In this document: positions 1 to 64,000 of the stretch, piece after piece
Position numbering within the stretch: the first letter of the stretch is position 1
How the letters are laid out: every line of letters starts with the position of its first letter
Origin: Heptranchias perlo
Taxonomy: Eukaryota
Reading direction: 5' to 3'
Length of the DNA: 64,000 nucleotides
Assembly: GCF_035084215.1 (NCBI RefSeq)
Contig: NC_090345.1
Location: 33,666,001-33,730,000, forward strand
Notes under the pieces: model-generated
Seen by the model: the letters and a program-made list of their open reading frames with translations, nothing else
Database searches by the model: none
Told to the model about the DNA's origin: nothing
Program-made: the position numbers and the translations under genes

Positions 1-1202
1 CTAGCAATACTATGATGGGATCTCAGGGCCTAGCAGTACTTTGAGATGGGCTCCCAGGGTTCCAGGAACACTGGACAAGGCTTTTTTTTGGAAAACTGGG
101 GCAGTTCCTGTGATTTGGGATTGCTGGGATAGGGATCCCAGGGTCTAGGAGTTTTACAGAAGGAGATCTCAAGGTCTGGGAGCATTGGGGGTCGACATGA
201 GTTTCGGAAACACTGGCAATGCAATTTAGAGGTTTGTAAGCACTCGAAGGATGTCACAGGATCTAGGAATGGCGGGAGAAAGTCTGAGAATGGAAATCAT
301 GAGGTCCAGCGGGTCTCTGGCAGAGGGTTTCGTACATTGGGGTTTGCTGGGATCTTGCAGTATTGGGGGAAGTAAGGTTTAACATCCTTGTGGTAGAGAG
401 GAGCCCAGGAGATGGGACCCAAACTGCTGTTGATCCCTTCCGAACTATCAGGCCCCTATCTGCCCACATGCTCCTGCATGTCAGGTATCCTTACCCCCAC
501 TTTCTCCATCATCAGCCAGTTCCTTTCTTTATATTCTTGATTTCAAGTATTTAAGTGTAAATTTTATACTTGTTGTACACTCCCAGCATGTAGCAGGACT
601 GTACTATTAGTAGCCCCAATTTTAACTCGGGGTGGCAGTGGTGTGGGCGGGGCCTGAGGCAGGTGGAAAACCAGCCCCATCTCAGCGGTTGTTTCCAAGT
701 ATTTATATAAAATAAATCATTAAGCCTCAAAATGGTTCAGGAAAGATTTTTTAACTGAATATATATAATCAAAAGTGTTAATTGATTTAAAGCAATCTAC
801 TCTCTATAAACAATTTTGTAGGCACTATGCGGCCTCCTAAGGACACAAAATGGCGTCCGGAATGCATGCGCACACTTCTAGCGTGACATGTGCTGGACGC
901 TATCTTGCTAAACGCATTTGCACACACGCAGATAACGAATGCCTTCATTATGTAAAGTGGGGAGAATATGCGGTAGATCAGTGTGCAATGCTGATGTAAA
1001 GGGACAGATGCGATTTTGGAACTCAACGCTCCAGCCAACGCACTGTCTTAACCTCACACAACTGAACAGGTCGTAAACAGCATGGAGAACCCTCCCACCA
1101 GCTCTATTTAAAGGGATCACGCAGGAGTTACAGGTTAGTTGCTGGATTATTGCTTCTGTCTGCTGATGCATTTGTACCTGTTTTTGGAGGTCTCCTATAT
1201 TT

Positions 1203-1476
1203 GAATAGTAGGACTAGGGGACATAGCCTAAAAATTAGAGTTAGGAAACACTTCTACACGCAAAGGGTGCTAGAACTTTGGAACCCTCTTCTGCAAATGG
1301 CAGTTGATGCTAGCTCAATTGTTAATTTTAAATCTGAGATTGATAGGTATTAAGGGATATGGGGCTAAGTGGGTATATGGAGTTAGGCCACAGATCAACC
1401 AGGATCTCATTGAATGGTGGAACAGGCTCAAGGGGCCAAATGGCCGACTCCTGTTCCTATCTTCCTATATTCCTAT
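1203..1476 (+). mobile_element. CR1 LINE 3' fragment
   Basis: SRTRGHSLKI...FYTQRVLELWNPL, followed by a CR1-type 3'UTR (gaatggtggaacaggctcaaggggccaaatggccgactcctgttcctat). Confidence 0.85.
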
Positions 1477-1479
1477 AAT

Positions 1480-2976
1480 AAAGTTTCAATACTCTACAGG
1501 GAATGGGCTGGCTAGCTGACAGGCAACAGCAAGGGCACTGGCAGAGTGGCAGGGGTGGGACAGGAACACTGTCATATTGAGAGAGGACAGCAGGTTCATG
1601 TTCCATGGAGCTATTGCCACTTGCTGCCTCCTGTTATGCGCCACCTCCTCCTGCAAGAAAGCGGGACGTGTGTCGGTGAGTGTCCTGCAAGATGTTTGGG
1701 TGATGTGCCTGTCATGGTTAAATAGCTGCCAGTGTGTGTGACCTGTGTGTTGTGGGTGTGCGGCTTGCAACAGTGGTAATGTGTGAGGGTGAGAGGAAGC
1801 ATCTGATTGGAAGAGTTGAGTATTGATTGAAATAATTTATTAGTATATGGGTGATGGGGGTGTAGTGTGTGGAACAGTGGATGTGGCTAGTGGTGTAGTT
1901 GGTAGGAGAGGCCACTTGACAGTTGACCTCACTCACCTTGACCACTCGTGTCAAAGCAATGAACTTTTTTTTTATTCGTTCACGGGATGTGGGCGTCGCT
2001 GGCGAGGCCAGCATTTATTGCCCATCCCTAATTGCCCCTGAGAAGGTGGTGGTGAGCCGCCTTCTTGAACCGCTGCAGTCCGTGTGGTGACGGTTCTCCC
2101 ACAGTGCTGTTAGGAAGGGAGTTCCAGGATTTTGACCCAGCGACAATGAAGGAACGGCGATATATTTCCAAGTCGGGATGGTGTGTGACTTGGAGGGGAA
2201 CGTGCAGGTGGTGTTGTTCCCATGCGCCTGCTGCTCTTGTCCTTCTAGGTGGTAGAGGTCGCGGGTTTGGGAGGTACTGTCGAAGAAGCCTTGGCGAGTT
2301 GCTGCAGTGCATCCTGTGGATGGTGCACACTGCATTGCATCCATGTTCGTGGTGCTGTGCACCTGGCATTGACTTTGTCCCCTACCGCCTCCCACAACAT
2401 TGAGAGCATATGTCTGGAGGGCTTCTTGCCCTCCTTCTGATATAGGATGCCCCTCCTTTTGTCCATCTCTTGCACCAAGGCCTCTAGTGCATCATCTGAG
2501 AACCTTGGTGCACGCTCTCACAGGCCTGGTACAAATTCAGATTGGCAGATTGGTGAGGTCTGGCGTGCAGATTGGAGGAGTGTGGGATTTAGTAGTGTGC
2601 AACCTTTATTCAATGTCTTAACATAACTCAACAGTTTGTAAACATAGGGAGGGGACCTGTATCTGTGTTTTATGTGTGTGATGTCTGATCTCCGTTCAGA
2701 CTCCATGCGGACCCGTATCTTATATTTTACAAATAAGAGGTGCAAGCTGCCTTTAAGAGGTGCAGGCTGCCTTTAAGAGGCGCTAACCACTTGAGATATC
2801 GGGGCCCCCTGGTGGTGAGCAGCCACTCAACAGCACAGCTAGGCCTGGGTGCTCGCAGCAATCATGTAAAACAACAGGCAGCAGGAGTGTTATGTGCTGC
2901 CTGCATCTCAATGACCGGGCGCGAGTTAATTGCGCACCATGACCCCGGTTTCGGGGGTTATCCAATATAATCCCCT
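1480..2976 (-). mobile_element. Harbinger-derived element with a Myb/SANT-like ORF remnant, split by a LINE
   Basis: LVQEMDKRRGILY...WEAVGDKVNARCTAPRTWMQC / KKFIALTRVVK|gtgagt; boundaries approximate. Confidence 0.7.
1968..2333 (-). mobile_element. CR1/L2-clade LINE 3' fragment ('HHHLL' family)
   Basis: YRRSFIVAGSKSWNSLPNSTVGEPSPHGLQRFKKAAHHHLL with A-rich tail; nearly the same sequence as 41860-42180. Confidence 0.85.
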
Positions 2977-4149
2977 ATGAGTTTTCCTTTCCAAACATCA
3001 ACAAAAAAAAACTACGAGTAGCTGCTGTTATTCGCAGTCATGTTTCTCACGTAACAGCTGTTCTGTATTTTTGTAAGGAGTTTATAATAGAAAAATACAA
3101 TTGTAATATATTTATATAAATTCATCACTTGTCTGAAATAAAAGCTTTGAGAATTCAATCTCTGTTTCTTTCAAAGTATTTTGGAAAAAGCAAAGAAACT
3201 GTCAAATCCTCACAGGATGAGAAGACTCACCATTCTTCCCTTCAACTTCCTGTTGATGCACAGATTGAATGCTGAGAAATTCTGCAAAATGCACATGCTC
3301 ACAAAGCATTGATGTGATTGCATGCGGAGGCCTTCAAGTAAAAATTATAATGAAGGCATTAAATGACACAAAGGGCAATTCAATCAATAAACTTAATTGT
3401 GTTATTGTGAATCTTTTTAATGTTTTGAATTTTTTGTTTTGTTTAAACTCTTAGTCTTAAATTTTCAATGTCAAAAATAAGTCCAAGTCAATACAAATAT
3501 TATTGACATAAACATAAAAATTATACAATTCTAAAAAAAATGACTAAAATTACCCATAAAATTACCCATAAAATTAGTTAATTAATGACATTTCCCCAGA
3601 TAGCCCAGCCCTACTGCTGAAGTGTGGGCCGAGTTAAAACTTTCACTTGTCCCTATGTGCTGAAATTTCTTGCTACTGTTGGCAAATTCTGCATGTGTGA
3701 GGAACTCAATATACGCACTAAATCAGATGTCCTATGTCACGTGACAAGGTAACAAGATCGAGTGAGCTCCAGTTCCTGTGGAGAAATTGTGTGTGTGTAT
3801 GTATGTGTGAGAGAGAGATGCATCAGGGGTATTGCAATTTTCAGCCTGCTCCTGTGGAACTGCAATACTCAAAGTGTACTGTAACTCAGGCAGAAAATTT
3901 ACAACTAGCAACTGTGAGGTATGAGTGGCAGAAAGAAACAAAAAAAAATCCTTTTTCCATTTTTTTTCCAGTGTAAGCCATTAGACACAAAAACTGTGTT
4001 AACAGTGTTGTTTGAGATGGTTTTTTCTTGTGTTGCACCCGATGTTTGCACCTGGACCAGAGGGAAATGTTTATGAGGTGATTTGATACTTACCTCAACC
4101 CAAATCAGTCAATGGTACAGAGAGGACATGGTAGGTAAGGAGCTAAGTC

Positions 4150-4340
4150 ATGCCTCCATCATTCCTACAGGATGCGAATGGGGAATAATGTCTTCATTTA
4201 CTTTGGTCAACTGTGTGAGGTCATTAAACTTGTGTGACAGTCTGTGGGGTGCTGGAGGTTGCACCGATTGCCTCGGCAACCTGCCTCCATAATGTTTGTA
4301 CCACTCTCTTATGGGTCTTCCAGTTCTCAGTCCCCCAGGA
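4150..4340 (-). mobile_element. Harbinger Myb/SANT-like remnant
   Basis: HKFNDLTQLTK|gtaa, the same motif as other copies in the window. Confidence 0.55.
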
Positions 4341-7300
4341 TTCCCTTCTCTGTAGCCCTCACTTCCGCAAGTAAAATATCGATGGATGCCACAGGAAGCT
4401 GCTGATCCTCCACCTCCCTCCCTCCCTGAGGCCGTTACTCCTTCACACATTCTGGCTGACTTTCCTTTCTTCTGTATATTTCCAGAATTCCCACAAGTGT
4501 TTGCTCCTTTATCCAGCTGCAGGATTTTTAATTACTTTGTTTCCCTCTCTCCCAGTGGTGATAATCCAATGACCAATGGTTTTACCATTGTAAACCCACC
4601 ATGCATACTAAATGAGAGATACTCCAGGAAAAAGCAGCAGGTCAGGAACTAGCACACAGAGGCACTTGAATCCCAACCAGCTCCCATTTAAACCTCGAAG
4701 TGAGACGGAATGGCTACTCAAATGGCTTCTGAGGGATTACACAGTGCACACCATTTACCAACACTAAGGGAGAGCCTTGATGTCACTCAGCCATGACACA
4801 AAGTAAGGGAATTATATTTGGTTCAGAGAGTTTCCTTCTGATTGTGTAGAATAAGGTAGCAGAGCAGCAAATGATAGATATAAATGATATTTAAGGAAGT
4901 GCAGAGGGCAATGTTGCAGAAGGTGTTTAAAGCCACTTTCTGGGTTACACGTGGTCCCTTAAAGGGAAACTTAGGCTGAATGTACCTGGGATGAGTGCCT
5001 AAAGTACCACTGCTCCTTGCTGCACTGGTGTAGTCGCAGCTTTTGATCAGTGTGTGTGTCTGTGTCCTGCTCTGGCCTTGATTTGATATTGGCTTCCTCT
5101 ATGTTTAGGTCTCTGAATTGCGTAGCATGCAGCAGATAATGACGATCCTGGACGGTTGTACTATAAGGTGCTCCTGACATCGGAAACACTACTTTAAGGC
5201 GCCAATGCCATGCGCAATAATGACCCTGGTAGTTCCATGGGCCTTGTTATATCTGCACTCTGCCTTAGTCTGTAGCTTCTGCAAGGCATCATTAGCCAGG
5301 ATTGGCCAGTTTTGTTTGGGTCCCACTATTGGAGTTGTACTGCATAAAATTGTCAGCAGTAAAACTGTGAACATCCAACATTCTGAAATCAGCATCAGTA
5401 ACCTCTTATACTTAAAAAGAGGAAAATATTTTTTAAGTTCATTTTCATCCAATTTAAGGAGTTTTTTTTAACCACAGGTTCAATTCCTCGAACATCTAGA
5501 GCTGAAAGCTTTGCAGTAACAGAACACTAAACTGCTAAGGATGTTATATCTGTGAAAGTTCACACCTTTTTCAAACCAGTTCAGGAAATACTTATTTGAA
5601 TGCTAGCTGCTGTATTTTAAGGAACATATGCAATCAGTGACAGTAATGGTGATGTAAAGGCACACCAACAAAGTCATTGCATAGTGTTCATAATATAGTC
5701 ACGTATCTTGTAAGCTATTTTACCAAAATAGTAATAGTAATAACGTAACAAAACTACTCATGTTCCCCAAAGAGTTTGCAAAAAGTAAGCCATTATTCTC
5801 TATTTTCTCCCCTCTTCTCCTGAAGGAACGGATTCTTTCTGGAATACAGTTTCACTGACAGTAGCGTTTCTTTAATACTTTGCCCAAGTGACCATCCTTC
5901 CTGTATGAGCCCAGGTAAGTAAGTTCTCACAGCGCAAATGGCGGGAACATTGGCGGTGGGGAGGGTGTAGGAGGAGGAAAGCCGAGGCCCGTAAGTCATG
6001 ATAGTAAAGATAAAGTTGGAGTTTAAATTACAGCCTTATACTCAGCCTGACACGGTGGCTTTTGTAACATTAAAAGTGTCACCTGCAAGAAAGCGGACTT
6101 CTGTGAATGCTCTTGTGCGTATATACATGACATAGGTCTTCTCTCTTCTCACAAGAGAATAGTGCAAGTAGGTTATTTAACTCAATGCTACCAGCTCACA
6201 ATTCCCTTCGGTGAGGCACAGTCCTCGCAGAGTAACTGGTATATTTGTCTAATAGTTCAGCTGTTTCAATTTTTGCTTCTTTCACTGTATTCCTTACGAG
6301 TTATCTAAATATAGATGAAACAATTGTATTATCTATGATTAATAGTGAAAGATTCAATAAAATGTACGAAATAATAATCTCTTGATCAGTTAACATGATG
6401 TCACTGTTGGATGCTCCATCCAAATGGATGACATAAATCTGCTAAATAATTTACGACGTTATAAACTAGCAATATAAGATCCACTATTGAGTCTCTGAGT
6501 CTACGTGTTGCATTATTCACAATAAAGGATACAGCTTATCTGATTTCTCATATCTACAACAATAAAAAATTTTGCTCACTAAAAATTTGCAAAGTCCAAA
6601 ACATATATCAAAAATATGAGCAAAATCCCACGAACTATGCTCACTATGACACAAATAAACAGAATTATTTATTGTATGAAATTTTAAGAACTTGAATATT
6701 GATATATTTTAATTGGTGTGAATATATTTTCCTCTTACACAATGTAAAATATAATGTTATATACCATAAATTAAACAAGAGCAATTGATTTCTAATGCAT
6801 CCTTGGAAATAATCTAGTTGTATTTTGTATGGCTAATAATTTTCTAAATTATATGAAACAGAAATATTTTACTTATATGAAAGCCGGCATAGCTACATAA
6901 TTAAAAGTCTGTGTTTAGTGTGCAACCATCACATCATGCCTTTGAAAAGCACCACACCTCATGTCACACTGCAAAACATCACACATCCGAAGGGTGAAAA
7001 TTAATGATTGGCTGAAAAAAAACCATTTAGCTGTTAAGCTAACAATCAAATATCCATTCAAAAAAAAATGTGAACAAAGCAAAAAGATAAAGTACCAAAC
7101 AGTAACCCAGCAGAAAACCGAGCAATCAAATCCCTTGCCTTTTTTCAAAGTTACCATTCACAAACTAACAAGTACTGCAACACCAACCTATCAAATTCCT
7201 CAGATACTTTCACACTATTTTCAGTTGCCATTTTCCTTCTTCAGTCAGGTCAATCTCTACAGCTAGAAATAGCATTTATAATCAAAACACATACATAAAA

Positions 7301-7341
7301 AACAGGTTTGGAGCATGTTATAATTGCTCCATTTTACTCAC

Positions 7342-7474
7342 CTTCTAAACCCGCCTGTTAAAGTCATAATGGCATCAGGTACACATTTGTGGACAATATC
7401 TTCGATAATTTGACCCACAGCATCTGCCTCTGCTTTCCTTACAGCACTATTGATGTCTTCATAGTATAAAAAAC
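7342..7474 (-). CDS. DNTT: TdT exon 7 (palm, start of the Pol X signature), 133 nt
   Basis: (G)FLYYEDINSAVRKAEADAVGQIIEDIVHKCVPDAIMTLTGGFR(R); acceptor ttcctctccttag, donor gtgagt. Confidence 0.97.
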
Positions 7475-8088
7475 CTAAGGAGAGGAAAGCTTCATTAAGC
7501 ACTTTGACGTGTGCCTGCATCTTGACAGTTAAACCCTGGTTAAAGCAGAAAGTTGAAAACACTGACCCTTACATTTTATATCCTGAAAACTAATTGCTTC
7601 ATCACAACAGCAGCGAACACTCTCATACAAACTAAAATGCTCAGAGAAGCAGGTCTGTAGGTTCAGTTTGAATGTATGGGTTTATAATTCAGACAGGAAT
7701 CCCAAGAATCTCTGGTTGGTCCTGTAAATCTAGAAATTCATCTCTCAACTTGAATTAAAACCCACAGCCTAACAACCTTGAAGGAGGTCGGACTCATGCC
7801 AGCATTAGATTTAATGTGTGACTAACTAGTTCAAATAAACCACACAGATTAACTTGTCCGATTTCTTCCGAATTGTGCGCAGTGTGTAATCTGGCCTGCA
7901 TGAGTAAGGCAGTGTTGTTTCATGCACGACCTTGTGCTTCCCAGGCAACAGAGAGAAGGGCAAAAGACAAACAATAACCTACTCGTGTTAGCAAAGCTTG
8001 ACCTCAGGCTCTTAAGTTAGAGGGCGTTATTAGGCCAGTCTTTATAGCACATGTCTACTAGTAATAATACTTTGAGTGCCTACTGGAA

Positions 8089-8750
8089 TCATAGGAACAT
8101 AGGAACAGGAGTAGACCATTCAGCCCCTCGTGCCTGGTCCGCCATTTGATAAGATCATGGCTGATCTGTGATCTGACTCCATATACCTGCCTTTGGCCCA
8201 TATCCCTTAATACCTTTGGTTGCAAAAAGCTATCTATCTCACATTTAAATTTAGCAATTGAGCTAGTATCAATTGCCATTTACGGAAGAGAGTTCCAAAC
8301 TTCTACCACCCTTTGTGTGTAGAAATGTTTTCTAATCTCACTCCTGAAAGGTCTGGCTCTAATTTTTAGACTGTGCCCCCTACTCCTAGAATCCCCAACC
8401 AGCGGAAATAGTTTCTCTCTATTACCCTATCCGTTCCCCTTAATATCTTATAAACTTCGATCAGATCACCCCTTAACCTTCGAAACTCTAGAGAATTCAA
8501 CTCCAATTTGTGTAATCTCTCCTCGTAACTTAACCCTTGAAGTCCGGGTATCATTCTAGTAAACCTACGCTGCACTCCCTCCAAGGCCAATATGTCCATC
8601 CGAAGGTGCGGTGCCCAGAACTGCTCACAGTACTCCAGGTGCGGTCAAACCAGGGTTTTGTATAGCTGCAGCATAACTTCTGCCCCTTGTACTCCAGTCC
8701 TCTTGATATAAAGGCCAGCATGCCATTAGCCTTATTGATTATTTTCTGAA
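8089..8750 (-). mobile_element. CR1 LINE 3' fragment
   Basis: [31 protein letters not shown]...; 3' tail cataggaacataggaac. Confidence 0.92.
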
Positions 8751-10740
8751 AATAATTAGGTCCTGAAAATCCACAAGCCAGTGAGCCTGATAATTACACC
8801 ATGATTGCGCCAGCTGGGAACCTCTGCAGTTGATCCCAGCGATCGTTCCAGGGTGAAGGGGATGTTCCCTACTTTTAATCCCATTGATTTGTGTGACACT
8901 AGGGGAGCATCTGGGGTAGCCATTGTATCAGAAAGACTAGGAGGTCAGACAGAGGAGTGCAGGGTCACGAATGCTAGGTTCCCCCTTTCCCCCGAGAAGG
9001 AACTTGTAGATGCCCCCTCCCTACAGCCCCTTTAAAAATTAAAATAAAAATTAGCTAAATTTTGGGGGGTTCAGGCCTCGATCCCTGCCTGGATCTCCAG
9101 GTGGTCCCCATATTCCACCAGTCGTCAGAGATACGCCTGATCTAACCACGCATACCTCTGCTGACCATACACTGGGTCTTTCTGAGCCTCAGAGTTATGG
9201 TAACTTGGACACAAAGTCAAGACCTGCCGTATATTTCCCAGGCACGGAGTATTGAGCCATGTCTCTGCACCATCTGCTTTGCCATTGTGCATCTGGGGTT
9301 TCCCCCGAGTGCCTGCACTTGCAGCACATGCAAACAATCAAAAGCCATGAAAATGAGGCAGAATACGTCTCACCTCACTTTTCTGGGTCACCTCTTTGGC
9401 AGACACCCAAGTGTAGTGACATCCACAATTAATAGGCCTTAATATTTCCCCCTGCCTCCCTCAGAATGGAAGACTGCGAGGGACAGGCAGCAAGGCCATG
9501 GACGACAAAAAAAAAGTAAGTGCCACATTTTTTCAGGGCCAGCAGGGAGACTACGAGGGCTGGAGGTCTACTGATTGCTGTTTGTGGACAGCAACCAGAA
9601 AGCCTCGAAGCTGGCAGTGATTACTGGTGCTGCTTGCCTCTGAACCCAAACAGCAGTTGGTTTTCTGCCCCCCATTTCCAGATACAAGCTCCTGCCAAGG
9701 AGTAGGCCTGGTCCTGGGGTACGTATGGACATTAAAGTGACCTGAACCTGGAAATACAATGGGGTTCAGGCCAGATCAGGTGGAGTGCGCTTCGGGTGTG
9801 TTAGCTTGTGCCTAGGTGGATTGAGGGGAGGAAATCAGCCCTACAATTTCCTGCTCAGTAGGCTGATTTATTTCAATATAGCAATGCAGGAATACAGACT
9901 GCAGCAGTTCCACCAAACAGAGTTACATTGGACCTTGTTTCAGTGCAGACCAATTATTCCAGTTCAGCTGTTTCATTTACCTCTGGATTCAAATGCATGG
10001 GGTTCTACCCACATGCTGCTTTATATAGTCCCAGCCCTTGTGCCCAATATGAACATTCTGATTCCCAGCCAGTTTGTTAGTCCCAGACTGACTGCACCAA
10101 TTATTGGATGGAACTTCTGTGCCCAAAGTAGTCATCTAGTCATCGACATGTTCAGCTTTATTAGAATATGAAGGTGGCCATTTCCATTCCTTATCTCTTC
10201 CTCTCGAATAGCTGGTACTTAGCTAAAACTTGTCACTTCCTATAGTAGGTCATGACTCTGGTTATCATGTTCCACTCTGCATTGCTTTTTCCATGTCTTT
10301 CTGCTGTAACCAAAGTCTATTTAGCCTCTCAGGTCCCTGTTACTGAACCCATTAATGTTTAGAACCAAAACCACTTAAGATGCTACAGATTCAAACAATG
10401 GTACAAATAATAAACATCAATGAGCAGAAGATAACCAATCATTTGACTCTGACTTGGCACTTTAAGGGCAACTCCTTTGAGAATGTAGGTAACTGCTAAT
10501 CTTTCTGTTATCATTAATCCTACACCTTACTATAATGATACCTCATCAGAATATCTGAAGAAATGGTTATAACCTTTGATGCTTTTCTTTTGATTCTATC
10601 AGTAAAGGTTTCTGTCATAGTGAGACTATTGCTAAAATATTAATATTTTACGATATATTCATCAGTTTATTTTTCTTTGGAGGATCTCATGTTAATTATT
10701 CAAATTATCAGACAGCCATGCTATTGTAGTGAAACACACT

Positions 10741-11422
10741 GGCCTGGATTTTGACATGTAGCCGGGAAGAGAGTGGGATGGGGTGGGGGGGTTGAGGGGG
10801 GAAGTTTCCCAGACGCGAAACCCGGAAGTGAAGTGAGTGAGTCGGAATGTGCGATCGTGCCTTAATTGATGGATAAACATTTTACTTCCAGGTTTCACGC
10901 CCAGCAGCCAGCCAGATTGAGAGGCTGGCTGTTGGGTGGGAAGGCCTGCGATAACAGGCCGCTGCTCGGGATCGGAGAGGAGGGAGGGAGACATCGTGGG
11001 CCGTGGAGGACATCGGAGGGGGGGGCTCGAGTATATGGGGCGGTCTCGGACATCGGGGGGGGTCTCAGGTATCAGGGGATCTCGGACATTGGGGGGGCGT
11101 CTCCAGCAACAGCGGTGGGGGGGGGGGGGGGGGGGGGGCGGGGCGAGGTCAGGCAATCATGGGGGTCCAATCGCAGCAGGCAAGCTTGTTGGGCCTGGAG
11201 GAAACACTCCTGGCCCACAAGCAGTATAATAAAGGCAAATACCTCATGATCCAGCCCTTTTCCAGCCGCAGGGGAGGAATGGGATTAACTGGACAAGCAT
11301 GGGCTCGATGGGCCAAATGGCCTCCATCTGTGCTGTAACTATTCTATGATTCTCGCCTCCTTTTCACTGGCGAGATTCACGAGCCCCAGGAAACCCGCGA
11401 TGGAGGTGTTAAAATTCCCCCC
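10741..11422. mobile_element. Harbinger-type MITE, same family as 17625-18717, with a CR1 3' tail inserted at about 11270-11352
   Basis: Ends GGCCTGGATTTT ... AAAATTCCCCCC; shares the block gcttgttgggcctggag-aaacactcc-tggcccacaagcagt; flanks ACT/AGT differ by one base. Confidence 0.7.
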
Positions 11423-12512
11423 AGTATATCAAATAACTAGCCAAGATCAAAAACAAAAGATCAAAGGGTTTTTCCTGAAGGCTCCAGTCAAATCTGAATG
11501 TTTCTCTCATCCTAAGTAATGGAGAATGTTGTAATGTGGTAAGAATATTATTCTATTTTACCATGATTATCAATATAATTTAATGTATTATCATTCTGTA
11601 AAATATGTTAAAACATGTTTGGTACACTACAAGTTTAAAGAGAAATTGAGCAATTGGAAGATTTAAGTACCAAATTAATTCAAAGATAACAGGCCGATTC
11701 TCTTTGTGGCAATGCTCTGGTGGGGTGGGACTCCCACTCATGTCTCCTGCACCACCTCAACCCTGATCCAGTTTCCCATGTGGAGGTAATTGCAAAAGCA
11801 TAGCAGGCACCAACCATGGAGAGGGAGCCCACCAGTACAACAAAGAAAAATTCTGGCAGTGCTGCAGTGCGTACACCACTGCATCACCCAAAGAGGCGAC
11901 AAGGGAACTTAAAAGGGGCAGAAGCGCCCTAAAGACAAAAGGGTAAACTTATTTTTAGGCCTCTGCTGATGCCAAGGCCTACACAGGTGAAGCATTGGGG
12001 CAGAAGCAGGGAGAGAGAGGGGCCTCTACATTTTTGTTCATGTAAAGAATTTTGGGGCCTTCTTGCCACTATCGCGGCCTAACGCCACCGACCACCAAAC
12101 AGTCCTGCGGAGCTACAGTAACCGGGGTGGATGGGTAGGAAATGGACTTGGAGGCCAGGTCCCACCAGCATTTACATGTAGTGGGCAGGGAAGGAGTGGC
12201 CAGCGATGATCCTGGCCAAAGCAGGAGGAGGGAAATCAAGGTCAAGTGACGGTCGGCCTCAGTGCTCCATATTCTTGCCATTTCACCACGATCCCATCCA
12301 ATTTTGGGCAGCATCATGGAGAAAAGTCCAGCCCAACCTGTCACTAATGCCCCATAAAGCTCATCACATGAATGCATACCACAAACAGTTTTGAACATGA
12401 CTTTGCTTTTGCTGCATAATTTAATGTGTATTTACTGTGGAGCAGGGAGGTAATGGAGAGAAAATCGAGGCAAACAGAATTATAGTAGTGCATATTTTAG
12501 ATCATTATGTTA

Positions 12513-12680
<168 letters not shown>

Positions 12681-13059
12681 CTACAATAAGATGCATTACA
12701 TTATCTGTCAAGGGTCATTGCTGCGCAACCTATTCTTCGTTATCATTCTTACATTGTTTTCAACAAATGCATCAAAATATTATAGGAAGACAAAGTGCGG
12801 TGAATAACTATGTAAATTTTTTCTGACAGAATTTTACTAAACTTGAAAAAATAGCTATTATAACCTGGTTAACGCTGTCGTCTTTGTCGCACATTAAATA
12901 AATTCCAAGGTTTCTATAGATTTACATATAAATTAATCAACTTCAATAACCTTGCCCTTGAGTGATAAGAAATATTAAGTGCCAAAGTCAATATAATTTG
13001 GATGCATGTATCCCCCCTTGTGTGCTAGTGGTCTTGATAGCCACATAATGACTATTTTA

Positions 13060-13513
13060 AATAAAAACAGAAAATGCTGGAAAAGCTCAGCAAGTGAGAC
13101 AGCATCTGTGAAGAAAGAAACAGTTAACATTTCATCAGAGTTCTGACGAAAGGTCTTTGACCTGAAAGGTTAATTCTGTTTATTTCTCCACAGATGCTGC
13201 ACAATGCAGCAATTTCTTGCAACTCACAGGGAGGTTGAGGGTGAGCTGCCATTTTCGCAAAGCTAACGGCGGAGCGGCACAAATCGTCCAGCAATTTGTG
13301 GCGATTCGCACCTCATGGGGTATCTCTTCCTCACCACAAGTTGCTAGATAATTTACATATTAATAACGGTGAGCGCCATTAAACTCTTTGTTATTTTCCC
13401 AGCAAATTCTGGGCCTATATATCTCCTCAGATGCTGCCTCACTTGCTGAGCTTTTCCAGCATTTTCTGTTTTTATTTCAGATTTCCAACATTTGCAGTAT
13501 TTTGCTTTTGATT
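13060..13513 (+). mobile_element. Short Penelope/retrozyme-like retro-insertion with inverted arms and a hammerhead motif
   Basis: 14-bp direct repeat TAATGACTATTTTA at 13046-13059 and 13514-13527; about 50-bp inverted repeat 13060-13109 vs 13428-13477. Confidence 0.75.
13136..13178 (+). ncRNA. Minimal type-I hammerhead ribozyme-like motif
   Basis: CAGAGTT-CTGACGA-A-AGGTC-TTT-GACCT-GAAA-GG-TT-AATTCTG: stem I 7 bp (one G-U), stem II 5 bp, core boxes intact; activity unknown. Confidence 0.65.
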
Positions 13514-13634
13514 TAATGACTATTTTATACAGTAATGCAACGATCTAGAACAGAACACATAAAACTAGAAATATTGGAGATAATTTTCAATTTTGACGGG
13601 GGGCGGAAAATTGGCGGTAGCAGATCGGCCACCT

Positions 13635-13682
13635 GTCACGCACCCCGCCCGTCACGCACCCCGCCCGTCACGCACCCCGCCC
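13635..13682. repeat. 16-bp tandem repeat x3 inside a small MITE-like element
   Basis: (GTCACGCACCCCGCCC)3. Confidence 0.9.
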
Positions 13683-13793
13683 GAATTTTCTTTCCATTGA
13701 AGTCAATAACCGGCTGGTGGTCCACATGAACATTTCCCCCATAATATCTCCATAACAACTGTAAACAAGATATCACCTAACGTATGTGCTTAC

Positions 13794-13865
13794 CTTTCTT
13801 GCTTTGTACCTCTCATCACATAACAAACTCTCAACCTTAGAGCAAACACCATCTTCCAGAATTTC
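13794..13865 (-). CDS. DNTT: TdT exon 5, 72 nt
   Basis: EILEDGVCSKVESLLCDERYKARK; acceptor ttttcacacag, donor gtaagc. Confidence 0.95.
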
Positions 13866-14277
13866 CTGTGTGAAAACATGAAATAGATTTCAATGCATAG
13901 CAAGCTATAAAATCTTGTTGGTAATTATAAACTTTTCAATTTTTGCCCACTCAGATTCAGTGCTACCTCCATCCAGGCAGCACGAGTTAAATTCCTGGTA
14001 GCATTGGTGGTGCCCACACCCAGGAGTCTTTTTGTCCTGCCTCCAGAAGGGCTTGGGGGTCTGAATGAATGAAGTTGTGTATTCTTTTTCTCTGGCTTGG
14101 TGCCATGTCCTGCTGCCCTCTGGGTACAGATGGTGCTTGAGTGTTCATAATTTGCTGACGAGTGCAGGCTGAACTGTCTTTTTAAAACCTGGTGGTTCAG
14201 CTGCTTACAAAGGATTTATACCAATGCCTACGCCAATGGGTATATAAATGAGCAAATGAGCAAACCAAGGAAACTAT

Positions 14278-15033
14278 CGGCCAGTTCTTGCTGGAGTGGG
14301 GTATCCCGCGGCGTGCCCCGTTAGTTAGACTTTATCCTTCACCTTTCAGCTCGAAAATCTTTGTGCCGCAAGTTGCTGGAAGTGCGATCTGATAATGGCA
14401 CGGTGAGGGCAACGGGCCATCTGGGACCTTGATAAATGACAAGACCAATAGTGTATCTCCTTAACCAATGAGATTTAAGGATAAAGAAAGAAACAGAGGA
14501 ATGACTGAGAAGGAAATTGGGTGAATTAGAGTCAAATCAGGTACAGAAAGAGAAATAAAGAGAGGGAAATGAAGATTGGATTAAGAGAGAGAAAAAAGAG
14601 ACAGAAAAGGAAAAGTAAGAATTTTTTTAAAAATTTTAGAAATCTCTAAGAACAACTTACTACCTGCAGGAATGAGACTCCACAGTTTCAATTGTTCCCT
14701 TTCTGGGCCGAAGAGTTGAGTGGCATTGTAGGAACATAAATCTCATCATTAAAAGGGTCCTTACACTGTTAAGTACCAGCCCTAACTTTCTGCGGCGAAT
14801 TGAATTCACATTTACCACACAATGCAGCAATTTCTTGAAACTCAGAGGGAGGTTGAGGGTGAGCTGCTATTTTCGCAAGGCTAGCGGCGGAGCAGCTCAA
14901 ATCATCCAGCAATTTGTGGCGATTCGCACCTCATGGGGTATCTCTTCCTCACCACAAGTTGCTGGATGATTTACATATTAATAATGGCAAGCGCCATTAA
15001 ACTCACCACTATTTTCCCAGCAAATTCTGGGCC
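14278..15033. mobile_element. Harbinger-type MITE
   Basis: Imperfect TIRs CGGCCAGTTCTTGCTGG / CCAGCAAATTCTGGGCC with a 3-bp TAT duplication. Confidence 0.75.
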
Positions 15034-15425
15034 TATGTATCTTCCTCTAGAGGCCACCGGCGAATGCAACACTTTTTTTTTAAAGGCGAAGCAGCAGCGT
15101 AAATCACATCAAGGGAATTCCTGGCCTTAGACTTTTACGCCAAGAATTTCCTCGACACTTATCCCACTCCACCGCTGTAACTTCAGCAGAAATTCTATGC
15201 GTTTTGCACCGAATCTCCTGAAGTTACAGCAGCGAAGCCTCGAGGAAACTCTGGCATTGATGTTCATGCGAAATGTTTTGCCCTATCTAGATTTGTGGAG
15301 AGAAATTCATATCAATAAAGGAAATACAAGATCAGTTAAAATCCAATCTTTTCTCCATTTAATGCAGTTGATTTTAAGAAAGTTATAATATACAATATTT
15401 ATTCCAGCGGAAATCACTGTCATCA

Positions 15426-15680
<255 letters not shown>

Positions 15681-15756
15681 TTATACACACCAATAAAATC
15701 ACTTTGAAGTTAGCTAACATTGATGATCTAAGAAAGTCATTAATTGCATTTCATTT

Positions 15757-15930
15757 TCATAGAAACATAGAAAATAGGAGCAGGAGTAGGCCATTCGGCC
15801 CTTCAAGCCTGCTCCGCCATTCACTATGATCATGGCTGATCCTTTATCTCAATACCATATTCCCGCTCTCTCCCCGTACCCCTTGATGCCTTTTGTGTAT
15901 AGAAATTTATATAGCTCAGTGACGTGGCCT
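15757..15930 (-). mobile_element. CR1 LINE 3' end
   Basis: catagaaacatagaaaataggagcaggagtaggccattcggccc tail. Confidence 0.85.
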
Positions 15931-17624
15931 CCAGACCATCCTTTTCCTCAAAAGGTCCGTGGACTCGAGCTTCGGTCCTTAGACCAGAAAAGAACATAAG
16001 AATTTTTTATGTTATGTAGAACCTACCCAAGGGTAGATACATGCAGAATATTAATGTGAAATTTCAATAGCATGTTAATATCGTCCAAGCATGATTGCTG
16101 GGACAGGATTAAATTGGGCATGTGCTTGGCATGATTTTCCAATCATTTAAATGAATGGCACAGTGTACACCCAAATCTCCAATATATGCTGCCAATAAGC
16201 AAGGCTCCCAGCTGGAAATGCAAAATTGGAAAATTATTTCTCACTTCTATATCTTATTCTTATTAAAGCACATTAGGATTTAATGGAATAGTTCTAGTAA
16301 TGGAGGGACGAGCTTAAAGATAGGAAGGAGACCTGGCATTGACCAGTGACATTTCAGGAGGCCAGTCTGGCTGCCAGCAGGTGTCCAGAGAGATCTGATC
16401 CAGACCATCTTTTTATCATTACACACAAGGTACTAAATGCAAAGTAAAGTTCCCTCCACACTGCTCTAACCTCTGCTTTAGAAAACACTACTTTCTGTAG
16501 CAGTCCGTTATTTCGTTCCGATGCACATAGCACAAGAAATGAAACAAATGAGTTTGAAGCAAAATTCAGCTCAAAGAGTATAATCATTACAGAAACCTGG
16601 CTACAAGCTGGGCATGGCTGGCAGCTAAACATTCCAGGCTATAGGATCTTTAGAAAGGACAGGGAAATTGGGAAATGAGGAAAGGTAGCAAGGCACAATT
16701 ACAGCAGTAGAAAGAAGGTATTTTAGTAAAGGTGATCAGGTTGTGGAGACAGCATGGGTAGAATCAAGGAACAACAAAGAATGTAAAACTCTGTTGGGAG
16801 TTGTCTACAGACCTCCTCACAGTAATGGTGTAGTGGAAGGATGGATAAATACGGAGATCAGGAAAGCATGTAGCGGAAACAATATGGTTATAATATGAGA
16901 TTTTAATTTTCAGATAGACTGGGAGAAGTAGGACAGCTCAAGTAGTAAAGTCAATGAATTTCTAGAATATACCTGGACAGTTTTCTAGAATAATGATTTA
17001 GAACCGAAAAGGGAACAGGTCATATTAGATTTAATGATGAGTAACAAACCAGAATTAGTTAACAATCTGACGGTAAGGGATCATCTTGTGAATAATGTCC
17101 ATAATATGATTGAATTTGATACTAAGCTTGAGAGGGAAAAAGGAAAGTCACAAACCAAGGTTATAAATTTAAGTACAGCAAACTTCAAAGGGACAAGAAA
17201 TAAATTGACCACAATAAACTGGGCTGAATTGTTGATGGGTAAACCTACAGACAAACAGTGGGAAGTTTTCAAAGAAGTATTTGGTTCCATACAAAACCAG
17301 TACATACCCCTAAAAGGCAAAAGTTAAGCAACCATAGTCAGCAAATGATGGAAGAGACAGTACCAAGCTAAAAGAAAAGGCTTACACAAATACAAGGAAA
17401 ATGGAAATCCAGTGGACCGGGAGAGCTGTAAAAAGTAACTAAAGGATACAAAGAAAGTAATGTGATGCAAAAAGAGAATATGAAAAAAACTTGCAAGAGA
17501 CAGTAAAGTTAACATTAAAAGTTTTTATTATATTAAGACAAAGAGAGTGATAAGAAGGAATGTGGGCCCAGTAAAGGCTGTAATGGACAATAAGGAAATA
17601 ACAGAGTTGTTTCATGAATACTTT

Positions 17625-18717
17625 GGCCTGGATTTTTACTCTGAGCATGGAGAGCGGGGAGGGGAGCATTTCTGGACAGGAGAATCGGAAGTATGGGTTT
17701 CCGGGACCCCTGGCCATTTTGACATCAGGGCGTCTGTTAAATTTTTTCAGCAGGTTTCCCGCCTGACAGGCAGCTAGACAGGTTGGCAGTCTGTGGGACG
17801 GGAAAGCAGCTGGGGAGCAAATGCCAGGTAAGTCTGAGATTGGGGAGCTTAGGGGCATACGTCGGGAGGGGGGTCAGGCTTGGGAGAGTCGGTCATCGGG
17901 GGGGGGGTCATCGTGGGGCGGGGGTCGGGCATCGTGGGGCGGGGGTCGGGCATCGTGGGGCGGGGTGCGGGCATCGTGGGGCGGGCGTCGGGCATCGTGG
18001 GGCGGGCGTCGGGCATCGTGGGGCGGGGGTCGGGCATCGTGGGGCGGGGGTCGGGCATCGTGGGGCGGGGGTCGGGCATCGTGGGGCGGGGGTCGGGCAT
18101 TGTGGGGCGGGGGTCGGGCATCGTGGGGCGGGGGTCGGGCATCGTGGGGCGGGGGTCGGGCATTGTGGGGCGGGGGTCGGGCATCGTGGGGCGGGGGTCG
18201 GGCATCGTGGGGCGGGGGTCGGGCATCGTGGGGCGGGGGTCGGGCATTGTGGGGCGGGGGTCGGGCATCGTGGGGCGGGGGTCGGGCATCGTGGGGCGGG
18301 GGTCGGGCATCGTGGGGCGGGGTCAGACATCGTGCGGGCAGGGACATCGTGGGGGGGGTTGGCGGGGAGGTCGGTGACATCGGCAGGTAAGCTTGTTGGG
18401 CCTGGAGAAACACTCCTGCTCCTCCTGGCCCACAAGCAGTGCAATAAAGGCACTTACTTATTGATCCGGGCCTTCTTGACTCCTCTTACGTGGTGAGAAT
18501 CAAAAGTTCTGGGAATAAAAAAATCTATTAAAATGGAGGCACGCAGCCTCCTTAGAAGATTTTATTGACCGACCCACCTCATGAGAGCGGATTGGTCACC
18601 CACCCCCCGACCCGCCTCCGTTAAATCAGGAAGTGGGCGGGCTGGAGGCAGGTTTTACATTTTTTACCTTCCCACCTGCCCCCAACTCACCTGTCATTGG
18701 GGGTTAAAATTACCCCC
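17625..18717. mobile_element. Harbinger-type MITE inserted in the CR1
   Basis: 3-bp TSD TTT (17622-17624, 18718-18720); removing it restores the CR1 sequence gaatactttgcatttgttttcaca; ends GGCCTGGATTTT / AAAATTACCCCC. Confidence 0.85.
17903..18323. repeat. G-rich 21-bp minisatellite, about 20 copies
   Basis: Unit GGGGGTCGGGCATCGTGGGGC; explains the repetitive ORFs in all six frames. Confidence 0.97.
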
Positions 18718-19394
18718 TTTGCATTTGTTTTCACAGTTGAGGAAGAGGACAAAATACCAGCAGTGGAAGCCAAACTAAAAACAAGGGGAACGTATTGTAT
18801 TTAAAAAACATATACATTAAAAAATGGTAATAGAAAAAATAATGGGACTCAAGATAGATAAATGTCAGGACCTGATGGTTTCCACCCCAGAGTATTAAAA
18901 GAAATAGGTCAGGAAATTACAGATGCTTTAGTCGTAACTTTCCACTTTTTCACACAAAGGGCAGTGGAAAGCTGGAACTGTCTCTCCCCAAAAGGCCGTG
19001 GATACTGGGTCGGTTGGAATTTTCAAGACTGAGATCGATAGATATTGGTTAGGTAAGGGTTCCAAGGAATATAGATCAAAGGCAGGAAAATGGAATTGAG
19101 GTACAGATCAGGCATGATCTGATTGAATGGTGAACATGCTCAAGGGGCTGAATGACCTACTCCTGTCCCTATGTTCCTACGATGTCTTTGATTCAAACTG
19201 CCAAATTTTGGTTAGTTTTGTGCTGTGGACTGTATTTGAGATTTCACTTTGGATCTTACAGCCATCAGGCACAGGAATATTTTATCTCTTCAAATTATCC
19301 AATTCTAGACCTGCGTTAAAGAGGAATGCTTCAATGTAATTTAAATTTGTAATGCAAAGTAATTTACGATATAAATCTGATCTTATGATATATT

Positions 19395-20173
19395 GGGCTA
19401 GAAATAAAGGAGGACCTCAGTTTTTAGTGGTGAATTGAAGGAGCAAGTTCCCGTGTTCGCAACTGCGCAGTGAAACACGGAAATCGTGACCTTGCTCCCA
19501 GTGGTTCGCTGGTGATATGACAGCTTCGAATTAAAGGGATATCGCACGTTGCAATCAGAGAAATCATTGAAAAATCACAAACTTGCTTATGTGCCCAGCT
19601 GGAAAGTAACTAATTATGCCACCAAACAGGTACACTTAAAAATATCAGGTCTAAACTAAGTTTTAAAAGTTAGTCTTAATGACTGCCAAACAACTAAAAA
19701 TTAACTTTTAAAAATGTGGAGTCTCATATTACTCATTATTTTAATAGTTTTGGTCATTAAAAAAAAATTAAATTAAAAAAATTAAAATTGTGTATTCCTT
19801 TATTTTTCCCTTCTGTCTCTTCAATTTAATTCAATTATTTCTGAATTTAAAAAATTAAAATTTTTATTTACAATGACATACAGAATACTAACTTCAAATG
19901 AATGAAGTCTGCTTGCCTGTTTGAGCAATGCAGCCTGAATCTGGGGGCGTGTATTCTCTTCCTGACAGATTTTGTGGGCGTTTCTTCTCCTCACACACTT
20001 TTCCAGCCGCGTGGCAACTCGCTGCTCAGAAGCTGGGTTGATAGCGCACATTTTGTTTAAAGTTCAAATTCAAGCAATTGGACACCACAGAGCCCGCAGT
20101 AAGTATTTTCATTAATTACATTCGCAGGAACTGCGGTGAGCGTTACCTCACCGCTCTGCACGATTTCTGGCCC
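19395..20173. mobile_element. Harbinger-type MITE
   Basis: TIRs GGGCTAGAAAT / ATTTCTGGCCC (10/11) with 3-bp TSD ATT; interior resembles 60530-60982 in inverted orientation. Confidence 0.8.
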
Positions 20174-21715
20174 ATTAATTTTTAAATTTGGATTTCAACC
20201 ATACATGCCTATTCAAATGTAATGTTCCTATACAGGAAAATTTGTATCAAACTCCAATTCCTGATTTCACTGACCAGTATCACTGTGTCACAGCTATATA
20301 TGTTATGTGCAAGTCTGGTTATATAAAATTATTTTGTTTATCCTACTCTATTCAGGCGATGTATATTTAAATGGCAGTATGTTACATATTTTATGTTTTA
20401 AAAAAATTAATACAATCTCTTCTGGGAATATTTTCTTAAAGCTTATTCTCTGTAAAAAGAAATTTAATTTTAGTAAATCAAAGATAATACATCCTTATTC
20501 CAAAAGGTCCTGTCAGCCTTCCTGCTTTCCCTGGGTGAGGTGCAGAGACAGATTTAATGGTGATGTTCTCATCTCAGTCACTGTATGATACACTGTCTTA
20601 GAAATGGAGCCAGATTGGGTGGAAATGAATAACTGCAGTCCTCTTCATCTGCCAAATTGAAAATATTTCTCCTGCTGAAGTAATAGGAGCCTTCCCCACT
20701 TCTTATTCTCTTTAGATGAAACACACAGGGAATTGATTTTTACAAAAATGCGTGTAGTTTTGTGTGGCAGATAGTGGTAGAATAGGTTCCAGGCAAATTA
20801 CAGAAATAAGTCATCCTGCCTGAGGCTTACTGCTCATTTAAGCATAATGACTAGCATCTTGCTCTCTTGCTAAAGCAACATTTTGCCATTCTGGTGATAA
20901 GTTGGTTATTTTAATAATAATTTTTCCACCACTTTTAAAGCCTGGCATGGTGAACAACACTAGATTAAAAAATAGGAAGAAACGTTTGATCTAAAAGCAA
21001 GTGCAGGCTATAAAGCAAACTTTTATTCTTCAATCCTGCCTTATTGGTGTAAAACCACACTGCCGGAGTCCTGAATCATAGAGGTCATGACTCCAGCTGT
21101 GTCCAGAATGAGACCATTTGTTAAAAAATATTTCAAAAATAATAAAATAAATTCTCGGTGATAGGTGTTCTGTTTGCTCAAATGGATTTCGTAGCACACA
21201 TATAATCCTAATGGTGTAATGGTTGGTGTGTTCCTTCCACCACAAATCCTTCATAGTGCACATTAGCCTGCTTTAAAATAGACAACCATGAATAACACCT
21301 CGGGTCTCCATCAGACATTTATCTCTAGCAGTAGCTGCATATTAGGGACAGTCTTGTGATCCAGTTCTCAGTAATCAATATGTAGCCTCAAGCTTCCATC
21401 CTTCCTTATGGAGAACTGCTACTGGACATAAACAGCAGCAATGCCAATAACTATTGTGTGTACCTTCTTGTATAAGGCTTTGCTTTAGATGTCCCTGCTG
21501 CACGAGGAATCATTTTCCACGTTAATTCTCGGTCTTAAGTTAAGAATACAGCCTATGCCATCATGAGAAAATGCAGCTGCTTCTTTTTTGAGATTTGACC
21601 ATTTATTTGGGGCCTTATCTCTTGGGGGTCTTCAGAATGTAAGAACTAACTCTTCCATCTGATTCATATAAAGTCTGCATTAGTTTCCTTGTTGTCTCTA
21701 ACATTATCCAATGCC

Positions 21716-22187
21716 TACAATAAAAAGACTTGCATTTATAGAGCACCTTTCATGACCTCAGGAAGTGCCAAAGCACTTCACAGCTAATTAAGTACTTTTG
21801 AAGTGCAGTCACTGTTGCAATGTAGGAAGCGTGGCAGTCAATTTGCACACAGCAAGGTCCCACAAACAACAATGTGATAATGACCAAGTAATCTGTTTTT
21901 TAGTGATGTTGGTTGAAGAATAAATATTGATCAGGACACTGGGGAGAACTCACCTGCTCTTCTTCAAAATAGTGCCATGGGATCTTATACATCCACCTGA
22001 GAGGGCAGACGGGACCTCGGTTTAACATCTCATCTGAAAGACGGCACCTCCAACAGTAAAACGTTCCCTCTGTACTGCACTGGAGTGTCAGCCTAGATTA
22101 CGTGCTCAAGTATCTAGAGTGGGACTTGAACCCACAACCTTCTGACTCAGAGGAGAGAGTGCTACCACTCAGCCACGGCTGACACCT
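21716..22187 (-). mobile_element. tRNA-headed Deu-domain SINE (SacSINE1-like), near full length
   Basis: A box TGGCTGAGTGG, B box GGTTCAAGTCCC, central GGAGGTGCCGTCTTTCAGATGAGATGTTAAACCGAGG domain, L2-like tail ending ATAAATGCAAGTC. Confidence 0.85.
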
Positions 22188-25100
22188 CCAATATGTTGGA
22201 GGTGTCAGCCTATTCTGCTTGGTAATCTCAGCTGTACTCTATTAACCTCTGTAACTTTTATGATACCACTTACAATATCAGCCTCTCCATTCATGCCAAC
22301 CGTTGATATTTCAACCCATGTGTCAGCTTGTTGGCATTTCACAAAAAGAAACAGTTCCATTCACATGGATTGCAGGATGTCAGTATCAACCAATCAGATT
22401 GGTTGGAGAGAAAGAGTGGAGTCGATCAGGACCAATTAATCAGATGTTATTTTCTCCCATTGTTCTACAGGAGCTTGAAGTGGAAAAGTTTTAAGATGAG
22501 CTGTTAGTTTCTGAGATATGCAGTTACAGCTAATAAATAGGCTTCTGAATTGCAGCTCTTAAAACTTTATTTCCTCTAGACAACTTTCTGGGGCTTTCCT
22601 AGCTTTTATCTCATATGTAGGATTATTTTCTTCAACCCAGCTACTTTTTTTCAGATTAGGCAGATGTTCCTTAACTCCGCATCTGTACAAAGATGCGACA
22701 ATTAGGGCATGCAAAGACTCCTCTTCCCAAAGGAAACTGGGACAGCTGACCCAGTAGTACCACTAAGGTACATGAATATGTGACTAACTGTAATACTAGA
22801 TGTACCCCAATCACAGTGGGGACGATTTGAGTGTGCTTATTACTGCCCTGTCCACACTGAAAAATAAGTAGGCAGAAAAAGTTACAAAAAATCCTACTGC
22901 GACTTGATTTTCAAGCAGGCCTTGAAATAGGCAGCCAGCGCTCCCACCCGTAACAGGCGAAAGGAAGCCTTACTAAAATCTATAAATTGGGATCTTATGC
23001 CAGCTGTAGGACCACAAGGCAGTGCTGTTGGACGTAGGGTGGCCTAACCAGTGGTTCTTAAAGGGCCACTCCAAAAACACTTCTAAAGGACTTGAGCCAT
23101 TGTTTTTTGTGGGGACAGGAGCAGCACGACTGCAGCCATATCCTGGTGATTGAATGCCCAGATAGCACCCTGGGTGATGTTGTAAAGGTCCCCTGTAGCC
23201 ACCCACGTGTAATACTGGTGCCCATTATATACTCCGCACAATTTTCATTTCCATTTTCAGCAAGTTGAAAATCTGCAACCAAATTCTGAATGTACAATCC
23301 TGAATTTAAGTTGTAGATAATGGGGTACAATTTCTCCTGATCTCCCACCATAGCTTAAAGAGAAACCCTGGAGAAACGTGTAAACAGTTGTTTTACACCA
23401 TTTTCCAAGGGTTTCCACCGATCTTCCCCGGGGATACCCTCCGTGGAAATTCTATCCCATCGTTTTCAACAAAGAAATGGAGGTAGCTTTTCATCTTTAC
23501 TGCCTGGGTTTAAAGCATCACCTGGGGTGGAAAGCAGAGAGGAAAATGGAACACAGAGGATTGTACACAAATAACAACGACGGCCTGATTTTTCTTCCAT
23601 TTCTGTTCTGGGTATGCAATCCTCCCTGTTCTGCTTTCTTCTCTGAAACCCAAACTATGCTTCATGGCCAGGCAGTAAAGACAAAAGTCCTGAAGGAGCC
23701 ACAAGAAATGAATTAGTTTGAGCTGTATGAAAGTGGTAACCAGTGTTAGTCGATTTGCTGGGTGCTCAACATTTGTTTTTGTTTTACGCTCTCCATTTAG
23801 CTGGTTGTCAGTGTTACATATTATTCAATCACACCTTATTTCATGATGAAAAATACCAGGTTTGACTGAAAACAGAGAACTGGCAGTGCCTTGTAATGGG
23901 AAACTATGTCACCTGGTCATGACAAGGCACAGTGCAGATGATCAGTGTCGTAATAACATCACATTATGTCTACCACTGAAAATTCTTGATATTTAACAAG
24001 CGCTTCAGTGTATGACAAGTTTCAGGAACATTATGCAAGAAGTGTGCTCACTCGGAAATTAAAGCTAGGTATTTTTGTTCCTCTTTATTTTAGTATTATT
24101 GGAATTTTAGGGTTCTCATGTGAAGTCCTGCATTCCTTTATTCATTTTACAGGAGCAAGCATATTAGATTAATGTAAGTGAAGATTTTTCTTGAAATGCA
24201 TCCATTCCAAACCGTTGATGGAAAAGCTGTCCTCAATAATTCCTAAGACACAGCAAATACTCAACAGCAGCAAAAAGAAACAATGGGATCAATGTTCATC
24301 GTCGCTGACTGGGATGATAGCCTGGCGGAGTGGATCACCCATCCATTATAGAACCCGTCCGATTTTCATGCTATAATGGGCTTGCGATCCGCTCTGCCAG
24401 ATTATCGCCCAGATGTTGAAGATAAAAATCTACCCCAATGGTCCCCACTTCCTGCAATCACTCTGCAGATTTTTCATCTTCTTGACCTGATCAACTACAA
24501 ATCGGTACATGTACACGTTAACTGCAGTATTCACTAGATGTGCAAACAATGTCAGCTGACTTTTGATCCAGTAATAACTTGCCATATTTTATAACTGTAG
24601 GATTTATAGCACTTCTTCCTGGCATGTGTAGGCGGTACCAAATGTATTCTGAAATGTGACCCAGCTTGTGAAATCATGCAGATTACACAAAAAAAGGGGA
24701 AATAAATAAGAAAGTGTTATGAGCTTTTCTACTATACTGCAGCCTGGCACACAGTGAGTGCGAAAACATTGGGTATCACACTCTGCATTTGTCAAAAATG
24801 TAATCTGTTCATCACATTAATCGCAGTTACATTTCTCACTTTGCATCTGGTTCATTCAATTTCGCATTTGTGCAAACATTTCACAAAATTAACTACAGGA
24901 AGTTTCACATTCAATGTAAAATAAAACACTTGTTTCCTGTTTATCTATCACACATGATGGGAGTAGGTGGAATGACCCTTAAAGTTCTTGTGATCTGTGT
25001 TTGACCATTCCTGCATGCTGCTCCAACATACTGACTTAATCATTCATGTGGCAATAAATAACTCCAAACAGGTGTACCATAACCCAGTACAACAAATCCC

Positions 25101-27040
25101 TATTTATTTTCCCTTCATTTGTGCTCATCATTTCTTCATCCCCTGTCCATTCAGCCTTGGCAAAAAATGTGGATGAAATGAGATGCCTTTTACGGCTGTC
25201 CAAAAGCTTGCTGATTCTTTTGTGCTCCTTTATGACACTCCCCTTTAATTATCCCATCCCCTTAAATTTCACTTACCGGCAAATTTTCCTTTCCTACCAT
25301 AGGTCTCTACCGTAAACCTGTCTGAGTTTTCACCCGAATTTTTAAACAATTTTTCCATTTAGCTTAGACCAAAGAATTGATTCGCACATGACCATTTAAG
25401 TGGGATTAACACCAGTTCAAAACCATTCAGAACTGAATTAGACCTGAAGATGAAATTCAGCCCTTTTATTTTCCTCTTTCTTTCTCGTTCTTTTGCTCTC
25501 TCTTTGGCTGTCTCACATTTCTTTCATTGTAGTGTCTAGATCATTCAGCCTTACTTTTTTTCTCATTGTTTCTGTCTCATTCATTCTACCAGTCTCTCCT
25601 CTCCTCGTGTTCCTTTCTGTTCTATATAGCTCTCATACAAGTTCCTGTACTGATTTACTCAATGTGTATTCCTTATTTTTTTTAAGGCCAAGGGTATGCA
25701 GGAAGATGGGAGGTAACATATACCAAGTTAAAGGTGAGGGCAGGCAGATACTTTCAAAGAGGTGTTGCAACATGGGTGATTTAGAGAGACGATGGGGCTG
25801 TGGGTTGGGCTATGCAGCTGGTAGGAAACAATGGGTTGGAGTTGAAGCTTGGAAGGAACAGGCAGAGGGATTAGGGAAAGGGCTGGACTTGTAATCTTGG
25901 AAGATAGTATCTGCAAGCAATGGGGCCTCGGAGATTTTTGGGGTGGCTGGGCTTTGGCAGTACTTATGGTAGGATTCGGATTACTCATGAGGTAGGATGT
26001 GAGGCCTGGATGAACTAGGGGGTGGGAGGAATGGTGCCTGGGATTTCTCAAGGGATGGGTCAGATGACTTGGAGACAAGAGGCTGGGGTCTGGGAAAATG
26101 GGGATGCAACTGGGATGTGTGGCCAGTCATGGAAAGGATTGGAGGTAGGGAGGCTAGGAGTATGGAGCATTGGCCATCTGGGCTGTTGGGAGATTGGAGG
26201 CAGCTAGGGAGTAAAAGTACTGGAGGTAATGCACTTGAAAGGGAATAGGTTGAGTGAGCGCTAGGATGGGTGGGGGGAGCTGGCAGCATGGGCTAGATAG
26301 GGACTGAAAACACAGAGGCCTGTAGGAACTTTGAGGGGGAAGATGGGGTTGGGACGTGCTGGACCAAATGGCCTCCTTCTGTGGTGTAAACTATGGTTAT
26401 ATGATTGTATGGTTGTGGAGCTAGAAGAAGATAAGGTCTTGGCCCAAGTATGACACTAGATGAGGAGTACTGACCCAGTTCTGGGAGAAGCCATAGCATG
26501 GAATGAAGCAAAATACTGGTTATGAGCACCATGCTGGGTGTGGCAGAGTTAGCAGTGGTGACAGGAAGCAGCAATGTCAGGCAGCAGGCAAGAGATGCCA
26601 CCGAGAACTGAAGAAGCTATAAAGATGGGTTTTGATGGGGTTCCAGCCAAAAACGTATGAGCATGATTAATGTATCTTAGGTGGGGCCAGGCTGGTTACA
26701 CCTACAGGTAAATTTTCTGGTTGTACCGCTAAAACGGCAAGACCTTGAAACAGCGAGCATAATGCTTGCCAAAATCCTGCTGGGCCCATCTTGGAGGATT
26801 TCTTGAAGTTGTACTTATTAGTTATCCACAATGAGCTCACAGCCCAGATTGGATGTGCCTAAAGGGTCTTGCTATCAGTGGAAAGTAGCTATTTAAAGGG
26901 GCTGCTTTCAATGCTGGGCATAAAAGAAGAAATGGGCGGAGAAAGGCGCAGATCATCTCCACGTTCTGAGGTATATTTGGAGCTGTTTGTGGATGAAATG
27001 CAGTGAAGGAGAGATAGCCTTTTTGGCATCCTATTGCCAG

Positions 27041-27140
27041 TTCCACTCCAGCACCATCCCATTTCCTGTTCCACTCCAGCACCATCCCATTTCCTGTTCC
27101 ACTCCAGCACCATCCCATTTTCTGTTCCATTCCAGCACCA
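27041..27140. repeat. 28-bp tandem repeat x3.6
   Basis: Unit TTCCACTCCAGCACCATCCCATTTCCTG, head to tail with no spacers. Confidence 0.92.
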
Positions 27141-27294
27141 CCAGCAATGGAGAGCAGAAAATTTACCCTCCAACTTTGTTGGAGCAAAATGTCTTCAACA
27201 GCTCTCTAAATATAAGGTTAGTGGCATAGTGCTACCTTTGAGATGGTATTAATGGTAGCACTGGTAAAGGCATAAGGAAGAGTACATTTCCACT

Positions 27295-27516
27295 AACCAG
27301 GACACCAGGAAAACTCCTAGCTCTTCTTTGCATAATGCCAAAAGACCTCTTACATCCAGTCAGAGACTCAGTTTAACGTCTCATCAGAAAGATAGCATCT
27401 CTGACAATGCAGCACTCCCTCAGTACTGCCTAAAGTGATGAAGTCCTGAGTATGGCTTGAACCACAACCTTCTGATTCAGAGTCAAGAATACAACCAACT
27501 GAGCCAAATTGACACT
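27295..27516 (-). mobile_element. Degenerate copy of the same SINE
   Basis: gtgtcaatttggctcagttgg...gaaggttgtggttcaag head plus a Deu-like core. Confidence 0.7.
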
Positions 27517-28264
27517 CAACTACTGTGGATAGTGACAAGATGTTAGATCTTTCTCTGCTCTTTGCCTGAGAATTCAGCATTCCCCAGAGTCAGGGCAGAG
27601 GGAAAAAAAGGTGAAGACCCGTGATGCCAGGTCTGTGTCGCCATTATATTGCCCTAGAATTTCTTGGGGCTTATCCATGAAGCGCTATTGGTCCTGCACC
27701 TGTAGTAGGACCAGTAGCTACTACAGGTGCAGGACCTGTAGTAGCTACTGGTATTTTAATGAGTGGGGAGGGGCATCCCAGGCCTCTTACCTCATCTCCT
27801 GCTGATTCCTCACAGGATGCCCATAGACACCTGGTGCTATGACCTGCCCCCTATAGGCTCTGCGGGGATCGGCTGCAGTCATAGAAGCAGATACGAAAAT
27901 ACGGAATCTTCATTTAAAGCCCCCCAGGACAATCTGAAGGCCTTGGGGCTTTCTGGTTGCTGCTCTTTGTTTTCTAGGCACACTGCCAAGCTGGGGTTTG
28001 GCCTGTGCCTGGAGTGTGCCCAGGCCATGGAAATGACCAAGGGGAGGAAGAACAAGGGCAGCTGCCTCGTCACAGATGTAGCCCACCTGAGGTGTGCTGT
28101 GGCTGCTGGGAGTCCAGTGGGTACCTTTAGAGGAACCTAATATTTAGCACCAGTGCACTAAAAAGAAAATGAAGCCTCTACCTCCTTACACATTGCTAAA
28201 ACATACCAAAGTCATCAAATCAACAACTAAAAAAAAAATCTAATTATTCTTTGACAAGCTTTAC

Positions 28265-28381
28265 CGTGAATATCTTGTTTCTATTATTGAGGGTTGTTCT
28301 CCTCTGACATGCATACTGAGAAATAGTTGCCACTGGTGAAGCTGATGGCAGATCTGATTGAAGTAGACAGGCCTTCTGTAC
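28265..28381 (-). CDS. DNTT: TdT exon 3, 117 nt
   Basis: VQKACLLQSDLPSASPVATISQYACQRRTTLNNRNKIFT; acceptor tttccttag, donor gtaaag. Confidence 0.95.
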
Positions 28382-31300
28382 CTAAGGAAAGGAACGGAGA
28401 AGAATCAATTGCATTGCAAATTCAGGTTAGGGTTTGTGGCTTTCTGTTAGGCTTGCTTGATCTATCTATTCTATGTCAAATGAACATACATAATATTGTT
28501 AGCAGCCAGTAATTGATGTTTTAAGATTCATTAACTCAACTAATGACTACCAAGTAGTCAGTTTGTTGTTTGTTACTTAGTGCACCAGTTAAAGGAGATT
28601 CTTTGTAAAATAGAAACAAATAAATTCATACAGGGTGGATTCGACAAAATCTTTCCCCATAGTTATGTGTTATGATTTCCTCTTATCTGCAGCATGAAAG
28701 AACCAGTCCTAAATAAAGGGTAAGAAACAGCTGAAGACTGAAATCTTAACTTGCATTTTTTAAACGGATAAGCTATATAAGGAGATATGGAGTTATTTTG
28801 GTCATTCTATGTAACAAATCTCACACTGCATAGCTCACAGCAAACCGGAGCTTTTATAAGATCTGGGGTGTTATTGCCAAATAATATTATGGGGACACAG
28901 ATTTATCACCACTGGGGGTTGCCCTGAAATTTGGGAACATTGGAAGGGAATCAGGAGTCTGGCAGTACACTGGAATGGGGTCTCAGGGTCTAGCACTACT
29001 TTCAAGTGGATCCCAGGGTTCCATGAGTACTTCAGTGGGGGGCTTCTGGGAACAGGGGGGTAGGTCCTGGGAGGTTCCAGGGTTTGGGAATGCAGACTAA
29101 GCTTTTTTGGCCACTGAGAGAGAGAGTTCTTGGATCTGGTAGTGTGGTAAAAGTCAAGGAAGGGAATCCTAGAGTATAGCAGGACTGGAGAGGGAGCATT
29201 GGGAGGCTGAGGGCGAGAGTCTGAAAATATTGCTGGGATCTGGCAGTATAGGCTGGACAGCGCCTAGCAGCAGAAGAAAAAGCGGCAGACCTCCTTGAAG
29301 TGGGTGCAGAGCGGTTAAGATCTGGTAGAGACCTCCTGCCTCATCTTCCTCCAGGTACACCTGGAGCTGGTGCCCATTTGGAGTTATATCCAAAGAATTT
29401 GATGGTAGTCCTTGCATGTGGCCTCTCTCACATCGGGCCAGGAGGCTTTCTTGCTGCTGTTTCTGTCAAAGAGCGGGCCTGTTCCTGAGGTGCGTTGGGC
29501 TTTTGCAGATGATCAGAACCCACAAGTACAGGTAGCTTCAGGTCATGGTATGTGCTTCTAACTCCTTTGACTGTAAAGCACTTTGGGATGCCCCGAGGAC
29601 ATGAAATGTATTATATAAGTGCAAGTTGTTATTCTTCTTTACAAATCTCTCTCATTTGTTGGGAAACATCACACTGCCACAGCATATAATCAGTCTAAAA
29701 ACTACTAATGTGTGTTTATTAAGAGGCAAAATTACAGAAGCAAGAATGACTCAGCAAATGACTGTTCCAAAGCAATAATAGTTCTGAGCTCTTAATCAAT
29801 TTCCTTCAATAACTTTTAACTACAAGTCCATTATGAACGGGTTTGTATAAGAAATGAATGTCATAGAATCTAGCATTAGGCTCCCAACCCATATAATTAA
29901 ACAGAAAATTGAGGAACAAGCCTGGCTATTAATCTCTCTTTACTTTTGTAGTCCAAACTGCTACGAAAGAAAATAGAAAGCTTTCACAATGAATCAACAG
30001 TATCAAAATGGATTTCAATGGTATTAGGACGACATCTCGGCTGTCAATCAAAATCAGCATGAAATATCATGGTACTAGCTGAATTAAATACCAATCAACA
30101 CCTCAGTCAGGTTTCGCATATCCAATTAATGCTTGACAACATATAAACTGATAGCTGGTTGGCCTGCCAAACAAAAGCAGTATGACTTTGACAATATCTT
30201 ATAAGCAAGAGAACTTCCATCTAATACAGTTCAAAGTCATATACATTTTCCCAATGCAATTAGAGTTGTCAGAGGAGAAAACCATTACCTTTTTAAAAGT
30301 GACATTATTTAAATAGTCATGGGCTAAAGGTTACTAGTGTCCCAACCCAGATAAAATTTCACCCAGGCAATTTTACACACTGAAATTACACATAGAAATC
30401 CCTTCTCAGTGACCAGAACCGAATCCACGACTGTACTGGGGCTAGCTAAAATTTGTATAGAAAGATAAATACAGAATTTATAATCTGAAACAGAACAGAC
30501 CCTCAGGTCCGTCACAGTACTCACAAAATCCTCAAATTGTTCTCAATTAGGCTGTCAGAATTCTCGCTCAAAGTGGAACCATATAAATATGAAATAGCAA
30601 GTAGTAAACCCTACTCCTCCTAGGTACCAACAACAAATAAAGAAAACGAACCACCATTCAACAGTAGGTTAGCAGTCACAAGCTTCATCACAAATAAAAA
30701 AGGGAATTTGGAATTTAAACATTTTCACTAAATGGATTTTATCAGCTGGTAACATATTTCTAAACTGGGTCCTATATTCATATTATAATGCTTTAATTTA
30801 TTATTCATCCAGAAGGTGTCAGTTTTATAATTTTTAGTTTGCTCTAGTTGAGAACTCTGTACATATTGATTTTTTTCTTCGGAGCGTCCTTCATTTTTAC
30901 CATTATACTTAAAATACAGTATTGTTGCCTTATGATGCATGGCACCAGATGGTTTGTGCAGTGAGGTAGATTAGAGTTGATAGCAGTTGTCTAATATATT
31001 TTTAGCATGAAGACAGCCTGCCACTTACATGAAGATGTCAGCTCACTCGTTTTTCAAGTGTGCTGATTTCAGAAAAAGTCATCAGCAACTCAAAAAAATT
31101 GCTGATCACATTTCAGATTGCACACTTGATTTTCCACACGGCAGAAGGCTTCAGAAAAGATTACTCCGATTCAACTAGGATGCTCCACGTTTGTGATAAG
31201 ATTAATTTTTAAAAATCATGATAATCAAATGTTGTTGCAGATTTGCTGATCAGCGGATTCAGGCTCTTGCAGCACGTGATATACTTTTGCCATTCTTGGG

Positions 31301-33967
31301 CAGAGGCTTAAGTAAAAGAAGAGTGCCACCTTCCACTTGGGGCTTCATCCTTGTCTGAACAGGAAGCAACAGAGGAATCAGAAGTTATGAAGCTAACTGC
31401 CCCACCTGCTTGTCTTCCTACTCAGCTACAACAACAAAAAAGAGAAGCTGGATGAATGCCAGACCATAATGTGGTCTGTACAGTTCTACTGTGTATGCAA
31501 TTTGTCAACTTAGGCATTGCCTGTAATTGGGTGTGATAAGCACAATGATGTGGCTTTTAACCCTTTTAGTGTTGCTGATTATTGACCTGCCTCAGAATGC
31601 AGTAATAGAATTATTTTTAGGTTGGTTTAATACTTTGAAATTTTCATTTGTACTCAAGACATTGTGGCATTTAACTCACTTGCTGCAGTCAAATTACTTG
31701 GAAGCATTACCACCAAGGCACTGTCCAGATGTTTCACTGTCTCGCAAATAAAATATATAAATTGAGATCACAACCAACAGGAAAAGTAGCATTATTTGCT
31801 CTGGAGTTTCAGCTGAATGTTTAATGACGTATACAGAGAGATAGGACACAATAGGGCTGATTTTCCTTCCTCCCATTTCACTGGGCACAAATCAGGTGCA
31901 GTGCGTGCAAAGTGCTCTGCTTGCCCTGGATTTAACCCACTTGAAATTGTGGGTTTAGGCCATTACCCTAGGCCCAATGTATCCCCGGCACAGGCAGGGC
32001 TTTGTGCCTGGAATAGGGGAGAGGTCGGCTGTGGGGCGTTCTGTGAGAAAACAGCAGCCAGAAGACCTTCAGCCTCACAGCTGTTGTCAGATACCTGGAA
32101 GAAAATGTATGTATCTTTTTCCTGACTCTGTCTTCTTGCTGCCTGCCTCAACTTAGATCCTTCAATCTAGGTGGGATTAGGCCTACGGTGCAGTTGTCCT
32201 TGGCATTCCTGGAAATGGGCATCCAACCAACATCCTGAGTGCAATGTGAAGTAGGAGGTGCTGTCATGTCACTCCCATGAATTTGAATGCTTGCACTCCA
32301 GGAAATTCACAGGTCTCTGCCCCGTTTTGCTCTGCTTTGCACCTGGGAAATAAACATTCCCCAGATACAAGGCAGAGTAAAATATGTTTAAAAGCACATA
32401 AAAAATATCAACCTAGATTATTGATAAAGATACAGAAAAGTCTAATTGGCCAGCACTCTTCCACTGTAATTTTATCATTTCACTGAGTCTGAGAGCCATT
32501 CTGTGACCTCCATCAGAGTTAATGCTGTGAAGTTCAGAAAATCAAGAATGATAGATGTTAAAAACAATGTTAAAAATAAACACAAAAGTGTAAGTCCATT
32601 AACTAATTACAATAGCCTCAATGATGAGGCTTTATCTAAATCTTACACAAGGGTCTGTTTCAACATTTGGCTTTATCTTGTGACAGATTATTCCCTGCCA
32701 TATTAAAATTCACAATCAATGTACTTGAAGCCTTTGTATCATTCATTATTTTTAAAGTATAAGACAAGTCAATAGAAGAAGTAAGGTATAAAATTATTAC
32801 TCTAACTTGTATGACCCTTTCCTCAGCTTGTTGATTTTACAACAGTGCTAGCTGAGGTCCACATGATCATATTACTGTACAAGCAAGGATTCCTAACTAC
32901 AATCAATAGTTATTTTAGCTTTCTATCACCATCTTTAAAAATAATGTTGCATGTTGGTGCCACATCTCTGCATACTACATACTGTACGCATTGCAACACT
33001 AATTGGATTCAATGCATTAGGTGACTGTAGCCCAGTGTGCTGCAGGTCTCAAACTCCTTTGTACGTGATCTACCACTGATTCACAATGCTCGTAATCTAA
33101 AATACTTATCATCATGTTACAATGCATATCTATATGAAAGTTTCAGAAGACACAAAGAAATCATATATATCAGAAAGTTTTTTCTGAAATTTTTTGATGA
33201 ATTTCAAATCCTATACATGAAATAAAAGGTGATATTCATTCAAATGGTCTTTCTCTCTCTCTCACACACACACAGTTTTTGTCTTTAATTGCTTTCCATT
33301 CTACAGTGCCATCACGTGGTTGTATATACAGACATCTTATCATTTATCTCACAGCATAGAAACTATCTTGAGTAACATAGTTTTTTTTAATATCTTCTAA
33401 TATAATTCAAAGTAGCGTCAAGACCCATAAATAGACACTGGCATGCTTAAATATGTATGTAGGACACCGCTTTATCTCTTGGAAATATACAAAAAAGTCG
33501 TACAACGAGGGTGCATTATGAAGAATGTCTTTTATTGGAATTTCTTATTAGTGAAGGATCCATAAGCGAAAATTCATTACTTCAGAGGGGATGGCACATC
33601 ACAGTCTTATAAATAAGGTGTATTGTATATAGAATAATAAGTACATGAGGGAGTTGCAAAGTAATGTATAATCCAGTTAATAGCCTCAAGACATGAGTTT
33701 GTAAATAAAATTTGAATCCAAAGATTGGAATCAAGCTTTTAACTCCCTCCTGCTTATTTCTTATTTTAGATAACTAATATTTTCGCAATGCAACATAAAA
33801 TCTAAATTTTGTAGCCATTACATATCAAGTGCATTAAGCAAAACTACAAAGATGAAATTATATAATGTCGGAGAAAGGGTATAACAACTGTCAATGATGT
33901 TCAATTTGAGGGGTTACAAAATTGTGCTGGGTTCATCCTCCCACCTGCAATATTCTGGCAAGGTGGC

Positions 33968-34680
33968 TACATAGGAACAGGAGTAGGTGATTCAACCCCT
34001 CGAGCCTCTTCTGTCATTCAATTAGATCATGACTGATCTTTACCTCAACTCCATTTACCCATTCTATATCCCTTGATACCCTTACCTAACAAAAATCTAT
34101 TATCTCAGTCTTCAAAATTTCAATTGACCCAGCATCCAGAGCCTTTTTGGGGAGGAGTTCCAGATTTCCACTATCCTCCGAGTGCAAAAGCTCTAATTTT
34201 AAGAATATGCCCTCTTGATCTGGATTTCCCACCAGGGGAAATAGTTTATCTGTATCAACCCTATCAAATCCCTTAATTATTTTAAATACCACAATCAGAT
34301 TACCACATAACCATCGAAACTCGAGGGAATACAAGCCAAGTTTATACAACCTGTCCTCCTAATTTAACCCTTTAGGCCCAGGCATCATTTTGGTAAATCT
34401 GCTCTCTACCCCTCCAAGGCCAATACATCTTTTCTGAGGTGCAGTGCCCAAAACTGAAAGCAGTACTCCAGATGAAGTCTGACCAGGGCTCTATACAACT
34501 GAAGCATCACTTCCTGACATTTGAATTCCAACCCCCTTGATATAAAGGCCAACATTGCATTAGCCTGATTACTTTTTGTATCTGTGCACTAGCTTTTAGT
34601 GATTTGTGTACATGGACACCTAAACCCCTTTGCTCCTCCACAGATCCTAGATTCTCATCATTACAGAAAAAGAGTCCAGT
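33968..34680 (-). mobile_element. CR1 LINE 3' fragment
   Basis: EQRGLGVHVHKSLK..., KLGLYSLEFRWLCGNLIVVFKIIKGFDRVD; tail acataggaacaggagtagg. Confidence 0.9.
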
Positions 34681-35175
34681 TAACTGAACTTTAAAAGACA
34701 GATTAGGTTTAATTAGTTTCGTATTGTCTCTCCTGTACCATAAAAACATTCCCACAAATTTTATGAAGATTGCATTTACCCAATTTTTGATTCACAGCTC
34801 TATTATCTGATTGATCTAATCCGTATATACAAAATTGGTCTGATTAGAAAACTTCATTTTGCATATTACCCTAATTAGTGTAACAAATAAACCCTACAAG
34901 CATCAAAAAGTCGCAAATCACTTTATCATGAATTGAAGTGTGAAAACTTAAAGCCAAATTAGCACGTTTTCCTCTTCTTGCTGCTATATTTCCTGTTACG
35001 CATGACAAGCAACAAGAAACAGTATTAGTTCAAACCAACAGACTAAACCAAAGCTGTGGCTTTGGTACAGCGTGGTTGATTTTGTATTGGCTCATCACCC
35101 CACTATAAGTCAGCACGTACAGTTTGCACATGCCCCACTTAAATATTGCTGAATCCTGCTGCATTTTCAGGATTA

Positions 35176-36521
35176 GAGTCATAGAGTCATAGAGTTATAC
35201 AGCACGGATAGAGGCCCTTCGGCCCATCGTGTCCGCGCCGGCCATCAGCCCTGTCTACTCTAATCCCATATTCCAGCATTTGGTCCGTAGCCTTGTGTGC
35301 TATGGCATTTCAAGTGCTCATCCAAATGCTTCTTGAATGTTGTGAGGGTTCCTGCCTCCACAACCCTTTCAGGCAGTGAGTTCCAGACTCCAACCACCCT
35401 CTGGGTGAAAAAGTTCTTTCTCAAATCCCCTCTAAACCTCCCGCCTTTTACCTTGAATCTATGTCCCCTTGTTATAGTACCCTCAACGAAGGGAAAAAGC
35501 TCCTTAGTATCCATCCTATCTGTGCCCCTCATAATTTTGTACACCTCAATCATGTCCCCCCTCAGCCTCCTCTGCTCCAAGGAAAACAAACCCAATCTTC
35601 CCAGTCTCTCTTCATAGCTGAAGCGCTCCAGCCCTGGTAACATCCTGGTGAATCTCCTCTGCACCCTCTCCAAAGCGATCACATCCTTCCTGTAATGTGG
35701 CGACCAGAACTGCACACAGTACTCCAGCTGTGGCCTAACCAGTGTTTTATACAGCTCCATCATAACCTCCTTGCTCTTATATTCTATGCCTCGGCTAATA
35801 AAGGCAAGTATCCCATATGCCTTCTTTACCACCTTATCTACCTGTTCCGCCGCCTTCAGGGATCTGTGAACTTGCACACCAAGATCCCTCTGACCCTCTG
35901 TCTTGCCTAGGGTCCTCCCATTCATTGTGTATTCCCTTGCCTTGTTAGTCCCTCCAAAGTGCATCACCTCGCACTTTTCCGGGTTAAATTCCATTTGCCA
36001 CTGTTCCGCCCATCTGACCAACCCATCTATATCGTCCTGCAGACTGAGGCTATCCTCCTCGCTATTTACCACCCTACCAATTTTTGTATCATCAACGAAC
36101 TTACTGATCATACCTTTTACATTCATATCCAAGTCATTAATGTAGACCACAAACAGCAAGGGACCCAGCACCGATCCCTGTGGTACCCCACTGGCCACAG
36201 GCTTCCAGTCACAAAAACAACCTTCGACCATCACCCTCTGCCTTCTGCCACTAAGCCAGTTTTGTATCCAAAGTGCCAAGGCACCCTGGATTCCATGGGC
36301 TCGTACCTTCTTGACCAGTCTCCTGTGGGGGACTTTATCGAAGGCCTTACTGAAATCCATGTATACCACATCCACTGCGTTACCCTCATCCACACGCCTA
36401 GTCACCCCCTCAAAAAATTCAATCAAATTAGTCAGACATGATCTTCCCTTGACAAAGCCATGTTGACTATCCCTGATTAATCCTTGCTTCTCCAAGTGGA
36501 GACTAATTTTGTCCTTCAGAA
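35176..36521 (-). mobile_element. Young 5'-truncated CR1 LINE with an uninterrupted RT frame
   Basis: SQHGFVKGRSCLTNLIEFF, VYMDFSKAFDKV, GVPQGSVLGP, FVDDTK; tail (agagtcat)n. Confidence 0.96.
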
Positions 36522-36529
36522 TAAGCGCA

Positions 36530-37900
36530 TGATTCACACCTCCTATTTGGCTCGCCCATTGGGATCCTGGAATTTGTGTGTTGCCACAAGTCTTACAGGC
36601 CTGCAGCAGCTCAAAAAGGTTTTTGTTAGACCTGAGAAAGTTCAGGATACACATGAAAACTTTGGTAGGCAGTTGTGGTAGCTGCAGGGCACCACTGTTT
36701 GGATAGGAGGCCACAGATACTGTTTCACAGAGGGGAGATGTCCTTTTTCTTTGGCCATCGGATTTGGTAGGAAGTCAATGGTCATGTCATTGCCAGAATC
36801 ACTGTCCAGAAGATCTGGATTCAGTGTCAAAAAAAGTTCAATGACCTCACCAGGAGGGCAAAGGTAGGGGTGACTGCACTGTGACCTTGTAGTAATGCAG
36901 TGTGGTAACTATTATTAGCATGAACTGTTCTTTCCTACCTGTGCATCCTTACACTATTTAACTAGCTTCCCATGGTGGTCCATTAGGCTGCACTCTACAC
37001 TTCCCAGCACCTCCATTTACCAGCAGTTCTTCCTTCAGTAGGAAACTTAACTATATACCCCATTGCCAACTCCTGTCATGTAAAGCACTTGCATGATGCA
37101 TGTTTCTGTGTTGCCAACATGTGCACATATCACCCTGATAACTCAGATATCGGTGTATGTTATGCCACCAGTGTCAACTATTCTGGTTAACAAGAGTCAG
37201 AGGTGAAGAAAGGGCGGAGGAACATCCAACCTGCATCCTCTCTCCCAATTTTGAGGAGCAGATCTTCCAAATGCAGAGATGGGACTTTGAAGATGAAGCA
37301 AGAAACAGGAAGTCAGAGACCAGATCCCAGCTCAGGGAACCATAGCACATTTATCCTTCCTTTAATATCCATCCTATTGAGTCACACACTCATTGACAGT
37401 GAAGCATTAAGCAGCCAGTCCATACCAATAGTGCAGGCAAATGTTACGTGACATCAAGGTGTAATGAGAACATTTTGTAACATTTCTTTTTCTTCTGTTT
37501 CTTTAGGTATAACAGAAGCAGCTGAGATAGTTCATACGGTATACTATTGCTTCAGGCGGTTTAGAAGGGCCTGTGCCCAGTTGGAAGCACACACCCCTAG
37601 CGCATCGTGCCACTCAATCGCACCCTGGCAAACATCAACACAGGCCCATCTACACTGGGAGATTTAGAAGTGAATCTGAGGAGAGTGCACTGGGCGAAAC
37701 ACAGAGCACAAGTCAACAGGTAGAGATGGCACAGAAGGAGCAGTCAGTAGCTGGCCGGAGGATGAGATCACATCCATCCACAGCTGATAAGGACAGGGTC
37801 TTGACCTCAGAGACACAAAGGATCAGTGGAGGCATGGAACACATTCCAAGATGATTGCAACCTGATACACTTGACACAACCTCAGCATGGAGCAGGTGCA
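36530..37900 (+). mobile_element. Harbinger Myb/SANT-like remnant
   Basis: KIWIQCQKKFNDLTRRAK|gtaggg at about 36810-36870; boundaries approximate. Confidence 0.6.
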
Positions 37901-38469
37901 AAAGAAAAGAACCAGCCTCAGACTCAGTAGCAGAGGAGGACCCCGGCCATCAGCCATCTTATGTGACACTGTGAACATGCAAAATGTAGGTACCTTGCAT
38001 TGGTTGTGTGCTTGATGTTTGTTCTTGCTACATTTTATGGGCCACATGGTAAATGCATTGACATGGCAGCAATGAATCTAGAGCAACAGTTACTGGAGTC
38101 CTGTACATTGTGTTATAAATTGGATAGCCAGGTGGTGAAGGATAGAATACTAGAGCCTAGTCTTCAGTTGCTTCCAAGCCTTTATTCACAGGACTCCATA
38201 TTTACACCCACCTGAATACAATTAATGCTAATTGATATAAATCACATGGATACAATTGACACATTGTGCCTCTGTGATGCTCCACCAAGATTACACTGTA
38301 CTGCTGTTAAGATGCCACACACAACAATTTCCTAGAACTTGACACAAATTAACTTTAGATTGGCAATCTCACTCAGGGAGGCTGGTGTACGAATTCAAAA
38401 AATTCATGCTGATGCTACACAGGGGTTTAGGCATTTTATTGGGGTAGAGTATAGGAAGTGTAGTGCTGC

Positions 38470-38950
38470 ATTGTAAAATTAAGCATAGTGTGAGTGGTAC
38501 TTATCTTGGCAACATTTCTGAGACTGGAAAATTTTTTCCTCACCTACTCCCAAGAATTGGTCACAAGTCTTCACTCTTTCTGCTACCTCCATCCAGGCTG
38601 CTCTCATGCTTCTCTTCAGAGGGGCTCCAAAAAGAACCATATGCCTGTGCAGCGCCTCCTGCAACAGGACCTCCAAAGCTGCACCCTGTAAAACTGCTGT
38701 TTATCATCCTAGTCTTGCTGCGGCCATTTCTACCCCTCTGTTGCAGTACAGTTTTAAGGCAACCAGCAACCCTTTAAGAATTACTGGTGCCAGATAGTGC
38801 ATGAAGCGGGGTTGCACTATGTGCCAGGAGCATTGCCGTATTATGGAAAGGGGTTGACCTTGCATATAACCTAAGGTAAACTCATTATGCTTCAGGTACA
38901 CGCAGAGCCAAAGAGTTATGCTCCTCCTGCCAACTGCATTTTCACCCCCT
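38470..38950 (-). mobile_element. Harbinger Myb/SANT-like remnant
   Basis: ALEVLLQEALHRHMVLFG...AWMEVAERV. Confidence 0.6.
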
Positions 38951-39998
38951 ATAGAGACACAGTGTTAAACAAGTGGCATTTGCTCAGAAAAAATTGACAT
39001 TTTAAACAGCTTAAAAACAGTCTACAGTGCTCAGCCTTTGAGTTACTCATGCACCAATTAGATGTTTACAGTATTAGCTATCATTTAACACCAAACTGCC
39101 TCACCTGACCAAGTGAGTCAGTTAGGTCTATTATGAGGCAGCTAATTAATGTTTTTTTTTGGTTTAAAGTGCCAGTACTTACAACATTGTATTGCCTTGT
39201 ATGATGATGAGTAGAGCTAAGCTTTAACACTATTGCTCAAACTGAGTTTTCACCTCTGCCAAGTGAGCTGATATCCATGTGGTTAGATATTTCCTATACA
39301 TTTCACGCTCTTGAGTGCTTCAACAACAGGAGCACTGGGAGCCCTAGGTGTAGCACAGCCAAATGCAACACAACGCTTCCTCCAATCTGATCCAAATATA
39401 TACCTTAAATCCTATGCTGCATCAACGTGAATTTCTTGACTTACCACACAAAGCTGCCCTTATGGCCTCCCTGAGTGACATTGCCAATTTAATGCAAATT
39501 TGTATCAAACTCTAGGACATTGTTTTGTGGGGCTATGCCTACTGGGAACTAGATCAAGCTCACCCAAGCCCATTTCAAACACGATCCTCACAGCCAATCA
39601 AGAGATGAAATTTCATTCCGCCCCTGCTGGATATAAGCACAGCTTCTAGGGGAGACTCTCATCGCCATTGTCATCTAATGTGATTGTCACGTTTTGATCA
39701 TTTTTTCTTCACGGCAAGGATTGTGTGATTGAGTTATGTTTAAGTGTTGCATTTTAAAACAAAATGAATTTGCACAGATCTAAAAACAAAGGCCATAGCC
39801 TGCATGCATTGGATGTGTGTGTTGAAACCAGAAGACTCAGTGTCATGGAATTCACAATTGGTACAATAAGGACCAGTTAACTTATCCCCGGACCATTAAT
39901 CATGGTGGCTCCCAATCATCTGGAGATCAACATAATGTGTCCTCTTTAAACTCACATTCTAAGGGAGGAGGACAAGTAGCCAGTATAATTGATAGGCT

Positions 39999-40136
39999 AA
40001 ATAGCAAAATACTACAGATGCTGGAAATCTGAAATAAAAATCGAAAAGGCTGGAAACAGTCAGCAGGTCAGGCAGCATGTGTAAAGAGAGGAAGATAGGG
40101 TTAACGTTTCAGTTCAAAGACCCTTCATCGGAGCCC
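39999..40136 (-). mobile_element. Second copy of the hammerhead-motif retro-element
   Basis: Reverse complement reads GGGCT-CCGATGA-AGGGTC-TTT-GAACT-GAAA-CG-TT-AACCC, then the same body as 13428-13510. Confidence 0.7.
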
Positions 40137-40811
40137 GTAAACAGGGTTTCCGAAGCACTTCCGACAAAGTAACACTGGCTGAGCAGAAGCAGCTCCGAGG
40201 AATTTCTAGGCCTAAGATACACAGTACTTGGCTTGACACTGGCAGCTAAAAATGACAGAAGTCATTTTTTGCAGTTATAAGTAGTCTGCAAAAAAGATAA
40301 TGCCAAAAACGAGTAAGGCAGCCCAAGAAAGGGACAGAGCGCATAGTTTATTATGTTTCCCATGTTTACAAGGAGACAAATGAGATCAAACCAAGTAAGT
40401 GGAATTTCCTTTGGCTTTTACTCTGTATGCTCACTTGCTGTCTGTGAAATAAAGCAGCTTAACGATTTGTACCTGGCCTCATCTCAACAAATGTTTTAGT
40501 TCACCTTCGATAAGATTTGTAAAGCACACATGATGTATATGTGAAAGACACAATATCTAGTTCAGATCACCCGGGGGTCCTTGGATAATGCTATTGTATA
40601 GTTAAATCTTGGTAATTAGGGGCAGACCCCTAAACGTAAGATGCTCAGATTGCTTACGGGAGTGTTCAATACCACAATACCTGAGACAATATCTAAGGTA
40701 GACCCTAAACTTGGAACACAGTGATACTTTCTCTTTGTTGATGATGCCACCCACCGCAGAGTGGTTCCCATCTGAAAGATAATGGTCGCCAATTTATTGT
40801 AGGCAACTATA

Positions 40812-42276
40812 GGTTAAAAAGGCATATGGGATACTTTCCTTTATTAGCCAAGGCATAGAATATAAGCAGGGAGGTTATGCTAGAATTGAATAAAACGCTA
40901 GTTAAGCCACAGCTTGAGTACTGCGTACAATTCTGGTCACCGCATTACAGGAAAGATGTGATTGCACTAGAGAGGGTACAGAGGAGATTTATGAGGATGT
41001 TGCCAGGACTGGAGAATTTTAGCTACGAGGAAAGATTGAATAGGCTGGGGTTGTTTTCATTGGAACAGGGGAGGTTGAGGGGAGATTTAAATGAGGTGTA
41101 TAAAATTATGAGGGGCCTAGATAGAGGGCCTAGGGGTCAGTGACCAGGGGGCATAGATTTAAAGTAATTGGTAGAAGGACTATAGGGGAGCTGAGAAGAA
41201 TTTTTTTCACCCAGAGGGTGGTAGGGGTCTGGAACTCACTGCCTGAGAGGGTGGTAGAGGCAGAAACCCTCAATTCATTTAAAAAGTACTTGGATGCGCA
41301 CTTGAAGTGCCGTAACCTGCAGGGCTATGGACCAAGGGCTGGAAAGCCATTCACAACCCCTCAAATAATGAAGCAGTCCGAGCCCGCATGCAGCAAGACC
41401 TGGACAACATTCAGGCTTGGGCTCATAAGTGGCAAGTAACATTCGCGCCAGACAAGGGCCATCTTCAACAAGAGAGGGTCTAACCACCTCCCCTTGACAT
41501 TCAACGGCATTACCATCGCTGAATCCCCCACCATCAACATCCTGGGGGTCACCATTGAACAGAAACTTAACTGGACCAGCCATATAAATACTGTGGCTAC
41601 AAGAGCAGGTCAGAGGCTGGGTATTCTGCAGTGAGTGACACACCTCCTGACTCCCCAAAGCCTTTCCACCATCTACAAGGCACAAGTCAGGAGTGTGATG
41701 GAATACTCTCCACTTGCCTGGATAAGTGCAGCTCCAACAACACTCAAGAAGCTCGACACCATCCAGGACAAAGCAGCCCGCTTGATTGGCACCCCATCCA
41801 CCACCCTAAACATTCATACCCTTCACCACCGGTGCACAGTGGCTGCAGTGTGTACCATCCACAGGATGCACTGCAGCAACTCGCCAAGGCTTCTTTGACA
41901 GCACCTCCCAAACCCGTGACCTCTACCACCTAAAAGGACAAGATCAGCAGGGACATGGGAACAACACCACCTGCACGTTCCCCTCCAAGTCACACACCAT
42001 CCCGACTTGGAAATATATCGCCGTTCCTTCATTGTCGCAGCACTGTGGGAGAACCTTCACCACACGGACTGCAGCGGTTCAAGAAGGCAGCTCACCATCA
42101 CCTTCTCAAGGGCAACTAAGGATGGGCAATAAATGCTGGCCTCGCCAGCAATGCCCACATCCCATGAACGAATAAAAATAAAGTGGGATTAAGCTGGATA
42201 TCTCTTTTTTGACCGGCATGGACATGATAGGCCAAATGGCCTCCTTCTGTGCCGTAACTTTCTATGATTCTATGAT
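40812..42276 (+). mobile_element. CR1 LINE 3' part (40812-41346 and 42181-42276), split by a second LINE
   Basis: KTLVKPQLEYCVQFWSPHYRKD...QGYGPRAGK / WD; tail ttctatgattctatga. Confidence 0.9.
41347..42180 (+). mobile_element. CR1/L2-clade LINE 3' part ('HHHLL' family) nested in the CR1
   Basis: STIYKAQVRSVMEYSPLAWISAAPTTLKKLDTIQDKAARLI; A-rich tail. Confidence 0.88.
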
Positions 42277-43303
42277 GCCATAGATAGAATTGGACAGTGG
42301 GTGGACAAATGAGAAGATCAATTCAACAATTCTATCCAGAAACAGTAGCTGTATGTTACTCTCCTCTACTTTATAAACAAAATTATTCAGCTGCTCACCT
42401 TGGTGACAATAGACAAGCTTTTCTCGGAAAATAAATAACAGTATAAATAGTTAGAAAAGCTGGTGGAAGACCATTCAACTCTGTCACCTGCAGCTACTTT
42501 AAAGTCCTTCAAATCCTCTGCCTATCTTTTTCTTGCTTCAAGACTCTGTGGAATCCAAATTTAAGTGGATCAGTGAACTAGACGAGGAAGATAAAATTGT
42601 CGTCTTTAACAGTCGAGAGGTGAGCCTGATAGTCAGTCTTCTATGAGGGTGTGATCTGAATACAACCACAAGAACTGCCAGCATGTAAGTCTGACATCTG
42701 TGTCTGTGCCAGGAACACTGGCGCTACTGCAGCTGCACCTCCACATTCTGTATTAATCCAAGACCCAGTATACAAGCAGTGGTGGTTCACATAGCACCTG
42801 TTCTGCCACTGAACCCCTCTCCCAGCAGCATCGTCGCCTTTTATGCAGAAGTTCAAACGCAGAATGAACCATCACTTGTTGAACCAGGGTTATTAAAACA
42901 TACACTAAGCTTCACTCGTTTGTTTTTTATCCCTGTATAGCTTCTCCGACTCCTCTTGGCTACCACCAACCTGCCCACAGTAACCACCAGGTTCAAATTT
43001 GATTTTTAAAGTTAGCCAGGGGTGTGAAACTGATCGCCATGTTTAAGAGTCTCCAAACCAAGCTACTGAGTTCCTGGGGGTGATTTTCGTCTGCTGAAAA
43101 ATGGGGCAGCAGGTGGACACGATTTTTTTTTAAAAACCTACCACCCACTCACCACCCGAGGCCTGCCTGACTCGCTTTTCGAGTGGGCCTCGAAATGAGC
43201 AGCCAGTGTTCCCGCCCGAAACAGGCGGGACCCTTATTACAATACTTAAATCAGGGTCCTATGCCGGGTGTAGGATCTAATGCAATTTTCAGGTACCAAT
43301 GAG

Positions 43304-43830
43304 CAACAACAACAACTTGCATTTATATAGCACCTTTAATGTAGTAAAACGCTCCATGGCACTTCACAGGAGAGTAATCAGGCATAAATTAACACCGAGC
43401 CAAAGAAGGAGATATTTGGACAGGCTTGGTCAAAGAGGTAAGTTTTAAGGAGCATCATAAAGGAGGGGAGGCTGGCGGAGAGGTTTAGGGAGGAAATTCC
43501 AGAACTTAGGATCTAGGCAGATGAAGGCACAGCCGCCAATGGTGGGGTGAAGGAAGTGAAGAATGCACAAGAGGCCAGAGTTGGAGAAACACAGAGTTCT
43601 CGGAGGGTTCTGGGTCTGGAGGAGATTACAGAGCTAGGGAGGGGTGAGGCCATGGATGGGATTTGAACACAAGGATGAGAATTTTTAAATCAAAGCATTG
43701 ATGGATTGGGAGCCAATCTGGGTCAGTGAACACAGGGGCGATGGGTGAACAGGACTTGGTGTGAGTTAGAATATGGGCTGCAGTGTTTTGGATAACTATA
43801 CGGAGGGTGGAAGTTGGGAGGCTGGCCAGG
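43304..43830 (-). mobile_element. L2 LINE 3' fragment
   Basis: IQNTAAHILTHTKSCSPIAPVFTDPDWLPIHQCFDLKILILVFK; tail (aac)n-ttgcatttatatagcacc. Confidence 0.85.
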
Positions 43831-46303
43831 GCAGAGGTGTGCCGCACACACTCAGCCCATTGGCACTGGACGTAGACCTCCCAACCGCTGGTCCTTTAAG
43901 GGACTGCTGGAAGCTGCTCTGGAAACATTGCTGGTAAGTTTTCAAAATGATTTTTGTGCAGCCAGGAGAAGGATGAATGCTCTTCCTGGTCCCACAAAAA
44001 TATTCTGGCTTGCTGCCGGCCCTTCCATGTCCCCCACCTCTGGGATTTTCTCCCCCCCCCCCCCACTTTAAGTGGACACTACCAATGTGGTTGGTGAAGA
44101 ATCCAACAGATTTCTTGCCCCCACCCCCCGAGGCAGCGATATGCCAGTCAGCACTCATTGAGCACTGGCAGCATTCAAATGAGGCCCAACCACCTGCACC
44201 ATCAATGGAATCGGCCCCTCTGTATTTTTGAAACATGGGCCTGGAAATTCCTGGGGCCTCGCTCCACTGGAACACGATTCATTTCCCCCGAAATCAGAGG
44301 AGCCTGACCCCAACAGAAGTTCCAGAGTCAGCTAATTTAACTAATGGTGGTGGGACAAAGGCTGGAGTCCAGTCAGCAGAGGCGCCAAATACACCAGGGG
44401 AGCCCGGATAATTTGGGAAAATGGCTGGAGGTAACAGCTGGAGAAAACAGTGAGCTTCTAACTTTTCGAAGGCTGGTGTGGGAGCATTGCTGGCCCAAAT
44501 TACAGAATGGAGGGAGGTCATTGTTGGAGTAACAATAGAGGACGTAGATGTGGAAGTGGATCCTGATGTAGTTGAGTGGAGGAGCAAGATATGTCCTTCC
44601 CTGGCTGCAGAGCAAATGGCTGATGATATCATGTGTCCTGCCATAAAGAAAAAGATGCTAGCAGAGCATCAGACATATACAGAAGCTCTGCCTGACCTCT
44701 CCCAGGATGTGCAGCAAAGGCTAGTATAGTGGTGGAGTTCACTGCCCTGTTGTACACCAGCATCTGAGGAGGTTTCAACTCATTACAGGACGGCCTACAG
44801 AAAGGAGCAGCTGAAAACCCTCCCCTCCTTCATGAGAGATCCAAACTAGTCAGTCAACTCAATGCAGAGGCACAGAATGAAGGATTACCGGTCTTGGGGG
44901 ATCATCTAGAGAGGTCATTGTCTACCAGATTACAACGTATGCAGAGCAGCATCACAGAGGGACTAAAGAATATTCTAATGACTCTCTTCCAGCCATTTAA
45001 GGATCTTTCTGATTCCATGAGGTCTGTTCTCCCACTGATCGCTGGTAACCTTAATCCTGTTCCCAGTATCAGTACCAATCGGGAAGTTGGTGTGTGTGCT
45101 GCAAAGGCTGTGATCCTCACAGCAGCAGCACAGAGGAGCACCTGATCAGCACTTTGCAGAAGCCTTCATCTTTGTTAGACCAGGCTGCCAAAGAGCCAAT
45201 GATAAAGAGCCAACCTTTTTCATATCCATCCCAGGACTTGGAGATTCTGACAGAAGGACAATCTCCATCCCAAGAGGCTCATAATATGTTGCATCAGTCG
45301 TCTACATCTCAGACTCCAAGCCCTCATGTGGCACATAGCAGCGTTAGAATAGGGCAGTGCAAAACTGCCACTGGGAAGGCGGGTTCTTCCTCAATGTACC
45401 CTGAAACTGAACGGAATTTATGCCAAGCGCTTCTCCAGTGGAGCCCCAGCATGAAGCGGTCCCTTCAGAAATTTCTCACTTCACAAAGGAGCAAATCCCG
45501 AATTACGCCCTCCCCCAGCCCAAGAATTTGCAGCTCTGTCATGTCAGAGCTATAAAACATGACAGTGGGAGTGCTGCAATTCAATCCATACATAAAGTCA
45601 AAACTGCGCCAGCAAAACACCAACAATTGACTCATTAAACAATCTATTTCAATATAGATGGAGTCGAGTCAACTACTTGCACATCAGTGTCAAGATGCAG
45701 CTGTTATGTCCAAGCTGCAAAAACACCAGTGGGTGGATTGCAAGTGCATTCCAATTCACAACATAAAGTCAACATTACATGTCAAAACAGCAGCAATTCA
45801 CTCTCCTAAAAATATATTTTGAAGTAAAAGCAGGCTGCATCAAATCAAGAACTCAGAACAAGCTACCAGACCCAACCGTAGAATTTATTTTCACAAATCT
45901 GGGGAACAAAAATCATTGCTGTGTGACATAGTTGATATTGAAAGAGACTAACAGTTTCAGTGCATCAGTTGCCTGGCACTGCAATGTATTTATTGATGTC
46001 AGGCCTGTCATATGAATATTATTGCACATACATTTTGTACTGTTCATTACTACCAGTGCCTTTGAAACTGCTAGATGACTGGGTGAGAATCTAGCAGAAA
46101 CTGGCTTCCCAAGGGTTAATAATTTTCAAGGAATCAGTGCACCTCAAAAACACAATAAGATTTCAATTTTGTTTAAGATATTGTGCAGTAAATGTTTGAC
46201 TGATGTGGAACTGTTATCTTTAATCTTCTTTGTTACAGAAACGAACTGGCCTCATGCACTGGAAAATAGTGGCCTCCCATTATTTATGGGATATAAAATG
46301 TAC

Positions 46304-46478
46304 CTGCAGTCTATGCCGTTCCTCTATATCCACAGGTTTACCAGCACCCATGCTGTCTGTGAACCAGGAGATATCAAGCACCTTAATCTTGTCTGCATTT
46401 GGCAGCTTCTGGTTTTGAATCCAGTCCCAAATCTCATTCCAGGAATTATTCTCTGTCACAATATGTGTGACTGAATCA
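46304..46478 (-). CDS. DNTT: TdT exon 2 (BRCT C-half), 175 nt
   Basis: Not in the ORF track; translated by hand: (S)DSVTHIVTENNSWNEIWDWIQNQKLPNADKIKVLDISWFTDSMGAGKPVDIEERHRLQ. Acceptor ttctttctatag, donor gtacat. Confidence 0.96.
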
Positions 46479-47473
46479 CTATAGAAAGAAAAGAGTAACA
46501 GTTAGAATATTATGGTTATCTTTTTTAATTGGTGATGTTCAGTAAGTGGCATTACATCTCTGCAAGTTATTGAGGTAATCCTTCAAAGTAAAATGTACAG
46601 TGTCTTATGACTGGAGTTAAAGTTACTGAGGCATCACAACCACTAAGAATACCTGCCCTGGAGTCTGCACTCTGCACACAAGTCGTGAATCTAATTAAGA
46701 TACAGCTCTGTTATGTCAGAACTGCAAAAAATGATTGGGTATGTTGCAATGTAATTCTCAGCAAAAACCCAAAACATCGACAATTGACTTTTTAAAAAAA
46801 TCATTCAAATTAGACAGACATGTATGCAGAGTCAAATCAACTAGTTGGACAATGAATTACCAGGGGAAATGCAGAAAAATGGCAGGCCAAGATTAAAGGT
46901 TAAAACTCTATAAATTTAGCTTCTTGTACGTCAGGCTGAACTGTGCGGCACCACAACTTAATTTTAGTCATTCAAACACTATCAGACAGGAAACAGAATA
47001 GGGGTGTTTATTTTCAGTCTTCACATGTAATCCAAATTACCATTATTGATGCAGACCATACTGACTTTCTCTTTACACGATAATACTAGCCCATCTTCCT
47101 TCACATTTCTCTCAGAAAGAAGTGAAAGTCTCTGTCTGTAACTGTCTCTCTGCTTGTCTTCCATTCTTCCTGCCTCCCTCTTTCTCACACACTTTCTCTT
47201 ATTGTCATCAATGAATATCTCTATTTGTCTTAAAGCTTTCTTTGGTATTCTTCACCCTCTCCCAAATACTTGCTGCACATTTTCATACTTTCCCCCATAT
47301 GTTAGTGTTTCACTTTTTCCTTTGGTATATTTTACTCTTCACTTCCTCAATGGATGTCTTCTTAAAGAAAACTAAAAGCAGTGCCTCAGTCACACCTCCA
47401 AATAGCAGCACAAAATTGATTTTATGAAGACAAAAAAAATGCTGCCAGAAAGATTTGTAAAGATGAATAATAT

Positions 47474-47700
47474 AACAACTTGCATTTATAGAACACTTTT
47501 AACGTAGCAAAACGTCCCAAGGCGCTTCACAGGAGTGTTATCAGACAAAATTTGATACATAAGGAGATATTAGGACAGGTGAGATAGGTTGTAAGGAGTG
47601 TCTTAAAGGAGGTTAGAGAGGCAGAGAGGTTTACGGAGGGAATTCCAGAGCTTGGGGCCTAGGCAGCTGAAGGCATGGCCGTCAATAGTGGAGTGATGAA
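47474..47700 (-). mobile_element. L2 LINE 3' end
   Basis: acaacttgcatttatagaacac...gggaattccagagcttggggcctaggcagctgaagg, similar to 43304-43560. Confidence 0.8.
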
Positions 47701-49365
47701 AAAGTCACAGATCCAAGAAACAGGTGACTGAGCAAAAGCAGCAAATTAGATTTTTCAAAGATAATTACAAAAACAAGTGGATCTCCATTGTCATTGCGCA
47801 GAGGTATGAAAAAAATTCATTCCACACATAAATTTATCATTCCTTACCTACCGGAAGTATTTAAATAGAGAAATGTTAGTGCCTGTCATATATTGTCATT
47901 GCATAAGTAAATACACCACAGTTGCATAAGTAAATATGTGTACATAACATGTTTTAGTTACATAGAAAATTGTTCACTTATCACAGTTGCATAAATAAAA
48001 TGCATTTCTCATCTGCTCCTCGCTCTTATTGCATAATAATTAAAAATAGAATACATGAGCATGGAAAATACATACAATACTGGGATGATGTTCCTAATCC
48101 ACACTGCCAGCGGGGAGCTTTGCCAGCTACAGGACCATGGAGGTTTGGAAGTTCACAGCACAGAAGGAGGCCATTTGGCACATTGTGTCTGTGCCAGCTC
48201 TTTGCTAGAGAAAACCGCACATAGAAGAAAATAAAGTTCCACATGCTTCTGATTTCTTTACATGATCAGCTGGTGAGCTAGATTCCCTGTTGACAGCACC
48301 AATCTTAAAAAATCAGCCCTTCTGTATCATCATGTAAAAATAGAATATATCTCAATAATTAAAAGTCTTGAGTCCAGTACATGTCCCTAGTGTCACACCT
48401 TTTAAAGGCATCACATCTGAAAAATGTCAGGATGTCATACATTCAAAGCGTAACGAATCCAGAGGGCAAAAACATCATGATTGGCTCAAATAACCAGTTT
48501 TCCATTAAGTTACCAAATATCCAGTGAACTAAATGTGAATGAATCACAAGTAGCAATGTACCCGTAAGGAAGAAGAAACAGTCAAATTCCCTCCATTTTG
48601 TTTCAAAGCTACCATTCACGAACCAACCAAACCAACTAATCAAATAGCTCAAACAACTTGTTCAAATTCCTTCAGTGGACATGTTTCTTTTTGAGCCAGC
48701 CAACTATATAAACTTAAAGATACAATTTATAACATAAAAACATCAAAAAAATGCATATGAAAATTATTAAACTTACCCATACTTTGGCTCTGAAATTCTT
48801 CAGGGTCTCCTGCCATAATTTCAGGACACCCGGAGAAATGGCAGAGACCTGATGTAAGTCAGGGAAAAGCCCTGCAGAATTTCAGGAAACTGTCTCCAAA
48901 GTGTTGCAAATCCTTGCAACACTTTCTCCCAGAGATCTATCCTATCTCAGAAGCTTGGGACCTGGCTTTCAGTACTCCCCCAACCTCAGTCACTTAGCTG
49001 GGCATTGCTCTCCATTTTTGATCCTTGGTTGTGGCCTAGACCTCCAACTATGAGAAACCCAAAAACTGTTGAGGATTGAAGCAGTCTTCATTGTAAAGGT
49101 GCCACTTGGGCACTCCGAATGTTTCCCCGAAGGGGGGTGCCTGGCACCTACCCGAGTGGGCCAGCCATCCTTCAGTTTTGGCAGGGGGCATCCCAGCCTT
49201 GCCACCACACCACTGAAGGTTCACTCCTGCAGGCCAGGCCCCCTGACCATGCCAACTTTGGCGGGGTCAGTGGTGGAGTTCTGTGATCTAGGTTAACAGC
49301 CGGGATCATGCCCCCTGTGGATTGCTAGTTGTGCAATTTAGATTTAGTCGAGATTTGGACAAAAT

Positions 49366-51200
49366 GGCCCAGAAATTCAATGGTGCCTGAAAATGGGCAT
49401 GCAGGGGGCAGGGGGCAGGGGGCAGGAGGGAGGGGGCATGCAGCATGCGCCTGTTCATGTAGTCCCAGAGACCACGTAAAATTGGTGCTGGCAGCTCATT
49501 ATGATTCAGGAATGATCCCTGCCCACACTGTTCATTGGCTGTACCACTATTTGGGGCGGTTGGGGGGAGGAGCAGGATATCGGGTGTTTCTGACTTAAAG
49601 GCAACCAGCATCTTTTAAATGGGAGGTGCACTCTGCCTGCAGACACACAAGGAAACTTCAGAGATTGGAAAAAATAGCTGAAACAGGACCAGACGGGGCA
49701 CCCTGGTTCTCCAATGCCGCGTGGGAGTCCCTGGTCCAGGCAGTGGACTGAAGGAGGGAGATCCTGCTCCCCCCAAGGGGGCAGAAAGCCCTCCAGGCAA
49801 AACTTCCGTCGCCAGTAGGGAGAGGTTGCAGAGATGGTCAATGTCAGGAGCTTAGCTCCCAGGATATGGCTGCAATGATGAAAAAAGTTCAATGACCTCA
49901 CCAGAGTTGTCAAGATAAGAATCCTGCTCTCTTACTCTCTGCTCACACCTCCACCACCTCCAGCCTCACTGCTCAAAACATTCCCTTCCCCTGCTTCCCT
50001 TCACTCCTCTACAAGCACTACACCACAATTCACTCCACCTCCTTCTACTCATATTTACACACTCATCACTATTGCAACCCTCACTTCCCCACATCTCACA
50101 TCTTACACACTGCATACCAACTATTCGACCACAACAGGCACATTCTCTAAACATTTCACAAGACTGTCATTTACACACTCCCTTCTCTCTAGCAGGTGAA
50201 GGTCACATACAACTTGTGCTAGGAGGCTGCCACCGGAGTAGCCCGAGCCTACTGCACACCCTGTACCCTCAGGAAGAGAATGTGCTGGCCATCACAGGCA
50301 GGGAAAGTGTCATGGCCATGGCGAGTGGCAATGCTGGAGGAGACAATGTGCAGTGTCTCTTCACACCTTACCGTCTTTTTCCCTTCTCATTTATATCTCA
50401 TCCTACACACTCTGCATGACAAACTGCAGCTCCTTTCACCAGCCACTCATCTCTCTCTGCTTTCCCTTCACAATGAAAGATAACCCTTGTCCTTCCCTAA
50501 CATTTTCGGTGCTGCAAATGTGTGTGCACCTCTGCCACTTCCGTAAGAGGAGGCCAGCTTTCCTGAAAATGCACCGTCACCCAATTTGACCCTAGCAAGC
50601 ACTAGCTCAGAGATTGGCACCACGCATACTTTAGAGGCTAGGCTAGAAGAGAGGTCATCACACAGTGAATCACCAGGCACAAGTGTGTAGGAGCTTGAGC
50701 AGGGGGATAGGACGCCACAGGTGCCAGCTCTCCAAAGGGCGACATCACATACTAGCTGTGCTGCACGGGACTCAGATGCAGCGTTCGAGGGCCCAGGCTA
50801 CCGAAGATGCCTGATGGGCATCTACCAGGAAATGTTAGGTGCACTGGGCAGCCTGCCAGAGAGCTGGTACACAGTGGCTCAGAGCATGAAGGAGTCCAAT
50901 GTCTCAATACCTATATGCAAGTCCAGCGAATGGGACTCAGACAATGGGTCTACAGAACACTGGATGTTCCTTCACAATAGTGCATCCATGCCTGGTGCCC
51001 CACCAGTATGCAAGGGGCATTGTTGCTTGCGTTCAGAGAATTTGCGAAGTATAGAGATAACTGTCGCCAGAGTTTAGCTGGAATATCTCACACGTGGTAG
51101 TCTTGTGAAGTGTTTAAAGAATGTGCCTGTTGTGGTCGAATAGTTGGTGTGAGCAGTGGGGGTTTCTTTGATCATGCCATTTGAGGTTTTATTGGGAATG
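49366..51200 (+). mobile_element. Harbinger-derived element with a multi-exon Myb/SANT-like pseudogene
   Basis: Left end GGCCCAGAAATTC; LVQAVD*RREILLPQGGRKPSRQ...EVAEMVNVRSLAPRIWLQ**KKFNDLTRVVK. Confidence 0.7.
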
Positions 51201-51919
51201 ACATAGATACCAAAGGATTTATGACCAAACAGCTTAGTAAAGAAGAGGTCAAGGCCAGGTAAATAAGAGCAAGCTTTGTTAGATCAGCACAGTCATCTAC
51301 AGGAGTCACTGACAGTGGCCTGAAGTCCCAGGTTTCTCCCATCTGAACAGAATTAGTGGTGGTTTCAGGCAGAGGAAGTGCTGGGTTGGGACCAAGCACA
51401 CTGGAGGCATGCAGGGTGAAGGCAAGTTATGCACCAAATAATTTCATGGATTTGACTATCCAGGCAACCCTGTGAAGTACCAGGTGGATGGGACTGGAGC
51501 TGGCCAACTCCACCCAAGGATTTGGGGAAAGAGAGAGAGAAAGACATGCATCACCACACAGTCTGAATTTGAAAAGGCATTTATCCAGGGACCATTTGCC
51601 CAGTCAGAAAGAGGTTCCCGACGTGGCCAAGAAATACTTCTAGACCATACCTCATTCAGGATGAGGTGCCTTATGTGTCTTACTTGCTCAAAAGAAAGAT
51701 AGAGATCATCACATGATACAGTCAGGTGTCCAGATATTGTGATAGTTGGTAACATAATACTTAATAAATTATAACATTTATAAGAAATTAATTACATTTT
51801 CTATATTAGACAGTTTTCTGAGAATGTTTTCAATTGGAGGTTTGTGTCTATATGTGTAGCCTGAGTCTTGAGTTTATGCAGATTCTTAGCCCCATCACTG
51901 TTAGTTAATAGTCAAACTA

Positions 51920-52200
51920 ACAAGGTACAGCACCAGTATTTTATTCCTCCGACTCAGGTCTCTTTTGCATCTCCCTTCCTTCCACCCTATCATGGACAGC
52001 TATACCTTCAGCCAATAATGCGCTATGTTCTGGAATTACTTCCTTAAATACCCCCACCTCTCTCTCCTTCATTCTGATATCTGACCAAGTTTTTGGACAC
52101 CCCTCCTAATATATCCTTGGTGGCCGTTTCTTTCCCTACGGCTCAATGAAGCACCTTAGGACTTTTTTTTTTAACGGTACTATATAAAAGCAAATTGTTA
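51920..52200 (+). mobile_element. Degenerate L2 3' end
   Basis: ccttcagcc...ctggaattacttcct...aagcaccttaggac...ctatataaaagcaaattgtt. Confidence 0.6.
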
Positions 52201-52929
52201 TATATATATTTAGCATCCACTATAAAAATCTACATCCTAAACTGATGGACAGAAAAGAGTTGCTCCCCCATCTTACATTTAGAGATTTACTTATTTATTT
52301 ACATAAGCATGGTATGCTAGGGAACAAATTTATTTAATTATCTCCCTGCAGTGTGTAAGGAAAATACTATTAATTTTCCATGAACCAATCACAAAATACT
52401 TATTTCACTGTTTCCGAAGAGATCTTTTACAAACTTCTTTCCAAATTCTCTCAGTGGAAATGTGCCTCCTTCTCCCACATCCCAGCATCCCCTCTTGCCA
52501 TGGCAGATCCTTCAACTCACTGAACAACACTATGGAAGAGTTGCTAGCATAAGAAAAAGTTCAAATAAGAATAGTTCTATGCATATACCTTATAATGCTG
52601 CTGCCAATGGCAAACCTGTCTTTGACAGCAGTGTTGTAAGGTAAATAAGATGGCTCTTTTGTTGCTGCCTGAGTGGAGAAACTTACAGATACAGTTGTTT
52701 CTTGTATCGAGGGTGACTAGAACATCAGCAAGTTTCTCAGGTTCTCCGGTGTCGCTGATGATCCTGGTGTGCCAATCCACGGTTTTCTCCCACTGGTCAT
52801 TGTGTAGAGTCAGTGGAGTCAGCCAATGACTATAACAATACATGGTTTTGCAGTTTTCTCAATATCTACTCATGGTTATTTTCAAAGTATGAAATATTAG
52901 CAGCTAGAACAGCACACCATCACAGCCTT

Positions 52930-53620
52930 CCAGTGTCTTCTCCTCTGTCATTGAGGACATTGCACACTTGAGCATGTTTTTGTACTGCTTCTTCTGCACA
53001 TCCCCTGCCCCCCCACCCCCCTGCCAAAGGAACACGTGCCGATTTTTATCTCACAGAAGAACACTTGTTTCACAAGCCCACTGCCTGGCATTTGAATGAT
53101 GTGACTAGTCCAAATGTCGCTTGGATTTGTCAATGCTAGATATATTGGTTATCTTGTGCAGTTGTGTGTATGGAATTTGTCAAGTTCCTTCACAAGGTAC
53201 CTGTAGCATGCCCAAACCTCACAGATAAACAAAAAGTTGAGAACATTTTTGCATTATAGACGTTCAACTAGGTCTTCAAGGTGACAATTTGCAGATTCCA
53301 TACGTGTTCATGTAAACACTCATGTATTGAATTGAGTGTTCAATTCAATACATGAGTATTGAATTGAACACTTCCTTAATACATGCTTGAACTTCCTGAT
53401 CAATGCATGGATCATTAGAGAGAACACTGCTCAAATAGGCTACCTGAGCCACAGCGGTTGGCCTCATACAATAAGAACTGGAATATAAGGTATTCCCAGT
53501 GGCAGCTGCTACCTGATCTCCGTTTTCTTGAGCCAATGGTGAGGCCATGGCTCTTTGCTGCTGCTGAGATTCTGTCAGTGATCAGCTGAATGTCTTCTTT
53601 GGTGCAAGCCTTTCATTCAC
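52930..53620 (-). mobile_element. Highly decayed RTE-like LINE RT fragment
   Basis: YLSSVLSNDPCIDQEVQACIKE, ...HEHVWN..., SHIIQMPGSGLVKQVFFCEIKIG resemble RTE-clade RT C-terminal motifs. Confidence 0.55.
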
Positions 53621-55331
53621 TTTGATGCAGCAGTGAAAATGTAGCTTCTTTGCTTCTGTTTTCTCTCTTTTTTTCTATCTGCTGTGGAATTTGCATGAGT
53701 CATTTTTCTTTCTCTTTCTCTCTATCAAGGCAAACCAAGAAAACACTTCAGAGGCAGGGCTACCCCAGCATCCAAAGCACAACTTAAAAGCCTCCATTAA
53801 GACTACAGTGCCTGTAGTTCAATAGATGGCTTTCACTTGCATTATGGATGCTGGGAAAATTGTATCTCTACAGTGGTCTCTTGCCTTTTGTTACTGGAGA
53901 ATTTCCACTGAATATTGCACTGAATAGTGTTATTCCGGACAAATGCAGGAGGGTTAGTAAGCTCGGCTATAACCAATACTAGATGAAGATGTTCCATTCC
54001 CTCACCACTGATATTTCTCAGCTTTTTGGGAACTCCAAATAAATAAAGTAACATTTTAAGAAAAGCTGAAATGAGCCGTCATAATATTCACTGTCTGTTT
54101 TATTCCCACACATTTTAACATTCACAAAGTGGTGCAAGTGATTACTTAATGGTTTTTTAATTTTAAGATCATACTTGTTTGGATTACCTTGATGCCAGAT
54201 GGTAACATTTACTGTAAGAAAAATAATTCTTCCTTGTGTAAAATTTCAGTTTGAAATAATACTTCATGTGTAAAGTTACAGTTTGAAATTTCATAGTTCT
54301 TCCTGTGGTTTTATTTGGAGAAAAATAATTTACAATTATTAAGCCCCTATCTTCCTGTCACGTACACCCTAGCTATACCACTGGGGATTTTGACATCTGT
54401 CTTCATCCATCATTTCTCTGTTACACTCATGACTGTGGTTGAATTTGGCACAAAATGTAACCTTGTGGCAACATTCTAAACTGTATAGAAGAAAACACAA
54501 AAAGACACTAACTGCGAGTGTTTCTTTCATGCATATAATTCTAGTCAACAAAAGCATGCCAGCTTAGTTATCGTCACGCTAACTGATCTACTGGCCATGC
54601 CAACCATGCTTGGGGAGATTACATTTTTAATTACTTTGTACAAAACTAGTGAAATGAAATCAAACTGGCATTTTTTGTACTTTTCATCCAATGCATTGTG
54701 TAATAATTCCATGGAAGTAAATCTTTAGTTCATTTTCCAGATAAATGATAATTCCCCTCTGAAAAGTACCTGGGAGCAAACGATGCCCTAATCTAATCAA
54801 AGGGTTCACAAACTATGAGAGCAAGACTTGAATAGTATTTGTTGTGCTTTGAGTGTATCTTCATACATTAGAAATACCTTAAAAACTATTTGTACTTGTA
54901 ATGCTTGTGAGAAAACATCTTCCTTGGTCATAAAGGAATGCTGATATTGCACCATCACCATCAATATGCTGAACATATCTCTTTCATTAAGGAACCTAGA
55001 AAAAATATTATTATTTTCTACGGGTTCTATACTAGTTATAGAACTGGCAATGGACTATACGCCAATGCCACGATTAACAAAATTTTTAAAACTACATAGC
55101 GGAAGTATTTTACAATTAAACTGTAGTAAACCTGCTACATATAGTTTTCTGTTGTGCATTTATATAGATTTTCAGAATGTCACCTGGCTAAAGGTTACAA
55201 TCCTTAGAAAGCAACTGATTAGTATTCTTTATCGTGCTATGTGTAACTTCTCTCACATAATCTGAGGGAGGCACATTAAGAAAATGACAGGTAAGCTACA
55301 GCCACATCAGCCACAGTGTAGAACGACATAC

Positions 55332-55543
55332 CTCAGGACATCATCAACTCTGAATCCTTTCTTACGTGCTAAATCCATCAGAAACATTCTTCGGCTTGAT
55401 CCCATTTTTCTTTCTACAATAAACATGATCAGATCTTGAAATCTGACTTCATGTTTACTGTATGAACTGCAGAGTTCTGCTACTTTCTGCCTCTTCCTTT
55501 TAGGTATGATTCCCATTACTCCTGGTTTTTCTATTGAATTCAT
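55332..55543 (-). CDS. DNTT: TdT exon 1 (NLS and BRCT N-half), 212 nt
   Basis: MNSIEKPGVMGIIPKRKRQK...FIVERKMGSSRRMFLMDLARKKGFRVDDVL(S); donor AG|GTATGT, phase 2. Confidence 0.95.
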
Positions 55544-55700
55544 TTTTTGGGATTACTTTGATATAAATATTACACTATCTGCCAACTACTGTGCATTAAG
55601 CCTCTGTCACCTGCATTTGCTCTGCATACAGTTCTACGCCCACCGGTGATGTCACCTCCTTTGATTGTCTTAAACACTGTAAACCAGTTAAAGAATGGGG
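55544..55700 (-). promoter_or_regulatory. Putative DNTT 5'UTR / proximal promoter
   Basis: Non-repeat sequence directly upstream of the ATG with E-box CACCTG (55608-55613), CTTTGAT TCF/LEF motifs (55556-55562, 55659-55665) and Myb motif CAGTTA (55685-55690). The transcription start cannot be located from sequence. Confidence 0.5.
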
Positions 55701-56359
55701 TCATCAAATTTCTGCACAAGCAACAGAAGAAAGTTTGTTGATTTTAACCCTTTGGGGACTGCAGTTGCATTCCCCCACAACAATAAAAAAGCAACAAGAG
55801 TGAAGAAGAGTAAATTTACATACTTTACATTCAATACTTTTTTAATTCTATATATTTGTGTAATTCTGCTTCATAACATTAAAAACTTGCAGAATTAAAA
55901 ATGTGAATAAAACAAAAAAATGAATCCAAAAATATTAAACATTAAATTGAAAATATAAAACAGAATCAAATTTTTTGTGCCAATGTTTCTCCTTTCCTCG
56001 CCTGATGACATTGACTTCTCAATGAGGTAAGCACACCCTTCTATATCTCAATCAAGAGCCCATTATTCATGCGTGAGCCTTGAGGTAATATCAGGCTACT
56101 TGACTGCAGAGAGCATCATCACTGAGCCCAATCATTCCCTTACCTGACATATGCGCTATGCACATGAGAACTAAATAGCAATCAGGAACTTTGGCCAATT
56201 TTACCCTCCCTAATCTAAGGGTTCAGATGCCAATTGCAGCTTTTGTACTGCCCCTCTGACTTAGATTAGTGAACCCAGCACAGACCAAGGATCAAACTAC
56301 TCTATATTTTTGTTACCCACCATCAAGAGAGCTCTACCCTAATACTTTATCAATTATAA

Positions 56360-58097
56360 TAAGAACATAAGAAATAGGAGCAGGAGTAGGCCAATCGGCC
56401 CCTCGTGCCTGCTCCGCCATTCAATGAGATCATGGCTGATCCAATCCTAACCTCAAATCTAAATTCATGTCCAATTTCCTGCCCGCTCCCCGTAACCCCT
56501 AATTCCCTTTACTTCTAGGAAACGGTCTATTTCTGTTTTAAATTTATTTAATGATGTAGCTTCCACAACTTCCTGAGGCAGCAAATTCCACAGACCTACT
56601 ACCCTCTGAGTGAAGAAGTTTCTCCTCATCTCAGTTTTGAAAGAGCAGCCCCTTATTCTAAGATTATGCCCCCAGTTTTAGTTTCACCCATCCTTGGGAA
56701 CATACTTACCGCATCCACCCGATCAAACCCCTTCACAATCTTATATGTTTCAATAAGATCGCCTCTCGTTCTTCTGAACTCCAATGAGTAGAGTCCCAAT
56801 CTGCTCAACCTGTCCTCATATGTCCACCCCCTCATCCCCGGGATTAACCGAGTGAACCTTCTTTGTACTGCCTCGAGAACAAGTATGTCTTTTCTTAAGT
56901 ATGGAGACCAAAACTGTATGCAGTATTCCAGGTGCGGTCTCACCAATACCTTATATAACTGCAGCAATACCCCCCTGTTTTTATATTCTATCCCCCTAGC
57001 AATAAAAGCCAACATTCCGTTGGCCTTCTTGATCACCTGCTGCACCTGCATACTAACTTTTTGATTTTCTTGCACTAGGACCCCCAGATCCCTTTGTACT
57101 GCAGTACTTTCCAGTCTCTTGCCATCAAGATAATAACTTGCTCTCTGATTTTTCCTGCCAAAGTGCATAACCTCACATTTTCCAATATTGTATTGCATCT
57201 GTCAAATCTCCGCCCACTCACCCAGCCTGTCTATATCCCCTTGTAGGTTTTTTATGTCCTCCTCACTCTCTACTTTCCCTCCCATCTTTGTATCATCTGC
57301 AAACTTTGATATGTTACACTCGGTCCCCTCCTCCAAATCGTTAATATAGATTGTAAAGAGTTGGGGACCCAGCACCGACCCCTGCAGAACACCACTGGCT
57401 ACTGGTTGCCAGTCCGAGAATGAACCATTTATCCCAACTCTCTGCTTCCTGTTAGATAACCAATCCTCCACCCATGCCAGAATATTACCCCCAATCCAGT
57501 GATTCTTTATCTTGAGCAATAATCTTTTATGTGGCACCTTGTCGAATGCCTTCTGGAAGTCCAAATACACTACGTCCACTGGTTCCCCTTTATCCACCCT
57601 GTACGTTATGTCATCAAAGAACTCAAGCAAATTTGTCAGACATGACTTCCCCTTCATAAAGCCATGCTGACTTTGTCCTATTAAATTATGTTTATCTAAA
57701 TGTTCCGTTACTGTCTCCTTAATAATAGACTCCAAAATTTTACCCACCACAGATGTTAGGCTAACTGGTCTATAATTTCCAGCCTTCTGCCTACTACCCT
57801 TTTTAAATAAGGGTGTTACATTAGCAGTTTTCCAATCTGCCGGGACCTTTGCCGAGTCCAGAGAATTTTGGAAAATTATTACCAAAGCATCCACAATCCC
57901 TACTGCCACTTCCCTCAAGACCCTAGGATGTAAGCCATCAGGTCCAGGGGATTTATCCGCTTTGAGTCCCATTAATTTACTGAGTACCAATTCCTTAGTG
58001 ATTTTAATCGTATTTAGCTCCTCCCCCCCTAGAGCCCCCTGTTTGTCCAGTGTTGGGATATTCTTAGTGTCCTCTACCGTAAAGACTGAAACAAAAT
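56360..58097 (-). mobile_element. 5'-truncated CR1 LINE RT with one frameshift near 57200
   Basis: [15 protein letters not shown]...[11 protein letters not shown]...QGSVLGP...FADDTK, then a shifted frame to the 3'UTR aagaacataagaaatagg. Confidence 0.96.
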
Positions 58098-59369
58098 AAT
58101 CATCAACCTCTAACGATGCATCCTTGATAATGAAAAATTACTAGGATAGCTATGATGGGATGATTTATTTATATCTTCACAAAAAACTCTAAGTGCATTT
58201 TAAAAAAATCATACCACTGCAAAACATTACATTGCAAATTTTACACTAAACAAGGTATCTCATGGCTGCAGCATGACGATTCCAGAACCAAGAGGTCAAT
58301 ATAGTGGTTCTCAAGTAGCATTTTCAGAGCAAGCTGTTTCTGAGTTTACTCAAAAACTAGTCAAAGAGTGACACTGCCCCTTTAAATTATTTATTGAATA
58401 TTTTAAACCATTTCCCTTTGAGATATCTGCCCCATTCCCAGCCCTCTGCCTCTGCCTACTTCCAGAGCTGATTTCCAATTATTTCCTTCTTTCTATGCTT
58501 CCACCTGTCTCAGGTCTCTGAATTGCAATTCTTCACCCAAAAATTCTCATTTCTAATTACTGCCCCAGACTTTGAATCACAATTATCTTCCTCATACTAA
58601 AAACTCTGAAGGTTCACTGCACCACTTTTCAGTTTCGAAAGACTGATAAGAACTGACTATCCTATCAACTATTTTCTATAATTAGAAATGTCACTGACAG
58701 TCAGAGACCAATGAGTGTACAGCTCAAAGCTCAGCTTTCCCTGATTGAACAGTGATAAAAGCGAGCAGTGTATCTATGACTTTGCATTCATATTGCTATT
58801 TAAATGCAGTACCACTCAATTTAATTGGGCACAACCATTCAATTTGCTGGGTTGTTTAAGTTTTTTTTTGATGATTGTTCATGCACAGGTTCTTAATGAA
58901 AAACCATTTTTGATGATTGAAGAAACAGGAAATAGTCATTTATTGTGTCTCATTATCTTTTATAAAATGCCTTGAAAGTCAGTTTCTTGGATGTTCAGTA
59001 TGCTGAGTTCACTGTTACTCTCCTAGATTATTAACAGAGTTTTTCTCTTTCATGATATCATATGCTTCTGACAAGACCCTCTCTTCTATTATTTCACTGC
59101 TACCCACAAGAGTGATTGAACTGAAAATACATTAATCCAAGATCAGGAGAGGAAATAAGACAAGAAACTTTTACAAAGTGAAAAAAAAACTACTTTTGCT
59201 TTGGCTGCCAGTGTTTTAGTTTTTTTTCCTTCAATGAAAAGTCAAATGAGCCAGTGCCTCCCCATCATGTATTACAGCATGTGAAGTTATATGAGGAATA
59301 TGGTTATACAGAAATTGATACACACTTAAGCAATTTGTATGAAAGCTTGTACTTGCATCAACTCATATG

Positions 59370-59730
59370 AGATGTCGCTGATACCACCTGCTGCAGCCTG
59401 GAAGGAGCCCGTTGCATAAAAATTATGGGCTACAGTGGTCTTGACAACCACAGCCAGTGCTGTACGTGCCCTGATTTGAGGCTTCAGCTGTGGCTGCAGT
59501 GGGTGACATAGCTCAGTGACAGCCTCCTTGGTGAAGCAAAAGCGCCTGAGTCATTGCTCCTCAGTGAAGTTGACATACGAGAAGTGCTCCCTGAAGATCC
59601 GCTGTGGGTATGGCCTCCTGTGCAGTGCCCTCCTTCTTACTCATCTCCCAGTTGCCCCTGCTCTCTTCTGTCTTCTTCACTGCTCCCCATTGTCCTGCAG
59701 CCCCAAACACAGACCTACCAGACCACCCAT
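59370..59730 (-). pseudogene. Harbinger (HARBI1-like) transposase N-terminal remnant
   Basis: RRPYPQRIFREHFSYVNFTEEQ*LRRFCFTKEAVTELCH...VKTTVAHNFYATGSFQAAAGGISDIS. Confidence 0.75.
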
Positions 59731-60235
59731 GGCTGCAATAAAACCATTTTGAAGGCAGCCAAAAACAGTCCAGCAGCTGCAAAAACTTGTTAGCACAAGT
59801 CATAATTCAGTTGTAGAACACAGAAAATAGGCCAAAAAAACGCCCAGAAGTTAACCAGCCTATTAAAAGGACAAACCGGCAACTATCCTATATGGAGGAG
59901 ATAGGCCCTGTGTTGCTGCAGGGTCCTTGCTGCAAGTTAGTACCATAATTTGCTGAGTGAGTTTATCACTAGCGAATCAGGTGCTGCGGCAGTCCAATTT
60001 TACAAAAGAGTTCTACAACGAGCGTAGGAACATTATTCAAACATTTTCATGAGGCTTTTTTTTTTAATACTTCTGCACAAACCCTGGACACCTACAGAGG
60101 CGCCCAATCCAATATGGCGGGTGGCATCATATTTTGAAGCCTGCACCAGAACTGTATTGCCCTTCCTCCCAGCAACAGTAAGTCAACAAAGGGCGGATTT
60201 CTGGTCTCCAAACAACCCTCCACGACTAATGAGGG

Positions 60236-60332
60236 AGATGAAAAGTCATCGACCTGAAACGTTAACTCTATTTCTCTCCACAGATGCTGCCTGACCCGCT
60301 GTGTGTTTCTAGCATGGTCTGTTTTTATTTTT
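60236..60332 (+). mobile_element. Third, 5'-truncated copy of the hammerhead-motif retro-element
   Basis: 12-bp TSD GACTAATGAGGG (60224-60235, 60333-60344); begins aGATGA-AAAGTC-ATC-GACCT-GAAA-CG-TT-AACTCT. Confidence 0.8.
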
Positions 60333-60529
60333 GACTAATGAGGGTTCTGGGATTAAATTGTGGTGCGTTCTCAGAGGTATCACCTTGGGGGTGTTTTAGG
60401 ATCATCCCTCCACAAACCTGCCATTGGGAGGAAAATGCAATCTGATATTTCCTAGCCACTGAGATCAGCCAGATAGATCTTTATGTTTCTTTTTTCCTAA
60501 TAGATTTTTTCCTGGATTTTCTTTTAACT

Positions 60530-60982
60530 GGGTGAGAAATATTGAATTAAAAGACAGAGGCAGAAAGAAAAAGTAAACATTTTTTTTTAAATGTCCAACA
60601 ATTAAAATCTGAAGGATTGAGATTCCACATTTGTTAAAGTTAATTTTCAGCGCCGAAGAGGTTGTTTGGCAGTCATTAAGACTTACCATGCCATTAAAAG
60701 TTTGCTCGGACTTAAAAAACTTGAAGTTCCTTTTTTTGGCGAGACTATTTTGTTGCCATCAGGATAGTAGAGGAACATCACGCTGTTGCATTCATTTTAT
60801 GGAGAGTCAGCTGGCGAGATGTCGTTTTCACAACGCTTACGGAGGAAGAGCAGGACATCTAGTAGAGGAACTTCCGGATTTCCGTTTTTAACTGCGCATG
60901 TGCTATTGCCGGAAGTTGCTGCACCAGATGTGGTGGTGAGCTCTGTTAGCCTCGCTGTTATTGTCAGATCAAAATTCGGCCC
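60530..60982. mobile_element. Harbinger-type MITE fragment
   Basis: Right end AAAATTCGGCCC; interior similar to 19670-19730 in reverse complement. Confidence 0.55.
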
Positions 60983-61630
60983 AATATATTTATGCTCCTT
61001 TGATTGAACTTAGGTGTTCCTTAAATATGGGGGGTAATTTTAACCCCCAAGAACGGGTGGGTTGGGGGGCGGGTGGGCAGTGAAAATGATAAGAAATTGG
61101 AGCAGGATCGCATCCCGGCTCTAACACGCCCACTTCCTGGTTTGAGCCAGAAGCGTTTGAATGCGTACGCGCTTCTGACACCCGGAAGTCCTGCCGGTAT
61201 TTAAAGCCAGCAGGCCGATATTTAAAGGGCCAATTTAGGCAATTAAATCACTTAAGGGGATTAACTTTTCATGTATTGAGTTACACAAAAGATTTTAACT
61301 TTCCATGAACGTGTCTCCCGTGGCCTCTGAAACACACCATGGAAACGGAGGTGAGCTGCAGCCAACACCCATTTGGACCTTTAAACCAGTGATTGACACA
61401 TGTGAAGAAAAGTTTCCCTCAGACAAACCTTTGGCTAGGAGTTCTGTGTGTTTAGAATGAGATTTCTTTGTTCATTTGTTCAACTCCCGAGTTCAGACAA
61501 ATTTACCTACATTTTGGACCCCCTCAAACTGACATCAGCAGGATGAGGGACACAAATGATCTGAGGAGGAGACACATCACCATCCACAGCAGGCACAGCT
61601 TGCAGTTCTGGGAGTTGAAGGTGCACCACA

Positions 61631-62730
61631 ATGACCTGTGGAGGAGCAGAGAGGGACCAACGGAGGGGCCTAAGTCGCAGGAGGCACTTCCCACATGAGA
61701 GGGTGTACAGGCAGAGGCTGAGTTTCCTGGACCTCTCTGAGAAGCAGTGCCTACACAGGCTCAGATTGAGTTGCCACATGGTCGCAGACATCTGCAGACT
61801 CCTTCATGCTGAGCTGCTCCCAGCTGGGCCTGGTGGCATCGCATTGCCCGTCGCAGTTAAAGTCATCACTGCCCTCAATTTTTTTGCCTCCGAATCATTC
61901 CAGGGTGCCACCGGTGACATCTACAGGGTCTCTCAGTCATCTGTATATAAGTGTATACGACAGATGGCTTGTTTGCCAGGGCATCCCACTATGTCAACTT
62001 CCCCTGTGACAACATCAGCCAGACAGAGCGGGCAGTGGGTTTCAACTCTCTGACTGGCCTCCCACAGGTACAGGGCACAATTGATTGCACACACGTAGCA
62101 ATCTGAAGACCTCACATGAGCCAGGACTGCTCATCAACCGAAAGGGATATCACTTCATCAACGCGCAGCTGGTTTGTGACCATTGGAAGAAGTTTCAGTA
62201 AGTGTGTGCCAGATTCCCTGGCAGCTGCCATGATTCCTTCATTTTGCACGAGTCCAACATCCCGGCCCTCTTCCATGCACAAGGCAGATTTAAGGGCTGG
62301 CGCCTTGGAGACAAGGGATACCCCCTGCAGACTTGGCTCATGACACCTGTGAGAAACCCCACCAACGAAGCACAGCAACAGTACGACGACAGTCACATCA
62401 CCACCAGGTCTGTGATTGAATAAGCCACCGGAATGCTGAAGATGCACTTCAGGTGCCTGGATCGATCTGGGGGATCGCCAGTGAGGGTTTGCAGAATAAT
62501 AGTCATGTGTTGCATCCTGCACAACATCGCTCAGCAGAGAGGGTTACAGATGGAGGAGCTCGAATGCGCTCATGATGCATCCTCATCTGCCGGCAACATT
62601 GCATAAGATGATGAGGAAGGGAGGAGGAGAAGAAGGAGGAGGATGATGATGAATATGGGGAACCCATCGGCAGAGCAGCAGTGCTCGTGATGCCAGGGTG
62701 TCACTCATATCTAACATGTTCTCATAATGA
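61631..62730 (+). pseudogene. Harbinger DDE transposase (HARBI1-like), disrupted
   Basis: LPVAVKVITALNFFAS, PQVQGTIDCTHVAI*, NRKGYH, PGSCHDSFIL, LGDKGYPL, TRSVIE*; frameshifts and stops. Confidence 0.9.
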
Positions 62731-63399
62731 GATCTACAAACTGAAGATAGTGAACCACTCAGACCGCGTGGAACTATCACCACTCACCAGCCCCCACAGC
62801 GCCCCCCCATGTTTGCACAAAACAGTCATTCAGCCAAGCATCCACCCATTGTACACTCGCCCAATGGGTGACATCATGTCTTGGCATTCACAAAAGGGAC
62901 TCAAAAATGGGCAAGTGGTGGTGCGAATTGTAACATTTGATGTGAAGTTAACAAAAAACAAATATATATGAAAAACATGACATCTCGTCAGACACCCTTC
63001 TGCATACCCTTGGTGATTACAAAACCCTAGCCTTCCTCTTCCTAATGCTGCTACATGGTGCATCCCCTCTGACTTCAGCAGAGGTAGTGGTGAATCACCA
63101 GATGACAACCCAACTATCTGTCTAACAGGACCCATCGAAGTGTAAGTATCTGCACTGGACTGGTGTATGGCTGGATGTGATGTGGCGGTGCACCCTCAGA
63201 AGAATTGAGCTCCTCTGAGGAATCGCCTTCTTCCATGGCGCCTGCCTCCTCATCAATCCGTGAAGTCCCTGGAAGAGAACATAAAGCAATATTAAAAAAT
63301 CATCGCAGAAGTTAGTTTGCAATGAGCACAGAGGTGTGCAACAGGTCAATCATTGATAACATCAATTCATGATGCATGTGAAGGATGTTAAAGTTCTGT

Positions 63400-64000
63400 C
63401 ACCAGCGTTTGCGGGTTGCCAGTCTCCCCAGTTCAATGGCCAGGCTTGCAACCATGTGGCTCCGATCCAACACCTCCTCCTCTGCATCTGTCAGGAGCAC
63501 TTTTTGTAGTGGCCCCTCCAGTCCTGCTCCTCTCCCATGCATTTTCTGCTCTCTTCTCCTACAAGGGGAAAAAGAACAGACATGACAACAGTGAGTGAAG
63601 GTGACTTGTTCACCCAATGGATGCATTGCTTTGGGTGAGGCTGACAATGAAACAGATGCATCAGAGGATGACCATCAGACAGATGCATCACATTGCATCA
63701 GGATTGAGGTGAGTGGGAGTGGTGGGTTCACAAATGGGGAGATGAGGAAGTGCACAGAAAGTGAAGGTAAGTTGGTGATGAGTCTTAAGTGGGTGTGAGG
63801 AGTGATGTGATGGAATAGGCTTGGCAAGACAGAGTGAGAGGGGGGTAATGTGCACCACAGGATGTAGGTGAATCAGTAACTGTACTCACTTTTCCTGACC
63901 TGGTTAAGTCATTAAAGCGCTTCCTGCAGTGTACCCACGACCTTGTCACTGTGCCCCTGCTGCTCAGCTCAGCTGGCACCTCCAGCCAGGCCTTCTTGGT
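63400..64000 (-). pseudogene. Harbinger Myb/SANT-like DNA-binding gene, spliced (exons about 64000-63890 and 63558-63400)
   Basis: KKAWLEVPAELSSRGTVTRSWVHCRKRFNDLTRSGK|gtgagt ... ttttccccttgtag|EKRAENAWERSRTGG. Confidence 0.82.

What the first reader, a model, noticed from the sequence alone, without database searches (positions are those of the whole stretch)
13046..13527. Hammerhead-ribozyme-bearing short retro-element (Penelope/retrozyme-like) in DNTT intron 5
Seen: a 454-bp non-coding insert with a 14-bp TSD and ~50-bp inverted arms. It contains CAGAGTT-CTGACGA-A-AGGTC(TTT)GACCT-GAAA-GG-TT-AATTCTG, i.e. stem I, CUGANGA, stem II, GAAA and UH with almost no stem III. A stem-II-deleted mirror motif sits on the other strand (13120-13140). 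Established: Penelope-like elements and metazoan retrozymes carry minimal type-I hammerheads whose short palindromic stem III is thought to work as a dimer, and Penelope insertions often have inverted 5' ends. The other two copies have GAAA-CG-TT (ACGT palindrome), so this copy has a C>G change. Inference: a non-autonomous self-cleaving retro-element family. No RT/GIY-YIG partner is visible in the window, and I cannot say whether the family is already described.
Basis: partly seen in the sequence, partly recalled or inferred. Interest (0 to 1): 0.72.

Follow-up and report, generated by a model that had tools for sequence, protein, structure and literature searches.

The report
Penelope hairpin stub with copied neighbour
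This insert in a gene's intron is two back-to-back end pieces of a known kind of jumping gene (a Penelope-like element), with a hammerhead RNA motif that is predicted to be dead here and a copied patch of nearby DNA, likely picked up as it inserted; it is mostly ordinary, but its relatives' ends hint at how such elements copy themselves.

Summary
In detail: a 454-bp insert, 14-bp TSD, inverted arms and a minimal hammerhead, in the DNTT intron between exons at 13794-13865 and 12557-12680 (minus strand). The interpretation needs correcting. This is not a retrozyme or a separate non-autonomous family. The arms are the hammerhead-bearing end (pLTR) of a 3.1-kb RT + GIY-YIG Penelope-like element of Neptune type, joined head to head, one arm short and one carrying a 37-bp tail. 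That layout is in print. Half the insert (228 bp) is not element: it copies window 14818-15047, 1.6 kb away, and sits inside one arm with a 10-bp duplication. The fold covaries between two families (9 of 11 pairs). This copy is predicted inactive (C15.2G, buried in a hairpin) and is antisense to DNTT. Family data: 53 of 58 inverted pairs join one short and one tailed arm. 5' ends peak about 30 nt upstream of the predicted cut, at an initiator-like site, not at the cut. The scan found such palindromes and local copies before, in other genomes and elsewhere in this one. Interest 0.27.

The parts
13046..13059 (.). Left target-site duplication (14 bp)
13060..13139 (-). Inverted short arm: pLTR end from +67 back to about -30 (0 = first base after the predicted cut), no tail, stem II deleted between two GAAA repeats
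   Evidence: sequence
13139..13175 (+). Minimal type-I hammerhead: stem I 13139-13142/13172-13175, core 13143-13149, extra A 13150, stem II 13151-13163, GAAA 13164-13167; C15.2G at 13168; predicted cut after 13171
13139..13200 (+). Direct arm, first part (-33 to +28); starts at the family's 5'-end hotspot
13191..13200 (+). 10-bp arm segment duplicated around the local copy (second copy 13428-13437)
   Evidence: (D3)
13201..13427 (+). Copy of local DNA 14819-15046: the end of a ~730-bp MITE-like repeat plus about 14 bp of its unique flank
13428..13476 (+). Direct arm resumed (+19 to +67)
13477..13513 (+). 37-bp tail, on this arm only; in full-length elements it is the start of the next unit
13514..13527 (.). 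Right target-site duplication
14818..15047 (+). Source of the copied patch, in the next DNTT intron upstream, same orientation
12557..12680 (-). DNTT exon downstream of the insert
13794..13865 (-). DNTT exon upstream of the insert (boundaries read from AG/GT in the sequence)

Best explanation
The insert is two copies of the hammerhead-bearing end of a 3.1-kb RT/GIY-YIG Penelope-like element, joined head to head between a 14-bp duplication, with a 228-bp copy of neighbouring DNA inside one arm; it is likely one aborted insertion in which both cut DNA ends were extended by reverse transcription. Shown: identity of the arms, the parent element, the short/tail rule, the local origin of the patch, and covariation of the fold. 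Inferred: the endonuclease cut both strands about 14 bp apart; one end was primed at +67 and the other at about +103 of uncleaved element RNA; both copies stopped near -30/-33, probably the RNA's 5' end; the two cDNAs were then joined. Also inferred: the tail-side cDNA jumped to nearby DNA through a loose microhomology, copied 228 nt and returned 10 nt back. The hammerhead belongs to the parent and would work as a dimer or with protein help; in this copy it is predicted inactive and is antisense to DNTT.
For: Parent: the arm lies 3' of the RT-EN frame in 25 of 30 loci; unit about 3.1 kb, partial tandem plus inverted truncated copy in L099; C-x4-C-xx-C linker and C-x2-C inside the GIY-YIG motif; 472 homologues at E<=1e-20, many with RVT_1 or GIY-YIG, best named ones from sharks and rays. 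Two 3' ends: 43 short, 42 tailed, 1 read-through of 86 sampled arms. 53 of 58 classifiable inverted pairs are short+tailed (p 2e-11); 17 of 21 in the position-ordered sample (p 0.004). 5' ends: 25 of 71 at-risk arms stop at -22..-37 (0.022/nt) against 0.001-0.006/nt elsewhere; only 5 of 86 stop at -4..0. TSDs of 9-18 bp, 71% A+T, in 22 of 86. Arms usually share subfamily alleles, far beyond permutation. Patch: best genome match is the local copy (91%, full length; others 85-89%, shorter); 6 shared derived sites against 0-3 for 13 other copies, and it runs past the repeat's end into unique flank; divergence 19/228 vs arm-arm 4/75, not different (p 0.46). Fold: 93.6% of cells paired, 9 of 11 pairs change on both sides. 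In vitro precedent: a lizard PLE protein cuts and extends both strands, starts at two internal RNA sites that bound the tail, and uses uncleaved RNA (PMC11167929).
Against: Every parent copy seen is broken: Pfam RVT_1 and GIY-YIG scores fall below cut-off, and the first scan of four fragments found nothing. No empty site could be shown in relatives. No transcription start was measured. At site +31 the arms disagree in 16 of 57 pairs, against 6% background, and this copy's arms differ by a 2-bp indel; a single identical template does not explain that. A TSD of 9 bp or more was found in only 22 of 86 sampled insertions. The junction palindromes also fit the published self-priming model (PMC3846280). 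The covariation reflects a few family-level events, not many independent ones. No second case of a local copy at a 5' junction was found among 68 insertions examined; one weak 75% hit is probably a repeat.
Confidence: 0.72

Rival explanations
1. Same PLE stub, but the 228-bp patch came later: a break in the fragile palindrome was repaired by copying DNA 1.6 kb away, leaving a 10-bp duplication.
For: The patch sits inside an arm, not at the arm junction, and has its own 10-bp duplication. The left joint has only about 1 nt of microhomology. The dating test has little power (4/75 vs 19/228).
Against: The patch is, if anything, more diverged than the arms, so it is not clearly younger. The right joint lies in a loose ~14-nt resemblance between arm and source (D3, 43). 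Templated pieces during integration are reported for L1.
Confidence: 0.14
2. The inverted arm arises by fold-back self-priming of one cDNA, or of an antisense RNA, at the hammerhead hairpin, not by priming at both cut ends.
For: Proposed for rotifer PLEs from junction palindromes (PMC3846280). Arms mostly share alleles, and junctions cluster in the hairpin region.
Against: A fold-back gives identical arms, yet +31 differs in 16 of 57 pairs. Either arm can hold the more complete hammerhead or the longer 5' part. Here the patch and the stem II deletion are each on one arm only.
Confidence: 0.09
3. One reading: a non-autonomous retrozyme-like family that amplifies as a unit through self-cleaving, perhaps circular, RNA.
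For: Very many short copies (5,929 exact arm hits); 43 of 86 sampled arms end within -43..+11. Retrozymes are argued to derive from pLTRs (bioRxiv 10.64898/2026.07.22.740005).
Against: Junctions are copy-specific. There is a continuous truncation series into the ORF and no tandem array of the short unit in 86 loci. A palindromic transcript buries the hammerhead. Ends fall upstream of the cut, so the template was not cleaved there.
Confidence: 0.04
4. A DNA-transposon MITE with terminal inverted repeats.
For: Inverted arms around a short non-coding core.
Against: TSDs are long and variable (9-18 bp), the ends are asymmetric, and the sequence is linked to an RT frame.
Confidence: 0.01

Closest known systems
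Inverted-pLTR insertions of EN+ Penelope-like elements with a one-sided 30-40-bp tail and TSD (Pen2a_Av, PMC3846280; general scheme, PMC8557442)
   Same: Inverted 5'-truncated arm, tail on one end only, TSD of about 9-15 bp, partial tandems in full copies.
   Different: Both arms are cut back to 80-140 bp, so no ORF is left; one arm holds a local DNA copy.
Minimal hammerheads (min-HHR) of metazoan PLE pLTRs (PMC4209133)
   Same: Short stem I, extra base between positions 9 and 10.1, palindromic 15.2-16.2 and no loop 3; reported for Neptune and Poseidon elements of fishes, mostly as single truncated copies, sometimes in opposite-strand pairs.
   Different: Stem II is 5 bp and opens with A-U before the G-C pair. 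Cartilaginous fishes are not named in the parts I read; supplements were not read.
Poseidon element of the green anole (PMC11167929)
   Same: Two RNA start sites that bound the tail; AT-rich targets; uncleaved RNA as template.
   Different: The family here has the C-x4-C-xx-C linker that Penelope/Poseidon lacks. Pairing of one short with one tailed arm is not stated in the parts I read.
L1 twin priming and templated insertions (PMC11702581; bioRxiv 10.1101/2024.08.27.596794)
   Same: Second priming from the other cut end; pieces of nearby genomic DNA under 250 bp copied into the insertion.
   Different: L1's two cDNAs cover adjacent RNA parts, whereas here both cover the same ~100 nt. L1 templates typically lie within 15 bp; this one is 1.6 kb away.
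Metazoan non-LTR retrozymes (bioRxiv 10.64898/2026.07.22.740005)
   Same: Non-coding, type-I hammerhead, related to pLTRs.
   Different: Retrozymes are head-to-tail tandem units; this is a head-to-head, one-off truncation product.

Membership tests
EN+ Penelope-like element | Single ORF with RT and C-terminal GIY-YIG in the parent | tested here: met
   Pfam hits are in the right order but under cut-off; copies are broken.
EN+ Penelope-like element | pLTR formed by a partial tandem, with the hammerhead in it | tested here: met
   L098-L100; 25 of 30 loci
EN+ Penelope-like element | 30-40-bp tail on one end, inverted truncated copy, variable TSD | tested here: met
EN+ Penelope-like element | CCHH motif with two cysteines between GIY and YIG | tested here: met
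   VYCIRCSQCSLLYTG and downstream His residues in L256; definition from PMC8557442
Neptune (or Nematis) clade | CX2-5CxxC linker between RT and EN | tested here: met
   C-x4-C-xx-C in L061-L063, L256, L258; definition
Neptune (or Nematis) clade | Placement in an RT tree with named reference elements | not testable with these tools
   No Repbase references on hand; the homologues carry no clade names
Minimal type-I hammerhead | Core CUGANGA, GAAA, UH with stems I and II supported by covariation | tested here: met
   (two families, few independent events)
Minimal type-I hammerhead | Palindromic 15.2-16.2 pair in this copy | tested here: not met
   G at 13168; family C. Met for the family: CG 22, GC 17 of 40 distinct rows, but these letters were fixed by my search patterns.
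Minimal type-I hammerhead | Self-cleavage | not testable with these tools
   Needs an in vitro assay
Non-LTR retrozyme | Head-to-tail tandem units, each with a hammerhead | tested here: not met
   None among 86 sampled loci; no genome-wide tandem screen was run
Non-LTR retrozyme | Circular RNA | not testable with these tools
   Only contigs were available; see Tried and rejected
MITE / DNA transposon | Symmetric ends and fixed short TSD | tested here: not met

The most novel reading that the evidence does not exclude
Penelope-like elements prime reverse transcription from both cut ends at once, each end using a different one of two fixed RNA start sites within the first ~135 nt of an uncleaved transcript. 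The mini-palindromes are run-offs at the transcription start, and the growing cDNA can detour onto chromosomal DNA more than a kilobase away and return. This would explain the tail, the inversion and the many stubs with one rule.
Probability: 0.4. Interest if true: 0.55.

Novelty: new member of a known kind. Interest (0 to 1): 0.27.

Why it matters
The copy itself is a fixed-looking fossil with no sign of function. The family matters more. How PLEs form inverted ends and tails, and whether their hammerheads cut in vivo, is open in the papers read. The counts here (one short plus one tailed arm; 5' ends upstream of the cut at an initiator-like site) give exact coordinates for a test with the published in vitro system. 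The genome also holds at least 93,000 exact minimal-hammerhead cores in two pattern classes, a large natural sample of insertion products.

Tried and rejected
Rfam scan of the window: no hammerhead hit at E<=5; minimal forms are evidently not caught. Genome search by family PF26215: not in the library. Pfam on four degenerate fragments: nothing. Folding z-scores of the isolated motifs are weak (-0.7 to -1.8) and were not used as support. Sequencing runs: no RNA holder listed; all runs laid were contigs, so no start, cut site, strand or circle could be read. Empty-site search in other organisms: inconclusive; repeats swamp the joints, and the orthologous contigs stop or diverge at 12974-13014, before the site. 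These runs do show that the element family is abundant in the four runs laid. Search for other locally templated 5' junctions: none convincing in 68 examined. Scripts 12 and 19 crashed; one search printed L001-L024 only, so TSD statements from it cover 24 of 30 loci. Mapping on L100 was dropped because its 3' hammerhead is damaged. Earlier-findings look-ups by sequence and by place were empty. Rejected: retrozyme, MITE, an independent nested transposon for the 228-bp piece (it carries unique local flank), and cleavage of DNTT pre-mRNA (wrong strand).

Full report
1. Observation. The insert 13060-13513 (454 bp) lies between identical 14-mers, with 61-nt arms 92% complementary. The hammerhead motif is as described; the predicted cut follows 13171. 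I number positions from there (0 = 13172). The host gene is DNTT on the minus strand: short-motif scans place exons near 46471, 28315, 15626, 13865-13794, 12680-12557 and 7475, and the 12558-12680 exon hits TdT best. The intact motif is therefore antisense to the pre-mRNA. The genome is 3.25 Gb. The best named homologues of the element protein are from sharks and rays, so a cartilaginous fish is inferred.

2. The family. A DNA search with 13060-13200 gave 2,854 candidates; all 40 scored loci matched on both strands. They are near-palindromes of about 200-245 bp with one short and one tailed arm and a different centre each time (24 of 30 loci printed). A pattern reaching just upstream of the core had 1,105 exact hits, control 0. 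Its loci run upstream for variable lengths into a GIY-YIG C-terminus and then RT. A protein search gave 37,780 candidates; in 25 of 30 fetched loci (one is the query's own) the arm lies directly 3' of the frame. L098-L100 show the whole unit, about 3.1 kb. L099 has the textbook layout: inverted truncated copy, partial tandem, full copy. The tail is simply the start of the next unit. The C-x4-C-xx-C linker points to Neptune/Nematis; no tree was possible. All copies seen are broken.

3. Ends. From the first 100 of 5,929 exact arm hits (position order on one contig) I analysed 86 loci. Seven hits were merged into loci that already held their partner arm, and 7 were left out because they were already held. 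Those 7 were selected for longer 5' extent, so leaving them out inflates the share of short ends slightly. The exact-match rule favours younger copies. 3' ends: 43 at +49..+82, 42 at +93..+110, 1 read-through. 5' ends: 25 of 71 at-risk arms stop at -22..-37, against 8 of 79 and 4 of 46 in the neighbouring bins (p 0.0003 and 0.001); 5 of 86 stop at -4..0, so cleavage can explain a small share at most. Position -33 is the A of CCAGTTC, which fits the initiator consensus YYANWYY (recalled), with TTAAAAA about 28 nt upstream. A second family shows a TATA box upstream of its hammerhead and truncations in the same zone (read by eye). The D. virilis promoter lies in the pLTR but is TATA-less. A start at -33 is inference; an RT stop at the ribozyme's 5' edge fits equally. 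In this copy the arms end at about -30 and -33.

4. Pairing. Of 61 inverted pairs from all loci (this copy included), 58 could be classed: 53 short+tailed, 4 tailed+tailed (all four 200-500 bp apart, perhaps separate events), 1 short+short. Arms share alleles at +12, +34, +42, +43, +45 and -16 far more than permuted pairs. Site +31 differs in 16 of 57 (null 27, background 6%). That is unexplained: two templates from one subfamily, or a mutation hotspot.

5. The patch. 13201-13427 matches 14819-15046 over its full length at 91%; the other 38 scored copies match at 85-89% over a shorter span. It shares 6 derived sites with the local copy (0-3 with each of 13 others) and about 14 bp of flank beyond the repeat's end. 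It is thus copied from the local site and is not an independent transposon. It has the same orientation as its source, so a cDNA growing from the tail end would have used the + strand as template: DNA or an antisense RNA, not DNTT pre-mRNA. Its age is not distinguishable from the arms'.

6. The ribozyme. The core pattern ending ACGTT has 7,705 hits (control 14); the one ending AGCTT has 85,644 (control 4). On 40 distinct rows of both classes, 93.6% of cells pair, 9 of 11 pairs change on both sides, and slid controls give 20-49%. Core and stem III letters were fixed by my patterns, and the changes amount to a few family-level events. Within the family, the common variants sit at N7, the stem II loop and an A-to-G that keeps a G-U pair; several are CpG sites. 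This copy breaks the 15.2-16.2 pair, and its full transcript folds into a long hairpin that absorbs the core (-180.9 kcal/mol, z -12.9). Inactivity is predicted, not tested.

7. Mechanism. Shown: points 1-6. Inferred: staggered double cut; priming of both ends at the two start sites; stop near the RNA 5' end; joining of the cDNAs; a detour onto local DNA. In vitro data on a lizard element support both-strand extension, two start sites and uncleaved template. Self-priming and later repair of the palindrome remain rivals.

8. Known and new. min-HHRs in PLEs, inverted pLTRs with one-sided tails, and templated pieces in L1 insertions are in print. Papers seen: PMC11167929 and PMC4209133, parts 1-2 of 4; bioRxiv 10.64898/2026.07.22.740005, parts 1-2 of 5; passages only of PMC6155905, PMC3846280, PMC8557442, PMC2377424, PMC11702581 and bioRxiv 10.1101/2024.08.27.596794 (73). 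No supplements were read; those of PMC4209133 may list this motif, and Repbase was not searchable. Searches showed no paper on this family, on the short+tailed count or on the 5'-end peak; the library lacks most subscription journals. The scan's own notes hold 269 findings with the same key words in at least 17 genomes, including twin-priming readings and local copies. These are unchecked AI notes, not support.

9. Verdict. A real, ordinary PLE footprint with one uncommon feature; new member of a known kind; interest 0.27.

Noticed in passing
G000 genome-wide; L235-L254; L061:4025-4070: A second, much larger group of PLE-type minimal hammerheads (85,644 exact core hits, control 4) with different stems and an AGCU palindrome; also two 3' ends and many head-to-head pairs. 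It looks younger, so it is better material for the mechanism tests.
   Followed up: partly
window 13060-13134, minus strand: The inverted arm puts a pyrimidine tract plus CAG, an acceptor-like site, on the DNTT sense strand about 425 nt upstream of the real acceptor; the arms would also form a 61-bp dsRNA stem in the pre-mRNA.
   Followed up: no
family positions -25..+101 (window 13147 onward): In copies with T at N7 a short open frame (about 42 codons) starts in the hammerhead core and ends in the tail, as the lizard ORF starts at stem II; two acceptor-like sites (+21, +71) lie in it. The main ORF seems to start further on.
   Followed up: no
family site +31: The G/C variant occurs on several haplotype backgrounds and differs between arms in 16 of 57 pairs; C makes a short perfect inverted repeat (possible quasi-palindrome hotspot).
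   Followed up: partly
window 14303-15037: A ~730-bp MITE-like repeat (5,483 candidates in the genome for its end), source of the patch; family not named.
   Followed up: partly
window 40000-40135 (-) and 60237-60330 (+): Two older single-arm ends of the same PLE group; 60237-60330 is flanked by a repeated 12-mer (GACTAATGAGGG). Both cores are damaged.
   Followed up: partly
window 13629-13683: Three tandem 16-bp GC-rich units inside another repeat in the same intron.
   Followed up: no
window 53298-53385 and 27690-27752: AT-rich perfect-looking palindromes; weak Rfam miRNA matches, all below gathering score.
   Followed up: no
L196 and window 13130-13139: Stem II deleted between the two GAAA repeats in more than one copy, as if RT slipped across the hairpin.
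   Followed up: no
L065 (reverse frame of 324 aa): An open frame that reads like a Harbinger-type transposase (recalled resemblance, not tested).
   Followed up: no
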